Origin: an uncultured Christensenella sp.
GTDB lineage: Bacteria; Bacillota; Clostridia; Christensenellales; DTU072
Reading direction: 5' to 3'
Length of the DNA stretch: 64,000 nt
Assembly: GCA_949285605.1 (NCBI GenBank)
Contig: CASDZI010000005.1
Location: 14,508 to 78,507 of the forward strand
Program-made: the position numbers and the translations under genes
In this document: piece after piece, positions 1 to 64,000 of the stretch
Position numbering within the stretch: the first letter of the stretch is position 1
Layout: the number at the start of each line of letters is the position of its first letter
The notes under the pieces: model-generated
Told to the model about the DNA's origin: nothing
Database searches by the model: none
What the model saw: the letters and a program-made list of their open reading frames with translations, nothing else

Positions 1-692
1 TGCGCGAGGACGAAGCCACGGTATATATCGATACGTCGGGGGCAGGGCTACATAAAAGGGGCTACCGCAATCTGGTGGGAGAAGCGCCGCTTAAAGAAAC
101 TCTCGCCTGCGGACTGTTGCTTTTGTCGGACTTTTCGGCAGAAAGACCCCTCGTCGATCCCTTCTGCGGTTCGGGGACGATAATTACCGAAGCCGCAAGA
201 ATGGCTCTCGGCATAGCCCCCGGCAAGGGGCGTTCCTTCCACTACGCCGACTGGAAAAAATTCGATAAAACCGTCTTTAACATCGCCCTCGAGGAAGCGG
301 CGGACAACGAAAAATTGCGAAAGCTGGACTTTGCCGGGTATGATGCAGACCCTGCTGCGATAAAACTCAGTCTATGCCACGCAAAACAAGCGGGCGTAAG
401 CGATTACGTTCATTTCCAGGTACGGAACGTAAGCGAATTCAGTTCGGCGAAAAAATACGGCTGTATCGTCACCAATCCCCCCTACGGCGAACGTCTCCTT
501 TCGGCTCGGGAAGTGGAAAAATTGTACAAAATTTTCGGGGACGTCTGTAAAAAAATCCCCGACTGGTCGATAAACGTAATAACTTCCTTCCCGCAGTTCG
601 AAAAATATTTCGGCAGAAAATGCGACAAAAACCGTAAGTTCTTCAATGCGGGAAAAGAGTGCCGTTATTACTCTTTTGTTCCGAAAATATAA
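1..692 (+). CDS. THUMP-associated class I SAM-dependent RNA methyltransferase (RlmL/YpsC-like), 5' end cut by the window edge
   Basis: The frame of ORF 75..692 stays open back to base 3 (..AGLHKRGYRNLVGEAPLKETLA..). It carries the SAM-binding motif DPFCGSGT and the catalytic NPPYGERL motif. Confidence 0.85.
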   Translation, partial: REDEATVYIDTSGAGLHKRGYRNLVGEAPLKETLACGLLLLSDFSAERPLVDPFCGSGTIITEAARMALGIAPGKGRSFHYADWKKFDKTVFNIALEEAADNEKLRKLDFAGYDADPAAIKLSLCHAKQAGVSDYVHFQVRNVSEFSSAKKYGCIVTNPPYGERLLSAREVEKLYKIFGDVCKKIPDWSINVITSFPQFEKYFGRKCDKNRKFFNAGKECRYYSFVPKI

Positions 693-762
693 CTTTTTTT
701 CTCCCTTAAAGCGACCTTTACCGTCCTCTGCTCAATTCGATATTTTGCAAAACGATTCGTTA

Positions 763-792
763 TTGACACAGAATGTTGAATTATGTTATATA
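763..792 (+). promoter_or_regulatory. Candidate sigma-A promoter for the lipoprotein array
   Basis: TTGACA (763-768), an 18-nt spacer, then an extended -10 TGtTATATA (784-792), about 90 nt upstream of the ATG at 882. Confidence 0.35.
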
Positions 793-881
793 TAAGTTAT
801 AAAGGTATATAGAATTTTATCCCTTTTTCTTACCGCAGACAAAACAGCCGATCGCAAAAAAATCTTTCAAAGAGGTGCATT

Positions 882-1667
882 ATGAAACGCAAAATAATTT
901 CCATTTTAGTGGTGATTTTGACCTTTACCGTCCTTTTTTGCCTGACCGCCTGCACCCAAGAGGAAGAAACTCCGGAGTATATCGAAGGAGCGTTCTATTC
1001 CCTGCAGGAAGCGTACGACAACGGCTGGATAACCGAGGAAAATCTGCAGAGCATAGCCGACTTATACCACAACAAGCAGACCGCTCCGGAAATCGACATA
1101 TCCGAAGCCGTCTCCTATTCCATAAGGAAAACTTTCGCCGACGAATGGAACACTCCCATTGATATAGAAGATGTGTTTTATGAGTATTACGGTGAGTATA
1201 ACGGCTGCTTTGCCGTAGACGTTTCAACAAAAGATATGGTTGTAGATGGCTCTATGTTTGTCGAAACCATAGGTAACGTAAGCATTACTTATAATACCGG
1301 TAGTAGTAGAATAGAAATTTGGAAAGAAGCAAAAGGCGAATTTTTCTCTTTGCAAAATGCTTACGACAAGGGCTGGATTTCTTCCGAGAACTTGCAGTCT
1401 GTCGCTGAACTATATAACGCCAAAAATACCGCAGAAAATAATTTGCCTGAAGTTATTTCCACCGCCATCAAAAACGATTATGCCGTAAAAATCAACACAT
1501 CTGCGGATAATGTTTCCTATGACTTTTACGGAGAGTACAATGGCTGTATTGCCGTAATGATGTTTTCCTCAACGGAAGAGTTTCCCGACGTTATGACGGA
1601 CGTAACCGTAGGCGAAGTAACGATACATTATACCGACGGTAACAAAATTCTTATTTGGAAACAATAA
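882..1667 (+). CDS. Lipoprotein of unknown function, type A, two tandem copies of a ~125-aa domain
   Basis: RBS AGAGGTG. Signal peptide with lipobox LTAC. There is an internal duplication (GAFYSLQEAYDNGWITEENLQSIADLY.. versus GEFFSLQNAYDKGWISSENLQSVAELY..; both halves end ..YGEYNGC.AV....IWK). Confidence 0.8.
   Translation: MKRKIISILVVILTFTVLFCLTACTQEEETPEYIEGAFYSLQEAYDNGWITEENLQSIADLYHNKQTAPEIDISEAVSYSIRKTFADEWNTPIDIEDVFYEYYGEYNGCFAVDVSTKDMVVDGSMFVETIGNVSITYNTGSSRIEIWKEAKGEFFSLQNAYDKGWISSENLQSVAELYNAKNTAENNLPEVISTAIKNDYAVKINTSADNVSYDFYGEYNGCIAVMMFSSTEEFPDVMTDVTVGEVTIHYTDGNKILIWKQ
946..1217 (+). repeat. Dispersed direct repeat, copy 1 (partner 3086..3357)
   Basis: About 270 nt nearly identical to 3086..3357 (offset 2140). 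The few differences in the first ~180 nt are synonymous. Confidence 0.9.
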
Positions 1668-1700
1668 TTTGTTATTTCATCAAAAAGGGAGAAAACAGCT

Positions 1701-2321
1701 ATGAAAAGGTCGCTTTTAATACCCATAGTCCTTTTGGTAACCGTTTTATCCGTTGCCCTTTCGGCGTGTTTTTATTCCTACATGCCCTGCCCTGCTATAT
1801 ATTATGACAGCGTGGAAGAACTCGAAGCAAGACTCCCCGATTTTTATTATTTTGACGATTTTACAATAGAAATAACTTTACAATCATGTTTTTCTTCCTC
1901 CGACGAATGGGTAAAAACCGCTTACCAGGATTATTCCGAGGTTCATTTTAATTCATATACGATATATTATGACATTCCTGAAAAGGAAAACGAGAATTAC
2001 TTTTTGATAAATTGCCACGAAATTAAAGAAGGCGCTTCTACCGAGAACGTCGCCTCTGCGGATTCCGATACATCTTATCCGATAAATATCGACGGAATAG
2101 AATGTTTCTTTGCCACTAAATTATCAGAGTATGAAGGTTACCGTACCGTTACTATGGGAATAGGCTTTAATATCGAAAATTGCTATTACAATATAATTTT
2201 GTACCAAACACAAAAAAACTCTACTTCAGAAAACGAACCCTTTAATTATGAATATACTTTAGACGACTTTCCGGAAATGGTCACACCCGCAATAATCAAC
2301 AGACATAAAGGAGGTGTTTAG
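1701..2321 (+). CDS. Lipoprotein of unknown function, type B (paralog 1)
   Basis: Signal peptide plus lipobox LSAC followed by the conserved FYSYMPCP. C-terminus is ..PAIINRHKGG. Paralogous to 2321..2980 and 3579..4217. Confidence 0.8.
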   Translation: MKRSLLIPIVLLVTVLSVALSACFYSYMPCPAIYYDSVEELEARLPDFYYFDDFTIEITLQSCFSSSDEWVKTAYQDYSEVHFNSYTIYYDIPEKENENYFLINCHEIKEGASTENVASADSDTSYPINIDGIECFFATKLSEYEGYRTVTMGIGFNIENCYYNIILYQTQKNSTSENEPFNYEYTLDDFPEMVTPAIINRHKGGV

Positions 2322-2980
2322 TGAAACGTCAATTTTTTACCTACGGTAAAATCTTCACCTTGGCGACCATCGTAATTCTTTCCGTTACCACCCTTTCGGC
2401 GTGTTTTTATTCCTACATGCCCTGCCCTCATCGTTATTTCGACACCTATGAAGAATTGCAACAAACCCACCCCGAGTTCTACTACTTCGACGATCTCGGC
2501 GATAAATTCGAATACGAATTGAATTCCGTTTCCTATGACGGAAAAATCAGAACCAACAACAACGGTGCGGAAATAGACTATTCTCGCTTTAATCCCCTCG
2601 GATATATAATTTTTTATAAGATGAATACTCCCTCGGAATCCGGTGAATCTGTCTCATTAAGAGTTATGTCTATGACAAACCCTCGTCAACCGAACACGTT
2701 GGTAACGGATTTCGATACAAATTTAACCGTGGATAATATCGATTGCCGATTTGGAAAGAATATGACTGCTCACGAGGAAACGGATTATTCATATTATTTA
2801 GCTTTAACTTTCGAATTGGAAAACGTAAATTACGCCTTTGTGTTGATTGAATCGTATAATCCCGAAAAATTTGATCCTACAGACCCTACAATAGAAGAAC
2901 CTTTCATACAAAACTTTATCGACTTGGTCTCGCACGCAATAATTAACAGACATAAAGGAGGTGAGACCAATGTGCTATAA
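2321..2980 (+). CDS. Lipoprotein of unknown function, type B (paralog 2)
   Basis: The GTG start overlaps the upstream TAG by 1 nt. Its SD (AAAGGAGGTG) lies inside the last codons of the upstream gene. Lipobox LSAC plus FYSYMPCP; C-terminal AIINRHKGG. Confidence 0.8.
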   Translation: MKRQFFTYGKIFTLATIVILSVTTLSACFYSYMPCPHRYFDTYEELQQTHPEFYYFDDLGDKFEYELNSVSYDGKIRTNNNGAEIDYSRFNPLGYIIFYKMNTPSESGESVSLRVMSMTNPRQPNTLVTDFDTNLTVDNIDCRFGKNMTAHEETDYSYYLALTFELENVNYAFVLIESYNPEKFDPTDPTIEEPFIQNFIDLVSHAIINRHKGGETNVL

Positions 2981-3018
2981 CTATTTTATATAAAAATTTA
3001 ATATAGGGAGGTATTTCA

Positions 3019-3477
3019 ATGAAAAAAACTTTACTTGCAATATCCGTAATAATAATAACCGTAATTTCCTTATCGGCTGTTCTGTGCGCCTGCACCCAAG
3101 AGGAAGAAACTCCGGAGTATATCGAAGGAGCGTTCTATTCATTGCAGGAAGCGTACGACAACGGCTGGATAACCGAGGAAAATCTACAGAGCATAGCCGA
3201 CTTATACCACAACAAGCAGACCGCCCCGGAAATCGACATATCCGAAGCCGTCTCCTATTCCATAAGAAAAACCTACGCCGAGCAATGGAAAACGCCTCGT
3301 GATATAGAAGATGTGTTTTATGAGTATTATGGCGAGTATAACGGCTGTTTTGCCGTTTATGTTTCAGCAAAAGATATGGCTGTGAGCGGTGACGTGGAAA
3401 TCGAAACCATAGGGAACGTCAGCATTACTTATACCGACGGCGGCAGAATAAAAATTTGGAAAATATCAGAGGGCTGA
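3019..3477 (+). CDS. Lipoprotein of unknown function, type A, single-domain paralog
   Basis: RBS GGGAGG. Lipobox LCAC. The 60 residues after the lipobox Cys are identical to those of the 882..1667 product. Confidence 0.8.
   Translation: MKKTLLAISVIIITVISLSAVLCACTQEEETPEYIEGAFYSLQEAYDNGWITEENLQSIADLYHNKQTAPEIDISEAVSYSIRKTYAEQWKTPRDIEDVFYEYYGEYNGCFAVYVSAKDMAVSGDVEIETIGNVSITYTDGGRIKIWKISEG
3086..3357 (+). repeat. Dispersed direct repeat, copy 2 (partner 946..1217)
   Basis: See 946..1217. Confidence 0.9.
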
Positions 3478-3578
3478 TTTTCTTATACGCAGACAGTTTA
3501 CGGCATGAAACTTGCCGACGGGAACAAAATATCTATCTGAAATAAATTATTATTTCATCAAAAAGGGAGAAAACAGCT

Positions 3579-4217
3579 ATGAAACGGTCGCTTTTAATAC
3601 TCATAGTCCTTTGGGTAACCGTTTTATCCGTTGCCCTTTCGGCGTGTTTTTATTCCTACATGCCCTGCCCTCGTCGTTATTTCGACACTTATGAAGAATT
3701 GCAACAAACCCACCCCGAGTTCTACTACTTCGACGATTTCAGCAATGAATTCGAATACGGAGGAGATAATTTCTTTTTCTATGACGGAGAAATCAGAACC
3801 GACTACAACGGTGCGGAAATAGACTATTCTCGCTTTAATCCCCTCGGATACGCAATATTTTTTATGCCGATTCAGCACTCGGAATCTGTCGAACCTGTCG
3901 AATTGTATGTCTTGTCTATGACAAACCCTCGTCAACCGAATACGGGGGTAACGGATTTCGATACAAATTTAACCGTGGATAATATCGATTGCCGATTGGG
4001 AACGAATATCATTCCTGAAGAGAAAACGGAAAACTATTTATATTATTTAGCTTTAACTTTCGAATTAGAAAACGTAAATTACGCCTTTGTGTTGATTGAA
4101 TCGTATGATCCCAAAAAATTTGATCCTACAGACCCGACAATAGAAGAAACTTCCGTAGAAAACTTTATCGACTTGGTCACACCCGCAATAATCAACAGAC
4201 ATAAAGGAATTACTTAA
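3579..4217 (+). CDS. Lipoprotein of unknown function, type B (paralog 3, chimeric)
   Basis: Leader plus signal peptide (3550..3668) match 1672..1790. The mature part matches the 2321..2980 product (..RYFDTYEELQQTHPEFYYFDD.., ..YYLALTFELENVNYAFVLIESY..). Confidence 0.8.
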   Translation: MKRSLLILIVLWVTVLSVALSACFYSYMPCPRRYFDTYEELQQTHPEFYYFDDFSNEFEYGGDNFFFYDGEIRTDYNGAEIDYSRFNPLGYAIFFMPIQHSESVEPVELYVLSMTNPRQPNTGVTDFDTNLTVDNIDCRLGTNIIPEEKTENYLYYLALTFELENVNYAFVLIESYDPKKFDPTDPTIEETSVENFIDLVTPAIINRHKGIT

Positions 4218-4277
4218 TTTCGTTTCCGCTTTTCCCTTCGTCAAATTTGAAATTGATATCCTTACGGATTAAAAATA

Positions 4278-4313
4278 ACGCTCCGCCGTAAAGCGGAGCG
4301 TTTGTGTTTTTTT
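4278..4313. terminator. Bidirectional rho-independent terminator
   Basis: Stem AACGCTCCGC / GCGGAGCGTT with a 5-nt loop, flanked by an A-run upstream and TGTGTTTTTTT downstream. It sits between convergent genes. Confidence 0.75.
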
Positions 4314-6183
4314 AGGACAGTTCGGCGAGGCCTTTGTAGAGTTCGTAGTACTTGCCTTTCTTTTCGATAAGCTGCTCGTGGGTACCTCTTTCGATTATCT
4401 TGCCGTGTTCCAGTACCATTATGGCGGAACTGTTCTTGACGGTGGAAAGACGGTGCGCTATGACGAATACCGTCCTGCCCTGCATGAGTTTGTCCATTCC
4501 GTCCTCTATCAGTTTTTCGGTACGGGTATCTATGGAAGAGGTCGCTTCGTCCAGAATAAGGACGGGCGGATCGGCTACGGCGGCTCTGGCTATGCTCAAT
4601 AGCTGTCTTTGTCCCTGGCTCAGATTGGCGCCGTTACCGGTAAGCATGGTCTGATACCCTTCGGGCAGACGGGTTATGAAGGAATGAGCGTTCGCCAGCC
4701 GTGCGGCGGCTATGCACTCTTCGTCGGTAGCGTCCAGTTTGCCGTAACGGATATTGTCCATGACCGTTCCCGTAAAGAGGTTGGTGTCCTGCAAGACCAT
4801 TCCGAGAGACCGCCTGAGGTCGGCTTTCTTTATCTTGTTTATATTGATGTCGTCGTATCTTATCTTCCCGTCGGGCACGTCGTAAAAACGGTTGATAAGG
4901 TTGGTTATCGTGGTTTTGCCCGCTCCCGTGGAACCGACGAAAGCTACTTTCTGTCCCGCTTTAGCGTAAAGCGTTATCCCGTCGAGTACTATCTTGTCCG
5001 GTTCGTATCCGAAAGTCACGTTGTCGAAAGTGACCTTTCCTTTAAGTTCGGTATAAGTTACCGTCCCGTCGGCTTTATGCGGATGTTTCCACGCCCACAT
5101 TCCCGTGCGGAGATCGCTTTCCTTTATCTCGTCCCCGTCCTTTTCGATATTCACCAGCGTGACGTACCCTTCGTCCACTTCTTCCGGTTCGTCCAGTATC
5201 TTGAATATCCTCTCCGCTCCCGCCAAAGCGAGAAGCACATTATTGAATTGCATACTTATCTGCGTTATCGGTTGCGAAACGGTACGGGTATATTGCAGGA
5301 ACGCCACCACCGTGCCTATCGTCACCGCTATCGACAGCTCGGGGTGCATAATAAGAAGCGACCCCACCAAAGCCACCAGGACGTACATTATATAACTCAT
5401 ATTGCCCATAATAGGCATCAGAATGTTGGCGCAGGTGTTGGCTGTGGTAGCGTTGGAACAAAGGACGTCGTTTATTTCAAAGAACCTTTCCTTGGTCTTT
5501 TCCTCGTGGCAAAACACCTTCACCACTTTCTGCCCTTCGATAAGTTCCTCGATATAGCCGTTGACGTCGCCGAGGGATTTTTGTTGCTTGACGAAATACC
5601 GTCCGCTCACTCCGCCGAGTTTTGCCACGAATACCACCATTACCGCAATTATCGCAAACACCAGCAAGGTCAGTATGGGACTTAACACCAGCATCGCAAC
5701 GACCACGCCTATGACCGTGACCGAAGAGTTTATAAGCTGCGGTAAGGCGTTGGAGATCATTTCCCTCAACGTATCGGTATCGTTGGTGAAACGGCTCATC
5801 AGTTCCCCGTGGGTGTGGGTGTCGTAGTATTTTATGGGCAGTTTCTGCAAATGGTCGAACAGTTTGGTACGGATATTGTAAAGCGTTCCGCTCGTTACGT
5901 AAACCATTATCCTCGTGTAAGCGAAGGAGCAAAGTATACCCGTCAGGTAGATCGCCGCCATTATGCCGAGGGAAGCAAAAAACGGCGTCAGATCGGGATC
6001 TTTCAGCCCCTGTAAAGGTTCGATGTAGCTGTCGAGGGCTATTTTGATATACATAGTGCCCAGCACGTTTACTGCGGCGCTGGTTATTATACACACCAAA
6101 ACCGCCGCCAAAGCCCACTTGTAAGGTTTAAGTTCTTTCAGAAGTCTCTTGAAAGTAGGAAGGGAAGTTCTTTTGGCTCTCAT
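4312..6183 (-). CDS. ABC exporter, fused permease/ATPase subunit (multidrug/lipid exporter type)
   Basis: N-terminal six-TM domain. Walker A GSTGAGKTT, signature LSQGQRQL, Walker B LILDEATS. Confidence 0.9.
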   Translation of the reverse strand: MRAKRTSLPTFKRLLKELKPYKWALAAVLVCIITSAAVNVLGTMYIKIALDSYIEPLQGLKDPDLTPFFASLGIMAAIYLTGILCSFAYTRIMVYVTSGTLYNIRTKLFDHLQKLPIKYYDTHTHGELMSRFTNDTDTLREMISNALPQLINSSVTVIGVVVAMLVLSPILTLLVFAIIAVMVVFVAKLGGVSGRYFVKQQKSLGDVNGYIEELIEGQKVVKVFCHEEKTKERFFEINDVLCSNATTANTCANILMPIMGNMSYIMYVLVALVGSLLIMHPELSIAVTIGTVVAFLQYTRTVSQPITQISMQFNNVLLALAGAERIFKILDEPEEVDEGYVTLVNIEKDGDEIKESDLRTGMWAWKHPHKADGTVTYTELKGKVTFDNVTFGYEPDKIVLDGITLYAKAGQKVAFVGSTGAGKTTITNLINRFYDVPDGKIRYDDININKIKKADLRRSLGMVLQDTNLFTGTVMDNIRYGKLDATDEECIAAARLANAHSFITRLPEGYQTMLTGNGANLSQGQRQLLSIARAAVADPPVLILDEATSSIDTRTEKLIEDGMDKLMQGRTVFVIAHRLSTVKNSSAIMVLEHGKIIERGTHEQLIEKKGKYYELYKGLAELS

Positions 6184-6185
6184 GA

Positions 6186-7916
6186 TTATTCCTCCTCCTT
6201 ATTCATTTGCGAATAGTAAACTTCACGGTAAATCTCGTTATTTGCCAGCAAATCTTCGTGTGTGCCCACGGCGTTGATCTCTCCGTTATCGAGGACGATT
6301 ATCTTATCGGCTTCCATGACCGAGGCTATCCTCTGAGCGATTATTATGGTGGTCATTCCCTTGAGATTTTCTTTCAGAGCCGTCCTTATGCTACGGTCGG
6401 TAGCCGTATCCACGGCGCTGGTGGAGTCGTCAAGGATCATTACGAGAGGCTTTTTCAATAACGCCCTCGCTATGCAAAGACGCTGTTTTTGTCCGCCCGA
6501 GACGTTGACGCCGCCCTGTCCGAGGTCGGTATCGAACTTGTCGGGGAAGTCGTTGACGAAGTCGTATGCGCAAGCCGTGCGGCAGGCCTGCTCGATCTCT
6601 TCGTCGGTGGCGTGCTCGTTGCCCCACAGCAAATTCTCTTTGATGGTACCCGAGAAGAGGACGTTTTTCTGCAAGACCATTGCCACTGCGTCACGCAGGA
6701 CTTTCAGATCGTACTCCTTTACGTTCCTGCCGCCCACGAGGACTTCTCCCTTCGTGGCGTCGTAAAGTCTCGGAATAAGCTGTACCAAAGTGCTTTTCGC
6801 CGAACCCGTACCGCCGAGGACGCCTACCGTTTCTCCGCTCTCTATCCTTAGATTAACGTCTTTCAACGCCGCGTTCTCGCTGTTGCGGTAACAGAAAGTC
6901 ACGTCCTTGAATTCTATCGAACCGTCTTTCGGCGCAGTCATAACGGGATTTTCCGGATCGGCTATGTCGGGCTGTTCACGGAATACTTCCACTATTCTCT
7001 GAGCCGACGCTTTGGATAAAAGTAACATTACGAAAACCATCGCCAGCATCATAAGGCTCATCATTATCTGCATGACGTACGTCAAGAAACTGGTCAGCTC
7101 CCCTACCGTCATACTGCCGCCGATTATGGACGTGCCGCCGAGATATATTATCAGAATAATACAGGAATATACCACCAGCATCATTAAAGGCATGGCTACC
7201 GAAATAAGTTTCTCGGCTTTGATCTGCGCTCTGCGGAGTTCTTCGGCAGACTTACGGAATTTCTCGCTTTCGTGATTTTCCCTTACGAAAGTTTTGACCA
7301 CCCTTATGCCTGCGAGGTCTTCCTGAACGCTGGCGTTGATGAGGTCGTATTTTTTCAGCATACGGATAAATCTCGGATATGCCAAAGCGGAAAATAAGGC
7401 TATAGCGCCTCCCAATACAGGTATAGCCACAAGAAAAATCAAAGCCAGTTCCCAGTTTATTCCGATAGCGAAAGCCGTCGCGCATATAAGCATGACGGGA
7501 GACCGAACCATTATACGCATCATCATCATAAATGCGTTCTGCACGTTGGTAACGTCGGTAGTAAGTCTGGTTATCAGCGACGGAGTGGAAAACTTGTCTA
7601 TGTTGGCAAAAGAATAATCCTGTACTTTGGAAAAAAGCGCATTACGCAAATTTTTGGCAAAACCCACGCCAGCCACCGCGCTCGTGCGTCCGGCAAGTCC
7701 TCCGAAACAAAGACTGGTAAACGCCATCGCAAGCATTATAAGTCCCATTTTTACCACATAAGAAACGCCTCCGTCGCCTTCTATGCCGACGTCGATGAGC
7801 TTGCTTATGACGAAAGGAATACTTACTTCTATGGCGACTTCACACACTACCAGAAGCGGCGTAAGAATAGCTAATTTCTTATATTTCCCTATATTTTTAC
7901 CCAATTCTTTGAGCAT
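6186..7916 (-). CDS. ABC exporter, fused permease/ATPase subunit (partner of 4312..6183)
   Basis: Walker A GGTGSAKST, signature VSGGQKQR, Walker B MILDDSTS. Only 2 nt separate it from the downstream partner gene. Confidence 0.9.
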   Translation of the reverse strand: MLKELGKNIGKYKKLAILTPLLVVCEVAIEVSIPFVISKLIDVGIEGDGGVSYVVKMGLIMLAMAFTSLCFGGLAGRTSAVAGVGFAKNLRNALFSKVQDYSFANIDKFSTPSLITRLTTDVTNVQNAFMMMMRIMVRSPVMLICATAFAIGINWELALIFLVAIPVLGGAIALFSALAYPRFIRMLKKYDLINASVQEDLAGIRVVKTFVRENHESEKFRKSAEELRRAQIKAEKLISVAMPLMMLVVYSCIILIIYLGGTSIIGGSMTVGELTSFLTYVMQIMMSLMMLAMVFVMLLLSKASAQRIVEVFREQPDIADPENPVMTAPKDGSIEFKDVTFCYRNSENAALKDVNLRIESGETVGVLGGTGSAKSTLVQLIPRLYDATKGEVLVGGRNVKEYDLKVLRDAVAMVLQKNVLFSGTIKENLLWGNEHATDEEIEQACRTACAYDFVNDFPDKFDTDLGQGGVNVSGGQKQRLCIARALLKKPLVMILDDSTSAVDTATDRSIRTALKENLKGMTTIIIAQRIASVMEADKIIVLDNGEINAVGTHEDLLANNEIYREVYYSQMNKEEE

Positions 7917-7953
7917 AATTCACCTCTCAGTCGGTGTACCGACTAATATCTAT

Positions 7954-7982
7954 ATTTTACTCCCGATTCTTCGTTAACGCAA
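7954..7982 (-). promoter_or_regulatory. Candidate sigma-A promoter of the ABC exporter operon
   Basis: Minus strand: TTGCGT, 17-nt spacer, TAAAAT. Confidence 0.35.
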
Positions 7983-8026
7983 CCGAAGCGACGCCTTTAA
8001 CGGAAAAAGAGTAGTTAAAAACCGAT

Positions 8027-8061
8027 AAAAAAACGGATACCCGTAATAAACGGAATATCCG
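8027..8061 (-). terminator. Candidate terminator after the metallophosphoesterase gene
   Basis: Minus strand: stem CGGATA/TATCCG with a 16-nt loop, followed by T7. Confidence 0.4.
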
Positions 8062-8082
8062 GGAAAGGTTCTTCGTCCTTAC

Positions 8083-9126
8083 TTATTCGTAAATTTCCAC
8101 CGGGGTGGTGAGCGGTTCCAACGCCACGTCGAAAGTACCGTTGTCGCCTATCGTTATCAGCGTTCCGCCTCGGTTTGTGTATTTTTTCTTGATACCGGGG
8201 TAAGCGAGATAATCTATCGCCATTCCGTAAGTAAGCCTTATCCCTTTATAGGTCATGGAAATATTGTTCAGGTGGTCGTGTCCGCAGAATATACCTTTAC
8301 AACTGCCGAACTTAACCATTTCTTCGAAGAAATTTCCTTTTTTACGACGGGAGAAACCTACGTGGTCGTTGATTTCGGCAATGGTTCCGCAGTGATAAGT
8401 CACTTCGTCGGTCTTACCCATTTTCAGTTTCGCCCAGGCGTCCTGATATTCTTTGGGCGGCATATGCATAAACGCCAGACTGGGTACGGGATCGGTATAA
8501 CCGTCCATTTTCTTGATTTCCTCTATATACCAGGCTATCTGGTCGTCGTGGACGTTGTCGAAAGTGGAGAAAAACGACTTCTTAAGATACATATTGCTGT
8601 CCAGCATAACGAGAGCCATCTCCGTCTTGCCTTCGGGAGAATCGATTTTTACGATGTGGTTGCCCGTGCCGTAAACTCCGGGCGCGCCGTCTGTTAAAAG
8701 GCAGTTGTCGAGGGAGGAATAGTACTCGAGAAGTTCTTTCCTCGTATGAGTGGCAAACGGCTCGGTATCGTGATTGCCGAAGGTCATCGTCCAGGGTATG
8801 CCGAATTTTTCCATCAGGTTCCCGACGTATTTTGACTCCTTCATATTGTTTATCGTCCCCGAAAAAATCGGTATGGGATAGATGTTGTCGCCGGTAAGTA
8901 TGATGAAATCGGGTTTTACTCTCTCCACGAGCGTAACCACGGCGTTGTGGGCGAGTTTGTCTTTCTTTATGCTCAAAAAGCCTCTCCCGAAATGTAAATC
9001 GGTCAGCTGCAATATGCGGAAGTCTTTCCCGGGTTGCTTGGTAAAGACCGAATATCCGTCTTTGAATTCGGGTTTAAGTCCGTCGTTGACCACTTTTTTC
9101 GCTTCCAGAAGTTCGATGCGTGCCAT
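8083..9126 (-). CDS. Calcineurin-like metallophosphoesterase
   Basis: Motifs LTDLHFG, GDNIYP, GNHD and GHDH, in the canonical order. Confidence 0.85.
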   Translation of the reverse strand: MARIELLEAKKVVNDGLKPEFKDGYSVFTKQPGKDFRILQLTDLHFGRGFLSIKKDKLAHNAVVTLVERVKPDFIILTGDNIYPIPIFSGTINNMKESKYVGNLMEKFGIPWTMTFGNHDTEPFATHTRKELLEYYSSLDNCLLTDGAPGVYGTGNHIVKIDSPEGKTEMALVMLDSNMYLKKSFFSTFDNVHDDQIAWYIEEIKKMDGYTDPVPSLAFMHMPPKEYQDAWAKLKMGKTDEVTYHCGTIAEINDHVGFSRRKKGNFFEEMVKFGSCKGIFCGHDHLNNISMTYKGIRLTYGMAIDYLAYPGIKKKYTNRGGTLITIGDNGTFDVALEPLTTPVEIYE

Positions 9127-9142
9127 TTGTCCTCCGTTGTGT

Positions 9143-9829
9143 TTATATTACTGCGACAATATTCACTTTGCCGTACGAGTTTTCGATTTTTTCCACGAAT
9201 TTTTCCCCTCTCTCTCCTATTCCGTTCCCCACGAAATAGGGAAAAAATCCCTCTCTCAAAATTCCGCCCTTCTTCTTGGCGAACACGTTGCAATCGGAAT
9301 GAAGGGAAAGATATTGATTCAGTTTCGCTTTCTTGGAAAAGAAAACCACGCAATTCGGTCTGCCTTCGGTAAAATCGACGTAAGACAGATTACAGTCGCA
9401 GGCGGGAGCGTTTTTGACCGGTAATTTGAACAGCCACCTGAAAAACCGGTACGGATTGCAATACGACCTGTAAAGATGTTTTGCGCTGGAAACCAGATAC
9501 AGACGGTTATAGTTTTCTTTGGCGAGGATGGAGGCGCATTCCCGTGCGTTTTCGTAGGTGTTGCGGGATTTTTCTTCGGTTATTATGACTTCTCGGGGGA
9601 TCCCGTTGTCCGTAAGGAACTCTTTCATGGCGGCGGCTTCGCTTCTGCCGGCTTTACCGTTGGCCTCTCCTCCGCTCACGATAATGCGGGAACAAACTCC
9701 CTTACGGTAAAGCTCCTCCCCTTTTTTGAGTCTTTCACGCAATTCCACGTCGATACTGCCGTCGTCGAGCAGGTATTTCCCGAGGATTATTGCAAAATCG
9801 TCACCACTTGTTCCGCACTTTTTCCGCAA
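9143..9829 (-). CDS. DUF218 (YdcF/SanA-like) domain protein with a C-terminal extension
   Basis: ..IIVSGGEANGKAGRSEAAAMKEFLTDNGIPREVIITEEKSRNTYENA.. matches the DUF218 core as I recall it. About 90 extra C-terminal residues containing several Cys. Confidence 0.75.
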   Translation of the reverse strand: MRKKCGTSGDDFAIILGKYLLDDGSIDVELRERLKKGEELYRKGVCSRIIVSGGEANGKAGRSEAAAMKEFLTDNGIPREVIITEEKSRNTYENARECASILAKENYNRLYLVSSAKHLYRSYCNPYRFFRWLFKLPVKNAPACDCNLSYVDFTEGRPNCVVFFSKKAKLNQYLSLHSDCNVFAKKKGGILREGFFPYFVGNGIGERGEKFVEKIENSYGKVNIVAVI

Positions 9830-10841
9830 ATCCCAACGTCCTCGTCAATACTATTTTCTGCCCGTCGTCGAGGACGGCGGTCCCGCTGAAATATCCGAAT
9901 ACCTGATGAGGTATCATAGCGAACAGTTTCAGATCGAAAGGCGCATATCTGTCGATAATCGGCTCGAATTGCATTTCGAATCTTTCGTCGGAGGAAGTGA
10001 AAACCCACGGCGACATAAAGTCGTCCTTTCCGTTCTTTTGGGGAATATGGAAAGTCACTTCGTCCAATTTATGGCTTTTGCCCTCGTAAAAGAGCATATT
10101 TTCGGTGGCTTGATCGTTGCACCCGAAGCCGTAACCTATGTTGAACCCGAACTTTTTCCCGTCGGGAAGGACGGTCTGCAGACTGCCCCAGTACCAGGTA
10201 TTGTCGTAGGTCCAGACTCCTCTGCCCCAGTCGAGGGTGGCGAGAGTCTTCTTTTCTTTCGCCAGGGAATACTCCTTGTCGCCCAGCGAAAAACTTCCGT
10301 CGGCGGTCATACAGTTGATTTTCTGATTATAGTAAAAATAACCTTTTTTTGCAAAAGGCGTGGCGATGACCATGCTTTCTTCGGGAAAATCCGTCAAGGT
10401 CACGTTGAAAGAAAGAGTTTCGCCGGCGTTGCCGAATTTGGGATATTTTCCGTAAAGCCGACGGGTGAAGCCGTCGTTTATAAAAGTCATTTCCACTTTA
10501 CCGATTTTTCGGGAACAATCTCCGGCAATCGAAGTGTAAGGCATTCTGAACGAACCCATCGGGAAAAAACAAACCGCGCTTTTGGTAATCTGACTCGGCT
10601 CGGTAAAATCCATAACCGTGGCGCTCAAAGCTCCGATATACCCCATATCTGCCATAGTGAGACAGAGAGCGCATTCGTCGTTGCCTATGTAATAATAATC
10701 CCACTCCTTAATGCGGCAGGGTCGGGCGGTAATATCTGCCCTGTTGTATTCCCAATTGAGTTTTTTTGCAAATCCCGCTTCGGAAATATTCCCTTCTTTG
10801 TCGAGAAGTCTGCGGATTTCTTTCACTTCGTTCTGAAACAT
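9801..10841 (-). CDS. Hypothetical protein, possibly DUF2804 family
   Basis: Long ORF with codon-like structure and a 29-nt overlap with the next gene. The family assignment is from memory of similar ~340-aa proteins only. Confidence 0.5.
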   Translation of the reverse strand: MFQNEVKEIRRLLDKEGNISEAGFAKKLNWEYNRADITARPCRIKEWDYYYIGNDECALCLTMADMGYIGALSATVMDFTEPSQITKSAVCFFPMGSFRMPYTSIAGDCSRKIGKVEMTFINDGFTRRLYGKYPKFGNAGETLSFNVTLTDFPEESMVIATPFAKKGYFYYNQKINCMTADGSFSLGDKEYSLAKEKKTLATLDWGRGVWTYDNTWYWGSLQTVLPDGKKFGFNIGYGFGCNDQATENMLFYEGKSHKLDEVTFHIPQKNGKDDFMSPWVFTSSDERFEMQFEPIIDRYAPFDLKLFAMIPHQVFGYFSGTAVLDDGQKIVLTRTLGFAEKVRNKW

Positions 10842-10877
10842 AATACGCCCCTAAATTATATTTAATTTTATTTTATT

Positions 10878-10906
10878 ATTATATATGATACAATATTCCT
10901 TGTCAA
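10878..10906 (-). promoter_or_regulatory. Consensus sigma-A promoter of the DUF2804-like/DUF218/phosphoesterase operon
   Basis: Minus strand: TTGACA, 17-nt spacer, TATAAT, about 35 nt upstream of the ATG at 10841. Confidence 0.6.
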
Positions 10907-10946
10907 TACGGTTTTCGATAATATGCATAAAAATCAGCGTTTTTTC

Positions 10947-10975
10947 TTGCAAAATATTCTTTTATGTATTAAAAT
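10947..10975 (+). promoter_or_regulatory. Candidate sigma-A promoter of the symporter gene
   Basis: TTGCAA, 17-nt spacer, TAAAAT. Confidence 0.45.
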
Positions 10976-11022
10976 TGTAATATTCTGAAAGCAGACCGTT
11001 TCACCGAAAAAAAGGAGAAAAA

Positions 11023-12642
11023 ATGTTGAATTTACTTTCTGCTAACGGCGTTGCGCAATACATAATATTCGCTCTTTATCTTGCCGTGTTGATCGTGGTG
11101 GCGCTCTTTACCGCCAAAAAAAGTAAATCCCTGAACGACTTTATGTTCGCAAGCAAAGGAGTGGGCGGGTGGCTCAGCGCATTCGCTTACGGAGCCACTT
11201 ACTTCAGTGCGGTCGTGTTCATAGGTTACGCCGGAAAATTCGGTTGGAATTTCGGACTGGCGGCGGTATGGATAGGGATAGGCAATATGCTCATAGGAAC
11301 GCTTGCCGCCTGGCTGCTCCTCGCTAAACGCACCAAATTCATGACGACCGCCCTCCAGGCTCGCACCATGCCGGAATTTTTCGAAAAACGCTACCGCTCG
11401 GGACACATAAAACTGTTGAGTTCCCTGCTTATATTTATTTTCCTGCTGCCCTATTCTTCCTCGGTCTATCAGGGACTGGGCTATATCTTTTCCAAGGTCA
11501 TCGGGCTCGATACCGTCTGGTGTATCCTCATACTCGCCGTGGTGACCGCAGTCTATCTGTTCCTGGGCGGCTATTTCGCCACCTCCATTACCGATTTTAT
11601 TCAGGGTATCATAATGATAATCGGAATTTTGGTCTGCGTCTTTACTCTGCTTTCCGCCGAAGAAGTCAACTGGGGGGAAGGGCTTTCCGCCCTTATGCAA
11701 AACGGACTGGGGCTTATCCCTTCCGGAGCCGTTCCCGAAGGAAAATCCTTTATGGATTCGGCGGCGTTCAACGTGGTGATACTCGTTCTCCTGACCTCGC
11801 TCGGGATCTGGGGACTTCCGCAGTCGGTACATAAATTTTACGCCGTCAAGGACGACGACGCCATTAAAAAGGGCGCCGTGATAAGTACGGTGTTTGCTCT
11901 GATAGTGGGCGGAGGGGCATACTTTATCGGTAGTTTGGTTACCCTTTTCGTAAGTAAAGAAACTTTCGTCAACGATCTCGGAGGTAATTTCGACAGACTG
12001 GTTCCCGAAATGCTCACCTCCAACCTCACTCCGGCTTTGCTCGGACTGATTTTAGTATTGCTGTTTTCTGCGAGCATGTCCACTCTCGCTTCCCTTTCCC
12101 TTTCCTCCGCCTCCACCGTGAGCGTGGATTTTTATAAAGGGTATATCAAAAAGCAAGCTCCCGAAAGTAACGTGACCATTCTGATGAGGGTGCTGTGCCT
12201 GGTGTTCGTGGCGGTGAGCGCTGTGCTCGCCATAGTCGAAATAGACGCCATAGTCACCATGATGAGTTTGAGCTGGGGACTTCTCGCAGGCTGTTTCATC
12301 GGACCTTACGTCTTAGGGCTTTATTCCAAAAAAATAAACAAGGCGGGCGCTTACGCCTCCATAATAACCACCGTACTCATTACGATAATAATGATAATAA
12401 CTCTCGGACTGCACGACGCTCCGGGCGCCTCTTTCGGGAAAGTTCTGAAAGCCGGTATAGGACGCAGTCCTTTCATAGGCGTGGTCTGTATGGCGGCGTC
12501 CTTTATAGTGACCCCCGTATTCAGCTTGATCTTCAGGTCCTGCACGCCGGATAAGGAATTCCTCGCAACTCTCTTCCCCGAGAAATTCACGGCGTCGACT
12601 ACGCCGAGTCCTTCCTCCGAAGAGACCCCGGCAGAGCAATAA
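11023..12642 (+). CDS. Sodium:solute symporter (SSF) family transporter
   Basis: 539 aa with about 13 hydrophobic helices. The N-terminus has the typical SSF pattern (..SLNDFMFASKGVGGWLSAFAYGATYFSAV..). Confidence 0.8.
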   Translation: MLNLLSANGVAQYIIFALYLAVLIVVALFTAKKSKSLNDFMFASKGVGGWLSAFAYGATYFSAVVFIGYAGKFGWNFGLAAVWIGIGNMLIGTLAAWLLLAKRTKFMTTALQARTMPEFFEKRYRSGHIKLLSSLLIFIFLLPYSSSVYQGLGYIFSKVIGLDTVWCILILAVVTAVYLFLGGYFATSITDFIQGIIMIIGILVCVFTLLSAEEVNWGEGLSALMQNGLGLIPSGAVPEGKSFMDSAAFNVVILVLLTSLGIWGLPQSVHKFYAVKDDDAIKKGAVISTVFALIVGGGAYFIGSLVTLFVSKETFVNDLGGNFDRLVPEMLTSNLTPALLGLILVLLFSASMSTLASLSLSSASTVSVDFYKGYIKKQAPESNVTILMRVLCLVFVAVSAVLAIVEIDAIVTMMSLSWGLLAGCFIGPYVLGLYSKKINKAGAYASIITTVLITIIMIITLGLHDAPGASFGKVLKAGIGRSPFIGVVCMAASFIVTPVFSLIFRSCTPDKEFLATLFPEKFTASTTPSPSSEETPAEQ

Positions 12643-12661
12643 CTCTTCGCCGATAAAAACT

Positions 12662-12696
12662 AAAAAAAACGGCTTCCTTTCGGGAGCCGTTTTATT
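12662..12696. terminator. Bidirectional rho-independent terminator
   Basis: A8, then stem ACGGCTTCC / GGGAGCCGT (one G-U pair), then TTTATT. It lies between convergent genes. Confidence 0.7.
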
Positions 12697-12714
12697 CTCT
12701 TTCGGGCAAAAATC

Positions 12715-13137
12715 TCAAAGAATCTTTTCGCTCAAAAGCTTTATTCCCTTACTTTCGAAAAGCTTGATCGCTTTGTCGGTATCCTCGACTTTGAGAAGAA
12801 TTTTTGCGGTGTTGTAGTTGGTGAGGACGAAGGAATAGAGGTATTCGATATTGATATCCTCCTTTTCCAGCAGCCCGATGACTTCGGCAAGGGCGTTCGG
12901 GACGTCGGGAACTTCCACCCCGATAAGGGAAGTCTGCTCCACGGCAAATCCTGCGTTTTTCAATACCTCGTAGGCTTTGTCGTTGTCTCTGGCAATGAAT
13001 CTCACTATCCCGTAATCTTTCGTATCCGCTATGGAGAGCGTAACGAAATCGAGTCCTTCTTTGCCCAGGGCGTTGGTCAGTTTATAAAGCCGACCGGGTT
13101 TGTTCTCCATAAAAACCGAAAGTTGTTTAACCAGCAT
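12715..13137 (-). CDS. ACT domain-containing protein
   Basis: Two ACT-like halves. This is the usual small partner encoded downstream of paaK-family ligase genes. Confidence 0.7.
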   Translation of the reverse strand: MLVKQLSVFMENKPGRLYKLTNALGKEGLDFVTLSIADTKDYGIVRFIARDNDKAYEVLKNAGFAVEQTSLIGVEVPDVPNALAEVIGLLEKEDINIEYLYSFVLTNYNTAKILLKVEDTDKAIKLFESKGIKLLSEKIL

Positions 13138-13156
13138 ATTGACCTCCTTTATCTGA

Positions 13157-14476
13157 TCATATTTTACGTTTGTCGATAACTCTTACCGCTTTGCCTTCGC
13201 TTCTCTGAACGGTATTCGGTTCCACCAGTCTTACTCTTGCGGAAATACCCAGATAACTGTGTATTTCGCTCTCTATCTTCTTCCGTAACGCTTCCAGGCT
13301 TCCCACGGTGTCGCTGGAAATACTCTCGTTGACTTCCACGTGAATTTCCATAACGTCGAGGTTGTCTACTCTGTCGACGTATATCATATAATGCGGAGCC
13401 ACTCCGCTCACGTTCATAATGGCAGCCTCTATCTGGCTGGGGAAGACGTTGACGCCTCTGATAATGAGCATATCGTCGTTACGTCCCAAAACTTTGTTCA
13501 TTCTGACCGTCGTCCTGCCGCAGGAACACTTCTCGGCGTTCAGGGAAGTGATGTCCCTGGTACGATAGCGGATGAGCGGCTGTCCGGTCTTGGTGATGGT
13601 AGTGAATACCAGCTCCCCTTTCTCGCCGTAAGGCAGAGGTTGTAAGGTCACGGGATCCACTATTTCGGGGATAAAATGGTCTTCCTGAACGTGAGACCCG
13701 TTTTTCGCCATACATTCCATAGCCACGCCCGGTCCGGAAATCTCGCTCAGTCCGTAAATGTCGAGTGCGTCGATGTTGAGCGTCCTCTCTATCTCCTTAC
13801 GCATATTGTCCGACCAGGGTTCCGCTCCGAAAATACCTACCTTCAGGCTGAGTTCGTCCACCGAAATCCCGTTGTTTTCCATTTCGGTACCGAGGTAAAT
13901 GGCGTAAGACGGCGTACAGGCTATCGCAGTCGCTCCGAAATCCCTGAGTAGGGAAAGTTGACGTTTGGTGTTTCCGCTGGAGGCAGGCACTACCGTCGCG
14001 CCCATTTTGGTGGCGCCGTCGTGAAGTCCGAGGCCTCCCGTGAACAGTCCGTATCCGTACGCAACGTGCACGGTGTCTTCCTTGGTAACGCCCGCCATTC
14101 CCAACGCGCGGCAGACGCATTCCGCCCACACGTCGAGGTCGTTTTGCGAATACCCCACCACCGTAAGTTTTCCCGTGGTGCCGCTGGACGCATGCAATCT
14201 GACTATCTCTTCCTTGGGGGCGCAAAGCATTCCGAAAGGATAATTGTTTCGCAGGTCCTGCTTGGTGGTAAACGGCAGTTTGTAAAGGTCGTCCACGCTC
14301 CTGATGTCTTCGGGCTTGAGCTTGATTGCGTCCATTTTCGCCCTGTAGACTGCCACGTTGTCGTAAACTCTCTTGACGAGCTTGACCAGCCTTTCGCTCT
14401 GCAAAGCCTGCATTTCGCTGCGGCTGAGACACTCGTACTGCGGTGAATAAATGTAGTCTTTTACTCTGCTTTTCAT
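13157..14476 (-). CDS. Phenylacetate-CoA ligase family (PaaK-like) adenylate-forming enzyme
   Basis: ..[27 protein letters not shown]..; length and C-terminal domain are typical of the PaaK family. Confidence 0.85.
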
Positions 14477-14531
14477 ACTTTCCTCTTTTATCTCCGTTAA
14501 AAAAATATTGTTTTTTGTTTCCGTGCTTAAA

Positions 14532-15083
14532 TCACTTCTCGCAACCGTATTCGAAGGCTTTCAGATTGAGTTCGACGAGTTTTTCGGGGACTGACTCCTT
14601 CAACGCTTCTTCCATAACGGCTTTATCCAACCCCATAATAGTCGTCAACGCCCCCAGCATCACCGAGTTGGCGGCTTTGGCGTTCCCGGCTTTCAACGCC
14701 TTGTCCATAGCGTCGATACCCACGGCGTTCGGTAAACGACTTTCGATGTCGTCGGGATATTTTGCCGCTCCCGTAACAACCGGCATGGGCATTATCTCCT
14801 GCGTGGAATAAATGATCTTTCCGCCGTCGGCAAGATAATGAGCGTACCTCAAGGCTTCCAGCTTTTCGAAAGCAAGGATAATATCCGCTCCCTTTTCGTC
14901 GATTATAGGAGAATTTACCTTTTCGCCGAAACGGACGAAAGTTATTACGCTGCCCCCTCTCTGAGCCATTCCGTGAACTTCGCTGAGTTTGACGTCGAGA
15001 TTTTTTTTCAGGGCGTATTTTCCCAAAACTCTGCTGGCAAGGAGCGTGCCCTGTCCGCCTACGCCCGCTATAAGTATATCCAT
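14532..15083 (-). CDS. iorB: Indolepyruvate:ferredoxin oxidoreductase, beta subunit
   Basis: N-terminal [16 protein letters not shown] motif. About 183 aa, immediately downstream of iorA. Confidence 0.85.
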
Positions 15084-15093
15084 AAAATACCTC

Positions 15094-16806
15094 CTATTTC
15101 GCCTTTATCGCCCCGAATTTGCACACGCTCTGGCAAAGTCCGCATTCGGTACAGAGAGATGCGTCTATAGTCATTCCGTGTTCGGTGTTTACGATAGCCG
15201 GACACCCGAGTTTCAGACAAGCCTTGCAATTCTTGCAAGCGTCGGTTATCTCGAAACCTTTGTAAAGTTTTTTGGTCAGAAGCACGCAAGGCCTACGGGC
15301 GATTATCACCTTCACTCCGCTTTCGCTTAAAGCCTTGCGCACCGTCTGTTCGAATTTATCCAGTTCGTACGGGTCCACCACGTCCACGCTTTTTACTCCG
15401 GTGGCACGGCACAGTTCCTCGAGATTGAGAGCGTAGGTTTGTTCGTTTTTGATGGTTTTGCCCGTTGCGGGGTGGTTCTGATGACCCGTCATACCCGTGG
15501 TGGAGTTGTCCACGATGATGATCGTAGCGTCGGCTTTGTTGTAAACGGCGTCCACAAGCCCGGTAATTCCGCTGTGAATAAATGTGGAGTCGCCTATGAC
15601 CGCCACCGTGTTCTTGGCAAAATCGGGATTCGCTTTATCGAAACCTATAGCCATACCGATACTTGCGCCCATGCAAAGCACGCTGTCGATACTGCCTAAC
15701 GGCGGTACCGCGCCGAGAGTGTAACAACCTATATCTCCCATTACGTTGAGTTTCAGTTTCTTGAGGGTATAGAAAACGCCCCTGTGCGGACAACCTGCGC
15801 AAAGCACGGGAGGACGTGCGGGAATTTCCGCCGCAACGGCTTCGGTCTTTTTGCCGAGCACCTTTTCCCTTATCAGGTTGACCGAGAACTCTCCCTGTAT
15901 CGAAAACAGGTTCTTTCCTTCCACGGCGATACCCTTACTTTTAATCAAAGTCTCGATATGGGGTTCCAGTTCCTCTATTACGATACACCGTTTTACGCTT
16001 TTTACGAAATCAGCTATCATCTCGTACGGCAACGGATAAACCATTCCGAGTTTAAGAACGCTTGCTTCGGGCAACGCTTCCTTGACGTACTGGTAAACGC
16101 CTCCGGCACAGATTATCCCGAGGTCGGAAGAGCCTTTTTCTATACGGTTTACGGGACAGGAGTTACTGTCGGCACAGAGTTTGTTGAGCCTTTCCTCCAC
16201 CACGACGTGACGCTTTTTGGCGTTAGCCGGCATCATAACGTATTTTGGGATATCCTTAAGGTAAGGTTTGAGCGGAACTTCCTTTCTTTCTCCGAGTTCC
16301 ACCAACCCCTGCGAATGAGCCACTCTGGTAGTCAACCGCAATATAACCGGCGTGTCGTACGTTTCGCTCAAAAGGAACGCTTTCTCGGTGAACTCCTTGG
16401 CTTCGGCGCTGTCCGACGGTTCCAGTACGGGGACGTTGGCCGCCCTTGCGATAAGACGGGTATCCTGTTCGTTCTGACTGCTGAACATAGACGGATCGTC
16501 GGCTACCGCCACCACGAGTCCGGCGTTCACGCCGGTGTAAGCCGCCGTATAAAGCGGATCCGCCGCCACGTTGAGTCCGACGTGTTTCATACTGACTATT
16601 GTCCTCGCCCCGGCTAAACTCGCCCCGAAGCCCACTTCCAACGCCACCTTTTCGTTCGGCGACCACTCGGAATAAACTTCCTCATAACGGCTGAGTTCTT
16701 CGGTAATTTCGGTGCTGGGCGTTCCGGGATACGCCGTAGCCACTCTGACTCCGGCTTCGTATGCTCCTCTCGCCACCGCAAAATCTCCCAACAGTAATTT
16801 TTTCAT
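15094..16806 (-). CDS. iorA: Indolepyruvate:ferredoxin oxidoreductase, alpha subunit
   Basis: TPP-binding region GDSTFIHSG. C-terminal 2x[4Fe-4S] Cys clusters (CKNCKACLKLGCP.., CTECGLCQSVC). Confidence 0.9.
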   Translation of the reverse strand: MKKLLLGDFAVARGAYEAGVRVATAYPGTPSTEITEELSRYEEVYSEWSPNEKVALEVGFGASLAGARTIVSMKHVGLNVAADPLYTAAYTGVNAGLVVAVADDPSMFSSQNEQDTRLIARAANVPVLEPSDSAEAKEFTEKAFLLSETYDTPVILRLTTRVAHSQGLVELGERKEVPLKPYLKDIPKYVMMPANAKKRHVVVEERLNKLCADSNSCPVNRIEKGSSDLGIICAGGVYQYVKEALPEASVLKLGMVYPLPYEMIADFVKSVKRCIVIEELEPHIETLIKSKGIAVEGKNLFSIQGEFSVNLIREKVLGKKTEAVAAEIPARPPVLCAGCPHRGVFYTLKKLKLNVMGDIGCYTLGAVPPLGSIDSVLCMGASIGMAIGFDKANPDFAKNTVAVIGDSTFIHSGITGLVDAVYNKADATIIIVDNSTTGMTGHQNHPATGKTIKNEQTYALNLEELCRATGVKSVDVVDPYELDKFEQTVRKALSESGVKVIIARRPCVLLTKKLYKGFEITDACKNCKACLKLGCPAIVNTEHGMTIDASLCTECGLCQSVCKFGAIKAK

Positions 16807-16808
16807 TT

Positions 16809-18116
16809 TTACTCCTTTATATCGAAAATCTTTCTTTTGTCGGTTACTCTCTTGACTTTTCCTTCCCCTCGTTTAATGGAAAACGGCTCTACGAGCTTGA
16901 CTTTGACGTCGAGCTGGACCACCGACTTCAATTTGGCTTTGGTCTTTTCCACGAGGTTTTCCAAATTGGCGTAATTGGTGAGCAAGGCTCCGTCGCCCAC
17001 TTCTACCCTGACTTCTATGGTGTCCATATAGTTTACTCTGTCCACGATAATTTCGTAGTTGTTGCCGAGTTCGGGAATGGACATTATAACGCCCTCTATC
17101 TGACTGGGGAATACGTTGACGCCCCTTATTATCATCATATCGTCGGTACGCCCTATGATACGGGCCATTCTCGCCGTCGTCCTGCCGCATTTGCAGGGGC
17201 TGTAATCCAAAGCCGTGATATCCTTGGTGCGGTAACGCAATATGGGCATACCTTCCTTGTCGAGCGTGGTAAGGAGCATTTCGCCGTATTCGCCCTCGGG
17301 CAGAACTTTATTCTGTTCGATATTGACTATTTCGGGATAGAAGAAGTCCTCGTTGATGTGCATACCGCACTTTTCTCTGCATTCGCCGCTGACGCCGGGA
17401 CCGCCCACTTCGGTAAGTCCGTAGTTTTCGGTGGGAAAAACTCCCCAGATATTCCGTAAAGCGTCGTGCATTTCCTTGGTGGAAGCCTCCGCACCCATTA
17501 TGGTCATACGGAGTTTGAGGTCGTCTATTATTCCCGTTTGTTTGGCTTTTTCGGCAAGATACATCGCATAGCTCGGCGTCGCCACCAAAGCGGTCACCCC
17601 GAAGTCTTTCATCAGCATAAGCTGGCGGTCGGTGTTGCCGCTGGAAACGGGAACCACCGTTGCGCCTAATTTTTCGATACCGTAGTGCAATCCGAAACCG
17701 CCGGTGAACAACCCGTAACCGAAACTCACCTGGATAATGTCCTCGTCGGTAGCTCCCGCCATGGACAATACCCTCGCTATGCAGGTGGCCCAGTTGTCGA
17801 GGTCTCTTCTCGTATAACCGCCCACTATGGGTTTTCCCGTGGTGCCGCTGGAAGCGTGCAGACGGATGATTTTCTTCATCGGAACGGCAAAAAGCCCGAA
17901 GGGATAATTTTCTCTCAGGTCATCTTTCGTGGTATAGGGGATTTTTTCGATATCTTTCAAAGTCACGATATGCTCGGGTCTCAGCCCTATGGCGTCGAAT
18001 TTATCCCGATACATTTTTACGTTTTCGTAAGCGTAATTGACTATGTGTTTTAATTTGGCAAGTTGCAGATCGGCGATTTCCGCCCTGGACATCGTTTCCG
18101 CTTTCGGGTCGTACAT
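16809..18116 (-). CDS. Phenylacetate-CoA ligase family (PaaK-like) enzyme, second copy
   Basis: ..[32 protein letters not shown]..; paralog of the 13157..14476 gene. Confidence 0.85.
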   Translation of the reverse strand: MYDPKAETMSRAEIADLQLAKLKHIVNYAYENVKMYRDKFDAIGLRPEHIVTLKDIEKIPYTTKDDLRENYPFGLFAVPMKKIIRLHASSGTTGKPIVGGYTRRDLDNWATCIARVLSMAGATDEDIIQVSFGYGLFTGGFGLHYGIEKLGATVVPVSSGNTDRQLMLMKDFGVTALVATPSYAMYLAEKAKQTGIIDDLKLRMTIMGAEASTKEMHDALRNIWGVFPTENYGLTEVGGPGVSGECREKCGMHINEDFFYPEIVNIEQNKVLPEGEYGEMLLTTLDKEGMPILRYRTKDITALDYSPCKCGRTTARMARIIGRTDDMMIIRGVNVFPSQIEGVIMSIPELGNNYEIIVDRVNYMDTIEVRVEVGDGALLTNYANLENLVEKTKAKLKSVVQLDVKVKLVEPFSIKRGEGKVKRVTDKRKIFDIKE

Positions 18117-18164
18117 TTTTTCTTCTCCGCTCGCTTAAATAAGCGTATAATAATTTATTTATCT

Positions 18165-18193
18165 ATAATAACATAATTAACGGAGTTTTTCAA
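18165..18193 (-). promoter_or_regulatory. Candidate sigma-A promoter of the paaK-iorAB-paaK-ACT operon
   Basis: Minus strand: TTGAAA, 17-nt spacer, TATTAT. Confidence 0.45.
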
Positions 18194-18223
18194 TCGGTTT
18201 GGCTTTTTTGGGAAAGACGATTA

Positions 18224-18901
18224 CTAATTCCCGCCGAAACCTCCGGCGAAAGCGAAGGTCAAAGCGTAAACTTTCTCCGCTCCGTGCTTACAGAGGGTCT
18301 CGGCACACTCTCCTATCGTAGCTCCGGTAGTGACGACGTCGTCGAGAAGAAGTATCGTTCCTTCGACGGGACCTCTCGAAAGAAATTTGTCTTTTACGTT
18401 GTCTTTCCGTTCTTCCGACGGAACTTCTGTCTGATCTTTCCCCTCTTTACGGAAAAGTACGTCGCTCAAAGGAAGATCGGAGAGGCGGCAGAACTCTTCG
18501 GCAACGCACCTCATTGCGTCGTAACCTCTTAACGAAGTTTTCTTGTCGGAGGACGGCACGAAACAGACTTTATCGGCTTCGATTTTCTTTTCCAGGAATT
18601 TTTCGTACATAAATTTCGCCATATATTCGGCAAGGAAAGGCTTTGCGGAATCCTTGTAGCTCAAAACGTAATACCTTGCCACGTCGTCGTAAAGAAAACA
18701 ACCGCTCGTCTCCACGCCTTCGCAAATAACCGTATCGAATCGGGGTATGCGGAGTTTTCCCCGACAGTCTTTACAAAGGGAATTATCCCTTTCCTCGTCG
18801 TCGAGTTCCTTCCCGCAAAAATTACAGGTAAGTCCTTTCGGATAGAGTAAATTCAACAGTTTGTCGGAAAACTTCTTAAGTTTTAATCGGAATTTCCCCA
18901 T
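18224..18901 (-). CDS. comFC: ComF family protein (ComFC-like phosphoribosyltransferase-fold protein)
   Basis: N-terminal Cys4 (CNFCGK..CKDC). C-terminal PRTase motif LLLDDVVTTGAT. Confidence 0.8.
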   Translation of the reverse strand: MGKFRLKLKKFSDKLLNLLYPKGLTCNFCGKELDDEERDNSLCKDCRGKLRIPRFDTVICEGVETSGCFLYDDVARYYVLSYKDSAKPFLAEYMAKFMYEKFLEKKIEADKVCFVPSSDKKTSLRGYDAMRCVAEEFCRLSDLPLSDVLFRKEGKDQTEVPSEERKDNVKDKFLSRGPVEGTILLLDDVVTTGATIGECAETLCKHGAEKVYALTFAFAGGFGGN

Positions 18902-21069
18902 AAAAGTTCCACTTTGCTTTTGTTACGCAGTAAAAATTCTTTCAGAAGGGAGTATCTTTTGGCGGTGTAGTCGTTACCGACCATTCTCTTTATGCACCCC
19001 TCTTCCCCGACGATAACCACCATTTTTTTTGCTCTCGTCACCGCCGTGTATAAAAGATTGCGGGTCATTATCATAAAATTGGCTCCGCTTAAAGCTAAAA
19101 TCACCACGGGAAATTCGCACCCTTGCGACTTATGTACGCTGATACAATAAGCCGGTATCAGCTCCTCCATGCTCGCCGCCCCGTAAAAAACCTTCCTCTC
19201 GTCGTCGAACTCCACTTCCACCCCGTCTTTGGTCACCTTGGTTACATACCCCGGTTCTCCGTTGAAAACTCCCGTGCCGCTTTCGCCGTCGGGCTTTTCC
19301 CATTTGAGTTCGTAGTCGTTCACGTTCTGCATAACCTTGTCGCCCTTCCTGTAAGGGAAGCCGTTTTTGAGATACTCCTCGTCCGACGGATTGAGTTCCG
19401 CCTGGATCCTGAGGTTCAGATTTTCCACGCCCACTATCCCCCTCTTGACCGGAGTAAGCACCTGGATATCGTTGCTCGTCAAGCCCGTAAAATTCGGAAT
19501 ACGGGTCTTTAGCATACCGATAACGGTGTTTACGATATCCGAATGGTTATTTTTGTACGTAATGAAGAAGTCCGTCTTGTTGTCGGTGACGGGCATTTCG
19601 CCCCTGTTGATGCGGTGGGCGTTGGCGACGATAAGGCTGTCCCCTTCCTGCCTGTATATTTCGGTCAGAAAAACCGTCCTTATCTCTCCGCTCGATATGA
19701 CGTCGCTTAACACGTTTCCGCAGGACACGCTGGGCAGCTGGTCCTTATCCCCTACAAGCACCAGTCTCGACCCCTGCGGAAGGGCTTTCAGTAAGGCGTA
19801 AAAAACGTAAATGTCCGTCATACTGATCTCGTCCACTATGACTATGTCCGCTTCCAGAGGGTTGATTTCGTTCCGTTCGAATTTCTGTTCCCCGAAGGAA
19901 ACGCCCAACAGACGGTGAATGGTTTTCGCTTCCGCACCGGTCATTTCGGTCATACGCTTGCTCGCCCGTCCCGTCGGAGCGCACAGGACCGTCTTTTTAC
20001 CCCTTTGCGAAGCGATATTCACTATGGCTTTTATAATGGTGGTCTTGCCCGTCCCCGGTCCGCCGGTTATCACCGTCACACCCTCCGAGAACACGCTTTT
20101 TATCGCCGTCCGCTGATTTTCGTGCAATTCGATGACCGAGCTTTTCTCGTAGTCGGAAAGCGCTTTTTTGACGTCTATATCCCATTTTTCCACGGTTTTT
20201 TTCAATAAAATGAGTTTGGTGGCGATGGCGTTCTCCACCCTGTAATTAAGTTCCGTGGCGATCATTTCCCCGTCGGGCGTGGCGATTTTTCTTAAACCCG
20301 CCGCTTCGTTGAGGACCTCGCAAACTTCCGCCTCCTCCACCCCGAGGATCTTCGCAGCGGATTCCGCCAAAATATTTTCGGGCAGACAGGTGTGTCCGCC
20401 TTTACCCGCCGCTTCGCTCAAGGCGTAGAATATCCCCGCCCTTATGCGGAAGGGACTGTGTTTGTCTATGCCCATGGCGTTGGCTATCTTGTCGGCGGTT
20501 ATAAATCCTATCCCTTCCACTTCTTCCACCAGGATATAGGGATTTTCGCTGACCACGGAAATAGTCGCTTCCTCGTACCTACGGTAAATTTTAAGCGCAA
20601 GTCCCATCGTTATGCCGTATTTTTGCAGGAAAAGTATGGAGTCTTTCATCTTTCGGGTGGCTTTGTAGGACTCTATGATATCGTACAGCTTTTTGTCCCC
20701 TATCCCGGGAATTTTTTTCAGTTCGGAGGGACGTTCTTCCAGAATTTCCAGCGTCCGCAATCCGAAATGATCCACTATGAGACGGGCGGTCTTTTCGCCC
20801 ACGCCCTTGAAAAGTCCCCCCGAAAGGTATTTATATATCCCTTCTCTGTCGTCGGGGCGGGCGTATATAACTTCCTCCACCACGAACTGTTCCCCGAAAC
20901 GCTGATTGGGTTTGAATTCACCGCTGAGTTCCAGCCATTCTCCTTCGGTCACAATGGGAAAAATACCGACAGCGGTAAAAAAATCGGTGTCGGTATCGAA
21001 AGTTAAAACGGTATAACCCGTCTCCTCGTTGACGTAAATTACGTCTATGACTTTCCCCTTAAATTTCAT
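18883..21069 (-). CDS. recD2: RecD2-type SF1B ATP-dependent DNA helicase
   Basis: Walker A GGPGTGKTT, ..IVDEISM.., ..LVGDKDQLPSV.., and a C-terminal ..YCISVHKSQGCEF... Confidence 0.9.
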   Translation of the reverse strand: MKFKGKVIDVIYVNEETGYTVLTFDTDTDFFTAVGIFPIVTEGEWLELSGEFKPNQRFGEQFVVEEVIYARPDDREGIYKYLSGGLFKGVGEKTARLIVDHFGLRTLEILEERPSELKKIPGIGDKKLYDIIESYKATRKMKDSILFLQKYGITMGLALKIYRRYEEATISVVSENPYILVEEVEGIGFITADKIANAMGIDKHSPFRIRAGIFYALSEAAGKGGHTCLPENILAESAAKILGVEEAEVCEVLNEAAGLRKIATPDGEMIATELNYRVENAIATKLILLKKTVEKWDIDVKKALSDYEKSSVIELHENQRTAIKSVFSEGVTVITGGPGTGKTTIIKAIVNIASQRGKKTVLCAPTGRASKRMTEMTGAEAKTIHRLLGVSFGEQKFERNEINPLEADIVIVDEISMTDIYVFYALLKALPQGSRLVLVGDKDQLPSVSCGNVLSDVISSGEIRTVFLTEIYRQEGDSLIVANAHRINRGEMPVTDNKTDFFITYKNNHSDIVNTVIGMLKTRIPNFTGLTSNDIQVLTPVKRGIVGVENLNLRIQAELNPSDEEYLKNGFPYRKGDKVMQNVNDYELKWEKPDGESGTGVFNGEPGYVTKVTKDGVEVEFDDERKVFYGAASMEELIPAYCISVHKSQGCEFPVVILALSGANFMIMTRNLLYTAVTRAKKMVVIVGEEGCIKRMVGNDYTAKRYSLLKEFLLRNKSKVELLWGNSD

Positions 21070-21072
21070 TTA

Positions 21073-22239
21073 TTACAGATATTTTTTCAGTTTTTCCGCT
21101 TTATCGGTCCGTTCCCAGCTGTAAGCAGGTTTTCCGAAATGTCCGTAGGTTGCGGTATCGGAATAAACGGGAGCGTTTAAGCCCAGTTGCGCAATGATCG
21201 CCATCGGACGGAAATCGAATTCCTTTGCGACGATGACTTCCAGTTCCTTGTCGCTCTTGACGCCCGTTCCGAAGGTGTTGACGTCGATAGCCACGGGATT
21301 GGCTTTCCCTATGGCGTAGGACACCACTATTTCGCATTTCTTGCACAGTCCCGCCGCAACGAGATTCTTGGCGGCATATCTGAGATAATAAGTCGCACTT
21401 CTGTCCACTTTGGTGGGGTCCTTTCCCGAAAACGCTCCGCCGCCGTGGGGAACGTATCCGCCGTAGGTGTCGACTATTATTTTTCTGCCCGTAAGTCCGC
21501 TGTCGCCTTTGGGACCGCCCACCACGAACCTGCCGGTGGGATTGATGTAAAACTCGGTATCCTTGTCCAGATATTTTTTGTCGATGACTTTTTCGATGAC
21601 TTTTTTCTTCATATCATTTCGCAAAGTCTCGATACTGACGTCGGGGTCGTGCTGGGTGCTCAATACCACCGTAGCCACTCGCACGGGTACGCCGTCGGCG
21701 TATTCCACCGTCACCTGAGCTTTTCCGTCGGGTCGGAGATAAGCTATTTCGCCGGATTTTCTCACGTCGGCGAGTTTTTTGCAAATGCGGTTGCTTAGAA
21801 CTATGGCGAGCGGCATATATTCTTCGGTTTCGTCGGTGGCGTAACCGAACATAAGACCCTGGTCGCCTGCGCCTATCCTGTCGTAATCGTCGCCGCCGGC
21901 ACGGTGCTCCACGCTTTCGTCCACGCCTAAAGCGATGTCGGGCGACTGCTTGTTGAGAAGCATTTTTATCTCGACGGTTTTATAATTAAATCCGTATTCA
22001 TCCTTGTCGTAACCGATTTTCTTGATGGTTTCTCTGGCGATTTTCTCTACGTCAACTTTGGCAGAAGACGTTATCTCTCCCATTATAAGCAAAAAGTTTT
22101 CGGTGCAACAACATTCGCACGCCACTCTCGCATTCTTGTCGGAAGCGAGATAGGCGTCCAGAACGGCGTCGCTTATCTGGTCGCAAACTTTGTCGGGATG
22201 CCCTTCGGTAACGCTTTCCGAAGTAAATAAACGGTTCAT
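21073..22239 (-). CDS. metK: S-adenosylmethionine synthetase
   Basis: [23 protein letters not shown] and GGGAFSGKD motifs. Confidence 0.97.
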
Positions 22240-22270
22240 ACGGTTCTCCTTTTTTCTCTTTTATATCTGC

Positions 22271-22298
22271 GATAAGGCGGTTTTTGCCCGCCTTATCC
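22271..22298 (-). other. 10-bp stem-loop in the rpoC-metK spacer, role unclear
   Basis: GATAAGGCGG / CCGCCTTATC with a 7-nt loop and no U-tract on the minus strand. A possible TTGTCG-18-TATAAT promoter (22299..22328) would start transcription inside the stem, so the two calls conflict. Confidence 0.4.
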
Positions 22299-22336
22299 AT
22301 TATACGCTTGTAGGTAAATTTCCGACAAAGAAATTT

Positions 22337-25963
<3,627 letters not shown>

Positions 25964-25975
25964 ATATTCACCTCA

Positions 25976-28900
25976 TTAAATCTCGTCGTCGTCAAAACTC
26001 TTGTTGAGGATGTCCTCGGTGTCGTTGACGCCGATAGCTCCCAGTTCGGACAGAATATCTTCGGTGTCCTCTTCTTCCTCGTCGTCGCTTTCCTCGTCGT
26101 TTTCTTCTCCGGAATAGAGGGAAGAGAACATATCTCCGAAAGCGTCGTCGTCGTCTTCGTAAAGGGTATCCTTGTCGCTTCCTGCGGCAAATCCGCCCAG
26201 TCCGTCGAGAGAAATATCGTCGAGGCTGACTTCTTTTTCTTCTTCTTTGCGGAGCGGAACCTCGTATTCTCTCTCGTCGTCGTAATTTTCGGGCAGATGA
26301 ATTTCTTCGTCGCCTTCGCTGAAGAGTTTCACGTCGAGACCGAGAGCCTGAATTTCCTTCTTAAGCACTTTGAAAGCCTCGGGGATACCGGGTTCGGCAG
26401 CGACGTCGGATTTAATGATGCTGTCGAATATCTTCTGACGACCCATTATATCGTCGCTCTTGACGGTGAGGATCTCCTGAAGAATGTGGCTTGCGCCGTA
26501 CGCTTCCAAAGCCCAGACTTCCATTTCGCCGAAACGCTGTCCGCCGAATTGCGCCTTACCTCCGAGAGGTTGCTGGGTGACGAGGCTGTAAGGTCCGACG
26601 CTTCTGGCGTGGATCTTGTCGTCGACCAGATGGACGAGTTTAAGCATATACATATATCCCACGGTAACTCTGTTTTCGAACGGTTCGCCGGTGCGTCCGT
26701 CGTAAAGCTGGATCTTCCCGTCGAGGGGCAGATTGTTCTTTTCGAACATTTCCCTAATGTCGTTTTCGGTAGCTCCGTCGAAAACGGGGGTGGCTACTTT
26801 GATGTCGAGGAGTTTTGCCACCAGTCCGAGGTGAACTTCCAGAACCTGTCCTATATTCATACGGCTGGGCACGCCCAACGGGTTCAGCACGATCTGCAAA
26901 GGAGTGCCGTCGGCAAGGAAAGGCATATCCTCTTTGGGCAGAACTCTGGAAATAACGCCCTTATTCCCGTGACGTCCCGCCATTTTGTCGCCGACGGAAA
27001 TTTTACGTTTCTGAGCGATGTAAACTCTGACGAGTTTGTTGACGCCGGGATCGAGTTCGTCTTTGTTTTCACGGGTAAATATCTTGACGTCCACCACCGT
27101 GCCGCCTTCGCCGTGCGGAACTTTCAGACTCACGTCCCTGACTTCCCTGCTCTTTTCTCCGAATATGGCTCTCAGAAGTCTTTCTTCGGGGGTGAGTTCG
27201 GTTTCGCCCTTCGGAGTAACTTTACCTACGAGGTAGTCGCCGCTTCTGACTTCGGCTCCCACCATGACTATTCCGTCTTCGTCCAGATATTTGAGAAGAT
27301 CGTCGCTGACATTGGGAATGTCTCTGGTTATCTGTTCCTCCCCGAGCTTGGTGTCACGGGCTTCTATTTCGTATTCTTCGATATGGATGGTAGTGAAGAT
27401 ATCTTCCTTGACCAGTTCTTCGCTGATAAGGATAGCGTCTTCGTAGTTATAACCTTCCCAGGTCATGAACCCTATCAGGATATTTCTGCCGAGAGCGAGC
27501 TCCCCGTTCTGGGTCGCCGGTCCGTCGGCGAGAATATCTCCGGCGTTGACCTTGTCGCCCTTGTTGACGATGGGACGCTGGTTGATACAGGTACCCTGGT
27601 TGCTTCTGCGGAATTTCTGAAGTTCGTAAACGTCCTCCTCGCCGTTTTCGTTCTTGACGATGATTTCGTCTGCGGTGACCGAAGAAACCGTACCCGCATT
27701 CTTGGCTATGGCGCAAACGCCGGAGTCGTAAGCCACTTTGTATTCCATACCCGTTCCCACGATGGGGGCTTCGGGACGGAGAAGGGGCACTGCCTGACGT
27801 TGCATGTTACTTCCCATCAAAGCACGGTTGGCGTCGTCGTTTTCCAGGAAGGGAATAAGACTGGTCGCCACCGAAACGAGCTGTTTGGGATCGACGTCCA
27901 TATAGTCGACCTGCGCCACGGGATATTCTTTGATGTCCTCGCGGAAACGGCAGGTGATACGTTCGTTGACGAAACGGCTGTTTTCGTCGAGAGGTTCGTT
28001 GGCCTGAGCCACGACGTACTTGTCCTCCTCGTCCGCCGTAAGATAATCGACGTGATCGGTGACGATACCCGTTTCCTTGTCCACTTTGCGGTAAGGAGCC
28101 TCGATAAATCCGTACTCGTTTATCTTCGCATAAGAACTCAAGCTGGTGATAAGACCGATGTTCTGTCCTTCCGGCGTTTCGATAGGACACATTCTTCCGT
28201 AATGGGAGTGGTGCACGTCACGAACTTCGAAACCGGCTCTTTCCCTGTTCAGACCGCCGGGTCCGAGGGCGCTGAGCTTACGCTTGTGGGTAAGTTCTGC
28301 TATGGGGTTGGGCTGATCCATGAACTGGGACAGCTGGCTGCTCCCGAAGAATTCTCTTATGGCGCTGGAAACGGGACGGATGTTGATGAGAGACTGCGGA
28401 GTCACGTCGTTGGGATCCTGAACGATGCTCATTCTCTCCTTGATGACCCTTTCCAGACGGGTGATGCCGATACGGAACTGGTTCTGTAAAAGTTCGCCCA
28501 CGCTTCTTACTCTACGGTTGGAGAGGTGGTCGATGTTGTCGCAGAAATAGAACCCGTATTTCATACCGAGGTTGTAGCTTACCGTAGCCACGATATCGTC
28601 CACGGTTATGTGTTTCATGACGAGGTTGTCCTTGTTGGCGATACAGGCGGCTTTCAAAGCTTCCTTGTCGTCGCCGCATTCTTCCAGCAAGGGCAGAAGG
28701 TTGGGATAATAAACCCTTTCCTTGATGCCTATATTGCGGGCGTTTTCGCCGATGTAAACGGACAAATCCACGGTGTTGTTGCCGATGACTTTGTATTCTC
28801 CGCCGTCGGGAGTGACCACATAAACCACGTTCACGCCGGAGTTTTGGATCTCTCTGCCCTTCTCGGCGGTGACGACTTCGCCTTTTTCGGCGAGGATCTC

Positions 28901-29806
28901 GCCGTCGGGAGTGACGACGTCTCTTGCGAGAGTGAGTTTTTCTATCCTTTCGGCAAGACTGAGTTTTTTGTTGAATTTATATCTTCCGACGTGAGTGACG
29001 TCGTATCTTCTCGGTTCGAAGAAAATGTTGTGGATAAGGATGTCCACGCCGTTTGCCGCAGGCACTTCGCCGGGCTTCAGACGGGAGTACAAAGCGAGTT
29101 TGGCTTTTGCGGTGTCGGTGACGTCTCCGTCTTTAGCGGCAGTCGCCATAATCATGGGATCGTTGTCGAAGAGTTTGAAAAGTTCTTCGTTGCTGCCGAA
29201 TCCGAGCGCCCTCAAAAGTACCGTGGCGCTGATCTTACGGTTACGGTCCACTCTGACGGTAAGGGTGTTGGTGCTGTCCTGTTCGAATTCCAGCCAGGCA
29301 CCCCTGTTCGGTATAACGGTGGTGTCGTAACGCATAACGCCGTTACGGTCGAGCTGACCTTTGGTGTAGACGCCGGGGCTCCTTACGAGCTGGCTGACGA
29401 TAACTCTTTCCGCTCCGTTTATGATAAAGGTCCCTTTCTCCGTCATTTTGGGAATATCGCCCATAAATACCGTCTGTTCCATCATTTTACCGGTGTCTTT
29501 TACGGTAAGTCTGACTTTGACTTTCAAAGGGGAAGTGTAAGTGACGTCGCGTTCTTTACATTCTTTGATGGTGTATTTGCAGGAACCTTCCAAAGTATGT
29601 TCCAAAAATTCCAACTCCAGCTTTCCGCTGTAGTCGGTAATGGGCGAGAAGTCTTTGAAAACGTCTTCGATACCTTCGCGAATGAACGTGTCGTAAGAAT
29701 TTTTCTGAACTTCAATCAGATAGGGCATATCGAGAATGTGCTTGATCTTGCTGAAAGTCCATCTCTCGGTATTGCCGCACTTAATCTTGTGGATTTTTTG
29801 AGACAT
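25976..29806 (-). CDS. rpoB: DNA-directed RNA polymerase subunit beta
   Basis: Start moved to the ATG at 29806 (AAGGAG, 7 nt, ATG; [15 protein letters not shown]..). The 24 upstream codons of the ORF-track call have no SD. The C-terminal tail is long and acidic. Confidence 0.97.
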
Positions 29807-29952
29807 CGCATTGCTCCTTATAAAAAAATTCTGAAATTCGCGCCGTCGTAAAAAAACGTCGTAATATAAAGATTGCAAGTTCCCCCAATCCCCAAAATTA
29901 TTTCTTTTCGGGCTTGAGGGTATAGTACTTTACAATATTTACACATTGTAAT

Positions 29953-29981
29953 ATTATAATAACCTCTGTCAAGTCTGTCAA
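29953..29981 (-). promoter_or_regulatory. Consensus sigma-A promoter for rpoBC
   Basis: Minus strand: TTGACA, 17-nt spacer, TATAAT. This implies a leader of about 140 nt. Confidence 0.6.
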
Positions 29982-30080
29982 CTGTTTTATCGTCTTTTTT
30001 TCAAAGAAAATACATAATAATCCCCTCTTTAAGCGAAAAGCGGAACTAAAGCACGTCAAAAAGTGTTTTCGGGGAAAGTA

Positions 30081-30109
30081 TTGACGGGAAAAGGAATTTG
30101 CTGTAATAT
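30081..30109 (+). promoter_or_regulatory. Candidate sigma-A promoter of the gtrA-like/S4/ispDF operon
   Basis: TTGACG, 17-nt spacer, TAATAT (preceded by TG). Confidence 0.5.
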
Positions 30110-30157
30110 AAATATGTTACAGGAAATAAGTCCCGAAGGGGCTCAGAGGGAGTAAAA

Positions 30158-30814
30158 ATGGAAAAAACCAAAAATTTCTTTAAGAAAATCAAAACTTTTC
30201 TGGACGAGCACGAGGACATAAGACAGCTGGTATTTTTCACGCTGTTCAGTTTTGTGTGCTTTCTCATCGAATACGTCACGTTTTTCGTATTGAAGTTTGC
30301 GTTGAAGAACGTCAACGAACCGTTCGAGTGGTTCATTTTCTCGTACAAGACCGGAGGTCTCGGCGAGTTTATCGCCTTCCTGATGTCCAACGTAGTGGCG
30401 CAGGCGGCGACGTTCATTCTCAACCGCAAAAAGACCTTCAACGCCAACAACAATATCGTCTACGCCGCTTCTATGTATGCGATAATGGTGTGCGGAATAA
30501 TAATTCTGAACACCTGGCTGGGCGGAGTGATCAGCGACGCCGTGACCGAAGGAACTTCCATACCTCAGGATTTCGCCGCCATAATCGGCAAACTGGTAGG
30601 CTCTTTCCTCTCCTTCGTGATAAGCTTCCTTATGAGCAAGTTCGTAATTATGCGTAAATCCAAGAAGAACGACGAAGAAAACGCCGAGCAAGCCGAAAAC
30701 GCCGAAACGACGGCGGAAGAAGCCGAAGGGACCGTAGCGGAAGCCGTCGAAGAAGCCGGAGAAGCGGTTGCGGAAGTAGCGGCGAGCGAAGAGGCTTCCG
30801 GGAACGAAGAATGA
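30158..30814 (+). CDS. GtrA-like four-TM membrane protein with an acidic C-terminal tail
   Basis: Four TM helices and the ..FILNRKKTFNA.. motif typical of the GtrA family. The last ~55 aa are E/A-rich. Confidence 0.6.
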   Translation: MEKTKNFFKKIKTFLDEHEDIRQLVFFTLFSFVCFLIEYVTFFVLKFALKNVNEPFEWFIFSYKTGGLGEFIAFLMSNVVAQAATFILNRKKTFNANNNIVYAASMYAIMVCGIIILNTWLGGVISDAVTEGTSIPQDFAAIIGKLVGSFLSFVISFLMSKFVIMRKSKKNDEENAEQAENAETTAEEAEGTVAEAVEEAGEAVAEVAASEEASGNEE

Positions 30815-31056
30815 GACTGGACAAATATCTGAAAGTCGCCAGAATAATAAAAAGGCGAACGGTCGCCAACGAAGCTTGCTCTAAAGAAAGGGTCTCCGTC
30901 AACGGAAAGGAAGCCAAGCCTTCCAAGGAAGTCAAAGTCGGCGACGTGGTGACGGTGAGTTTCGGAGACAACAAATTCACTTTCAGGATACTGGAAGTTC
31001 CCGAAGGCAACGTAGCCAAAAACAGCGTTGGCCTGTTGTACGAAATACTGAGCTGA
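30811..31056 (+). CDS. S4-domain RNA-binding protein (YabO/Hsp15-like)
   Basis: MRLDKYLKVARIIKRRTVA... has the S4 fold signature. ATGA overlap with the upstream gene. Confidence 0.8.
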   Translation: MRLDKYLKVARIIKRRTVANEACSKERVSVNGKEAKPSKEVKVGDVVTVSFGDNKFTFRILEVPEGNVAKNSVGLLYEILS

Positions 31057-32139
31057 ATGTTCGACGTAATAATCGCCGCCAACGGTAACTCGGTCAGAAT
31101 GGGCTTCGACAAACTCGCCGCAAAAATCGGCGAAAATACCGTTCTTGCCCGTACCGTCAACGCCTTCAGGGATACCGACGGAATAGAAAGAATAATAATA
31201 GTCAGCGACGACGCTCCCGACATCGGGGGCGTTTTGACGGTAAAAGGCGGCAAAACGAGGGAACTGTCGGTGCTGGAAGGTCTGAAAGCTACCAAGGCAG
31301 AATACGTGCTTATCCACGACGGAGCCCGTCCTTTCGTAAGCAAAGAACTCATCGAACGGGTAATGCAATGCACCCGTGAATACGGTTCCGCCGTCCCCTG
31401 TCTGAAAATCACCGACAGTCTGAGAGGTATTTCCGACGGATACGTCTCTTCTTTTCCCGACCGTAATTCTTACGTTACGGTGCAGACTCCGCAGGGTTTC
31501 CGAACGGAAAAACTGAAAAAAGCCTTCGCCCTCGCCGAACAAGACGGATCGCTCGAACGCTTTACCGACGAAAGCGAAATATATTCCCGTTACGTCGCCC
31601 CCTGCAAACTCGTCGACGGCGAACAAAGCAACCGCAAATTGACCACTCAGGCGGACTTTTTCGGGTTAAACGCCCGTATCGGCACCGGGTTCGATATTCA
31701 CCGCTACGTCGAAGGTAAACCCCTTAAACTGTGCGGAATAGAGATCGATCACCCTTACGGACTGCTCGCCCACAGCGACGGCGACGCCCCGTTGCACGCC
31801 GTAACGGACGCTCTGCTCACTGCGGCGGGAGAAAGGGACATAGGAGTGTTCTTCCCCGACGACGACCCCCGATACGAAAACGCCGACAGTCGTATTTTCC
31901 TTAAAAAAGCCGCGGAGATTCTGAAAGAAAAAAATCTTTCCGTCAATTTCCTGAACGTCACGATAATAGCCCAGAGTCCCAAACTCTCCCCTTATATAGA
32001 AAAAATGCGGCAAAATATCGCCGCATTGTTGAATATTTCTCCCGAAAAAGTCACTTTGAGCGCCACCACGACCGAAAAGCTCGGTCTCATCGGCGAGAAC
32101 AAAGCCCTCGCCGCTCTGGCGGCGGTAGTGCTGGTTTAA
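31057..32139 (+). CDS. ispDF: Bifunctional IspD/IspF (MEP cytidylyltransferase / MEcPP synthase)
   Basis: The C-terminal half reads IGTGFDIHRY..LLAHSDGDAPLHAVTDALL (IspF). The N-terminal ~200 aa are IspD-like (..IHDGARPF..VQTPQGF..). Confidence 0.85.
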   Translation: MFDVIIAANGNSVRMGFDKLAAKIGENTVLARTVNAFRDTDGIERIIIVSDDAPDIGGVLTVKGGKTRELSVLEGLKATKAEYVLIHDGARPFVSKELIERVMQCTREYGSAVPCLKITDSLRGISDGYVSSFPDRNSYVTVQTPQGFRTEKLKKAFALAEQDGSLERFTDESEIYSRYVAPCKLVDGEQSNRKLTTQADFFGLNARIGTGFDIHRYVEGKPLKLCGIEIDHPYGLLAHSDGDAPLHAVTDALLTAAGERDIGVFFPDDDPRYENADSRIFLKKAAEILKEKNLSVNFLNVTIIAQSPKLSPYIEKMRQNIAALLNISPEKVTLSATTTEKLGLIGENKALAALAAVVLV

Positions 32140-32576
32140 GCTTGCGTCACGTTCAGTTCGATTTTCGCAACGGTTTCCTTATAACACCACACCTCCACAG
32201 GGAATTTCCCTAAATTTTTGATGGGAGTTTTTATGGTGATTTTCTTTTTATCCACGTCGAAACCGGCTTTTTTCAAAGCGTCCGCAACGTCCTGCGTGGT
32301 GACGCTTCCGTACATTTTGTCGCCGTTGCATTTGACCGGAACGTCCACCGTTTTTCCGTCGAGGGCGGCTTTCATGGCGAGCGCCGCAGCCTTCTCTTCG
32401 GCGAGACGCTTTTCTTCGTTCGCCATTCTCTGGTTACGTTCGTTAATGGCGTTTTTCGTCGCTTCGACTACCATTTTTTTGGGAATCAGAAAATTTTTGG
32501 CATAACCGTCGTTCACCTCGGCGAGATCGCCTTTTTTACCTATGGGTTTGATATCCTGCAACAATATAACTTTCAT
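32136..32576 (-). CDS. rplI: 50S ribosomal protein L9
   Basis: MKVILLQDI..GKKGDLAEVNDGYAKNFLIPKK... Confidence 0.95.
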   Translation of the reverse strand: MKVILLQDIKPIGKKGDLAEVNDGYAKNFLIPKKMVVEATKNAINERNQRMANEEKRLAEEKAAALAMKAALDGKTVDVPVKCNGDKMYGSVTTQDVADALKKAGFDVDKKKITIKTPIKNLGKFPVEVWCYKETVAKIELNVTQA

Positions 32577-32708
32577 TTCTACGCTCCGCTGTATTCGTTA
32601 ATGGTTTTATGGGCTAAATTATAGCTTTTCGGAAGCGATTTGTCAACCCTGCGAATAATCCCCTCTCCTTTTCCCATACTAACTCCGTCGAAAGGAGAAA
32701 CTTGAATT

Positions 32709-33011
32709 ATGATGCAACTCAAATGTACCACTTCCAACTGTCAACACAATCTCAAATGTCACTGCAACGCAGGCCTCATCAGTATCAACGAAAAAGGCGT
32801 CTGCGACAGCCGTGTAAAAAGAGCCGGGGGCGCCTTGGAACAGACTTTCAAGGAAATGGAAGCCGCCGACGAATTTCTGAGCGACGCACCCGGCGTAGTC
32901 AGCTGTAAAGCCGAATGCGTCTATAATAAGGATAACCGCTGTACGGCTACCAGTATGCTGGTCAACGACGTGTTCATGTCCACCCGTTGCGCCACGAGAA
33001 TAAAGAAATAA
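32709..33011 (+). CDS. DUF1540 domain protein (two Cys-rich repeats)
   Basis: C..SNCQHN..C.C.A..I.. pattern, repeated (..SCKAECVYNKDNRCTA..). Confidence 0.7.
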   Translation: MMQLKCTTSNCQHNLKCHCNAGLISINEKGVCDSRVKRAGGALEQTFKEMEAADEFLSDAPGVVSCKAECVYNKDNRCTATSMLVNDVFMSTRCATRIKK

Positions 33012-33052
33012 TTGCTCGGAAAAATTTTTCCTGCGTCTTTCTCTGAAAACGC

Positions 33053-33084
33053 AAAAAAAGACCGCCCTTTTCGGGGCGGTCTTT
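33053..33084. terminator. Rho-independent terminator downstream of rplL (also closes the DUF1540 gene)
   Basis: A7, then stem GACCGCCC / GGGCGGTC. The U-tract is strong on the minus strand and weaker on the plus strand. Confidence 0.75.
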
Positions 33085-33102
33085 AAGGAAAACAAGGTTA
33101 AA

Positions 33103-33480
33103 TTATTTAACTTCCACTTCGGCGCCGAGGTCGGTAAGTTTCTTGGCGAGTTCTTCGGCGGCGTCTTTGGAGAGGGCTTCCTTGACGGTCTTGGGAGCTC
33201 CGTCAACGATAGCTTTAGCTTCGACGAGTCCGAGTCCGGTAGCTTCACGAACGGCTTTGATAACGGCGATCTTGTTGCCGCCGGCGGCCTTGAGGACGAC
33301 GTCGAATTCGGTCTTTTCTTCTTCTTCGGCTGCTGCTGCTGCGGCTGCGGGAGCTCCTGCTACCGCCATGGGAGCGGCTGCGCTTACACCGAATTCTTCT
33401 TCGATAGCTTTAACCAGGGAATTGAGTTCCATAACGGTCATGCCTTTGATTTCTTCTATAAATTTTGCGATATCTGCCAT
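33103..33480 (-). CDS. rplL: 50S ribosomal protein L7/L12
   Basis: Ala-rich hinge and the ..[17 protein letters not shown].. motif. Confidence 0.97.
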
Positions 33481-33509
33481 TTTTTAATTCCTCCGATAAA
33501 AATATTTTG

Positions 33510-33998
33510 TTATGCCTGCTTTTCGGCGATAGCGGCAAGGGCTCTGGCCAAGCCTGCCACGGGGGCCTGTAACAGCCCGAGTATCTGGGATATAAGACCT
33601 TCGCGGTTGGGCATCGTAGCCAACGTCTTGCACCCGTCTTCGTTCAGAAAACTTCCGTCCACGAGTCCGCATTTAACGGTGATCTTCTTGAAAGCCTTCT
33701 GTTTATCGAACGCTATTCTGGCGGGAGCGGCGATATCGTCTGCGCCCATGGCCACTGCGGTCGGTCCGTTCAGAGCTTCGTCGAACTGAGTATAACCGAG
33801 TTCGTTCAAGGCGATCTTCATCAAGCGGTTCTTGTAAACGTGATAGGTAACGCCGCTCTTACGGAAAGCGTTTCTGAGATCGGTGTCTTCCGCCACGGTC
33901 AGACCTTTGTAGTCCAACAGCACGAAAGAACCGGCTTTTTCGAGCTTTTCCTTAATTTCGGCAACCTTTGCAACCTTTGCGTCTCTTAAAGTCGACAC
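33510..33998 (-). CDS. rplJ: 50S ribosomal protein L10
   Basis: GTG start after AAGGAGG. Sequence is typical of L10. Confidence 0.95.
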   Translation of the reverse strand: MSTLRDAKVAKVAEIKEKLEKAGSFVLLDYKGLTVAEDTDLRNAFRKSGVTYHVYKNRLMKIALNELGYTQFDEALNGPTAVAMGADDIAAPARIAFDKQKAFKKITVKCGLVDGSFLNEDGCKTLATMPNREGLISQILGLLQAPVAGLARALAAIAEKQA

Positions 33999-34018
33999 TT
34001 TTCTTTAACCTCCTTTTC

Positions 34019-34058
34019 CAAAATTAAACTCCGCAATCAAAGACCGAATTTGCGGAGT
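34019..34058 (-). promoter_or_regulatory. Terminator-like attenuator hairpin in the rplJ leader (L10-leader type)
   Basis: Minus strand: ACTCCGCAA / TTGCGGAGT stem followed by TTAATTTT, just upstream of the rplJ RBS and inside a ~150-nt leader. Confidence 0.5.
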
Positions 34059-34156
34059 AAAACTGAAATTTGAATTCAATTTATACCTCTTTCTATCCAA
34101 GCTCCCGAAGGATTTGAACCGTTAGGTACTTGCAGTCTTTGAATGAGTGTATTCTA

Positions 34157-34185
34157 ATTATAAATTGCGTTTCCGAGTCCGTCAA
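34157..34185 (-). promoter_or_regulatory. Internal sigma-A promoter for rplJL
   Basis: Minus strand: TTGACG, 17-nt spacer, TATAAT. Confidence 0.55.
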
Positions 34186-34202
34186 GCGATTCGACGGAGT
34201 AA

Positions 34203-34886
34203 TTACATTTTGTAATTGACTTTGATCCCGGGCCCCATCGTGCTGGCGAGGGTCACGCTTCTAAGGTAGGTACCTTTCGCCGAAGCGGGTTTAGCTTTGA
34301 TGATGGCTTCCATAAGGGTGTTGAAGTTATCGAAAAGTTTTTCCTGTCCGAAACTTGCCTTTCCTATGGGGCAGTGAATGATAGCGGTCTTGTCCACTCT
34401 GTATTCCACTTTACCGGCTTTGATGTCCTTGACCGCTTTGGCAACGTCCATAGTAACGGTACCGGTCTTGGGAGTAGGCATCAAGCCCTTAGGTCCGAGG
34501 AGTTTACCCAAACGACCTACCAGACCCATCATATCGGGAGTGGTAACGCAAACGTCGAAGTCGAACCAGCCGCCCTGGATCTTCTGAACGATCTCCTCGG
34601 CTCCCACGATGTCGGCGCCGGCAGCCGCCGCTTCGTCGGCTTTGGCTCCCTTGGTGATGACCAGAACTCTGAGAGTTTTACCGGTCCCGTGGGGAAGTAC
34701 CACCACGCCTCTGACCTGTTGGTCGGCATGACGGGGATCTACGCCCAGTTTGCAGTGCAGTTCGACGGTCTCATCGAATTTCGCCTTAGCAGTGTCGATA
34801 GCCAGCTGTATGGCTTCCTTCGCTTCGTAGGCTTTGGACTTATCGTATGCTTTCAAAGAATCTGCGTATTTTTTTCCGTATTTCAT
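34203..34886 (-). CDS. rplA: 50S ribosomal protein L1
   Basis: Sequence is typical of L1 (..[20 protein letters not shown]..). Confidence 0.97.
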
Positions 34887-34899
34887 ATTACACCTCCGA

Positions 34900-35325
34900 T
34901 TAGTCCTCTACCGTAACGCCCATGCTTCTGGCGGTTCCCGCAACCATGCTCATAGCCGCTTCCAAAGACGCAGCGTTCAGGTCGGGCATTTTGATCTTGG
35001 CGATCTCTTCCAGTTGAGCGCGGGTGAGTTTAGCCACTTTGTCGCGGTTGGGTTTAGCCGAACCGCTTTCCAGTCCGCAAGCCTTCTTGATGAGAACGGG
35101 AGCGGGAGGAGTCTTGAGTTCGAAAGTGAAGGAACGGTCGGCGTAAATGGTGATCACTACGGGAATGATCAATCCTGCCTGCGCAGCCGTCTTTTCGTTG
35201 AATTCCTTGGTGAACATCGGAATGGCGATACCGTGAGGACCGAGGGTGGAACCTACAGGCGGTCCGGGAGTTGCCTTTCCTGCGGGGAGTTGCAGTTTTA
35301 CCACTGCGGAAATCTTTTTAGCCAT
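34900..35325 (-). CDS. rplK: 50S ribosomal protein L11
   Basis: ..[19 protein letters not shown]... Confidence 0.97.
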
Positions 35326-35419
35326 AGTTTGCCTCCTTTGACTAACTGGTTCAAACGGGCGACAATGAAAGAATATTTTGCCGCTCTCCCATATTTATAA
35401 AGGGTTTCCCCTGAATAAA

Positions 35420-35950
35420 CTAAATTTTTTCTATCTGGTTAAATTCCAGTTCGACGGGGGTCTGACGTCCGAACATCTGAACGATCACCCTGACTTTCTG
35501 CTTGTCGATGAAAATTTCGTCCACGATACCGAGGAAGGTCTCCAACGGTCCGTTGACGACTTTGACGTTGTCTCCGACCTTTATGTCGAAGTCTTCGGCA
35601 GAAACCTTTTCCAGTCCCATTCTCTTGATCTCTTCGGCGGTAAGCGGAAGAGCCTTTCCCTGCGGACCGACGAAACCGGTCACGCCCCTGGTGTTGGTTA
35701 TCATAAACCAGAGAGAATCGGAATATATCATCTTCAGGAAAACGTATCCCGGGAATTTCTTCTTTTCCACGATTTTTCTTTTTCCGTTTTTCTCCACGAT
35801 GTCCTCTTCCACGGGAATGGCTATCTCGAAGATGTAATCCTGAAGATTATTGTTTTCGATCATTTTTTCCAGGTTGCTTTTCACCACGGATTCGTAAGAC
35901 GAATAGACGTGAATGACGTACCAGCCTACCTGATTGTTTGTATTTTCCAT
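35420..35950 (-). CDS. nusG: Transcription termination/antitermination factor NusG
   Basis: WYVIHVYSSYE.. NGN domain plus a C-terminal KOW domain. Confidence 0.95.
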   Translation of the reverse strand: MENTNNQVGWYVIHVYSSYESVVKSNLEKMIENNNLQDYIFEIAIPVEEDIVEKNGKRKIVEKKKFPGYVFLKMIYSDSLWFMITNTRGVTGFVGPQGKALPLTAEEIKRMGLEKVSAEDFDIKVGDNVKVVNGPLETFLGIVDEIFIDKQKVRVIVQMFGRQTPVELEFNQIEKI

Positions 35951-35983
35951 AAAAATATAAAACTCCTGTTCGACAAAAAACGG

Positions 35984-36301
35984 TTATGCGGCGTTGAGAA
36001 GCAATTTAAGCAACTGCCCGAGTCCTGTATCGACAAGGGCGATGATTACCATAAAAAACAACGTCACGACAAGTACGACGCCGGTCTGCCCGACTACGCC
36101 TGAGTTGTCTTTGGTCTTTTTGAAACTTGCCCAGTTTACTTTTTTAAGTTCGCTGACAATATCGCGGAAAAATTTACCTAAAGACCTGCGTTTTTTATTA
36201 CCCGCCTTTTTGGAAGGGGCGTTTTTCTTTTTATTATCTTCGGCTTTGACCGGAGTGGCCTCTATCTCGGGTAAATCCAACTTGGGGTTGTTCTTCGACA
36301 T
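35984..36301 (-). CDS. secE: Preprotein translocase subunit SecE (with a basic N-terminal extension)
   Basis: ..ELKKVNW.. followed by a single C-terminal TM helix. RBS GGAGA sits 7 nt upstream of the ATG. Confidence 0.85.
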   Translation of the reverse strand: MSKNNPKLDLPEIEATPVKAEDNKKKNAPSKKAGNKKRRSLGKFFRDIVSELKKVNWASFKKTKDNSGVVGQTGVVLVVTLFFMVIIALVDTGLGQLLKLLLNAA

Positions 36302-36316
36302 CGCTAAATCTCCGTA

Positions 36317-36466
36317 TTATTTCGTTTCCTTGTGAACGGTGTGCTTTTTACAAAATCTGCAATACTTCTTTAACTCCATTCTGTCGGGAGTGTTCTTCTT
36401 GTTTTTCTGCTTGTCATAGTTACGCTGTTTACATTCGGTACAGGCAAGAGTTATCTTTACGCGCAT
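36317..36466 (-). CDS. rpmG: 50S ribosomal protein L33
   Basis: Absent from the ORF track because it is under 60 aa. Hand translation gives [57 protein letters not shown]. Confidence 0.95.
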
Positions 36467-36513
36467 TGTTTAACGCCTCCAAAAAAATTACACCCTCCTA
36501 AAGGTGCTTTATA

Positions 36514-36542
36514 ACTATATCACAACGAAGTGTCGTTGTCAA
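36514..36542 (-). promoter_or_regulatory. Sigma-A promoter of rpmG-secE-nusG-rplKA
   Basis: Minus strand: TTGACA, 17-nt spacer, TATAGT. Confidence 0.6.
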
Positions 36543-36552
36543 CGATTTTATT

Positions 36553-36589
36553 CTAAAAATATATACGGTCCGCACCGCCGTGCGGACCG
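36553..36589 (-). terminator. Rho-independent terminator closing the novel locus
   Basis: Minus strand: CGGTCCGCAC / GTGCGGACCG stem with a 4-nt loop, followed by TATATATTTTT. Confidence 0.75.
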
Positions 36590-36602
36590 TGACCGAACGA
36601 AA

Positions 36603-36794
36603 TCAGCCTATGTGTTTTTGAAGAAATACGATAATATCGCCGACGGTTTTAACGTCTTCGAGTAAGATCAGTAACTGCACCAGGTCGAGACTGTCCGCTC
36701 CGAGATCTTCCACGAGACGGCTCTCATCCTTTATGTCTGCCTCGTCGAGCATAAGCTGTGCGGCGAGAGCTTTCTTGACTTTATCGCTTAACAT
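36603..36794 (-). CDS. Acyl-carrier-protein-like protein, internally shortened (63 aa)
   Basis: ..VEDLGADSLDLVQLLILLED.. retains the DSL phosphopantetheine site. About 13 residues (helix III region) are absent compared with canonical ACPs. RBS GGAGG. Confidence 0.7.
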   Translation of the reverse strand: MLSDKVKKALAAQLMLDEADIKDESRLVEDLGADSLDLVQLLILLEDVKTVGDIIVFLQKHIG

Positions 36795-36819
36795 TTATAA
36801 ATAACCTCCGGTTTTACCC

Positions 36820-37755
36820 TTAAACGTCGTTCCCGTAAAGACGACGGGACGCGCTGAAATCTATTATTTGGGCGCCCTTCTTTGCGAAGAACGGTATTAT
36901 AAGGAGAACGAGGAACAACGCTGCGGTAACGTAAGCGCCTGCGGCGGGACCCGTCGTCTCCATCATAAACAATATAATTATGTTCGCCACCGAGCAAATT
37001 AAACCGATCAATACCGCTACGTTGAAGTTTCTGGGAGACTTGGTCGCGCCGAGCTTGACGAGGTAGTAAATGATGGCTATTACGACGCAAACGACAGCTA
37101 CCAGATACAATACCGGGACCAGGAACGTCATCAGAGCCGTTCCGAAATCCGCCGAAAATCCTTGCGACAGTCCGTCTGCGAAAACTTTGGACATTATTCC
37201 GCTGTAATAGGAACTGGTTATCCCGCTCACTCCGAGCAACGCAAGCAGTCCGAAAACCGAATCGAGAGCGGTGGAACCGGGCGTTGCGCAAGTCAACAGA
37301 CACATAATAACGCAAGCCGCTACCGCAAACAGAATGCACAACACGCTAAGTCCTGCGTAAGGTTTGGCTCTGTAAATGGGTTCGAGGTTGGTCTTTTGGA
37401 TCTCCTCCCGGTAATTGGGATCGTACTGGAGCATGGGCTGCGCCTGCGACGCAAACGGCACCAAAGCTATGGGTTGCACGATGGGCGGCATCTGGACGAT
37501 GCTGGAAGGAGTGGGAATGGCGTTGTAACGGTTGGCGTCGATGGGTCCGAACCCTCCGCCTGCGTTGGAGGCAGGCTGTCCGCCCTGCGCATAATAATAA
37601 TTCCCGTCGGACGCCAGACTCGGATTGGCTGCGTCGTTACTTACCGGGAACGGAACCGTTTCCGCTTCCACGGGTACCCAGGTACCCTCTTTCCCGTTGA
37701 TGACTCCCCTGTGCGGCTGTGCTCCTTGCGGATTTTTCTGATAAAGATTATCCAT
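36820..37755 (-). CDS. Locus gene 9: cytoplasmic Q/P-rich N-region carrying the QP..VPF..QP..Y motif, fused to a four-TM module
   Basis: RBS TAGGAGA. Motif SIVQMPPIVQPIALVPFASQAQPMLQY at aa 85-111. Four predicted TM helices with K/R-rich inside loops. Confidence 0.8.
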   Translation of the reverse strand: MDNLYQKNPQGAQPHRGVINGKEGTWVPVEAETVPFPVSNDAANPSLASDGNYYYAQGGQPASNAGGGFGPIDANRYNAIPTPSSIVQMPPIVQPIALVPFASQAQPMLQYDPNYREEIQKTNLEPIYRAKPYAGLSVLCILFAVAACVIMCLLTCATPGSTALDSVFGLLALLGVSGITSSYYSGIMSKVFADGLSQGFSADFGTALMTFLVPVLYLVAVVCVVIAIIYYLVKLGATKSPRNFNVAVLIGLICSVANIIILFMMETTGPAAGAYVTAALFLVLLIIPFFAKKGAQIIDFSASRRLYGNDV

Positions 37756-37778
37756 AAGTTAATCTCCTAATTAATTAT

Positions 37779-38240
37779 TTATTGATTGAGGTTGACGTTG
37801 ATTTGCGGGGTCTGAATGTGTTTTGCCGGGGTAGCCACCGGTACCGGAGCGGAACAGGGCATAGCTCCGTATGTCACTTTGGCACGGAAAACTCTGCCGT
37901 ACTCGTCGGTAGCGTAGTAGACCGGTAAATTCTGCAATCCGTTGGCGACGTAGTTCTCGGCGTCGTAATTGCCGTTGACGGGAAGCGGTACCGCAAAACA
38001 AGGTTGCGGAGCTGCCGGATACGCATTACGGGCAGTCCTGTCTATGTCCTTGCCGTAAACGGGAGCGGGCTGTTCCTTCCTCGCATACTCGAAAGCGTTG
38101 CGGGGACGTTTTTTTCCGCAGTGGGAACACACTTTGGCGTTGAGCGGATTGAGCGTTCTGCACTTGGGACAAGCGTAAAAATATTTTACGCCGGCGTTAT
38201 CCGTACCCGTTGCCAGAACCTGTTTTTTGATCTTGTTCAT
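37779..38240 (-). CDS. Locus gene 8: zinc-ribbon protein with a degenerate QP..VP motif
   Basis: CPKCRTLNPLNAKVCSHCGKKRPRNAFEY, paralogous to the ribbon in 42644..43789. Followed by ..PQPCFAVPLPVNGNY... Confidence 0.75.
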   Translation of the reverse strand: MNKIKKQVLATGTDNAGVKYFYACPKCRTLNPLNAKVCSHCGKKRPRNAFEYARKEQPAPVYGKDIDRTARNAYPAAPQPCFAVPLPVNGNYDAENYVANGLQNLPVYYATDEYGRVFRAKVTYGAMPCSAPVPVATPAKHIQTPQINVNLNQ

Positions 38241-38249
38241 CTTGCACCT

Positions 38250-39044
38250 CTAAGCTTTTTTACCTTTCGCCGTCAGAGCGATGATCGCCGTGATAAGATA
38301 CAATGCGGTGATTATATATGCGCCGTAACCTATTTCGGCTTTGTTAACGAACATCATAGCGAGCGCCACTCCGGTAAATATCAACGCCAGCACAGCCGTG
38401 ATCTTCCCGAACAACGCAAACCTCTTCGCTCCCACCGAAAACAATCCTACGAGAGCGGTAATTATCCCCAATAAAGCCCCGAGAGCGAGTCCTGCGGGCA
38501 TTATCAGAGCTTTTATGTCCAAATCTCCTCCGAAAGCGTCGGTAAGTCCCATTATAATGGCAAGGGCGCCTTTCCCGTCCGCCACGAGGATATATTCGAA
38601 ATCCACGAAATAGCTTATCGCCGAAACCGCCAACGCTATCAACGCAAACAAAAACGTAAACAACGCCGAGACGTTGACTTTCCTCGCTTTGCGTTCCTTC
38701 CTCGCCGCACGGTCGTCGCGGTACTCTCCGTCCTCGGCATAGCCGTATCCGTCCCCTTCGGGGTAAGCGTATTCGCTCGAGGGCGCTCCGCCGTTATAAA
38801 AAGCGTTCATCGCTTCCGGCGTATATTGATACAACGGTTGCATCTGACTGGAAAAAGGCACCACGATAAGCGGTTGCACCATGGTGACGTTTCCTGCCGG
38901 ATTGTTAACCTGCGTAGGCAAAACTTCTTCCTGCGGTGCGGGAATGGGGATCGTAGGTTCTTTTACGGTCTCGGGCAACAGAGACGAAGCGTTGTCGTCT
39001 CGCCAGAAACTTTTACCTTCACCGGCTCCGTAAAAATCTGCCAC
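38250..39044 (-). CDS. Locus gene 7: motif-bearing N-region fused to a four-TM module
   Basis: GTG start after GGAGGAG, overlapping the end of gene 6. Motif TMVQPLIVVPFSSQMQPLYQY, an acidic/aromatic stretch, a basic anchor RAARKERKARK, then four TM helices. Confidence 0.8.
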   Translation of the reverse strand: MADFYGAGEGKSFWRDDNASSLLPETVKEPTIPIPAPQEEVLPTQVNNPAGNVTMVQPLIVVPFSSQMQPLYQYTPEAMNAFYNGGAPSSEYAYPEGDGYGYAEDGEYRDDRAARKERKARKVNVSALFTFLFALIALAVSAISYFVDFEYILVADGKGALAIIMGLTDAFGGDLDIKALIMPAGLALGALLGIITALVGLFSVGAKRFALFGKITAVLALIFTGVALAMMFVNKAEIGYGAYIITALYLITAIIALTAKGKKA

Positions 39045-39696
39045 CTTGGTTCTCCTCCGTTTTTATTTTTTTCCTGCCCGCTGCGGCTGTTACCGTCGCA
39101 ACGAACGCAAACAATATGGCAAAATGTAATCCTGCCGCAGACAGCATTCCGCTCGCCGTAACGAAAATCCACAACAGAATTTCCGACAACAACCAAACGA
39201 AACACGCCGCTTTCATTATTTTCCCCGTATACGGTTTCTTCAAGGAAGCCGCCGCTCCCGCCAAAACCGCCACGGTCATTATTACGGTTATCAACCCCGT
39301 TACGGCAGCCGCCGTGGACATCGGGAACGCATCGCCCGAAAACAGAGGTTTTACCGTATCGACTATGCTCGCCCCGTCCGCCGTAAGGAACCATACTTCG
39401 TTGAATACGATTCCGGCTACCGCCACGATAAGCGCCGCTATCGTCATCGCCAGTACCACCGCAGAAACGACGTTGAGCCTCTTTTTTGCGACGGTCTCTA
39501 TTTCCTTATTATAATTATAGACGTTTCCGTAAGCCAGTTCTCTCAGTTCGTTCTTTACCCTGCGGACCTCTCCGAAATAATCGTCGTTACTGCCTTTACC
39601 GTAAAGAAAAAACTGACTGGTCGGGGAAACTTCGAACTTCCGATACCTTTCTTCTCTCTCGGAAAGCAAAGGCTCTTGTTGTTTTTTTCCCTTCAT
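39019..39696 (-). CDS. Locus gene 6: four-TM module protein (no motif)
   Basis: SD-like AAAGGGG. Four TM helices. First outside loop reads ..FLTADGASIVDTVKPLFSG... Confidence 0.75.
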   Translation of the reverse strand: MKGKKQQEPLLSEREERYRKFEVSPTSQFFLYGKGSNDDYFGEVRRVKNELRELAYGNVYNYNKEIETVAKKRLNVVSAVVLAMTIAALIVAVAGIVFNEVWFLTADGASIVDTVKPLFSGDAFPMSTAAAVTGLITVIMTVAVLAGAAASLKKPYTGKIMKAACFVWLLSEILLWIFVTASGMLSAAGLHFAILFAFVATVTAAAGRKKIKTEENQGGRFLRSR

Positions 39697-39710
39697 CTGA
39701 CCCCTTTATC

Positions 39711-39950
39711 TCAGAAGTCGTCGTCTTCGTCGTAATAGTCGTCGTCAACGTAGGTCGCCAGAGGTTGCTGCTGAGTGCTGAACGGCACCATTACTATGGG
39801 TTGCACGATGGGCGGCAGCTGAATGATCTGGCTTGCCGGTGCAACCGGATAAGGATACGCCGCATTTATCGGACGGAAAGTCACGTCGGGAGCTCTCTCG
39901 ACGTTTTGGGTAACTTCGTAGTTGTCTTTGTTCTTTTTCTTTCTCGCCAT
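39711..39950 (-). CDS. Locus gene 5: 79-aa soluble protein made of a basic N-terminus, the QP..VPF..QP motif and an acidic/aromatic tail
   Basis: RBS AGGAGGG overlaps the gene 4 stop codon. QIIQLPPIVQPIVMVPFSTQQQPLATY is followed by VDDDYYDEDDDF. Confidence 0.75.
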   Translation of the reverse strand: MARKKKNKDNYEVTQNVERAPDVTFRPINAAYPYPVAPASQIIQLPPIVQPIVMVPFSTQQQPLATYVDDDYYDEDDDF

Positions 39951-39959
39951 AAAACCCTC

Positions 39960-41204
39960 CTATTCTCCGAACGTGTCGAAAATGCTGAACGGTATTTTCT
40001 TTCTGCAGAACATACTCAAAATCAATACCAGGACCGGTAAAGCTAAAAGTATAAGCAATCCGTATCCTCCGGAAAAACCGCCCGATTTGGTCAAAGCGCC
40101 GGTAAGGATACCGACCATGTCGCCGTAAGCCATCGTCGCCCCGAGGTCGGTCGTGAACGCCAACCCTCCGAAAGCCGTGACCGCGGCGAAAATTATCATA
40201 AATATCGCTCCGAGTCCGAAGCACTTGAATATCCTCTTCCCGAACATTCCGAAAAACGCCTTGATCATCATTATCAACGCACTGATAACGTAAAGTATAA
40301 GGCATACCGGGAAAGCAAGAATTATGTAAGGAGCGATGGTGTCCGCCATTCCGACTTCGACTTTGGCTATCATCTGATCGTACAGAGGACTTTCTCCGAA
40401 ATTGAGGTCCATATTGAGCTTGTTGCCGACGTATTTGATAAATCCGAAAATCGGATCGAGTACGCCGTAAGTCGTGCCGTCGAAGGCCGGAGCCGTCGTT
40501 TCTTCTTCGCTTTCGCCTTCGGTCTCCGACCCTTCGCCCTCTGCGGTTTCGCCCTCGGAGGTCTCGCCGCCTTCTTCGGCGGTTGCGTCGGCATTGTAGA
40601 GTCCGCTTGCGGCATTCTGCGCTTCTTCGGTCGTGTCGCCGGTTTCTTCGGTCGTGTCGCCGGTTTCTTCGGTCGTGTCGCCGGTTTCTTCGGTCGTGTC
40701 GCCGGTCTCCTCGTCGGTCTCGGCGGCTTTCTTTTCGGTCTCCACGAACAAAGCGGTATATTGAGCGGGGATCTGTTCTATCTTGACAAAGCCCAGCACA
40801 AAATACGCCACGCTCACCAAAAGCACCAGGAACATAAGAAAACATACCGACTTACGCATAATGAAGAAATAATCCTTCGCTTTCTTCTGCTTACGGTCGG
40901 CAGGCAAACGATAATATTCGGTATCGATACCCCCTCTGCCTTCGATGGATTCCACCTTGCGACGGAAACGGGTATTTTCTATGGCGTAATTCTGACGGTT
41001 GCGGAGTTGAGCCGCTCTCGCCCTGCGTTCCGCCCTGCGGGCTTTTTCTTTTTCGGTTTTCCGTTTGCTCTTCTTCTTTCCGCCGTTCTTGTTGTCGGGG
41101 GGAGTGGCGGGCATACCGTATCCCATACCCTGCCCGAACATGGGGAACCCTCCCATCGGATTGGGTACGTTGTTTGCGTTAGTTGTCTGTTCTTTTTTTG
41201 CCAT
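39960..41204 (-). CDS. Locus gene 4: four-TM module protein with a basic N-region and a hyper-acidic repeat insert in the first outside loop
   Basis: TM1 at about aa 113-140. An acidic T/E/G-rich insert covers aa 155-237 and includes 4 x ETGDTTE. ..GVLDPIFGFIKYVG.. precedes three more TM helices. Confidence 0.8.
   Translation of the reverse strand: MAKKEQTTNANNVPNPMGGFPMFGQGMGYGMPATPPDNKNGGKKKSKRKTEKEKARRAERRARAAQLRNRQNYAIENTRFRRKVESIEGRGGIDTEYYRLPADRKQKKAKDYFFIMRKSVCFLMFLVLLVSVAYFVLGFVKIEQIPAQYTALFVETEKKAAETDEETGDTTEETGDTTEETGDTTEETGDTTEEAQNAASGLYNADATAEEGGETSEGETAEGEGSETEGESEEETTAPAFDGTTYGVLDPIFGFIKYVGNKLNMDLNFGESPLYDQMIAKVEVGMADTIAPYIILAFPVCLILYVISALIMMIKAFFGMFGKRIFKCFGLGAIFMIIFAAVTAFGGLAFTTDLGATMAYGDMVGILTGALTKSGGFSGGYGLLILLALPVLVLILSMFCRKKIPFSIFDTFGE
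40623..40706 (-). repeat. Perfect 4 x 21-nt tandem repeat inside locus gene 4
   Basis: The plus-strand unit TTCTTCGGTCGTGTCGCCGGT occurs four times without mismatch. It encodes a seven-residue period (ETGDTTE) on the minus strand. Confidence 0.95.
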
Positions 41205-41417
41205 TTTACCACCCGATAGATTTATGCTCGTCTCGGGACGAAGTCCTTCGTACGGGCATACCGCTACGACTTTACATAATATTAGATAATACTATATGTT
41301 ACAGTTTATCATACACCGAAAAAAATATCAATAGTAAATCCGCAAAAATTTTAGACTATTTTAAGGTAAATTTTCCCTCAAAAAAGCCGTAAAACTTATT
41401 TTTTTGATAAATAAAGC

Positions 41418-41453
41418 GGAAAATAAAGCAAAACCGCACCCGAAAGTGCGGTT
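41418..41453 (-). terminator. Rho-independent terminator after locus gene 3
   Basis: Minus strand: AACCGCAC / GTGCGGTT stem with a 6-nt loop, followed by TTTGCTTTATTTT. Confidence 0.65.
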
Positions 41454-41466
41454 AATAAAAAATTCC

Positions 41467-41709
41467 TCAATAGTCGTCTTCTTCGTCCTCTTCGGGGGGA
41501 AGGTAAGGCTGTTCCGTCCTGAACATACCGAAACAGGCGGCAGGCGGCATCTGAATATTCCTCGCCACAGTGGGAATAGGAGCGGGCATGCCCGTGGGGT
41601 TGCAGACGGTAAATACGATTTTTTGCCGTTTGGAAGCCTGCGATCTCATGGCTTTACCGTAGGACGGGACGGGTCTTTTTTCGTCGGAACGGGAGGTTTT
41701 TTTGCTCAT
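41467..41709 (-). CDS. Locus gene 3: 80-aa soluble protein made of a basic N-terminus, a degenerate motif and an acidic/aromatic tail
   Basis: ATGA start/stop overlap with gene 2. RBS AAGGAG. NIQMPPAACFGMFRTEQPYLPP is followed by EEDEEDDY. Confidence 0.7.
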   Translation of the reverse strand: MSKKTSRSDEKRPVPSYGKAMRSQASKRQKIVFTVCNPTGMPAPIPTVARNIQMPPAACFGMFRTEQPYLPPEEDEEDDY

Positions 41710-42515
41710 TTTTTCTCCTTATAAAACTTATTTTTTTTGTAAGCGAAAATAGTGCACAATACCGAAAGGACGCCGCAAGCGGCAAGGACGTAAAACCCCG
41801 GGGCCGCCTGTAAATAAGCGTTTTCGCCGGTAAAGAAGCCGGCTATATCGCTTCCGCCCGAAGCGTAAATCCCTCCGAACATCGCCGCAAGGGCGCAGAG
41901 GATCAGCACCACGCCTATGAAGGCGAAACCGATTTTTCTGTAACCGCCGTCGGAGCGTCTCCCCGAAAACACCGCCGCCAGCCCTTTCAGGAAACCTATC
42001 AGGGCAAACACCGCCGCAATCAGCGAAGCTATGGGTACGGCGTAAAGAGCGGTTTTGGTTATATCGGAGGCTCCTTCGGTCCCGGGCAGGAAAAAGCGGT
42101 TGTAATAGACCGATTCCAGCCCGTCGGCGCCCAGTTCTCTGAACATTCCGAAGGCAGGATCGAGCAACCCCACCGCCTCGGGATCGTCTCCGACGGTATT
42201 GAATAAAGCCAGATACTTCTCCGCAGACGTCAACCCGACCGCCCCCAGAGCGGCAAACATCAACGTCGCCAGCATCAATACCGTTATTACGACGAGTAAA
42301 AAAGTTCTCTTTTTTATGTATTTCGCTTCCGAACGTCTGTTTACGCTCAGCGTGAGCGCGGACGGAGCGTTCTCTATCCTCGCCTTTTCCGCCATATAAG
42401 CCCGATAATACGGACTGCTCAGATAATCGGCGTATGTGATAAACTCAAGATCCGTCATCTCTTCCACGGATTTGTTAAGTCCGTCGGAACAAACCTTTTT
42501 CTTCCTGAAAGCCAT
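41706..42515 (-). CDS. Locus gene 2: four-TM module protein
   Basis: RBS GGAGG. The loop ..KYLALFNTVGDDPEAVGLLDPAFGMF.. is alignable with ..QYTALFVE...GVLDPIFGFI.. in gene 4. Four TM helices; K-rich C-terminus. Confidence 0.8.
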   Translation of the reverse strand: MAFRKKKVCSDGLNKSVEEMTDLEFITYADYLSSPYYRAYMAEKARIENAPSALTLSVNRRSEAKYIKKRTFLLVVITVLMLATLMFAALGAVGLTSAEKYLALFNTVGDDPEAVGLLDPAFGMFRELGADGLESVYYNRFFLPGTEGASDITKTALYAVPIASLIAAVFALIGFLKGLAAVFSGRRSDGGYRKIGFAFIGVVLILCALAAMFGGIYASGGSDIAGFFTGENAYLQAAPGFYVLAACGVLSVLCTIFAYKKNKFYKEKK

Positions 42516-42578
42516 ACAGGCTACCTCCGTTGCTTTCTCCTCCTCCGCCCGTATCGGGCAAAGTAAGGTTTTTTTTAC

Positions 42579-42631
42579 GCAAAAAGCGAAATCGCTTACA
42601 CCATTCCACCGAAAATGTCCTCGATTTCGCT
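42579..42631 (-). terminator. Terminator-like or attenuator hairpin between locus genes 1 and 2
   Basis: Minus strand: AGCGAAATCG / CGATTTCGCT 10-bp stem with a 27-nt loop, followed by TTTTT. Confidence 0.45.
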
Positions 42632-42643
42632 TCTTAATCCTAT

Positions 42644-43789
42644 TTAACGGTTTTTCTTCGCCGCTTTTTCAGCCGCCTTAGCCGCCTTTTTCGCTTCCTT
42701 GGCGGTCAACTGACGAGCGGGAACGCTTGCCTGAGCTTCGGCGACCTCAGGCATGTCGGGTACGAATTTATAAACCACCTTGTTGGGATTGTATTGGTAA
42801 ACGGGCTGATTGGGATTGACGTAAGGCACGATGGCGAACGGCTGCGTTGTGCCTCCGCCCTGTCCGTAATAAGTGGCTCCACGGTCACCCAAAATCCTTC
42901 TTACGGCAGCCCTTTCCGCATTTATTCTGTCGTCGGCGGCACGTTCGATAGCCTGTTTCTCTGCGGCGTAGCGAGCTGCGGCCTCCTTGTCGGCGAGTAT
43001 CCTTTCCTCCACTATTCTTTCCACGGCGGCCTGCTGCAAGGCGCTCTTGGAAAGGCGGATCTTTTCGTCTGCGGCCTGTTCCGCCGCAATGATCTGCAAC
43101 ACCGCCTGTCTTGCCGCCACTCTCTCGGCTTCGTCACGGGCGGAAAGAATGTGTTCGTTGGCGTAACGCTCTGCGGCTTTACGGTTGGCTTCCACCTTAT
43201 CCTTGGCTACTTCTTCTATCCCGGCTCTCTCCGCTACCAGTTTTTCGGCGGCGGCGTTCAGTACCTTTTCTCTTTCCTGGGCAATGAGGTCTTCGATCTC
43301 TTTATTGCGACCGGCTACCACGTCGTCGGCCCGTTTCTCGGCTTCGGCGACCCTCTCGTCGGCGGCGTTTTCGGCGGCGACCACTCTGAGGACGGCGTCT
43401 CTCGCCGCAGCTCTCTTGATGGCCTCCCTCTCCTGTTCCAGACGAATCTCTTCCTCCGCAAGGATCCTCGCCCTTTCGTCGGCGACCCTGCTCTCCACCA
43501 GGCGTACCATCTGTTGCTGCGCGGCGTCCCGCCTCTCGTCGGCAAGTCTCGCCTGAGCGTCGACGTACTGCTCTCTTACGGTCTTCGCATTCTGCATCCG
43601 TTCCATCGCCTTGAGATACTCGCTTCTGGGACGACGCTTCCCGCAACGTACGCAGTTGGCGGCGGTGATAGCGTTGACTTTACCGCAGTATTCGCAAATA
43701 TACGACAACTGTTCCATGCTTAAATTAACATCGGCTTCGGTGTCGAATTGAGCTTTGTCGTTCAGTTTGTTTTTATCTGCCATAGTCAT
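42644..43789 (-). CDS. Locus gene 1: zinc ribbon, long A/E/R-rich coiled coil, C-terminal QP..VPY..QP..Y motif and a K/A tail
   Basis: CEYCGKVNAITAANCVRCGKRRPRSEY. Internally repeated helical segments (..AARDAVLRVVAAENAADE.. versus ..AARQAVLQIIAAEQAADE..). ..TQPFAIVPYVNPNQPVYQY... The true start may be the second ATG (43783), which has better SD spacing. Confidence 0.8.
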   Translation of the reverse strand: MTMADKNKLNDKAQFDTEADVNLSMEQLSYICEYCGKVNAITAANCVRCGKRRPRSEYLKAMERMQNAKTVREQYVDAQARLADERRDAAQQQMVRLVESRVADERARILAEEEIRLEQEREAIKRAAARDAVLRVVAAENAADERVAEAEKRADDVVAGRNKEIEDLIAQEREKVLNAAAEKLVAERAGIEEVAKDKVEANRKAAERYANEHILSARDEAERVAARQAVLQIIAAEQAADEKIRLSKSALQQAAVERIVEERILADKEAAARYAAEKQAIERAADDRINAERAAVRRILGDRGATYYGQGGGTTQPFAIVPYVNPNQPVYQYNPNKVVYKFVPDMPEVAEAQASVPARQLTAKEAKKAAKAAEKAAKKNR

Positions 43790-43849
43790 CTCCTCCGGGT
43801 AAACGCATACTAAAACCGATAGTACCCCATATAGGATATATTATATAAG

Positions 43850-43878
43850 TAAATAGATTTTTTTTCAATAGGTTTTGC
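43850..43878 (-). promoter_or_regulatory. Near-consensus sigma-A promoter at the head of the novel locus
   Basis: Minus strand: TTGAAA, 17-nt spacer, TATAAT, about 60 nt upstream of gene 1. Confidence 0.6.
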
Positions 43879-43926
43879 CATATTTCTTAAATTTTCCTTA
43901 AATTCTCTGCGTCGGAAAGGGAAAAA

Positions 43927-45529
43927 TTATTTATTGAAGGAATCTTTAAGATCTACGATACGGTAAAAGACGAGTTTATCGCCTTCTTTCCCCGCAAGTT
44001 TGTAATACGCCGCCCTTATGAACTGAAAAGCCGTCCCGAACGCCTGTTCGGCAAGGTAAGGCTCGGCGTAACCGCCTTCGATAACCTCTAAAGAACGGGG
44101 ATTTATCCTGTCGTCGAAGTCTTTTTTGTCTTCGGTTTCGTCGGTGAGAAGTCCGGAATATTTCATAAGCTTGGCAGGGACGCACTTCTTTGCGTCCACC
44201 CAGTGAATAACTCCCTTGACCTTTATACCGGCGTTAACGCCGCCCTGTTTGCTGTCGGGAACGGCCTCGCAGGTCACCGAAAGCACTTTCCCGTCGGAGT
44301 CGGTTTCGTGGGAAAGGTATTTCAGGATATAGCCACCCTTGAGCCTCACCATACCTCCGGGTACCAGTCGATGATATTTCGGGGGAGGATTCACCGCAAA
44401 ATCGCTCCTTTCGATATAAATTTCTCTGCCGAGAGGCGCTTCGTGCGTAGCGGAATTTTCGTCGTTGGGGTTGTTGACTAGGGTTATGCTCTCCTCTTCT
44501 TCCAAATTGGAAATGACGACCTTCAACGGGTCCTCCACCACCATTACCCTGTCGGCGGTACGGTTGAGCTGATCCCTGACGTAATGCTCCAGCAAAGCCG
44601 AGTCCACTTCGCTGTTGGCTTTGGCTACGCCCACGGCGGCGCAAAAGGCTTTTATCGCTTCGGCGGGATACCCTCTTCTCCTCATTCCGCTCAAAGTGGG
44701 CATACGGGGATCGTCCCAGCCGTCCACCACGCCGTTGTCCACCAGTTTTTTAAGGTAACGCTTGCTCATAATGGTGTTCTTTATGTTGAGCCTGGCAAAT
44801 TCGTATTGATGAGGAGGATTGGCGAATCCGCAATTTTCCGTCACCCAGTCGTAGAGGGGACGGTGATCTTCGAATTCCAGCGTGCAGATAGAATGGGTTA
44901 TACCCTCTATGGCGTCCCCTATGGGATGAGCGAAATCGTACATGGGATAAATAAGCCATTTGTCGCCGGTATGGTGATGATGAGCCCGCAAGATCCTGTA
45001 AAGGACGGGGTCTCGCATATTGATGTTGCTGCTCGCCATATCGATCTTCGCCCTCAGGGTTTTGCTTCCGTCGGGATACTTCCCCTCCCTCATTTCGGCA
45101 AAAAGTTTCAGATTTTCCTCCACCGAACGGTTGCGCCAGGGGCTTTCGGTGCCGGGCTGAGTGAGAGTGCCTCTGGTCTGACGGATCTCCTCCGCCGAAT
45201 AATCGCAAACGTACGCCAGACCTTTCTTAATCAGTTCCACGGCGCAATCGTAGGTCTGCTCGAAATAGTCGGAAGCGAAACACTCGTTGTCCCACTCGAA
45301 CCCCAGCCAGCGTATGTCTTCTTTGATGCTGTCGACGTATTCCACGTCCTCTTTGGTGGGATTGGTGTCGTCGAAACGCAAATTGCATTTCCCGTTATAT
45401 TTTTCCTTGATTCCGAAATTTATTGTGCAGATATCCGTTCGGTTCGGGCGGGAAACGGGTGACCGTACTCTCGCAACGACCTTCCGCTATATCCTTTTCC
45501 ACCACCGCTTCGATAAAATTATTTGCCAC
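43927..45529 (-). pseudogene. glnS: Glutaminyl-tRNA synthetase pseudogene (frameshifting deletion removes the HIGH motif)
   Basis: GTG start at 45529 after AAGGAGG. The reading ..[12 protein letters not shown] then runs into a stop. The +1 frame continues [22 protein letters not shown]... The segment IGHAKSIC expected between the two parts is absent. KMSKS-type IMSKR is present downstream. Confidence 0.8.
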
Positions 45530-45908
45530 TGTGTCCTCCTTTCCCGCATTCGCAAGGGAATGTGAGATTTTTGCTTTCGATTTCCATTTTTCCGTCTTTT
45601 TCGACAAATCCGAATTTCTCGAAATAGCCGTCCGAATAGGCGACGACCAGTTTTTCCGACACGCCGGAACAACCGTACAGCAGGCTTCGGGTGAAGAAGT
45701 CGCCGTAGCGTTTACCCCTATGCGAGGGAAGGATCCCCACGCTTTTCAGGACGGAAACTTCGGGCGTGACCGACACCGAGGCTATTCCCACGGGAGCTTG
45801 TCCGTCGAAAAGCACATACCCTATCTGCCCGTCAAAAGGCAGGCGAAAAATTTCCGAATTGAGCCCGTCGAGCAATTCCTTGTCGTTGGTTGCGGTATAT
45901 GAAAGCAT
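45519..45908 (-). CDS. GNAT family N-acetyltransferase (small)
   Basis: ..[19 protein letters not shown].. acetyl-CoA-binding-like motif. RBS GGAGAAGA. The 3' end overlaps the glnS start by 11 nt. Confidence 0.6.
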
Positions 45909-46003
45909 ATCTTCTCCGAAAAAAACAGATTTGTTATTATAAAGCGAATGGGCGACCGAAAGTCACCCATACCTATTTTGCTTTAAGCGTCTCTGCCGCC
46001 TTT

Positions 46004-47110
46004 TCAGCTGTAATACCTTTCGGCAAGTTTGATGAGACACTCTTCCAGGATTTTCTGATCCTCTTCCTCCTGGAAACCGTTGATCTTGGCGGTTTCGATG
46101 AGGACGGCTATTTCCTCGAGGTCCTCGTCGGTGGTCTCGGGATCGGCAAGCGCCTTGTCCACGACTATGAGGAGAACGGACAGATACCTCGCTTCCTCTT
46201 CTTTGGTCATGGGAACGTAGACCTCTTCTTCGGCTTCTGCCGCCGCCTCTTCTTCGGGCAGAACCTCCTCTTCCGCAGGTTCTTCCTCCTCGGCTTCTTC
46301 CTCGGGCACCACTTCGAGCTCGGCAAGCACGTCGCTTTCGGGCACCGTAAACACCTCTTCGTCTTCGGCTCCGTCTTCCATTCTGCCCGCCATAAGTTCG
46401 TCGACTTTGGCTTTTATGTCCTCGAGTTCGTCCCCGGCATAAGGCTCTTCGGGTTTTTGAGCGATGACCACTCGGGCGTCGAGGATGTCCTGAAAGCTCG
46501 CATAACACAGCTCCAGACGTTTACGCTGTTTTCCGTAGACGTAACCGAGAATGAAATAAAAGAATACGAAAACCGCCACGGGAAGTAAAACCGTGGTTAT
46601 GATCGACGCTACCAAAGAAAATTCCGAAGTGAAATCTTCTATACCGACGGCGGCGAGGTCGCCCTTGCAGGCTCCGATGATCATTACGGAAGCGATGACC
46701 CACCACACCACGCTCAATACGCAGAAGAAGGCTTTGCCGAAGGTATTTTTGCCGGTATATTCACGGGAGTCGAGAACGTCGTGCGCCGGCATGTAATCGG
46801 AAGGATAACCGTTTTTCTCTTCCAGGAAACGTCCCCACCCTTTCTCCACGGCTTCGGGAAGACGTTTGAGTTCGGCATAGACCGATTCGACGTTTTCTTC
46901 GTCCACTCTTTCCGTAGCGGCGATTTTTTTGGTGACGGAAATGAGGTTTTTCCTGAGTCCGTTGATTCTGCTGAACGAAGAAATCAGTATCGCAAGCACA
47001 AAAATAACTGCGGTTACGATTACTCCTATAACGGCAATTTTAAGTTCGTTATTTGGTATAAACTCGATTTTGCCTAAAAAATCGTTCACAGAAGTGGTGA
47101 AATTATCCAT
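46004..47110 (-). CDS. Hypothetical membrane protein with an acidic C-terminal domain
   Basis: 368 aa. N-terminal TM helix plus at least two central TM helices. E-rich stretch EEEAEEEEPAEEEVLPEEEAAAEAEEE. Confidence 0.6.
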   Translation of the reverse strand: MDNFTTSVNDFLGKIEFIPNNELKIAVIGVIVTAVIFVLAILISSFSRINGLRKNLISVTKKIAATERVDEENVESVYAELKRLPEAVEKGWGRFLEEKNGYPSDYMPAHDVLDSREYTGKNTFGKAFFCVLSVVWWVIASVMIIGACKGDLAAVGIEDFTSEFSLVASIITTVLLPVAVFVFFYFILGYVYGKQRKRLELCYASFQDILDARVVIAQKPEEPYAGDELEDIKAKVDELMAGRMEDGAEDEEVFTVPESDVLAELEVVPEEEAEEEEPAEEEVLPEEEAAAEAEEEVYVPMTKEEEARYLSVLLIVVDKALADPETTDEDLEEIAVLIETAKINGFQEEEDQKILEECLIKLAERYYS

Positions 47111-47212
47111 AACTCGATACTCCCTTAAGTTAGTTACGTTAAATATTATATCATATTTGCTTACAAATGCAATACTTTTTTTGTTTACTAAAGATTTTTT
47201 AACGAAGAAAGC

Positions 47213-50200
47213 TCAGACCTCGACGACGTAATTACGGAGAATATTGAATAAAATCCTGCGTTTTACCGGTTTGCCGAAGATTTTTTCCATGGCGGAAGAA
47301 TATATTTCCAGTTGTTTTGCGTAGCGTTTTTTCAGCTCTTCGGGGGGAGCGTTGCTCGCCTTATAGTCCGCCACCGTCAACCCGTCGTCCTCTTCCGCCA
47401 CCAGATCCGCCACCCCTTGGATAAGCGTCATGTCTCCGTTCGCTGCGGGCAAATAATACACGAAAGGTATTTCCCTGTGAAGTTTCCCGACAAGTCCCCG
47501 AATAAAATCGGAAGCCATCACTTCCGCCACCGCTCCGCAGTCTATCGCCGCAGCCTGTTCGTTAGTCAATTCTCCTTCGGAGACCAGTCTCGAAAGCTCT
47601 TTTTGCACTTCCTTTTCCCCGAGTGCGGAGAAATTTATTTTCTGCAAAAGCAGGTGGTACGCCGTTCCCGTCGCCGCCTCCGTCTTGCCGTACCTGAAAA
47701 ATCCCGCCGTCCCCTCTTCTTCCTCCAGCAATTCGCTGACCGAAGCCTTGTTGGGCAAAACCGTGCTTTCCCCGAAAGGATAACTCTCTTCCAGGTAAGC
47801 GAACTCCGCCTGCGCCGCCCTCGGTCTTTCCGTCGCCTTTTCGGTGCTGTTTTCGGGAAAAACCGTTTCGACGAAACAGGACTTCAACGTCGGGTCGAGC
47901 GAAGAAGCGTAGGTCACGAAATCCTCTATGCTGACCGCCTCGTCCACGTCGGTGCAGACTTTTTTCCTTTTTCCCACGATAATGAGGCGGTTCTTCGCCC
48001 TCGTGAACGCCACGTACATCAGACGGGCGAGCTCCTTTCTCTCCTCTTCTCTCTTTTTCATCTTCTGAGCGGCGGTATAATAATTGTCCTCCGTCACCCC
48101 GCTTTCCGTTTCAGACGAGCGCAGGGCTATACCGAGTTCCCTGTCGGCGTATAAGGCGGCGGAAAAGCCCTTCTCTCCCACCGAAGCGGTATCGACAAAA
48201 GGCAAAACTACCCAGGGAAACTCCAATCCCTTGCTTTTGTGCATGGTCATAACGGTCACCGAATCCGCTCCCGCAGGCTGTTTCTCGCCCTTGTAGGACG
48301 AGTCGTAATAAGTAAGAAAATCCTCTACTCCGTGTCCTCCCTCCACCGAAGCCACGTTCTGAAGGAAACGGTAAACTCTCCCCGAAACCTCCTTCCCCAA
48401 AGAAAGAAAATATGCGTCCAGCCCGTCCGCCAGCACCTGCGTCATCAAAACCGACACCGGCGTATAGGCGCTTCTTTTACGGAGTTCCTCGGCGTAAGCA
48501 ATGAACTCCTGCGTCTTTTTTTGCAAGTTCTCGTCGCCGTTATATGACTTTACGGCTTCCCAAAGACTTACTTCGGGAGACTTAAGTCGTATTTCCAGCA
48601 GTTCGGCGTTGGAAAATCCGAATACCGGGGACATCAGCGTGTTGAGGACGGTCACGTCGGAACAGGAGACGCAGAGCCTGACGAAATCCACCAGCAATTC
48701 CCTCGGGGCGAAAATCCCTTCGGGCGGATCCGCAACGGAATAGGGGATCCCTTCGGCGGCGAGGGCGGCGGCTATTTTGCGGCAGCCCTTGCCCGTTGCG
48801 GCGAGGACAGCCACGTCCTCGTATCGAAGCGGAGAAAAACTTTTTTCGGCAGGGCGGTAAACCGGCGTCCTTCTCTCCACCTTTTCCTTTATCGTTTTCG
48901 CCACGAAAATACTTTCGGGGTCGGTTTCTTCCTCTGCTTCGGCTTCTTTTACGCTGTAGACGGAAGTCAATCGGGTCTCTTCCCTTTCCTCTTTATCGTA
49001 CAGGAAAATTTCCACGGCTTCGCCTTCCTCTCCGTACTGCGCTCCCGCTTTCATCATATTCTCTCCCCGATAATCTACGGAACAGAATTCCTCCGTCATG
49101 ACTTCGGCGCAGACTGCGTTGACGAAATCCAGTATTTCCTTTCGGGAACGGTAATTTTCGTTCAACGGGATGTTGTTGCCTTCGGTTTCGTAAAGTCTCA
49201 TTCTTTGGAGAAAGATCTCGGGCTCGGCGTAGCGGAAATGATAAATGGCTTGCTTCACGTCCCCCACCGCAAATACGTTTTCGCCGTTGGAGAAAGCGTT
49301 GATGAGGCTTTCCTGCAAATAATTGGTATCCTGATATTCGTCAATGAAAATATAATCGAACGACGACGCCACCTCTCTCCTGACGGTATCGTCGGACAAC
49401 ACTTTTTTCGCCATCGAGCCCATATCCGAAAAATCGATTTTTCCTTCCCGTTTCTTGCGTTCGTCGTATAGACGGACGGTAAGAAGGGTGACGTCGGCGA
49501 GTTGTTTCACGTCCTCGTTCAACGCTTTCCCTCTTTTGTCGTACAGGTCGGCGAAATAAACGCATTCCGCCAGGTAATCCTTGACTTCGGAACGGAAGAG
49601 GTTATATCTGGATTTAACTTCGAGGGAAACGCCTTTAATCCTGCGGCACGGTTTGGGTTCGGATAAAAATCCCGCCCTCCGCAACAAACTTCCCGCCCCG
49701 TCCGAGCGGAGCACGTTTTCCAAGGAAGCGAGCAGCTTTTCCGTTTCCGCCTGTTCCTCCTCCATCGGGAAAACGGTAAACAGCGGCAATAAACTCCGCC
49801 CTTTGCGAAGGATTTTTCTCGTATATTTGAGGAAACGGTCGAAAACGTATCTATCGGTCTGCGCCGAGAAATCCTCTTGCAAAAACTTCTCTTTATCGGG
49901 TTGCACCGACAGGAAATCCCGCAAAAGCCCTATATTTTTTTTCAGATCGTCCAACCGCCTTGCCGTGGTATAACGCTCCGCAAGCGAGGCAAACGCCTTG
50001 TCGCCCGAGGAGAGTTTCTTTTCGCAGGCTGCGTCCATACATTCCGAAAACATAACGGCGCTTTCTTCCGGGTCCATAACTTTGACCGAAGGGTCTATTC
50101 CCGCCGACGCAAAATATTTTTTCACCAACCCGAAACAGAAACTGTCGATGGTGGATATATTGGCGAAGGGGAACGCTTCCAGCTGTTCCCTGACGTGGGA

Positions 50201-50449
50201 ACCTCCTCTGCCCGTTCTCATCAACCCGTACAACTCGGTGACCAGCTTGTTTTTCATTTCCGCCGCCGCCGCTTTGGAAAAGGTCATGACCGCCATTCTC
50301 CTGACGTCTTTTCCCTGCAGGATAAGGTCGATTATCTTGGCTATCATAACGGTGGTCTTGCCGCTACCAGCCGCAGCGCTTATCAGGACGTTACCGTCGG
50401 TTTCCATGACTTTCAACTGGGCGTCGTTCATTTTATTCTTTTCAAGCAT
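47213..50449 (-). CDS. addA: Helicase-nuclease AddA (UvrD-type SF1A helicase with a C-terminal PD-(D/E)xK nuclease)
   Basis: Walker A AAAGSGKTT. ..FIDEYQDTN... C-terminal ..GVADLV...VADYKAS.. nuclease motif. Confidence 0.9.
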   Translation of the reverse strand: MLEKNKMNDAQLKVMETDGNVLISAAAGSGKTTVMIAKIIDLILQGKDVRRMAVMTFSKAAAAEMKNKLVTELYGLMRTGRGGSHVREQLEAFPFANISTIDSFCFGLVKKYFASAGIDPSVKVMDPEESAVMFSECMDAACEKKLSSGDKAFASLAERYTTARRLDDLKKNIGLLRDFLSVQPDKEKFLQEDFSAQTDRYVFDRFLKYTRKILRKGRSLLPLFTVFPMEEEQAETEKLLASLENVLRSDGAGSLLRRAGFLSEPKPCRRIKGVSLEVKSRYNLFRSEVKDYLAECVYFADLYDKRGKALNEDVKQLADVTLLTVRLYDERKKREGKIDFSDMGSMAKKVLSDDTVRREVASSFDYIFIDEYQDTNYLQESLINAFSNGENVFAVGDVKQAIYHFRYAEPEIFLQRMRLYETEGNNIPLNENYRSRKEILDFVNAVCAEVMTEEFCSVDYRGENMMKAGAQYGEEGEAVEIFLYDKEEREETRLTSVYSVKEAEAEEETDPESIFVAKTIKEKVERRTPVYRPAEKSFSPLRYEDVAVLAATGKGCRKIAAALAAEGIPYSVADPPEGIFAPRELLVDFVRLCVSCSDVTVLNTLMSPVFGFSNAELLEIRLKSPEVSLWEAVKSYNGDENLQKKTQEFIAYAEELRKRSAYTPVSVLMTQVLADGLDAYFLSLGKEVSGRVYRFLQNVASVEGGHGVEDFLTYYDSSYKGEKQPAGADSVTVMTMHKSKGLEFPWVVLPFVDTASVGEKGFSAALYADRELGIALRSSETESGVTEDNYYTAAQKMKKREEERKELARLMYVAFTRAKNRLIIVGKRKKVCTDVDEAVSIEDFVTYASSLDPTLKSCFVETVFPENSTEKATERPRAAQAEFAYLEESYPFGESTVLPNKASVSELLEEEEGTAGFFRYGKTEAATGTAYHLLLQKINFSALGEKEVQKELSRLVSEGELTNEQAAAIDCGAVAEVMASDFIRGLVGKLHREIPFVYYLPAANGDMTLIQGVADLVAEEDDGLTVADYKASNAPPEELKKRYAKQLEIYSSAMEKIFGKPVKRRILFNILRNYVVEV

Positions 50450-53400
50450 CGCCTCTCTCCCCCTTCAGCGCCGCCGCAAAATCTTCCTTCTCGACGGGAC
50501 CTTGTTCCCTGGAGGGTATATCTCCGCAAATCCGTCGGTAATCGCAATAAGCGCATTCCCCTTTGAGCGGTTTCTTTTCGGCATAGCCGGAAAGTATCTC
50601 CTCCAACGCCTTTGCCGCAAGTTTTTCCACATATCGGGAAATGTCGGCAAAATCGTTTGCGTCGAGCAGATTTTTACTGCGGTTGAGCTTTATGTCGCCC
50701 TCTTTTACCACGGCTTTGAACGCCACTGCCGGAGACGCATAACTTCCCTCCGCTTGCCTGACCCTGTTGTCCAGCGCCGCATAAAGTTCGGGATCGTTCA
50801 CCATCTGTCCCACGCAAGCGTAAGATCTCCCTCCCTTCCTGTTGCCGCTCCTCACGGGCAGATAAAATACTCCCTTCACCTCTTCTCCGTTTTTCAGATA
50901 ATACAAAGTGTAAACGTAAAGCTGGATCTTACGCCCGTCGAAAACGTCGGAAAGCGACGCTTTGACCGACCCCGTCTTGTAATCGATAATTATCCTCTCG
51001 TTTTTCCTGCCGTCCACTCTGTCGATACGTCCGCGTAATTTGAAAATACGGTCTTTTACGGTTATGAGTATCTCGTTTTCGTTGTTTCGGTACCCAAATC
51101 CTACTTCAAATCCTATCGGACGGAATTCCGACGCACGCATGGATTCCGCCAGCGCCGGGAAAAGATATTTACATTCGGTTTTTATACCGTTCAGAATATA
51201 TGCGTTAAACGGGTCGTCGGACAAGCCGGCGTATTCCTCTTTGGCGAGTTCCTCGTCCACCGTCTTTGCCACCAAAGGCAGAATGTCCTTTCCGTCGTAA
51301 ACGCTCTTCAGATAGCGGCGGAAAAAGGTATTGAGGATATTGTGGATTATGTTCCCCGTTACCGAGGGCAGCAGTCCGTCCTCGTCGGGTCTGACGTTGA
51401 GTCCTCTTTTCAGGAAATGGCGGAAGGGACAGGAAAAATAAGTTTCCAGCTGGCTTACCGAAGTCACCTTTCTGCCCCGTTCGTCCTCCGCAAAGCAATT
51501 TTCGAAAACGAAAGCGGCGTCGGGGGGGAGCTTTTGTTTCAGCAGCCCTTTCTTCGACAAATATTTCCCTACCGCCTCGAGATATTCGGGCGGAACTCTT
51601 CCCGAAACGTATTCCCTATAAGCGTTCTGCGGATTTACCAAGCGGTAAAGCAACCGTTCCTCGTCGGAAAAATTACGGTACTTTTCCAGAGGGAGCGGTT
51701 CCGTTCCCGTAATGAAACGCAGTTCCTTGAACCCTTCTCCTTCGGTCTGCACGTCGCCGGAAAGGTCGGTAAAGGCGCAACCGACGTAAAGTCTGTCGGC
51801 AGGACGGGTGACGGTCTCCGCCGTAACGAACTTTTCCAGACGGTTCTTTTCCGCAGGCGTAGGAAACACGGGTAAATCTATACGCTTCATATTCTCGTTG
51901 TCGGCGGCGGTGAAAATGATCCCGTCGCCGTTTTTTATCGGGAAATATCCGTCCGCAGCCCCCGTCACGAACAGGACTTTAATTCCGTTGAACCGACTTT
52001 CCTCGGTATTCCCCACGAATACCGAATCGTAATAATCGGGTCTCAGTACGGTTTTCATATCCGCCAACGCCGTCTTGAGCAAAAGCGAAAACTTTTCGGC
52101 GTCGACCGTCTCGTCTCCGTCTATCTCGGCAATTTCCGCCAGCAACGCGGTAAATTTATCGATACGGGCGGAAGCTATCAAGCGTTCCTCTGCGCTTTCG
52201 GCGTATTCGGTAAGTTTGTCCGAGACAAACTCTTCCAGCAGGAGCCTCTCCGCCGCCAGGCAAAACTCCGATATTTTCCCTTCGGAGGGAAATTTCTCCG
52301 TTTCCCGCAGCAAGCGCTCCCGTACCTTTTCCGCTTCTTCGCAGTCGCCGTAACGGAAGGGTTCGGCAAACCGCCGTCCTTTGATATTGTATTTTTTGCA
52401 ATAATTTTCAAAAACGCCGCATTCTTCCCGGCTCAGTTGCAAAAACGGATGATGCGCCAGACGGAACACGTCGTTCTGCGACAGTCCTTTCGCCTCGCAC
52501 AAAAGCGTGACGTAACGGACGGCTACGCCCTCGGATACGGGATACCCGGTATCTATAAAACAAGGGATCTTGCAGAGGGAAAAGATTTCTTCGGCAAAAG
52601 GCAGATAGGCTTTATCGTTGCAAACCACCGCTATATCCTTGTAACGGTAATTTTCCCGTCGGACCAGATATACTATTTCCCGAGCGACGGCTTCCAGTTC
52701 CTCGTAAGGCGTTTCTTCCCTGAAAAGCCTGACTGCGCCCCCGAGAAGATCGGGCGAAACGGGCTTTGCTGCGTCGGAAAACATTCGGTTCCTGATCTCT
52801 CCGAAGGGTTCTTTGAGAAGAGAAAACGCCTCTTCCTTTTCCACGGGTATTCCGTTTTCCTCGCAAAAAGCCGCCAGCTCGTCGGTCTGCGAGGTAAGTC
52901 CTCCGTACAGAAATGGGGTATAAGGCAAGGTAAGGCTCGCCCCTTTGAGCAGGCAGGCTCGCAGGACCTCCAGTTGAAGAGCGGAATAGACGTTAAAGCC
53001 CAACACATAAAAATGTGTGTCCGAAAAATCCCCTTCTTTCCTGATATACTCCGCCAACGAAGTCAGTCTGGTCACGGTATCGGAGTAGCCCGAGGACAGT
53101 TCTTTTTCGTATTCGGCGGAAATAACCGCTACGTCGGAAAGTTTGTCTTTCAGCACGCCGTCGGCAAGCTCCGCCTTTTCGGAGATTTTTTCGGGCGTAA
53201 GCAAGGCACTCCGCAACGACGCCGTGGCGGCAAAAAGTTCCTTTGCGAAATTGTATCCCGATAAACTTTTGTAATAACGCAGTTTATCGGCGTTTTTTCG
53301 CATAACTTTGTCCAAAAGGACGACGGTGCCTTCCTTGGAAAGGCATTTTTTAATTTTCTTCCCCACGGTTTTTACCGCAAAACGGGTAAAACTGACCACG

Positions 53401-53582
53401 TCGGCACGGGTATAGCCGTCGTGGAAATAATTTTCGCAGATGTCCCTCTCCACCCCGAGCGTGAACCTGTCCGGCACGATAAAAACGTGCTTTACGTCGG
53501 GGGCGTCGTTTTTTCTCAAACGGGCGTAAACCCTTCGGAACCCCTCTTCGGAAGTGTTGGTTTCAATTAAAAAAAGCCGCAT
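50442..53582 (-). CDS. addB: Helicase-nuclease AddB (inactive helicase-like subunit with an Fe-S nuclease domain)
   Basis: 8-nt overlap with addA. C-terminal ..IIDYKTG.. nuclease motif. Fe-S cysteines (CPFRHF.. and CAYCDYRRIC). Confidence 0.85.
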   Translation of the reverse strand: MRLFLIETNTSEEGFRRVYARLRKNDAPDVKHVFIVPDRFTLGVERDICENYFHDGYTRADVVSFTRFAVKTVGKKIKKCLSKEGTVVLLDKVMRKNADKLRYYKSLSGYNFAKELFAATASLRSALLTPEKISEKAELADGVLKDKLSDVAVISAEYEKELSSGYSDTVTRLTSLAEYIRKEGDFSDTHFYVLGFNVYSALQLEVLRACLLKGASLTLPYTPFLYGGLTSQTDELAAFCEENGIPVEKEEAFSLLKEPFGEIRNRMFSDAAKPVSPDLLGGAVRLFREETPYEELEAVAREIVYLVRRENYRYKDIAVVCNDKAYLPFAEEIFSLCKIPCFIDTGYPVSEGVAVRYVTLLCEAKGLSQNDVFRLAHHPFLQLSREECGVFENYCKKYNIKGRRFAEPFRYGDCEEAEKVRERLLRETEKFPSEGKISEFCLAAERLLLEEFVSDKLTEYAESAEERLIASARIDKFTALLAEIAEIDGDETVDAEKFSLLLKTALADMKTVLRPDYYDSVFVGNTEESRFNGIKVLFVTGAADGYFPIKNGDGIIFTAADNENMKRIDLPVFPTPAEKNRLEKFVTAETVTRPADRLYVGCAFTDLSGDVQTEGEGFKELRFITGTEPLPLEKYRNFSDEERLLYRLVNPQNAYREYVSGRVPPEYLEAVGKYLSKKGLLKQKLPPDAAFVFENCFAEDERGRKVTSVSQLETYFSCPFRHFLKRGLNVRPDEDGLLPSVTGNIIHNILNTFFRRYLKSVYDGKDILPLVAKTVDEELAKEEYAGLSDDPFNAYILNGIKTECKYLFPALAESMRASEFRPIGFEVGFGYRNNENEILITVKDRIFKLRGRIDRVDGRKNERIIIDYKTGSVKASLSDVFDGRKIQLYVYTLYYLKNGEEVKGVFYLPVRSGNRKGGRSYACVGQMVNDPELYAALDNRVRQAEGSYASPAVAFKAVVKEGDIKLNRSKNLLDANDFADISRYVEKLAAKALEEILSGYAEKKPLKGECAYCDYRRICGDIPSREQGPVEKEDFAAALKGERGDA

Positions 53583-53641
53583 ATCATAATAATAGCAGAC
53601 TTTCTTTCAAATTACAAGGCAAATGCCTCTTTCTAACGCAA

Positions 53642-53661
53642 GGGGGCGTTCCCACGCCCCC
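53642..53661 (-). terminator. GC-rich hairpin after the Cys-rich ORF
   Basis: GGGGGCG / CGCCCCC stem with a 6-nt loop. The U-tract on the minus strand is weak (TTGCGTT). Confidence 0.45.
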
Positions 53662-53673
53662 GTCCGACGGCGG

Positions 53674-53865
53674 TCAGTTGCAGCTGCCGACGTTTTTATT
53701 GCCGCAGCAACCGCAGCAACAAAGGATAAGTAACAATGGCAGTATATCGCAAATGCAGGAATTGGCGTTGCCACAGCAGCAAAGTATAAGTAACAACCAG
53801 AGCATGTTTCCGCAACCGGAGCAACCGCAGGAGCCGTTACCCATAAATCCCTCGTAACAGTTCAT
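53674..53865 (-). CDS. Tiny hydrophobic, extremely Cys-rich protein (63 aa, 15 Cys)
   Basis: RBS AAGGAGG 7 nt upstream of the ATG. There is an internal duplication LLLILCCCG (aa 24-32 and 44-52). Confidence 0.65.
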   Translation of the reverse strand: MNCYEGFMGNGSCGCSGCGNMLWLLLILCCCGNANSCICDILPLLLILCCCGCCGNKNVGSCN

Positions 53866-53913
53866 AATGAAGACCTCCTTTCAGATTTTGTATTTTACCT
53901 ACAATACATCAGT

Positions 53914-55419
53914 ATGCCGAGGGTTTTCAATGTGTGTTTAATCCCTTTTCTTTTGGGAATATTCTTTATTATGAAAAAGGATTTTTATACCGAAGCGTGT
54001 ACCTTGAACGAGGAATTTTACGGGACGTCGGATTTGATAGCCCGTACGGTAAAGGCCGGTAAATCGGAGGGAAAACTGTTTTTTCTGGACGCAATGAGCG
54101 ACGGAAAGCAACTCGAACTGTCCGTTATCGCTCCTCTCAATCAATATAAGGGGGAGCCTATAGCCGACGCCGAAACTCTCGCAGGAGTAATAAATGCAGG
54201 TTGCGGAATCAAGGAAACGCCGGACAAAGACGAAGCGGTAAGTGCGGTCTCCGCAGGAGACGCCGCCCTTGTTTTGGAAGGAAGCGGCAAGTTCTTTCTC
54301 CTCGGGGTAAGAAAAGGTATTTCCCGCGCCGTCAGCGAACCGCCTACCGGCACGGTGGTAAAGGGTCCCCGTGAAGGTTTCGTGGAGGATATAAAAACCA
54401 ATATGGTGCTTTTACGCCGCAGGATAAGGAGCAATAAACTGGTTTTCAAATCCGTGACCGAAGGGCGTTTTACCGAAACTACCGTCATGATCTGTTACGT
54501 GGAAGGAATAGTCAAACAGGGGATCCTGGAAAAAATAACCGAACGTCTGAACGCCGTCGACAGCGAGGGCTTTCTGGACAGTTCCGCCGTCACAAAAATT
54601 CTGGAAGCTCGTCCGTATTCCGTTTTCAAACAGCTCGGCAATACCGAAAAACCCGACGTCGCCGCATCAAAGCTGTTAGACGGAAGGGTGGTGATACTGG
54701 TGGACGGTTCCCCCATAGCGATAACCGCCCCCTTCCTGCTCATAGAGGACTTCGAAGACGTCCAAGATCAATATAAACGCTCCGTAAGAGTGACCTTCTT
54801 ACGGCTTATGCGGGCGATTGCGGTGATTTTTGCGGTGATTTTGCCGGGTATCTACGTTGCCATACAAGTTCATCAGTACCAGATACTCCCCTTACAGCTT
54901 CTGATAACCTTGTTGAATTCCACCGAAGGGATCCCCTTCTCTCCCACGCTGGAAATGCTTATCGCCTTGCTTTTATTCGAAATACTGAGCGAAGCGAGTA
55001 TCCGTATGCCCCGTCATATAGGTATGGCGCTCGGAGTGGTGGGCGCTATAGTCCTCGGAGACACGGCGGTGCAGGCGGGGCTTTTGTCCAGTCTGACCGT
55101 GCTTACGGTGGCTATGAGCGGAATAGGTATTTACGCCGTCCCCGACGAAGTGGGCGTCTTAAGCGTGCTGCGAATGTGCCTCGTGGTGGTGGGAGGACTT
55201 TTCGGAATGTTCGGACTGCTCGCCGCAATAATAATAATTCTGGTCTATCTGTCCTGTATGGAAACCTTCGACGTGCCGTATCTTGCCCCGTTCGCCCCCA
55301 TAGAAAACGAAAAACTACGTGAAACGCTCCTCATTCCCAATTTTACCGATAAAAAATTCCGCACGCCTTCCATGCAGCTTAAAAACAAACGCAGAATAAT
55401 CAATAAATTGCCGAGGTAA
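53914..55419 (+). CDS. Spore germination protein, GerA (KA/GerAA) family
   Basis: Soluble N-domain followed by C-terminal TM helices, matching the family pattern. The start is ambiguous between 53914 and 53971 (MKKDFY..). Confidence 0.85.
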   Translation: MPRVFNVCLIPFLLGIFFIMKKDFYTEACTLNEEFYGTSDLIARTVKAGKSEGKLFFLDAMSDGKQLELSVIAPLNQYKGEPIADAETLAGVINAGCGIKETPDKDEAVSAVSAGDAALVLEGSGKFFLLGVRKGISRAVSEPPTGTVVKGPREGFVEDIKTNMVLLRRRIRSNKLVFKSVTEGRFTETTVMICYVEGIVKQGILEKITERLNAVDSEGFLDSSAVTKILEARPYSVFKQLGNTEKPDVAASKLLDGRVVILVDGSPIAITAPFLLIEDFEDVQDQYKRSVRVTFLRLMRAIAVIFAVILPGIYVAIQVHQYQILPLQLLITLLNSTEGIPFSPTLEMLIALLLFEILSEASIRMPRHIGMALGVVGAIVLGDTAVQAGLLSSLTVLTVAMSGIGIYAVPDEVGVLSVLRMCLVVVGGLFGMFGLLAAIIIILVYLSCMETFDVPYLAPFAPIENEKLRETLLIPNFTDKKFRTPSMQLKNKRRIINKLPR

Positions 55420-55423
55420 ACCT

Positions 55424-56491
55424 ATGAATTATCTGACCAAGACCCAACTTGCCATAATAGTTTTTTTCGTGCCGCTCGTGTTCAAAATGGCAATGCTCCC
55501 TTCCTTACTTTACGAAGCCTGCGGTCCCGACAGCTATATAGGGATAGCGATGATAACGGCGGTGGAGTTCTTACAGATGGGGCTGGTGCTGTTCGTCGTA
55601 TCCAAAGGCGGCATGGAAGGTATAGCCGCCCTTTACGGAAAAAATCTTCAGCGGCTCCTCGCCGCTCCCCTGATCTTCGTAATGATAATAAAAAGTCTGG
55701 TTTTCATTACCGAAATCCAGACCTACGTTTGCGATTATCTTTTCTATAACATTTCGCCTTTTCCCATCATCTGCGCAATAATGGTGGTGATATTCTATCT
55801 TGCTCTGAAGGGAGCCAAGACTATAGGCAGAATTTTCGAATTGTCGATATGGTTCATTCCCCTTATAGTGCTTTTCGGGATACTCTTCGGGAAAGCCCGA
55901 CTGCAACCGGAATACCTCGGACCGCTGTTTGCCGACGGACCGGGCGAGCTGTTCGGCGGACTCAATAAATATATAATGTACACCTTCGACTTCTCCCCTC
56001 TGCTGTTTTTTAAGATAGAAAAAGGTAAAAACGCCCGTATAGTGATCGCTTCGGTGCTTGCCGTCATAGCGGTATGCAGTTGTTATATGATACTGATAGC
56101 AAGTTACGGCAGGGCGACTTTCCTCGTCAACGACGCTTTCGCCCGTCTGGCGTCCTTCAATACCGTGGTAAGCGAAATAGGCTCCCTCGACTGGCCCAGC
56201 GCAATGCTGTGGCTGACCACGTCTATCTGCAACGTAGCGCTGAAATTCGCCGCCATGGCGGAAATACTGAAATACTTTAACGTCAAAAAAGCTTTCGGAG
56301 CAGGATCGTTGTGCGTAGTGGTCGGAGGGCTGTTGATTTTTCTTTTCCGAGGTTTCAAAGAAGCCCTGCGCCTTACCGTTCACCCGATAAGATTTATCGT
56401 TATAGGCATCGAAATCGCCGTACCTATCATTCTTTTAATACTTTATGCGGCAAAAAACCGCAAAGGAGTGACCGTTGAAACGCCCGCTTAA
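55424..56491 (+). CDS. Spore germination protein, GerAB-type (APC-superfamily-like permease)
   Basis: 355 aa with about 10 TM helices, positioned between the GerAA-like and GerAC-like genes. Confidence 0.8.
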   Translation: MNYLTKTQLAIIVFFVPLVFKMAMLPSLLYEACGPDSYIGIAMITAVEFLQMGLVLFVVSKGGMEGIAALYGKNLQRLLAAPLIFVMIIKSLVFITEIQTYVCDYLFYNISPFPIICAIMVVIFYLALKGAKTIGRIFELSIWFIPLIVLFGILFGKARLQPEYLGPLFADGPGELFGGLNKYIMYTFDFSPLLFFKIEKGKNARIVIASVLAVIAVCSCYMILIASYGRATFLVNDAFARLASFNTVVSEIGSLDWPSAMLWLTTSICNVALKFAAMAEILKYFNVKKAFGAGSLCVVVGGLLIFLFRGFKEALRLTVHPIRFIVIGIEIAVPIILLILYAAKNRKGVTVETPA

Positions 56492-57614
56492 ATGGATAAT
56501 TACCCTTATCGGAATAGTAGCTTTCCTTTCCTTCGGAGGACTGCTGCCGGGAGAACCTTTGGTTGACAGAGCCATGGTGGTAGGTTTCGGCGTGGACCTT
56601 ACGGAAGAAGGCGAACTCAACGTTTCCGCCCAGATTCTGAACCCGTCTCCCGCCGCTCAGCAACAGGGTATCGGGGCAAAAGTGGTTACCGCCCGACACG
56701 AAACCATTTCGGGCGCAATGACTTATATCAGCGAAAAATCCGGAAAAACCGTAGCTCTTACCCACTGTAACGTGGTGTTGATAGGAGAAAGCGTGGCTAA
56801 AAGTCGGTATTTTTACTCGGTCTTGAACTACCTCATCACCAATTCCTATCTCAGCGAAAACGCCTTCGTGTTCGTGACCGACGGAAAGGCCGAGGAACTG
56901 TTGAAATCAAACACGGGTTTCGGCGGCAATGCCTCCTTTTACGTTCAGAGGCTGGTGGGAATGTACGGAGACTACAACAACGTCTCCAACAAAACTCTGC
57001 AACGCTTCGTGGTGGATTATCATAAGTTAGGACAAGCCAACTGGCTTCCCCTCATCAAAACCGAACCCACAAACCCCGACGTTTCGGCTGGCGGCGACCA
57101 GTCCTCTTCGGAAGAACAGATCCTTTTCGACATAAATTCCGTCGTTATATTCAAAGAAAACGATTTTATCGCCGAGTACGGGCAAAACGGAACGGAAGCC
57201 ATAAATTACGTTATGAACAAAGTTTCGAAAGGCAACGTGGAGACCGAGGGCGACAACGGGGAAAAAATACTCCTTTATATCATTGAAAAGAAGCAAAAAT
57301 ACCATTACGATCTGGACAACGCAACGGTCAAGGTAAAAATCGAAATAAGCACTCTTCTGAAAGAAATTATAGATTATTCCGGCGAGGACGAATATATCGA
57401 CCGCACCGGACTGACCGAAACGGAATTAAAAAAAGCGGGAAAGGACATCGCCGACAACATCCTTGCCTTTTACGCCGAAATGCAATCTTACGGCGTGGAC
57501 ATCTTCTCGTTTTACGAAGGATTCTATTCCAAATTCGGGAACAAAGCTCTGAATATGGACATAAAAGACATAACTCTGGACGTGGAAGTGGAAGTCAAAG
57601 CGAACGACGTTTGA
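56475..57614 (+). CDS. Spore germination protein, Ger(x)C family
   Basis: TTG start after AAAGGAG. ..RAMVVGFGVDL.. and the C-terminal region fit the family, but there is no Cys in the N-terminal signal region. Confidence 0.75.
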   Translation: MKRPLKWIITLIGIVAFLSFGGLLPGEPLVDRAMVVGFGVDLTEEGELNVSAQILNPSPAAQQQGIGAKVVTARHETISGAMTYISEKSGKTVALTHCNVVLIGESVAKSRYFYSVLNYLITNSYLSENAFVFVTDGKAEELLKSNTGFGGNASFYVQRLVGMYGDYNNVSNKTLQRFVVDYHKLGQANWLPLIKTEPTNPDVSAGGDQSSSEEQILFDINSVVIFKENDFIAEYGQNGTEAINYVMNKVSKGNVETEGDNGEKILLYIIEKKQKYHYDLDNATVKVKIEISTLLKEIIDYSGEDEYIDRTGLTETELKKAGKDIADNILAFYAEMQSYGVDIFSFYEGFYSKFGNKALNMDIKDITLDVEVEVKANDV

Positions 57615-57651
57615 CTATATTCTTTTTTCGTATTATTATATAAATAATCAC

Positions 57652-57672
57652 TTCACGGCTTTTAGCCGTGAA
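57652..57672 (+). other. Hairpin after the ger operon (terminator candidate without a U-tract)
   Basis: TTCACGGC / GCCGTGAA stem with a 5-nt loop. Confidence 0.3.
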
Positions 57673-57695
57673 AACGTCGTTAATACGGAGGCAAA

Positions 57696-58631
57696 ATGGA
57701 TATCGTCATTCCCAAAGGGATAAAGATCGGTCACTGGCAGGACGAATACACGGGAGTAACCGTTATTCTGTCCGAAAAAGGCGTCGTAGCCGGCGCCGAC
57801 GTGAGAGGCGGCGCCCCCGGAACAAGAGAAACCGACCTTCTGCGTCCGGAGAAAGCCGTACAGAAAATAAACGCCGTAGTTTTGAGCGGCGGTTCGGCAT
57901 ACGGTCTGTCCTCCTGCGACGGGGTCATGCGTTATCTGAGAGAAAAAGGCTGCGGACACAAAATGGGAAATAAAGTCGTTCCTATCGTAAGCGGAGCAGT
58001 TATTTACGACTTGAACGACAAGGACTACCACATTCCCGATTCCGAAAGCGGATACAAAGCCTGTCTTAACGCTTCGGAAAATCCCCTCTTCGGACAAGTC
58101 GGCGTAGGCAAAGGCGCCACCGTCGGGAAAATACGGGGGGTGAAAAATTCCTGTAAGAGCGGACTCGGCGCTTACACCGTCAAAGTTGCGGGCGTTACCG
58201 TCACGGCGGTGATCTGCGTCAACGCTTTAGGCGACGTCGTCGATAAAGACGGAAAAATCATTGCCGGAGCCAAAGGAAAGGACGGAAAATTCATAAATAC
58301 CTTGGACTGCCTTCTCAACAACCGTTTCGGCACGCTTTTGTTCGGAAACACCACCATAGGCTGTATCCTTACCAATGCGAAATTAGACAAACTTCAAGCC
58401 AACAAAATCGCTTCCGTCGCCCACAACGGACTGGCGAAAAGCATTTCTCCCGTGCATACCGATTACGACGGAGACACCCTTTTCTGTATGGCTACGGGAA
58501 AGGTGCCGGTGCTTAACCTCGTGCTTTTACAGACCGCCGTCGTCGAAGCCGTGGAAAACGCCGTCCGTGCCGCAGTCAGAAGCGGAGAAAACTATACCGT
58601 TATCTGCGAGGAAGAGGAAATTTCGGAATGA
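57696..58631 (+). CDS. P1/S58 family peptidase (DmpA/BapA-like aminopeptidase)
   Basis: ..GVTVIL...AGADVRGGAPGTRETDLL.. and the ..GNTTIGCILTNAKL.. autoprocessing-site region. Confidence 0.8.
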   Translation: MDIVIPKGIKIGHWQDEYTGVTVILSEKGVVAGADVRGGAPGTRETDLLRPEKAVQKINAVVLSGGSAYGLSSCDGVMRYLREKGCGHKMGNKVVPIVSGAVIYDLNDKDYHIPDSESGYKACLNASENPLFGQVGVGKGATVGKIRGVKNSCKSGLGAYTVKVAGVTVTAVICVNALGDVVDKDGKIIAGAKGKDGKFINTLDCLLNNRFGTLLFGNTTIGCILTNAKLDKLQANKIASVAHNGLAKSISPVHTDYDGDTLFCMATGKVPVLNLVLLQTAVVEAVENAVRAAVRSGENYTVICEEEEISE

Positions 58632-58666
58632 TCCCCTTCCGAGAAAAATTTTTTTATAAAAAGAAA

Positions 58667-58694
58667 AGCACCGACTTCGGTCGGTGCTTTTTTT
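58667..58694. terminator. Bidirectional rho-independent terminator (peptidase gene / tuf)
   Basis: AGCACCGAC / GTCGGTGCT stem with loop TTCG, flanked by AAAAGAAAA and T7. Confidence 0.8.
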
Positions 58695-58711
58695 ATATTC
58701 CTTAAGGTGGA

Positions 58712-59917
58712 TTATTCGATAATGGCAGACACAACGCCGCTTCCTACGGTCCTTCCGCCTTCACGGATAGCAAAACGGAGTCCCTGTTCGATAGCGATGG
58801 GGGTGATAAGGGTGATTTCCATGGAAACGTTATCACCGGGCATAACCATTTCTACGCCTTCGGGAAGTTTGATGGAACCGGTAACGTCGGTGGTTCTGAA
58901 ATAGAACTGAGGACGATATCCGTTAAAGAAAGGAGTATGTCTTCCGCCTTCTTCCTTCTTCAGAACGTAAACGGAGCTGTTGAAGTGAGTGTGGGGATGA
59001 ATGGAACCGGGCTTAGCCAGAACCTGTCCTCTCTCGATGTCTTTTCTTTCGATACCTCTGAGCAATGCGCCGATGTTGTCGCCTGCCTGAGCGAAGTCAA
59101 GCAGCTTACGGAACATTTCTACGCCGGTAACGGTGGTTTCTCTCGCTTTGTCCATAAGTCCGACGATTTCCACTTTGTCCTGAACTTTGACGGTACCACG
59201 TTCAACTCTGCCCGTAGCCACGGTGCCACGACCGGTGATGGTGAATACGTCTTCGACAGGCATAAGGAAGGGCTTGTCGGTATCTCTTTCGGGAGCGGGA
59301 ATATAGCTGTCGATAGCGTCGAGGAGTTCTCTGATGCAATCGCAGTCGGGGCTGTCGGCATTACCTGCGGCAGCAGCCTGCATGGCTTTGAGAGCGGAAC
59401 CCTTGATGATGGGAATTTCGTCTCCGGGGAAGTCGTAGCTGGTGAGCAGTTCTCTGATTTCCATTTCTACGAGTTCGAGAAGTTCGGGGTCATCGACCTG
59501 GTCGACTTTGTTCATAAATACTACGATGTAGGGAACACCGACCTGACGGGCAAGCAAGATATGCTCACGGGTCTGGGGCATCGGTCCGTCGGTAGCGGCA
59601 ACGACGAGGATAGCTCCGTCCATCTGAGCGGCGCCGGTAATCATGTTCTTGACATAGTCGGCGTGTCCGGGGCAGTCAACGTGCGCATAGTGACGGGTTG
59701 CGGTCTGATACTCGACGTGTGCGGTGTTGATCGTTATACCTCTGGCTTTTTCTTCGGGCGCCTTGTCTATTTCGTCGTAGCGCATAACTTCGGCGTTACC
59801 CATAGAGGCGGCCACCATGGTAATAGCAGCGGTCAACGTGGTCTTACCGTGGTCAACGTGTCCGATGGTACCCACGTTAACGTGCGGTTTGGTTCTTTCA
59901 AACTTAGCTTTTGCCAT
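58712..59917 (-). CDS. tuf: Elongation factor Tu
   Basis: [18 protein letters not shown]. Confidence 0.98.
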
Positions 59918-59973
59918 TTAAAATATCCTCCATAAATTTTAGATATATTTTTTTGATTTTAGTCTTATAATAG

Positions 59974-60002
59974 ATTATAGTATATTTTTTTACGCTTGTC
60001 AC
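59974..60002 (-). promoter_or_regulatory. tuf-proximal sigma-A promoter
   Basis: Minus strand: GTGACA, 17-nt spacer, TATAAT. Confidence 0.5.
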
Positions 60003-60055
60003 GCATTTTTTGAAAAATTTTTACTTTTTTCAAAAATCCGTATTTTTAACGCAAA

Positions 60056-62128
60056 TCAGCCTTTTTTGCCCTCGAGAAGGAGTTTCTTTTCGCTCTGCGG
60101 CACTTCGGTATAGCAGTTAAGCTGCATTACGTAGTTGCCTCTGCCTTGGGTGGCGCTTCTCAAAACGGTGGCATAACCGAACATTTCGCTCAAAGGTATA
60201 TCGGCGTCGATAACTTTGATACCCGGTCTGTCGGTCATTTCCTTTATGGAGCCACGACGGGAGTTGACGGTCCCGAAAACGTCTCCGATATATTCCGGCG
60301 GCACGGTGATTTCCACCGCCATCATCGGTTCGAGTATGGTCGGATCGGCTTTGGATGCAGCGTCCTTGAACGCCATACTTCCTGCGATTTTGAAGCTCAT
60401 TTCCGAGCTGTCGACGTCGTGGAAGCTGCCGTCCACCAGTCTTACTTTGAAGTCCACCATCTCGTAACCTATCAGCACGCCGCCTTTGGCAGCTTCCCTG
60501 ATACCTTCTTCTATAGGTTTGATAAATTCCTTCGGAATTACGCCGCCCACGATTTCGTCGATGAACTCGATGCCCTTTCCGGGTTCGTTGGGTTCCATTT
60601 CGATGATACAGTGACCGTATTGACCTTTACCGCCCGACTGACGAATGTATTTTCCTTCGCCTTTGGCGGGTCTCTTGATTGCTTCTCTGTACGCAACCTG
60701 CGGCTTACCGATGTTGGCTTCCACCTTGAATTCTCTTAAAAGTCTGTCCACTATTATTTCCAGATGGAGTTCTCCCATTCCGGCAATAATGGTCTGCCCG
60801 GTTTCCTTGTCGGTATAGGTACGGAAAGTGGGGTCTTCTTCGGAAAGTTTCATAAGCGCAAGGCTCATTTTTTCCTGTCCGATTTTGGTTTTCGGTTCGA
60901 TGGCAAGACGCACCACGGGTTCGGGGAACACCATGCTGTCCAAAACTATCGGGTGCTTGGGATCGCAAAGAGTTTCGCCGGTAGTGGTGTCTTTGAGTCC
61001 GATTATCGCGACGATTTCTCCTGCGTACGCTTCTTCTATCTGGTCGCGTTCGTTAGCGTGCATTCTGATAAGACGGCCTATTCTTTCCTTACATTTCTTA
61101 TTGGAATTATAGACGGTCATATTCGGGGTCAGCACGCCGGAATAAATACGGAAGAAAGTAAGTTTTCCCACGAAGGGGTCGGCGGCTATCTTGAACGCCA
61201 GTCCGCAGAGAGGTTCGCTGTCGGAAGACGGTCTTTCGATTTCGTTGCCTCTTTCGTCGAAGCCCTTGACGGCGTCCACGTCCAAAGGCGACGGGAGAAG
61301 GTCCACTACGCAGTCTAAGAGGTTCTGCACGCCCTTGTTTCTGTATGCGCTTCCGCAAAGGACGGGGGTAACTTTCATAGCCAACGTCGCTTTACGCAAT
61401 GCGGAAATGATTTCCTCGGTGGTGATTTCTTCCCCTTCGAGGTACTTCATCATTATTTCGTCGTCGAAGTCGGCGCAGGACTCCACGAGGTGGTTTCTTG
61501 CTTCTTCGGCTTTTGCCTGCATATCTGCGGGAATATCTCCTATCACGAACTGCTTGCCTTCCTTGTCGGTATAGGTAATGGAATGCATATGCAGTATGTC
61601 GATTATTCCGGTAAAGGAATCTTCCTTGCCGATGGGCAGACAGATGGGTACGGGATTGGTGTGAAGCCTGGTACGCATCATTTCCACCACGTTGTCGAAG
61701 TCGGCTCCGAGAATATCCATTTTATTGACGAAAGCGACGCGGGGAACTTTATATTTGTCCGCCTGTCTCCAAACGGTTTCGCTCTGAGGTTCCACCCCGC
61801 CTTTGGCGCAGAAAACCGCCACCGCTCCGTCCAGCACACGCAAACTTCTCTCCACTTCCACGGTAAAATCCACGTGTCCGGGAGTATCTATAATATTGAT
61901 GCCGTGGTCTCTCCATTTAATGAAAGTGGCGGCGCTGGTAATGGTAATACCTCTTTCCTGTTCCTGCACCATCCAGTCCATGGTTGCGGCGCCTTCGTGG
62001 GTCTCGCCGAGACGGTGAACTTTATTGGCATAGAAAAGTATCCTTTCGGTGGTGGTGGTCTTACCGGCGTCTATATGTGCCATTATTCCGATATTTCTTA
62101 TTTTCTCTAACGGTACTGCTCTGGGCAT
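60056..62128 (-). CDS. fusA: Elongation factor G
   Basis: [21 protein letters not shown]; 690 aa. Confidence 0.98.
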
Positions 62129-62209
62129 ATTGTCTCCTTATGAATTTCGCCTTAAAGGCGTACTTTTTCTTTGTAAAAAGAATTTTTCTTCGGTAAATAC
62201 GTATCGATT

Positions 62210-62255
62210 AACATAAAAACGGCATAACTTATTGTTTTTCAACGAGATATGCCGT
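62210..62255 (-). other. Weak terminator-like hairpin in the 165-nt rpsG-fusA spacer
   Basis: Minus strand: ACGGCATA / TATGCCGT 8-bp stem with a 21-nt loop, followed by TTTTAT. Confidence 0.3.
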
Positions 62256-62293
62256 AGTTAAAGCTATTATTGCCTGAAAAGTAAGGAATAATA

Positions 62294-62764
62294 CTAATAT
62301 CTGTAATGAGCGTAAGCCTTGTTGGCTTCTGCCATACGATGGGTATCTTCTTTCTTTTTATAGGCGCCGCCGGCGTTATTGTAAGCGTCCATAAGTTCTC
62401 CGGCAAGTCTTTCCTTCATGGTTTTCTCTCCGCGTTTTCTTGCGTAGAGCACCAACCAACGAATACCGAGGGTCTGACGTCTTTCGGGACGGATTTCCAA
62501 CGGAACCTGATAGTTGCTGCCGCCTACACGTCTGGCTTTTACTTCCAGCACCGGCATAACGTTTTCGAGAGCTTTGGTATAAACTTCGTTGGGGTTGAGA
62601 CCGGTTTTGCTTTCTATAATTTCGAAGGCTCCGTAAACGATTTTCTGAGCGACTCCTCTTTCTCCGTCGAGCATGATCTGGTTGACCAGTTTGGTGACGA
62701 CTTTGGAATTATAAATAGGATCGGGCAACACGTCGCGCTTCGGCACACCACTTCTTCTGGGCAT
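62294..62764 (-). CDS. rpsG: 30S ribosomal protein S7
   Basis: MPRR...[16 protein letters not shown]... Confidence 0.97.
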
Positions 62765-62819
62765 TTTATATGTTCCTCCTGACTAATTGTGTAAAAAAAG
62801 TATCTTTCCCGACGCGGAC

Positions 62820-63191
62820 TTATTTAGGTCTCTTCGCGCCGTACTTGCTTCTGGCCTGTTTGCGTTTAGCTACCCCTGCGGTATCCAAAGTTCCGCGGAT
62901 GATATGGTAACGCACACCGGGCAAGTCCTTAACTCTGCCGCCTCTGACCAAAACAACGCTGTGTTCCTGCAGGCTGTGACCGATACCGGGAATATAAACG
63001 GTACCTTCCATGCCGTTGACAAGACGAACCCTCGCTATTTTTCTTACAGCGGAATTAGGCTTTTTGGGAGTGGTCGTGGTGACGGAAAGGCATACGCCTC
63101 TCTTCTGCGGGCATTTTTCCATCATGGGAGTTTGGCTTTTTTTCACCTGACGCTCTCTGCTGTGCCTTATCAGTTGGTTAATTGTTGGCAT
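62820..63191 (-). CDS. rpsL: 30S ribosomal protein S12
   Basis: MPTINQLIR...PKKPNSA.RK..RVRL.NG. Confidence 0.97.
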
Positions 63192-63272
63192 TACTGTCCT
63201 CCTTTTGAATACAATGAGCTTAATCCGTATTTTTTCAACCCCTATATTTTGGGATTAACTCATTTTTCGGGC

Positions 63273-63539
63273 TTAAAAAAGTGCGTTTTCCACCGCTTCG
63301 CCGCAAACCGCACAAGGTACGTCCAGACCGAGTCGCTCCCCGAATTCCGCCTTGCTCCCGGCAAAACGGAAGGGCACGTTCCTTTCCGAACACAACTTTT
63401 TCAGTTCGCAGACGATATGGTCGTCAGCGTCCCGTGCTATCAGAACACACCTTATCTGAGAGGCACGGATTCCTCTTACCGTGCGGCGGTAGCCGGCCAC
63501 CACCCGTTCCCGAGGAACTTCTTTGAAGAATTTGTCCAC
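63273..63539 (-). CDS. L7Ae-family ribosome-associated protein (YbxF/RplGB-like)
   Basis: Start moved to the GTG at 63539 (AAAGGAGA, 7 nt, GTG). ..IRCVLIARDAD.. is L7Ae-like. The position upstream of rpsL matches Bacillus ybxF. Confidence 0.7.
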   Translation of the reverse strand: MDKFFKEVPRERVVAGYRRTVRGIRASQIRCVLIARDADDHIVCELKKLCSERNVPFRFAGSKAEFGERLGLDVPCAVCGEAVENALF

Positions 63540-63591
63540 TAAACGTCTCCTTTCAATGAACAAGTTACCCGCTTTTTCCGCAGGCTAATAA

Positions 63592-63620
63592 ATTATACAA
63601 AATTAAAATTACGTTGTCAA
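63592..63620 (-). promoter_or_regulatory. Consensus sigma-A promoter of the L7Ae-rpsL-rpsG-fusA operon
   Basis: Minus strand: TTGACA, 17-nt spacer, TATAAT. Confidence 0.65.
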
Positions 63621-63635
63621 TTAAAAAATCCTTAT

Positions 63636-64000
63636 TTATTCCAAAGAATAAACGACTTTTCCTTTGAACTCGGTAAAAGCGTCTTCGTCGAAAGTAAGGT
63701 CGGACTCGGCGCAGCCGAAGGTAACTTCGGCGTGAGAACCGTAAAAAGCGTATTTCCCTACCGAAACCACTCCGACGGGAAAAACGATTTTTCCGTTGAA
63801 AGCGTTGAACGCAAGCTCGCCTATTTCGGTATAAAGACTGCCCGAAGCGAAGGTTATCGAGGACGTACAGCGGTAAAAAGCGTTCTTGCCTATGCTTTCC
63901 ACGCTCAAGGGAATTACGAGAGACGCTCCGCCGTAACCGTAAAACGCCTTTTCGCCGATGGCTTTAAGTCCGGTTTTCGACAAATCCACTTTTGCGGCGC
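63636..64000 (-). CDS. BspA-type leucine-rich-repeat protein, 5' end outside the window
   Basis: Repeats of ..IG..AFY.C.S...I... The frame stays open to base 64000; the 'M' at 63989 in the ORF track is an internal GTG. Confidence 0.6.
   Translation of the reverse strand, partial: AAKVDLSKTGLKAIGEKAFYGYGGASLVIPLSVESIGKNAFYRCTSSITFASGSLYTEIGELAFNAFNGKIVFPVGVVSVGKYAFYGSHAEVTFGCAESDLTFDEDAFTEFKGKVVYSLE

Follow-up and report, generated by a model that had tools for sequence, protein, structure and literature searches.

The genes described here form a well-documented architecture of an uncharacterised membrane-protein family, in which it is established how the proteins are built from modules, that corresponding modules are homologous and that two gene units, g2-g3 and g4-g5, are conserved. 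Nothing in the system is as strongly conserved as a motif of ~35 residues, which we tentatively interpret, with confidence a little short of even, as a docking peptide shared within an uncharacterised multi-subunit membrane assembly and supplied to it either in cis or in trans.

A nine-gene membrane-protein locus restricted to a single lineage

The locus comprises nine genes (g1 to g9), all on the minus strand of the window (the whole 64-kb stretch of DNA that was analysed), running from 43789 (g1) down to 36820 (g9). The same locus was found in ~80 related species-level genomes, all Christensenellales-type MAGs, between glnS and acpP-rpmG-secE-nusG, and its order is kept in strict synteny with eight or nine genes; it is restricted to a single lineage, a group of gut Clostridia. 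In a distant clade TM4 genes, that is genes for a module of four transmembrane (TM) helices, and motif genes simply alternate, and in one related locus (L082) the small genes are duplicated. The genes carry only 'hypothetical protein' annotation. Searches of the nine proteins and their homologues against Pfam, NCBIfam, PADLOC, PHROGs and a PDB sequence profile gave Zn-ribbon matches and no other significant family match; SUR7, DUF996 and DUF2207_C stayed below threshold. An Rfam scan of the locus returned zero RNA families, and a literature search found nothing on the protein family. Anti-phage defence or phage proteins were rejected as an identity, given that PADLOC and PHROGs produced no significant match and that the locus is core-syntenic from glnS to acpP-rpmG-secE-nusG.

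The first gene, g1 (42644..43789, minus strand), lies downstream of a promoter-like site (43840..43868, minus strand; TTGAAA-17-TATAAT, 11/12, a consensus match only) and encodes a Zn ribbon, a long A/E/R-rich helical region and the motif (QPFAIVPYVNPNQPVYQY); in the window it lacks TM4. Its match to a 598-aa protein of the related locus L001 covers residues 11-399 of that protein, which runs on into a TM4 module. Among g1-like proteins, 39 combine Zn ribbon, motif and TM4, and 6 (the window and 5 relatives) are without TM4.

The next two genes overlap. The g2 gene (41706-42515, minus strand) encodes 269 aa with four hydrophobic helices, its own N-terminal region of ~70 aa and no motif; its TGA stop and the ATG of g3 (41467-41709, minus strand; 80 aa) overlap as ATGA at 41706-41709, with AAGGAG upstream. 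A terminator-like hairpin and T-run (41432..41453, minus strand) stands directly after g3, and g2-g3 therefore forms a unit. The spacer between g3 and g4, of considerable length in related loci as well (median 211 nt), contains in the window both this hairpin and a promoter-like site upstream of g4 (41303..41331, minus strand; 9/12 with TG, again a consensus match only). Across related loci the median g2 to g3 gap is 17 nt.

Downstream, g4 (39960-41204, minus strand; 414 aa) consists of TM1, an acidic repeat-containing outer loop and three more TM helices; it has no motif, carries a highly conserved cytoplasmic C-terminal tail (KKIPFSIFD) just ahead of g5, and ends in TAG. The start of g5 (39711-39950, minus strand; 79 aa) lies 9 nt past this stop (TAG GAGGGTTTT ATG) and a GGAGG overlaps the stop codon; across related loci the median gap is 27 nt. 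The two genes share a reading frame. Both junctions, read directly from the sequence, are laid out just as the sequence-only reading had described them. The g5 protein has a basic head, the full motif (stretch IIQLPPIVQPIVMVPFSTQQQPL) and an acidic/aromatic tail, DDDYYDEDDDF.

Two fused genes follow, as that reading had also recognised, each with the motif N-terminal of TM4 and ahead of TM1. In g7 (38250-39044, minus strand) the motif (residues 55-77) is joined by an acidic linker to TM4, with TM1 at about residue 125; in g9 (36820-37755, minus strand) an N-terminal beta-hairpin region precedes the motif (residues 74-114) and TM4, with TM1 at about residue 136. The motif-less TM4 gene g6 (39019..39696, minus strand) begins 14 nt downstream of g5 and shares an overlap with g7; it was found only in the clade near the window, and its TM4 most resembles that of g7. 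Between the fused genes lies g8 (37779..38240, minus strand), a small soluble protein that combines a Zn ribbon with a truncated motif (PVPVATPAKHIQT...) and a DEYGRVF element, the latter conserved; in 39/69 relatives the motif of g8 is complete and C-terminal and the Zn ribbon is missing, and the median gap from g8 to g9 is 17 nt across related loci. The idea that the DEYGRVF element and the N-terminal hairpin of g9 are WW-domain-like was dropped, having no Pfam support. An acyl-carrier-protein-like short gene (36603..36794, minus strand), 25 nt after g9 and ahead of a terminator (36565-36590), is probably co-transcribed with g9; a PP-binding gene of 73-77 aa follows g9 in related loci as well. 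The predicted transcription units of the locus are g1-g3 and g4-acpP.

The motif peptide and its carriers

The motif has the consensus ..PVPVA.P..FIQLTPIVQPIxLVPYSTQxQPL..[acidic]; apart from its abundant Pro and Gln it is hydrophobic, and its flanks are low-complexity basic and acidic stretches. Six paralogues hold nearly the same motif sequence. Among 30 g9 homologues TM4 varies and the motif hardly does: almost all of the 18 invariant columns lie inside it. A profile from the g9 homologues matched the 64-kb window only at this locus (g9 2e-26, g5 4e-11, g7 3e-7, g1 1e-5), an occurrence far above chance; in one profile search g5 scored 6.5e-11. Because the motif has many prolines, an amyloid-signalling (RHIM/BASS-like) function is held unlikely, by reasoning rather than by test.

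When the motif profile was run against 1.84 billion proteins, only 148 cluster representatives were recovered: 66 small motif-only proteins, 65 with the motif followed by a TM bundle and 11 longer soluble proteins (7/11 with a Zn ribbon). Every motif/TM4 fusion found has the motif N-terminal of the TM bundle; the C-terminal position was seen in 0/148 representatives, and a TM4-then-motif fusion in 0/52 g4 homologues and in none of the ~80 loci. The motif is also carried by proteins without TM4, either Zn-ribbon or soluble (g1 of the window, g8), and all carriers found belong to this single locus type. Matches to a TM4-only profile of the g9 family (1e-12 for g2 and 5e-12 for g4) show that the TM4 modules of these two proteins are homologous to that of g9. 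Neither is a bare TM4, since each has an N-terminal region of its own (70-120 aa), and the 52 g4 homologues, of 303-447 aa, include none fused to the motif.

A basic head, the motif and an acidic stretch make up the layout common to g3, g5 and g7. The sequence-only reading held that both ~80-aa genes after TM4 genes encode the motif, which is correct in full for g5 and in part for g3. In the window g3, between a basic head (MSKKTSRSDEKR...) and an acidic tail, EEDEEDDY, the motif is half-degenerate: its first half is kept (PAPIPTVARNIQMPP) and its second (IVQPIxxVPYSxQxQP) is replaced, and by the motif profile alone this g3 is not recognisable as a carrier (E = 6-10). Orthologous g3 genes of other species have the full motif, and the g3 of the related locus L004 has, like that of the window, lost half of it. 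Compared with L004, g2 (75% identical) and g3 (59% identity, dN/dS 0.28) are the fastest-evolving genes of the locus; g3 keeps its length and its ATGA overlap. The g5 orthologue in L004 is 94% identical (dN/dS 0.05), all 13 g5 homologues measure 72-101 aa, and g5 is present in 54/57 loci with its head-motif-tail layout kept. Both small genes are genuine and evolve under purifying selection (dN/dS 0.28 for g3 and 0.05 for g5). It is thus very improbable that gene fission left the small genes behind as decaying pieces lacking an independent function, as the lost half-motif and fast evolution of g3 in the window and L004 and its absence from many loci might suggest: g5 is strongly constrained in sequence, occurrence and layout, and even g3 retains selection, length and overlap.

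Proposed pairing of the small proteins with the four-helix subunits

In the docking-peptide reading, the locus would encode a lineage-specific membrane assembly of paralogous four-helix (tetraspan-type) subunits, all with a predicted cytoplasmic N-terminus. The peptide would itself be cytoplasmic, disordered when alone, and, given its almost unchanged sequence in six paralogues, most likely a docking or assembly element read by one common site. It would act in cis where it is fused N-terminally to TM4 (g7, g9, and g1 of most relatives) and in trans in the small soluble carriers g3, g5 and g8, which are free-standing copies of a g7-like N-terminal cytoplasmic region with basic head, peptide and acidic tail. 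With the translation of g3 and of g5 coupled to that of the TM4 gene before it, g2-g3 and g4-g5 would be two conserved expression units. We infer that some site in the assembly binds the peptide, which the small proteins would bring to the motif-less subunits; the binding site could lie outside the locus. Counted against this reading are a g3 that is dispensable in many lineages and half-degenerate in the window, and rate covariation that is not pair-specific (below). Among the 47 loci that retain g2, ~20 (~40%, window included) have g3 missing or degenerate (~17 without it, 3 with a degenerate copy).

The sequence-only reading had taken fused and split forms side by side as a sign that the motif segment and the TM4 module act together physically. 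What stands is that the same two modules recur in a conserved pattern; however, the fusions are paralogous and in reversed order, and the motif is not bound to TM4 in the models. Since the split pairs run from TM4 to motif and all fusions from motif to TM4, the fusions are paralogues and not fused versions of the pairs, and it does not follow from the split/fused pattern that each small protein has the preceding membrane gene as its partner. By position, the fusions would equally pair g1 with g2, g3 with g4 and g5 with g6. These same-order pairs were not adopted in their turn: the conserved spacer of ~200 nt between g3 and g4, with its terminator in the window, argues against co-translation of g3 and g4, and g6 is limited to one clade.

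Structure models bear on the same question. In the AF2 monomer of g9, residues 130-300 have pLDDT > 90 and residues 59-103 have pLDDT < 50; in that of g7, TM4 is confident and the motif has a pLDDT of about 50. The motif is thus disordered and undocked on its own TM4 in both models (from shallow alignments of 25-30 sequences), which argues against a simple contact between peptide and TM4. A confident TM4 with an unstructured motif is as expected for a peptide that folds on binding.

A stricter one-to-one pairing, in which g3 binds g2 and g5 binds g4 as non-covalent equivalents of g7 and g9 and translational coupling enforces a 1:1 ratio, is unlikely. The conserved tight spacing of both pairs, the ATGA overlap, the SD over the stop codon, the terminator that delimits g2-g3, the joint rapid evolution of g2 and g3 relative to L004, the conserved g4 tail just before g5 and the return of TM4-then-motif order in the distant clade are all in its favour. 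Against it are a gene order opposite to every fusion, the retention of g2 without an intact g3, the N-terminal regions that g2 and g4 have of their own and the lack of motif docking in cis in the AF2 models. Moreover, a rate-covariation (mirror-tree) comparison across 21 genomes gave no pair-specific signal for g2-g3 or g4-g5, their partial correlations (0.20 and 0.38) being no higher than those of unrelated pairs such as g2-g9 (0.56) and g5-g7 (0.42); we regard this comparison as uninformative. A survey of orthologous loci, proposed by the sequence-only reading, found the tight succession of TM4 gene and motif gene in dozens of species, although not the constancy of g3; uncompensated absence of the small genes, which that reading had named as telling against it, is borne out in part, g3 being missing or degenerate in ~20/47 loci and g5 kept in 54/57. 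Because this arrangement is conserved with tight spacing and recurs in the distant clade, it is plausible that g2/g3 and g4/g5 are co-expressed at matched levels.

Alternatively, the small proteins could act like microProteins, competing with the fused paralogues for a common motif site and so tuning assembly rather than completing motif-less subunits. They are exact stand-alone copies of the g7-like N-terminal region, a peptide so nearly identical in six paralogues implies that they share a single site, and the number and state of the small genes differ by lineage (g3 lost, g8 motif truncated, duplications in L082). Coupling to an upstream TM4 gene, however, suggests stoichiometric co-production rather than regulated titration, and g5 is almost universal and highly constrained; we consider this alternative quite unlikely. 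We give similarly little credence to a partner encoded elsewhere, such as a conserved protein of the envelope or division machinery, with TM4 modules as mere anchors that never touch the motif and with fusion or splitting merely deciding whether the ligand is tethered to the membrane. The undocked motif in both fused models, its presence on soluble Zn-ribbon/coiled-coil proteins without TM4 and its extreme conservation across paralogues, typical of a short linear motif with one fixed partner, would suit such a hub, but all motif carriers found sit in one locus type, which a self-contained system fits better.

The docking-peptide reading can be extended, more speculatively and with low probability, to an ordered hetero-oligomeric membrane scaffold in which the 35-residue peptide links the tetraspan paralogues and the soluble carriers, each motif docking on the neighbouring subunit. 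Such docking would account for motif genes being coupled to the TM4 gene on their upstream side and yet fused with the one downstream. If true, the scaffold would be a bacterial, lineage-specific counterpart of the tetraspanin-type membrane-organising web, with no described relative.

Comparison with known systems

The family has no Pfam, NCBIfam or PDB relative, yet it is strictly syntenic across a large, uncultured group of Christensenellales-type gut Clostridia. LetA/PqiA modules combine a cytoplasmic zinc ribbon with a tetraspanin-like four-helix TM domain, encoded by one gene or by two adjacent genes (PMC13017536). Similarly, the g1-type proteins of relatives join a cytoplasmic Zn ribbon to a four-helix TM module, and the locus has its modules fused or in adjacent genes; in the 39 relatives' proteins, however, a coiled coil and the motif separate the Zn ribbon from TM4, and the window g1 has no TM4. 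The only membrane-protein matches of the g9 model in Foldseek were TARPs and claudin, which were not significant (E 0.2-0.6); LetA is assigned to the same fold class. The PqiA family model gave no match in Pfam or NCBIfam for the nine proteins and 40 homologues, the locus has no MCE partner gene, its hosts are Clostridia, and nothing in LetA corresponds to the 35-residue motif. The likeness is an analogy only.

MicroProteins, or small interfering peptides, are small paralogues that retain only the interaction module of larger proteins. As small stand-alone copies of an interaction-type region of larger neighbouring paralogues, g3, g5 and g8 resemble them; unlike them, these genes belong to an operon in which their translation is coupled, and any competition or regulation would be hypothetical. 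The motif also resembles short linear motifs that fold on binding, being near-invariant, Pro-rich, flanked by low complexity and disordered in monomer models, although at ~35 residues it is longer than typical. Six near-invariant copies of one peptide in a single operon, fused and free, make an unusually clean natural experiment in the sharing of an interaction module among membrane paralogues, and the partner of the peptide, if found, would assign a function to the whole family.

Rosetta-stone inference derives functional linkage from domain fusion or fission (reportedly Marcotte et al. 1999 and Enright et al. 1999). As it envisages, the modules of the locus occur both separately (g2 and g4; g3 and g5) and in one polypeptide (g7, g9), both states within the same genome and operon. 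In contrast to it, the fusions here are paralogues in reversed order, and no fusion orthologous to the split pairs, or in the same order, was found among the 148 representatives, the 52 g4 homologues and the ~80 loci. The only orthologous contrast between fused and unfused states that we found is g1, with TM4 in 39 relatives and without it in the window and 5 relatives. Should the partner of the peptide be found, the locus would provide a worked example that Rosetta-stone pairing needs prior checks of orthology and of module order.

Split and fused arrangements in the locus and its relatives

The side-by-side occurrence of split and fused versions of the motif (a near-invariant cytoplasmic peptide of about 35 residues) and the four-helix membrane module (TM4) is real, and for g5 it is strongly conserved. 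Every gene of interest is encoded on the minus strand, and the set is bounded by glnS (43927-45381) on one side and a short acyl-carrier-protein (ACP)-like gene, rpmG, secE, and nusG on the other. In reading order, g1 (42644-43789; 381 aa) encodes a Zn ribbon, a long A/E/R-rich helix, and the motif; g2 (41706-42515; 269 aa) a TM4; g3 (41467-41709; 80 aa) a small motif protein; g4 (39960-41204; 414 aa) a TM4 with an acidic outer loop; g5 (39711-39950; 79 aa) a second small motif protein; g6 (39019-39696; 225 aa) a TM4; g7 (38250-39044; 264 aa) motif plus TM4; g8 (37779-38240; 153 aa) a Zn ribbon with a truncated motif; and g9 (36820-37755; 311 aa) again motif plus TM4. The features described in the sequence-only reading were correct: the ATGA overlap of g2 with g3, the 9-nt g4/g5 gap with GGAGG covering the TAG stop, the basic head and acidic tail of both small proteins, and the fusions in g7 and g9, where the motif is N-terminal to the TM bundle.

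Scanning one genome per species yielded 80 loci, across which the order glnS, g1, g2, g3, spacer, g4, g5, (g6), g7, g8, g9, ACP is kept, g6 being confined to the window's clade. Median gaps were 17 nt (g2→g3), 27 nt (g4→g5), 65 nt (g5→g7), 17.5 nt (g5→g6), 4.5 nt (g6→g7), 17 nt (g8→g9), and 211 nt for g3→g4, a spacer of about 200 nt in relatives that in the window contains a terminator-like hairpin and a promoter-like site. Given the conserved g2-g3 and g4-g5 units, the matched expression proposed for each pair is likely. A distant clade (L080-L083, MAGs labelled Clostridiales bacterium) shows a plain alternation of TM4 and small motif genes. Its TM4-only genes are short (149-241 aa) and without the N-terminal region, its motif genes encode 64-97 aa (with one duplicated in L082), and one fused gene has a Cys-rich N-terminus.

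Other features of the neighborhood were recorded. The ACP-like gene (36603-36794, minus), 25 nt 3' of g9 and ahead of a terminator (36565-36590), may be co-transcribed with g4-g9; its product is only 63 aa and aligns to positions 5-49 of the 78-position ACP model, under the family cut-off, and related loci carry a PP-binding gene of 73-77 aa in the same place. A protein of about 125 aa (45519-45908, minus) weakly resembles acetyltransferases (ArsN2 model, E 2e-4); its gene sits upstream of glnS in most loci and may belong to the same conserved neighborhood. A similar-sized protein, likened to it by eye only, is encoded directly upstream of the g1-like gene in the distant clade (L082 6385-6777; L083 2987-3358). 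The g4 and g5 genes share a reading frame with nothing but TAG GAG GGT TTT (39950-39962) between them, and stop read-through at g4 would give a TM4-then-motif fusion; the shared frame is probably incidental, since many relatives have a gap whose length is not divisible by three. A 366-aa Arg-rich ORF overlapping g4 and g5 in another frame (39745-40845, minus) is almost certainly no gene, being an out-of-frame reading of repetitive acidic coding sequence.

The motif, its carriers, and module order

Within the 64-kb window, motif profile matches were found in this locus only: g9 (2e-26), g5 (4e-11), g7 (3e-7), and g1 (1e-5). The motif assigned earlier to both small genes is thus present in g5, but the g3 copy gave no significant match (E = 6), because just its first half survives. 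Among 30 g9 homologues, NAIPTPSSIVQ[LM]PPIVQPIALVP[YF].SQNQPLLQYDP is nearly invariant and the TM4 part is variable. Together the small proteins make up one coherent family, each with a K/R-rich head, ..PVPVA.PADFIQLTPIVQPIPLVPYS[ST]Q.QPLA.[FY], and a D/E/Y-rich tail, a layout also seen in the cytoplasmic N-terminal part of g7. The window's clade has a g8 whose N-terminal Zn ribbon resembles the one in g1 (BLAST E 5e-6) and whose motif is truncated; g8 of most other species lacks the ribbon and carries a complete motif at its C-terminus, and a conserved DEYGRV[FY] element is common to all g8 proteins.

A profile of the g9 TM4 alone matched g2 (1e-12) and g4 (5e-12), indicating that these modules are homologous; the g7 match was weak (8e-3) and g6 gave none. 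The acidic TM1-TM2 loop of g4 contains a 21-nt tandem repeat (5.2 copies, 40623-40733) encoding TEETGDT repeats, whose copy number is probably variable, as close homologues (374-386 aa, 85-97% identity) are 28-40 aa shorter. The motif might dock on either of two elements, the strongly conserved cytoplasmic C-terminal tail of g4, KKIPFSIFD (39960-40000), or the conserved SPYY element in the N-terminal region of g2 (residues 34-38; 42400-42415).

Searching 1.84 billion cluster representatives with the motif profile returned only 148 proteins: 66 small and motif-only, 65 with the motif N-terminal to a TM bundle, 11 longer soluble proteins (sequences checked; 7 with Zn ribbons), and 6 others (one whose motif was scored as lying inside the TM region and five that look like fragments). 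The motif was C-terminal to the bundle in 0/148. The lengths of g4 (n = 52, 303-447 aa) and g5 (n = 13, 72-101 aa) homologues indicate that these two are never fused to each other. The census therefore identifies the fusions as paralogues with their modules in the opposite order rather than as joined versions of g2+g3 or g4+g5. The only same-gene fused/unfused contrast found was g1, where the motif is paired with a TM4 module downstream. In relatives, g1 encodes a Zn ribbon and the motif, usually with TM4 too (39 of 45 g1-like proteins), and the window's g1 corresponds to residues 11-399 of the 598-aa L001 orthologue (L001 3572-5368), which continues into TM4. The C-terminal TM4 is also missing in L004, L005, L013, L018, and L038, and its absence in the window looks like a secondary loss in this clade.

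Gene loss, selection, and predicted structure

The expectation that orthologous loci would keep the small genes held for g5 (54/57 loci), but g3 was often missing: a six-frame motif search of the 47 loci that have g2 as well as g4 detected a g3-type gene in 27 and a degenerate version in three (window, L004, L012), the others having none. Compared with the closest relative, L004, g5 showed 94% identity (dN/dS 0.05), g2 75% (dN/dS 0.14), and g3 59% (dN/dS 0.28), g2 and g3 evolving fastest among the locus genes. The rival explanation that the small genes are decaying remnants fits the half-lost motif of g3, is at odds with the state of g5, and is very unlikely. Rate covariation across 21 genomes gave no signal specific to g2-g3 or g4-g5.

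For g9 (alignment of 30 sequences) and g7 (25), AF2 modeled the four-helix bundle confidently (pLDDT of about 90 and above) with an unstructured motif (pLDDT 43-56), hence no docking in cis is predicted. The motif might alternatively serve an external hub protein, compatible with these models, or the small proteins might act as decoys, compatible with their motif-only form. The docking-peptide reading is the most economical, because some 35 residues are nearly alike in six paralogues and, on its own, the peptide is disordered. The motif would then mediate docking or assembly at a single shared site and would come either as part of a fusion or on small carriers co-translated with the TM4 gene before them. 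One-to-one physical pairing of g2/g3 and g4/g5 is possible but not favored by the fusion census, the loss of g3, and the AF2 models. The Rosetta-stone argument is partly supported: functional linkage is likely, but the specific pairing proposed is in part contradicted.

Comparison with known systems

The locus most likely encodes a set of paralogous tetraspan-type membrane subunits that is self-contained and restricted to one lineage, their shared cytoplasmic peptide being the constrained element. The protein family is undescribed: all 140 g9 homologues are unnamed or 'hypothetical' and come from Clostridia or Christensenellales-type metagenome bins, no significant match was obtained in Pfam, NCBIfam, PADLOC, PHROGs, PDB sequences, or PDB folds, and an Rfam scan of the locus found no element. 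That modules fuse and split among paralogues of an operon is already known as an evolutionary phenomenon. The nearest analogy is the LetA/PqiA module, a Zn ribbon and a tetraspanin-like four-helix domain that are fused or in adjacent genes (PMC13017536). The locus differs in having neither a PqiA signature nor an MCE partner; the Foldseek matches of g9 to TARP/claudin, the same fold class as LetA/PqiA, were weak and not significant. In concept, the small motif proteins resemble microProteins.

Follow-up and report, generated by a model that had tools for sequence, protein, structure and literature searches.

Bacterial GlnRS, the product of glnS, is described by the family model TIGR00440 and by the crystal structures 1gsg and 1qtq from E. 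coli, and 5bnz. In a published survey, GlnRS was present in 10 of 28 Firmicutes, most of which had gatCAB as well; possessing gatCAB does not necessarily make GlnRS redundant, the GluRS being of the discriminating type in the cases tested, and Sorangium cellulosum has a GlnRS pseudogene (PMC3927822).

The locus described here is located on the minus strand of the window, by which we mean the whole stretch of 64,000 nt that was analysed, and to which all positions refer. It is an ordinary bacterial gene for glutaminyl-tRNA synthetase (class I), and belongs to a Christensenellales-like species of Clostridia that is uncultured. As for the bacterial GlnRS proteins mentioned above, the window copy is collinear over its full length, with the same domain order and with IMSKR as a second signature of the VMSKR type, but it differs from them in that 23 nt, corresponding to (I)GHAKSLC, are missing and the gene is frameshifted. 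The features of the locus, and the same-strain contigs used for comparison, are collected in Table 1.

Table 1. Positions of the glnS pieces, the neighbouring genes and the same-strain contigs in the window
Feature	Position	Strand	Source	Length	Remarks
glnS 5' part	45424..45529	-			GTG start to codon 35 (..PPEPNGYLH) and first base of Ile codon
Deletion junction	45423..45424	-		23 nt	TAGGACACGCCAAGAGCCTGTGC of relatives missing between these two bases
Out-of-frame tail of glnS N fragment	45395..45423	-			NKFRNQGKI and TAA stop (45395-45397)
glnS remainder	43927..45423	-		498 codons + stop	+1 frame
Upstream ORF	45519..45908	-		129 aa	3' end overlaps glnS start by 11 nt
Acyl-carrier-protein-like gene	36603..36794	-			39-nt in-frame loss at about 36657/36658
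L098	53715-45508		ERZ17292903	8,208 nt	1 mismatch
L110	45397-40677		ERR10610440	4,721 nt	100% identical
L111	43871-41268		ERZ17292903	2,604 nt	100% identical
L101	23821-20615		ERR10610440	3,207 nt	100% identical
L106	33504-29908		ERZ17292903	3,597 nt	99.94% identical

Reading frames and family identity of glnS

A preliminary description of this DNA had presented glnS as a pseudogene, split in two by a short deletion. When the frames were read again, translation from the GTG at 45529 was confirmed to run to ..PNGYLH, to exit the GlnRS frame at 45424|45423 and to stop nine codons further on; the same GTG is the start in gene calls on same-species contigs. The GlnRS sequence resumes in the +1 frame with IMSKR as described, and extends over 498 codons; the annotated 484-aa ORF (P0005) is this frame taken from TTG 45381. 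The 70-aa and 484-aa ORFs are indeed the two halves of one glnS.

The remainder comprises the rest of the catalytic domain, including IMSKR, and both anticodon-binding domains, and it matches the Pfam families PF00749, PF03950 and PF20974. Within PF00749, the N-terminal fragment covers profile positions 3–15 and the remainder positions 24–313. With the NCBIfam model TIGR00440 (glnS equivalog, cut-off 425.8 bits), the remainder scores 601 bits over profile positions 23–524, and the intact same-species GlnRS P0001 scores 655 bits, also above the cut-off of 426. After they had been joined in silico, the two pieces could be aligned over their entire length with 5bnz (E 1e-177) and 1gsg (E 1e-173), and IMSKR, a second signature of the KMSKS type, aligns with VMSKR of E. 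coli GlnRS. The only gap in these alignments consists of eight residues at GHAKSICL, in agreement with the proposed loss of eight codons, except that the lost residues are (I)GHAKSLC and not IGHAKSIC. Based on the full-length match to class I GlnRS models, the family assignment is solid.

The ATP-binding HIGH signature, which belongs to the Rossmann fold's first beta-alpha unit, is absent from both fragments, as had been claimed: its first His is all that is left of it in the 5' part, and GHAKSLC is missing from all frames of the window glnS. Nor does the gene have a single uninterrupted frame, the shift at 45424|45423 being followed by the stop at 45395–45397. Owing to the lost 23 nt and the frameshift, the Rossmann fold has lost its continuity along with the signature. 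Judged from its sequence, the window glnS as written would be a null allele, specifying a stub of 44 residues and, in the best case, a HIGH-less product of 484 residues, both of them catalytically dead.

The 129-aa ORF that overlaps the glnS start is carried as an identical copy by 16 contigs of the species, and a family search with it gave no match. Nine consecutive or neighbouring ORFs (153–414 aa) in window 36820–43789 and 45519–47110 are without Pfam match, yet the same ORFs are called as genes on contigs of the species. They include a protein of 379/381 aa that has a Cys-rich motif at its N terminus and a long charged region rich in Ala, Glu and Arg. Across window 1–64000, there is no Rfam match at gathering score and no tRNA gene, although it includes rplK-rplA-rplJ-rplL-rpoB-rpoC and fusA-tuf, regions that often carry ribosomal-protein leaders.

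The 23-nt deletion and the alleles of related genomes

When the DNA was aligned with that of ten relatives (Christensenellales-like Clostridia, uncultured, 76–93% protein identity), exactly 23 nt were absent between window 45424 and 45423, which bears out the earlier proposal of one deletion of about 23 nt, and which accounts for the frameshift as well as for the loss of HIGH. The missing bases, as read from same-species contigs, represent two bases of the Ile codon and the codons for GHAKSLC. The intact allele carries TAGGACACGCC.. at this site, and the junction of the deleted allele reads CTGCACA|ATAAATTTCGG (CTGCACA|ATAAAT at the break). There is no microhomology at the junction, and the position of the deletion is therefore unambiguous; no run of N and no repeat was seen to mark the join.

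In the intact allele, a 6-bp inverted repeat, TGCACA..TGTGCA, brackets the 23-nt segment. Hairpin-mediated deletion was nevertheless rejected, since the fold is no better than those of shuffled sequences (z -1.1; 34 of 200 shuffles fold as well). Slippage between direct repeats was also rejected, given the lack of microhomology and an imperfect repeat, CTGCACAT/CTGTGCAT, that predicts a loss of 24 nt and not 23. Nor could the junction be reproduced by a spurious overlap of the flanks; this same pair is the closest imperfect repeat, and would again give 24 nt.

When the repaired protein was compared with 5.8 billion protein clusters, the close matches were three proteins of 541 aa (99% identity), all with HIGHAKSLC, and one of 484 aa (100% identity). 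The latter, P0005, was seen once among about 15 billion proteins, on a single contig of 97,432 bp that is evidently the window's own. Exact look-ups with the window's 484-aa ORF, P0005, the 381-aa neighbour and EF-Tu turned up no record of the window's own contig. Same-species contigs, namely those encoding the close GlnRS matches and those carrying the identical upstream 129-aa protein (97.3–99.2% nucleotide identity), have the whole 23 nt unchanged in nine samples (ERZ24773261, ERR11477902, SRR7683046, ERZ28614030, SRR27143250, ERZ24773222, ERZ28614512, SRR7457757 and ERZ28613772). In a tenth sample, SRR29449921, which represents another strain, the contig (L099) terminates 7 nt into the segment. 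Among the sequences compared, the window's assembly is thus the sole carrier of the deletion, and JGI metagenomes, scanned for the deleted as well as the intact allele (flanks separated by 0–23 nt), gave no match. Across the 80 related loci returned, GlnRS is encoded in full length, and at the site itself glnS is intact in 10 of the 10 relatives with which the window was compared. By these sequences, the lineage taken together maintains an intact and conserved glnS.

Once the 23 nt are put back, the window glnS shows 7–9 synonymous and 6–8 non-synonymous codon differences relative to the same-species genes. Six of the non-synonymous differences cluster at GlnRS residues 352–368 (window about 44426–44476), which form one 17-residue loop, and because three of these six changes agree with the sister species (P0004), we regard the segment as an allelic tract; it looks recombined or allelic, and not like decay. 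No private amino-acid change is found in the window glnS outside this polymorphic loop, and the codon comparison with same-species genes gives no indication of relaxed constraint on the remaining sequence. The description of the gene as "caught early in decay" is thus without support, the lesion itself aside. If biological, the 23-nt lesion would have to be extremely young.

Since the 484-aa ORF is itself unbroken and retains the anticodon-binding domains, one may ask whether a shortened gene could have taken on a new role, with the HIGH-less product acting in regulation or in the binding of tRNA(Gln), or whether recoding could rejoin the frames. We consider this extremely improbable. The form is known from one assembly only, no other genome conserves a truncated form, and rejoined frames would still be without GHAKSLC. 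Furthermore, outside the polymorphic loop the amino acids are those of a working enzyme, with no hint of adaptation. Recoding and a new function of the 484-aa product were rejected on these grounds.

Same-strain assemblies and a second private deletion

The same strain is represented by five contigs that are effectively identical to the window; they come from ERZ17292903, an ENA assembly made with MEGAHIT (k87), and from run ERR10610440 as assembled in Logan. One of them, L098, is 99.99% identical to the window and ends at 45508, 84 nt upstream of the glnS junction, and L110 begins at 45397, 26 nt downstream of it, such that the junction is crossed by neither same-strain assembly. Together the two contigs span window 53715–40677 save for 110 nt, the only hole in 13 kb, and the junction falls inside this hole. 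The only assembly that bridges the gap, that of the window, has the 23-nt loss there. A clean two-allele bubble would leave contig ends exactly at the junction; since the offsets of 84 and 26 nt are unlike this, the hole has the look of a coverage gap, and a local gap in coverage in the ERZ17292903 and ERR10610440 read sets is its simplest reading.

Three assemblies have termini within about 133 nt of the junction, and the locus may be generally poorly covered. At window 40677, the Logan contigs of ERR11477902, SRR7683046 and ERR10610440 all end inside a repeat-rich 414-aa ORF, a shared end that presumably reflects a k=31 repeat branch.

Over the approximately 20 kb that can be compared with same-strain contigs, the window differs from them by 3 mismatches and by not a single indel. 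Indels relative to same-species contigs were listed over window 20615–55895, where they fall into three groups: those that are intergenic or belong to one variable gene end near 30.7 kb, those in acidic low-complexity repeats, and two clean deletions. The latter are the only ones in non-repetitive conserved coding sequence, and consist of the 23-nt deletion in glnS and one of 39 nt in an acyl-carrier-protein-like gene 8.8 kb away. The 39-nt deletion removes KEYAVTFEEDEIK and shortens the product to 63 aa from 76 aa. The window form matches positions 5–49 of 77 in acyl-carrier-protein profiles, as compared with 5–76 for the intact form. In the protein collection, the 63-aa form occurs once, on the same 97,432-bp contig as P0005, and 14 related clusters found on >120 contigs are all of 76 aa. 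None of the same-strain contigs fetched spans the site of this deletion. Given that indels are absent wherever same-strain contigs exist, the window's only non-repeat indels fall where independent support is absent.

The length polymorphisms in the acidic repeats are in frame, and amount to 15 nt at about 46299 (ORF 46004–47110), and to 12 nt at about 40526 and 21 nt at about 40706 (both in ORF 39960–41204); the two ORFs are without family match. Because the 15-nt state at about 46299 is also present in the same-strain contig L098, it represents genuine strain variation. The most indel-variable spot of the 35 kb compared is window 30680–30800, at the 3' end of the GtrA-like ORF 30158–30814, where over a distance of about 120 nt the strains differ by many indels of 1–7 nt. 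A generally indel-prone assembly, for instance one built from long noisy reads, was rejected as a source of the deletions: coding indels of 1–2 nt are absent from the 35 kb compared with the same species, and indels of any kind from the approximately 20 kb compared with the same strain.

The breaks near the junction in both same-strain assemblies would also be in keeping with a deletion that is real but subclonal, with deleted and intact cells in the sampled community, the window's assembler having taken the deleted path at a point where the others broke. A graph assembler should need junction-bearing reads in order to write the sequence, and an otherwise pristine gene is what one would predict for a variant that arose only generations ago. 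However, a two-allele bubble should stop the contigs at 45424 and 45423, and not at the distances observed. A line lacking functional glnS could reach visible frequency only if GlnRS were redundant, and the acyl-carrier-protein deletion means that the coincidence would be needed twice. On balance, we find a subclonal deletion unlikely.

Origin of the deletion and comparison with known systems

It may further be asked whether the deletion is real and fixed, glnS being a very young pseudogene tolerated by means of a non-discriminating GluRS together with GatCAB, or of a second glnS. Taken as it stands, the sequence represents a clean null allele, in an assembly that is otherwise base-accurate relative to the same-strain contigs. 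Since most of the GlnRS-bearing Firmicutes surveyed have gatCAB, a viable glnS-null strain is possible, and the Sorangium cellulosum pseudogene provides a precedent; on the other hand, gatCAB does not imply a non-discriminating GluRS (PMC3927822). The 64-kb window contains no gatC, gatA, gatB, gltX or second glnS, and no tRNA gene, that for tRNA(Gln) included. With a GatB probe sequence, no GatB-like gene was found in 1.17 Mb of DNA that includes the window. In Thermus thermophilus GluRS, Arg358, which reads anticodon position 36, marks the discriminating type of enzyme, and Gln the non-discriminating type. That glnS is dispensable by way of GatCAB, as had been suggested, is conceivable in principle and unsupported by the window data.

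A fixed deletion also fits poorly with the evidence presented above. The allele occurs in none of the same-species contigs reaching the site (10 samples), and 1.5 kb of remaining gene carries no signal of relaxed selection. The breaks in the same-strain assemblies are left unexplained, and a junction placed by chance in the sole 110-nt hole of 13 kb has an estimated chance of about 1%. We therefore hold a fixed pseudogene to be quite unlikely, and find it very unlikely that a living strain is a natural GlnRS knockout in a GlnRS-dependent species, relying on mischarging by GluRS and on GatCAB and being in the course of switching back from the direct to the indirect route.

The comparison of the orthologous site speaks largely against a settled pseudogene: the same-species contigs that reach it are intact and the same-strain assemblies break, with a second private deletion nearby. 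The private allele, the pristine remainder of the gene, its conservation in relatives, the same-strain breaks and the twin lesion instead point to a weak spot of the assembly. With a confidence only somewhat above even, we interpret the 23-nt loss as a lesion specific to this assembly, at a site of poor coverage, with a presumed technical cause. The loss would then most likely not be present in the genome of any living lineage. Its seat would be a poorly covered point that the other same-strain assemblies could not cross, and that the window's assembler probably bridged by a faulty join or by a single aberrant read; the deletion in the acyl-carrier-protein gene 8.8 kb away would seemingly be an event of the same kind. 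Points against a technical cause are the normal dependence of short-read graph assemblers on junction-containing reads, the rarity of 23-nt deletions among read errors, and the failure of a spurious flank overlap to reproduce the junction. Readings other than an artefact, a subclonal deletion or a fixed pseudogene account for only a small part of the probability. Whichever reading holds, events of this sort are ordinary and already known.

Were the deletion real, it would mean that GlnRS is dispensable in a gut Clostridia lineage, with a loss dated to within a strain, and it would add a modest point on the redundancy of the two Gln-tRNA routes. As things stand, the main value of the observation is a practical caution regarding the draft genome: because the deletions in glnS and in the acyl-carrier-protein gene are without independent support, inferences on gene loss or metabolism from this genome should not rest on them.

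The GlnRS pseudogene of Sorangium cellulosum is likewise a disrupted glnS, in a group in which the direct route is found alongside the indirect one (PMC3927822). There, the disruption is a species-level state seen in a finished genome, and the GatCAB route is used, whereas the lesion described here is private to one draft assembly of a species that otherwise has an intact glnS. In metagenome-assembled genomes, local indel errors occur at joins of low coverage. The window join differs from such errors in having no N run or repeat, but resembles them in other respects: the lesion has a similar companion, neither of the two shows any evolutionary follow-up, and it is private to one assembly and sited where the same-strain assemblies break.

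Follow-up and report, generated by a model that had tools for sequence, protein, structure and literature searches.

A family of tiny, cysteine-rich hydrophobic proteins in Clostridia with a conserved sigma-K-type promoter and a possible place in the spore envelope

A small cysteine-rich gene lies divergent from a gerA-type operon

The window analysed here, a stretch of 64,000 nucleotides from an uncultured Christensenella sp., carries on its reverse strand a 63-codon reading frame that faces away from a germination operon. The features of the locus are listed below.

53642..53661, (-) strand: GC-rich stem-loop, probable terminator, 13 nt 3' of the stop codon (from the fold)
53674..53865 including the stop, (-) strand: CDS of a 63-aa Cys-rich hydrophobic protein, MNCYEGF...GSCN (from the ORF list, homologues and purifying selection)
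53711..53736, (-) strand: second hydrophobic unit LLLILCCCG (residues 44-52), copy of direct repeat family D2
53771..53796, (-) strand: first hydrophobic unit LLLILCCCG (residues 24-32), copy of direct repeat family D2
53874..53880, (-) strand: Shine-Dalgarno sequence AAGGAGG, 8 nt 5' of the ATG (from the sequence; conserved in relatives)
53907..53916, (-) strand: -10 element CATACTGATG of the mother-cell sigma type (CATA), 51 nt 5' of the ATG (from an anchored upstream alignment and motif counts)
53932..53937, (-) strand: -35 region ACACAC, with AC at 53935-53934, 17 nt upstream of CATA, sigma-K type
53971..57614, (+) strand: divergent gerA-type operon, context only (from ORFs and Pfam domains of orthologues)
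53971 (probable start, supported by relatives; longest ORF from 53914), (+) strand: gerAA
55424..56491, (+) strand: gerAB (from the ORF list)
56475..57614, (+) strand: gerAC (from the ORF list)

A sequence-only reading of this DNA had singled out the small frame, and its description of the product proved accurate. The protein encoded from the ATG matches exactly; it contains 15 Cys (23.8%, given earlier as 24%), only three charged residues (E5, D40 and K57), 10 Gly and 8 Asn. The segment LLLILCCCG occurs twice with a spacing of 20 residues, and the duplication is visible in the DNA, as had been reported, in 26-nt copies that share 88% identity and lie 60 nt apart. Relatives use different Leu codons in the two segments, near-identical codon choice being seen in the window lineage alone. 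It follows that the protein-level duplication is ancient and does not reflect recent copying of DNA. A scan of the window for Cys-richness found no other strongly Cys-rich ORF (the runner-up has 12% Cys in 25 aa), which, together with the conserved homologues described below, argues that the frame did not arise by chance.

The two apolar runs of the protein are 11 and 8 residues long. An AlphaFold2 model, of low confidence (pLDDT 57), contains just two short helices, at residues 19-31 (13 residues) and 42-51 (10 residues). Membrane insertion is possible, judging from the best 19-residue Kyte-Doolittle window of 2.3 (above 1.6); on the summed Hessa scale, every 19-residue window is unfavourable for membrane spanning. 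Neither a lipoprotein nor a signal peptide fits, because there is no basic N-region and no lipobox, the Cys being preceded by Leu.

These properties bear on the idea that the product is a membrane-embedded or a metal- or redox-active peptide (a Zn, Cu or Fe-S binder, a redox buffer, or a perturber of membranes during mother-cell lysis) and not a structural protein. With 24% Cys in vicinal CC/CCC and CxC arrangements, it recalls metallothionein-like proteins; the two modelled hydrophobic helices and the Kyte-Doolittle value would agree with a membrane peptide, and late mother-cell timing would suit a role in lysis. However, metallothioneins are not hydrophobic, and the protein lacks the CxxC and His signatures by which defined metal sites are usually recognised. 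Metal-homeostasis genes are not conserved neighbours, a P-type ATPase being found near one locus only (L027), and a protein whose apolar runs stop at 12 residues and which has no charged tail is unlike holins or typical pore formers. We regard a role of this kind as improbable.

The gene is a monocistronic, self-contained transcription unit with its own promoter, ribosome site and terminator hairpin. The strong ribosome-binding site and the GC hairpin behind the gene are both present as first described. Around the former, GGAGGT followed by ACATA..ATG is kept in all related loci. The hairpin reads GGGGGCGU GGGA ACGCCCCC and has an 8-bp stem; no U-run follows it, and a terminator scan therefore made no call there. 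A strong hairpin directly 3' of the stop codon recurs in 20 of the 22 related loci, and the one in the window probably acts as a terminator. The genes that flank members of the family vary from clade to clade.

The reading frame belongs to a conserved and previously undescribed protein family

We find that the 63-codon ORF is a real, conserved protein-coding gene. A phmmer search with the single protein against 1.84 billion representative proteins gave 10 matches, and profile searches extended these to 51 and then to at least 342 related protein clusters of 47-100 aa, all from Clostridia. The search of relatives for small ORFs with the LLLILCCCG pattern, proposed from the sequence, was thus productive. 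Members occur in Lachnospiraceae, Clostridium, Epulopiscium-like and uncultured Christensenellales-like lineages; one cultured carrier is Brotonthovivens ammoniilytica (WP_158424001.1, locus L018). Seventeen loci share the core CDILPLLLIL without a single difference, while their codons for Leu, Ile and Pro change freely, indicating purifying selection on the peptide, and indels among homologues preserve the reading frame. A search for related loci with the narrower alignment A2 reached the CDILPLLLIL branch only.

Among the outcomes that would count against a gene, the sequence-only reading had listed a lack of conservation in relatives and an origin of the frame in a structured, GC-rich RNA. 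The identical core at 17 loci disposes of the first. For the second, or for a frame that exists by chance, one can point to the fold of the 192-nt stretch, somewhat better than that of shuffled sequence (z = -2.3), and to GCAGC/GCTGC repeats. Against this stand the freedom of synonymous change, the frame-keeping indels, the conserved Shine-Dalgarno sequence and start codon, and an Rfam search whose single match lay far under the gathering score. Codon-level conservation has already refuted a non-coding origin.

The family has a simple design, built from two copies per protein of one unit: a Gly/Cys/Asn-rich spacer leads into a purely apolar run of 8-12 residues that ends in CC(C)G. The run usually opens with Trp, as [LI]W[LI][LI]LLL, and the second unit in the window's clade is CDILPLLLILxCC. 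The CC(C)G after each unit is invariant, and Cys makes up 12-26% of residues across the family. Among 119 members, median composition is 17.5% Cys, 20% Gly and 12% Asn, and the longest apolar run has a median of 11 and a maximum of 12 residues. Basic residues are scarce: 44 of the 119 contain no Lys or Arg, and 107 contain at most two. The peptide accordingly offers hardly any sites for trypsin.

Existing models and records do not cover this family. The window protein had no match in NCBIfam or Pfam at E<=10; a set of 31 diverse members had none in NCBIfam at E<=1 and just three unrelated single-member matches in Pfam, each with E>0.1. Sequence searches of the PDB with the window protein and the 31 members found no match, nor did a megablast of the locus against plasmids. 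Public records call the members "hypothetical" or, spuriously, "chorion class high-cysteine HCB protein 13", and a literature search on this annotation name and on sequence strings found no bacterial study.

Small size, abundant Cys and a conserved N-terminal stretch (MNFFDGF or MSDLAATNCGC), conceivably a leader, would also agree with a RiPP precursor, whose ribosomal product is modified after translation, for instance to a Cys-derived thioether or thiazole compound. In Lachnospiraceae, moreover, two conserved genes of no assigned function follow the gene. Those two neighbours match no enzyme family, however, and are entirely missing from the window and its relatives. In the contexts examined, no radical-SAM, lanthipeptide, cyclodehydratase, protease or export genes are adjacent, and the most conserved part of the protein is the hydrophobic core and not the leader. 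A precursor role is thus very improbable.

A conserved sigma-K-type motif precedes the gene

It had been proposed to scan the region upstream of the gene for a promoter of a sporulation sigma factor, and the scan uncovered a conserved motif of sigma-K type. The pattern AC-N15-17-C[AG]TA, with its -10 at 40-60 nt before the ATG, is present in 21 of 22 distinct loci, a fraction that overstates the number of independent observations because the loci are phylogenetically related and share ancestry. They range from Christensenellales-like MAGs to Lachnospiraceae. In the same loci, 9 of 191 upstream regions of long ORFs (4.7%) contain the pattern, and in a shuffled control it appeared in a mean of 1.05 of 18 upstream regions (maximum 5). 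The one exception (L022) has a perfect CATAGGATA -10 element and lacks an AC at the proper spacing.

In C. difficile and B. subtilis, a CATA -10 is common to sigma-E and sigma-K promoters, which differ at -35, with ATA in the former and AC in the latter (PMC3789822, PMC517825). An ATA -35 of sigma-E type is found upstream of the gene at 1 of the 22 loci, where it is misplaced, and sigma-G and sigma-F patterns at none (0/22). From the conserved motif, we infer that the gene is transcribed with sigma-K late in the mother cell; use of sigma-E is a possible alternative. A different arrangement, GCATA-N13-GGTAAAATA as a sigma-F/G promoter, was considered and rejected: relatives do not conserve it, and transcription would then start on the Shine-Dalgarno sequence. 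As CATA is conserved across loci whereas this arrangement is not, CATA is best taken as a -10 and not a -35 element.

Linkage to the gerA-type operon is limited to one clade

The divergent layout is as first reported, with a distance of 48-105 nt that reflects two gerAA starts: the gap is 48 nt to the start at 53914 and 105 nt to the one at 53971 that relatives support. Orthologues of the operon at related loci (L001-L005 and L013-L016) carry the Pfam domains GerA, Spore_permease and Spore_GerAC. The pairing of the small gene with gerA is kept in the window, L001/2, L003/4, L005 and L013-L016, and its outer flanks occur in three different arrangements (addB, tuf or an S58 peptidase). At L006-L012, L017, L018, L020, L022 and L024-L027, which represent most members, no gerA operon is near the gene. 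Thus, the link to the germination operon implied by the sequence is looser than the window suggests: it is real as adjacency there, yet it is confined to the window's own clade, and elsewhere the gene has other neighbours. Where present, the operon suggests that the source organisms sporulate. The sporulation context proposed for the gene is supported. No sigma-G or sigma-F promoter is recognisable for the gerA operon itself.

Adjacency of this kind invites comparison with the "D-subunits" of germinant receptors (GerUD, GerKD, YfkS), and the small protein could be such an accessory, sitting by its two hydrophobic segments in the inner membrane with the receptor and tuning or chaperoning it. 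The sizes are similar (63 aa, against 74-76 aa for D-subunits), both have two hydrophobic segments joined by a loop, and in the window the gene adjoins a gerA-type operon as D-subunit genes do. It is divergent from gerAA at 105 nt, in a pairing that survives changes of outer flank, and a plasmid of Priestia megaterium, located through a GerAA tblastn match, carries a GerUD-like gene in the same arrangement (74 aa, 133 nt from the divergent gerUA). D-subunits keep working after drastic changes of sequence, even when the sequence is reversed or reduced to one TM segment (PMC4661057), so dissimilarity is not decisive.

However, D-subunits are described as made exclusively in the forespore and as having a pair of TM segments, each about 19-23 residues long (PMC4661057), whereas the motif conserved here is of the mother-cell sigma-K type, with the forespore patterns missing at every locus. 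The apolar runs do not exceed 12 residues, and the basic residues at the ends of D-subunit TM segments are mostly missing from the Cys-rich family. Most of its members lie far from any gerA operon, linkage being limited to one clade. An hhalign comparison of family profile A3 with the P. megaterium GerUD-like protein returned a probability of 0.1%; for D-subunits themselves, we found no Pfam or NCBIfam model. Furthermore, the two genes share so short an intergenic region that a break within it would harm both promoters, and so adjacency to gerA can last without functional coupling. A D-subunit role is thus unlikely, and less likely than that of an envelope component.

The lasting adjacency in the window's clade could nonetheless reflect a functional tie to germination that an envelope role leaves unexplained. 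One candidate is a mother-cell-made coat component that specifically affects germination, for instance by controlling how germinants pass the outer layers, a part played in Bacillus by the sigma-K-dependent GerP coat proteins. Such a role would account for the gene staying beside gerA in one clade through rearrangements, and it agrees with the promoter type, gerPA being among the sigma-K regulon genes of B. subtilis (PMC517825). On the other hand, the protein has no Pfam match whatever and hence none to the GerP families, and most of the family has no linkage to gerA. We consider a GerP-like function rather improbable.

The family resembles known sporulation and shell proteins in design and not in descent

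The sequence-only reading had likened the protein to the YjcZ-type sporulation peptides of Bacillus. YjcZ proteins are tiny, with a Gly-rich head and a single long, uninterrupted hydrophobic stretch. Both groups are very small and monocistronic, and in both a Gly-rich head precedes extremely hydrophobic sequence that ends in a short tail. They differ in that the Cys-rich family has two apolar units of 8-12 residues in place of one long stretch, contains 12-26% Cys with CC(C)G closing each unit, and occurs in Clostridia, whereas YjcZ occurs in Bacilli. Membership was judged by HMM scans, and the NCBIfam library, where a YjcZ model (TIGR01732) would sit, gave no match. In addition, a YjcZ-like query found no match by tblastn in a plasmid collection. 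The likeness therefore stands for design and probably for regulation, given the sigma-K-type promoter here, but not for family membership. Our best reading is that the family is analogous to YjcZ without being part of it. In B. subtilis, yjcZ encodes a tiny hydrophobic protein and belongs to the sigma-K regulon (PMC517825).

A second comparison is with the spore surface. CdeC and CdeM of C. difficile and CotY and CotZ of Bacillus are made in the mother cell, are rich in Cys, belong to the outermost spore layers, self-assemble and are thought to be crosslinked by disulfides. At roughly 160-400 aa, they are much larger than the proteins described here and lack dominant Leu/Ile runs, and the family profile searches revealed no sequence relationship to them. 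Self-assembly of CdeC is the subject of a preprint (bioRxiv 10.1101/2020.07.09.196287).

The name that the bacterial records borrow from silkmoth chorion is an artefact of composition introduced by automated annotation; the only paper found that uses the term chorion HCB 13 concerns Bombyx mori. Chorion HCB protein 13 shares with the bacterial family a hydrophobic core and arms rich in Cys and Gly (GCGCGC-like), although the organisms, the size of the proteins and the repeat architecture are unrelated. Chorion Hc proteins harden the eggshell by disulfide bonds, an analogous chemistry for a protective shell.

A spore envelope component is the best reading

In our best reading, which we hold tentatively at a probability of about 0.45, the protein is a self-associating, disulfide-crosslinkable component of the spore envelope, made late in the mother cell. 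Among the roles proposed, the promoter type favours a mother-cell-made component of the outer layers. The protein would be produced abundantly in the mother cell during late sporulation; since synthesis outside the forespore limits its reach, it would be confined to the outer forespore membrane, the coat or the exosporium side. Its apolar runs, too short for a bilayer and without basic flanks, may cause the proteins to associate with one another or to insert shallowly into a hydrophobic layer. This would bring side by side the Cys triplets that end each run and the Cys-Gly-rich arms. Once the reducing mother-cell cytoplasm is lost, intermolecular disulfides could form and fix the proteins in place as a crosslinked, hydrophobic envelope layer.

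Little is understood of the spore envelopes of gut Clostridia, which conserve few of the coat proteins of Bacillus, and annotation routinely misses or misnames very small proteins. The outcome here is a compositionally extreme family of small proteins, defined without a Pfam or NCBIfam model. If its members are envelope components, they are candidate determinants of spore hydrophobicity, oxygen tolerance and the transmission of anaerobic commensals, and could mark sporulation capacity in lineages usually called non-sporulating. The conserved promoter also offers a sigma-K-type reference site for uncultured Clostridia.

A more specific and distinctly less likely proposal is that the proteins are natural "peptide amphiphiles". 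In the late mother cell of strict anaerobes, tandem units consisting of an apolar run and CCCG would self-assemble into a hydrophobic sheet or fibre layer on the spore that stays reduced and plastic inside the cell, and the Cys triplets would polymerise on release into oxidising surroundings; in the Christensenellales-like clade, this would be genetically coupled to a germinant receptor. If true, anaerobic gut spore formers would possess a layer specific to them that combines oxygen-triggered hardening with waterproofing. The original peptide-amphiphile design of Hartgerink et al. 2001 reportedly included a Cys block for oxidative crosslinking. A chemical analogy for the envelope reading as a whole, which hints at a mechanism without being evidence for it, is that the engineered peptide LLLLLLCCCGGDS nearly equals the natural unit LWLLLILCCCGN, with an apolar tail, three Cys and Gly. 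Fused to a fibronectin domain, the designed peptide self-assembles into fibres (PMC4581317).

A conserved small-protein family of Clostridia

The small gene and its divergent neighbour lie as follows.

53674-53865 (minus strand): small gene, encoding a 63-aa Cys-rich apolar protein
53971 (plus strand): probable start of gerAA (MKKDFY...), in gerAA-gerAB-gerAC

The product quoted in the sequence-only reading exactly matches the translation of this ORF. Its described composition is borne out by 15 Cys (24%) and only three charged residues; we also count 10 Gly and 8 Asn. LLLILCCCG spans residues 24-32 and again 44-52, and the DNA duplication noted beneath it consists of two direct 26-nt copies, 88% identical and 60 nt apart. 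The strong SD is AAGGAGG, 8 nt ahead of the ATG, and the GC hairpin is an 8-bp GC stem-loop past the stop codon, which a simple terminator scan missed because it lacks a U-run. The gene does lie opposite the germination operon, in whose orthologues Pfam GerA, Spore_permease and Spore_GerAC were found, and no other ORF in the 64-kb window is strongly Cys-rich. The observation as a whole is confirmed; its interpretation finds partial support in what follows.

Conservation places the small gene firmly in a sizeable family of small Clostridia proteins that is undescribed and carries wrong annotations. Four close relatives were found with the single sequence, ten matches by phmmer against 1.84 billion cluster representatives, 51 members with a profile built from those matches, and at least 342 clusters (E<=0.001, among the 8000 candidates scored) with a broader family profile. 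Most members span 47-87 aa, and a few longer calls reach about 140 aa. Most carry no taxonomic label; all that do are Clostridia, comprising uncultured Clostridia, Christensenellales and "Catabacter" MAGs, Lachnospiraceae (including the isolate Brotonthovivens ammoniilytica), Clostridium sp. and Epulopiscium-like MAGs.

The sequence-only reading had allowed that the frame might be a by-product of a structured GC-rich RNA. We find that CDILPLLLIL is identical across 17 loci while synonymous change is free at its Leu, Ile, Pro and Asp codons, and that the first unit, LW[LI][LI]L[IL]LCCC, likewise combines a conserved peptide with free codon change. An identical core peptide with free synonymous codons settles the coding question. 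Furthermore, length differences among homologues are in-frame, and an Rfam search of the small gene gave no credible match. Its mRNA is mildly more stable than shuffled sequence (z = -2.3), as expected from the repeated GCAGC/GCTGC codons.

Several family records (MBO4540019.1, MDR2634851.1, NLK38359.1, MCM1134007.1 and UniRef100_A0ABT2TG31) carry the name of a silkmoth eggshell protein, "chorion class high-cysteine HCB protein 13". The name, prompted by the Cys-Gly arms, is spreading through databases and is evidently an annotation artefact driven by composition.

Family architecture

The family splits into two branches. In the window's branch, proteins run MNFFDG(F), a G/C/N-rich arm, LWLLL(I)LCCCGN, a short linker, C(I)CDILPLLLILxCC, GNK... 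and a C-rich tail. In the Lachnospiraceae/Clostridium/Epulopiscium branch, MSDLAATNCGC and an arm precede IIWIILLLSCCGG, a G/N-rich linker, IIWIILLLCCCGNG and a tail. This second layout shows that the family protein consists of a single unit duplicated in tandem (a spacer, a Trp-led apolar run and CC(C)G), with Pro replacing Trp in unit 2 of the window's branch. Near-identical codon use across the two units is seen in the window only and not in relatives, which argues that the DNA repeat is lineage-specific and laid over an ancient protein repeat.

Among 119 members, median length is 71 aa and median Cys, Gly and Asn contents are 17.5%, 20% and 12%; K+R is zero in 44 and at most two in 107. 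The longest apolar run has a median of 11 and a maximum of 12 residues, unlike the basic-flanked segments of 19-23 residues in ordinary bitopic or hairpin membrane proteins. From the family alignment, AlphaFold2 predicts two short helices (19-31 and 42-51) at low confidence (pLDDT 57).

Promoter and transcription unit

Aligned on the ATG, family upstream regions share GGAGGT-ACATA-ATG and, 40-60 nt 5' of the ATG, a two-block element: (A/T)AACAC or GTCAC, 15-17 nt, then C(A/G)TA-N3-T. AC-N15-17-C[AG]TA occurs at that distance in 21 of 22 distinct family loci, which are mutually related, hence no P-value is given. Shuffled upstream regions yield a mean of 1.05 per 18 (maximum 5), and real upstream regions of long ORFs at the same loci 9/191 (4.7%). 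Sigma-G and sigma-F patterns occur upstream of none of the 22 family genes, and the ATA-type -35 of sigma-E at one, wrongly positioned. In C. difficile and B. subtilis, sigma-E and sigma-K promoters have a CATA -10 in common and are told apart by their -35, ATA for the former and AC for the latter (PMC3789822, PMC517825). The element is therefore of sigma-K type; the suggested scan for sporulation-sigma promoters returned a conserved element. A strong stem-loop directly follows the stop codon at 20 of the 22 loci. The promoter, strong SD, tiny ORF and terminator hairpin make the gene a monocistronic unit, and the family most likely belongs to the late mother-cell sporulation programme.

Window-wide, one other gene has the same element, SD and start codon; this match is probably due to chance.

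11023-12642 (plus strand): gene for a 539-aa membrane-transporter-like protein, with AC-N15-17-CATA and an SD upstream

On the opposite side, the gerAA alignment to relatives begins only at Met20 of the longest ORF, and GGGAAT-N-ATG is conserved among the relatives compared. The start is probably 53971 rather than 53914, which would leave 105 nt between the divergent genes. No canonical sigma-G/sigma-F pattern was found in the 300 nt preceding gerAA in the window or six relatives. A conserved gerA-strand block, TATGCCG...TTTCAA(AA)TGTGTG(AG)TTTAxA, overlaps, on the opposite strand, both promoter elements (-10 and -35) of the small gene (window 53866-53971, plus strand; equivalents in family loci L001, L003 and L013-L016).

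Comparison with germinant-receptor D-subunits

Small proteins with two TM segments, D-subunits have their genes in or beside receptor operons; they modulate germination, are reportedly expressed only in the forespore, and retain function through extreme sequence change (PMC4661057). The idea that family proteins are D-subunits is kept alive by a GerUD-like gene on a Priestia megaterium plasmid, which is divergent from gerUA at 133 nt, the same layout as the small gene and gerAA.

3506-3730 (minus strand) of NZ_CP048884.1 (L023): GerUD-like gene, 74 aa (MKIIGISLLMMGCLMGFSLGI...FVLFFLLFLFFAESAYLFIKKRNQSK), annotated merely as hypothetical protein

No Pfam or NCBIfam model matched its product, so germinant-receptor D-subunits lack a family model there. 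However, the family's hydrophobic segments are half as long as those of D-subunits and lack basic ends, hhalign of the family profile against the GerUD-like protein gives 0.1% (no profile similarity), and the majority of the family has no gerA linkage. The family promoter is also of mother-cell rather than forespore type, and the spore inner membrane, in which germinant receptors reside, is inaccessible to mother-cell products. We therefore find the D-subunit reading unconvincing.

A possible role in the outer spore

The likeness to YjcZ, tiny Bacillus sporulation peptides, proposed by the sequence-only reading holds for design and regulation, yjcZ belonging to the sigma-K regulon (PMC517825). 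Membership of the YjcZ family is not supported by HMM searches or by architecture.

Directly shown are the sequence features and the promoter motif; we infer expression compartment, location and chemistry. Tentatively, the most likely mechanism (probability roughly 0.45) is that the apolar runs would self-associate and the Cys would form intermolecular crosslinks within the spore's coat, exosporium or outer-membrane region. This proposal draws on the late mother-cell-type promoter, the strong SD, the Cys-Gly arms and the precedent in C. difficile of Cys-rich, self-assembling outer-layer spore proteins. The original peptide-amphiphile design reportedly had a Cys block for oxidative crosslinking. 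A literature string search for the repeated unit found no biological study but did turn up a designed self-assembling "peptide amphiphile", LLLLLLCCCGGDS, which drives fusion-protein fibre formation (PMC4581317).

Genomic neighbourhood

In the window's own sub-branch, every family gene diverges from a gerA operon, with variable outer flanks. In the window, L005 and L001/2, the small gene is followed by addB-addA and gerAC by an S58 peptidase gene; in L003/4, tuf lies beyond gerAC; in L013-L016, addB lies beyond gerAC and tuf-fusA beyond the small gene. The constancy of gerA while addB shifts shows that linkage is to gerA, not addB. The pair shares only about 100 nt of promoter space, where selection would act against breakpoints even without functional coupling. 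With 4-6 kb flanks on both sides, no gerA was found near the family gene in L007, L009, L011, L012 and L017 (tblastn) or L018, L020, L022 and L024-L027 (gene calls); a contig end shortens one flank in L006, L008 and L010.

Two further features flank the pair in the window.

57696-58631 (plus strand): Peptidase_S58 (DmpA-like aminopeptidase) gene, directly 3' of gerAC, same strand
53583-53610 (minus strand): sigma-70-like promoter TTGAAA-16-TATGAT (10/12 matches)

The peptidase may be a co-transcribed partner of the germinant-receptor operon; it recurs in L001/L002 and L005 (69-92% identity) and is absent from L003 and L013-L016. The sigma-70-like promoter stops a single base short of the ATG listed for the addB-like gene (50442-53582), so that either this start is mis-set or the mRNA is leaderless.

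In the Lachnospiraceae/Clostridium branch, two conserved uncharacterised genes, encoding about 110-200 and 90-100 aa, always lie 3' of the family gene despite differing outer flanks (L018, 6633-6974 and 7034-7306; spans in L024, 4540-5122; L025, 4566-5184; L026, 4355-5234; L027, 4356-5126). Neither matches Pfam/NCBIfam above threshold (best DUF5717_N, E=5.6e-5), and no homologues were found in the window. In three loci, the opposite strand between the two genes carries a conserved Lys/Glu-rich ORF of 48-53 aa.
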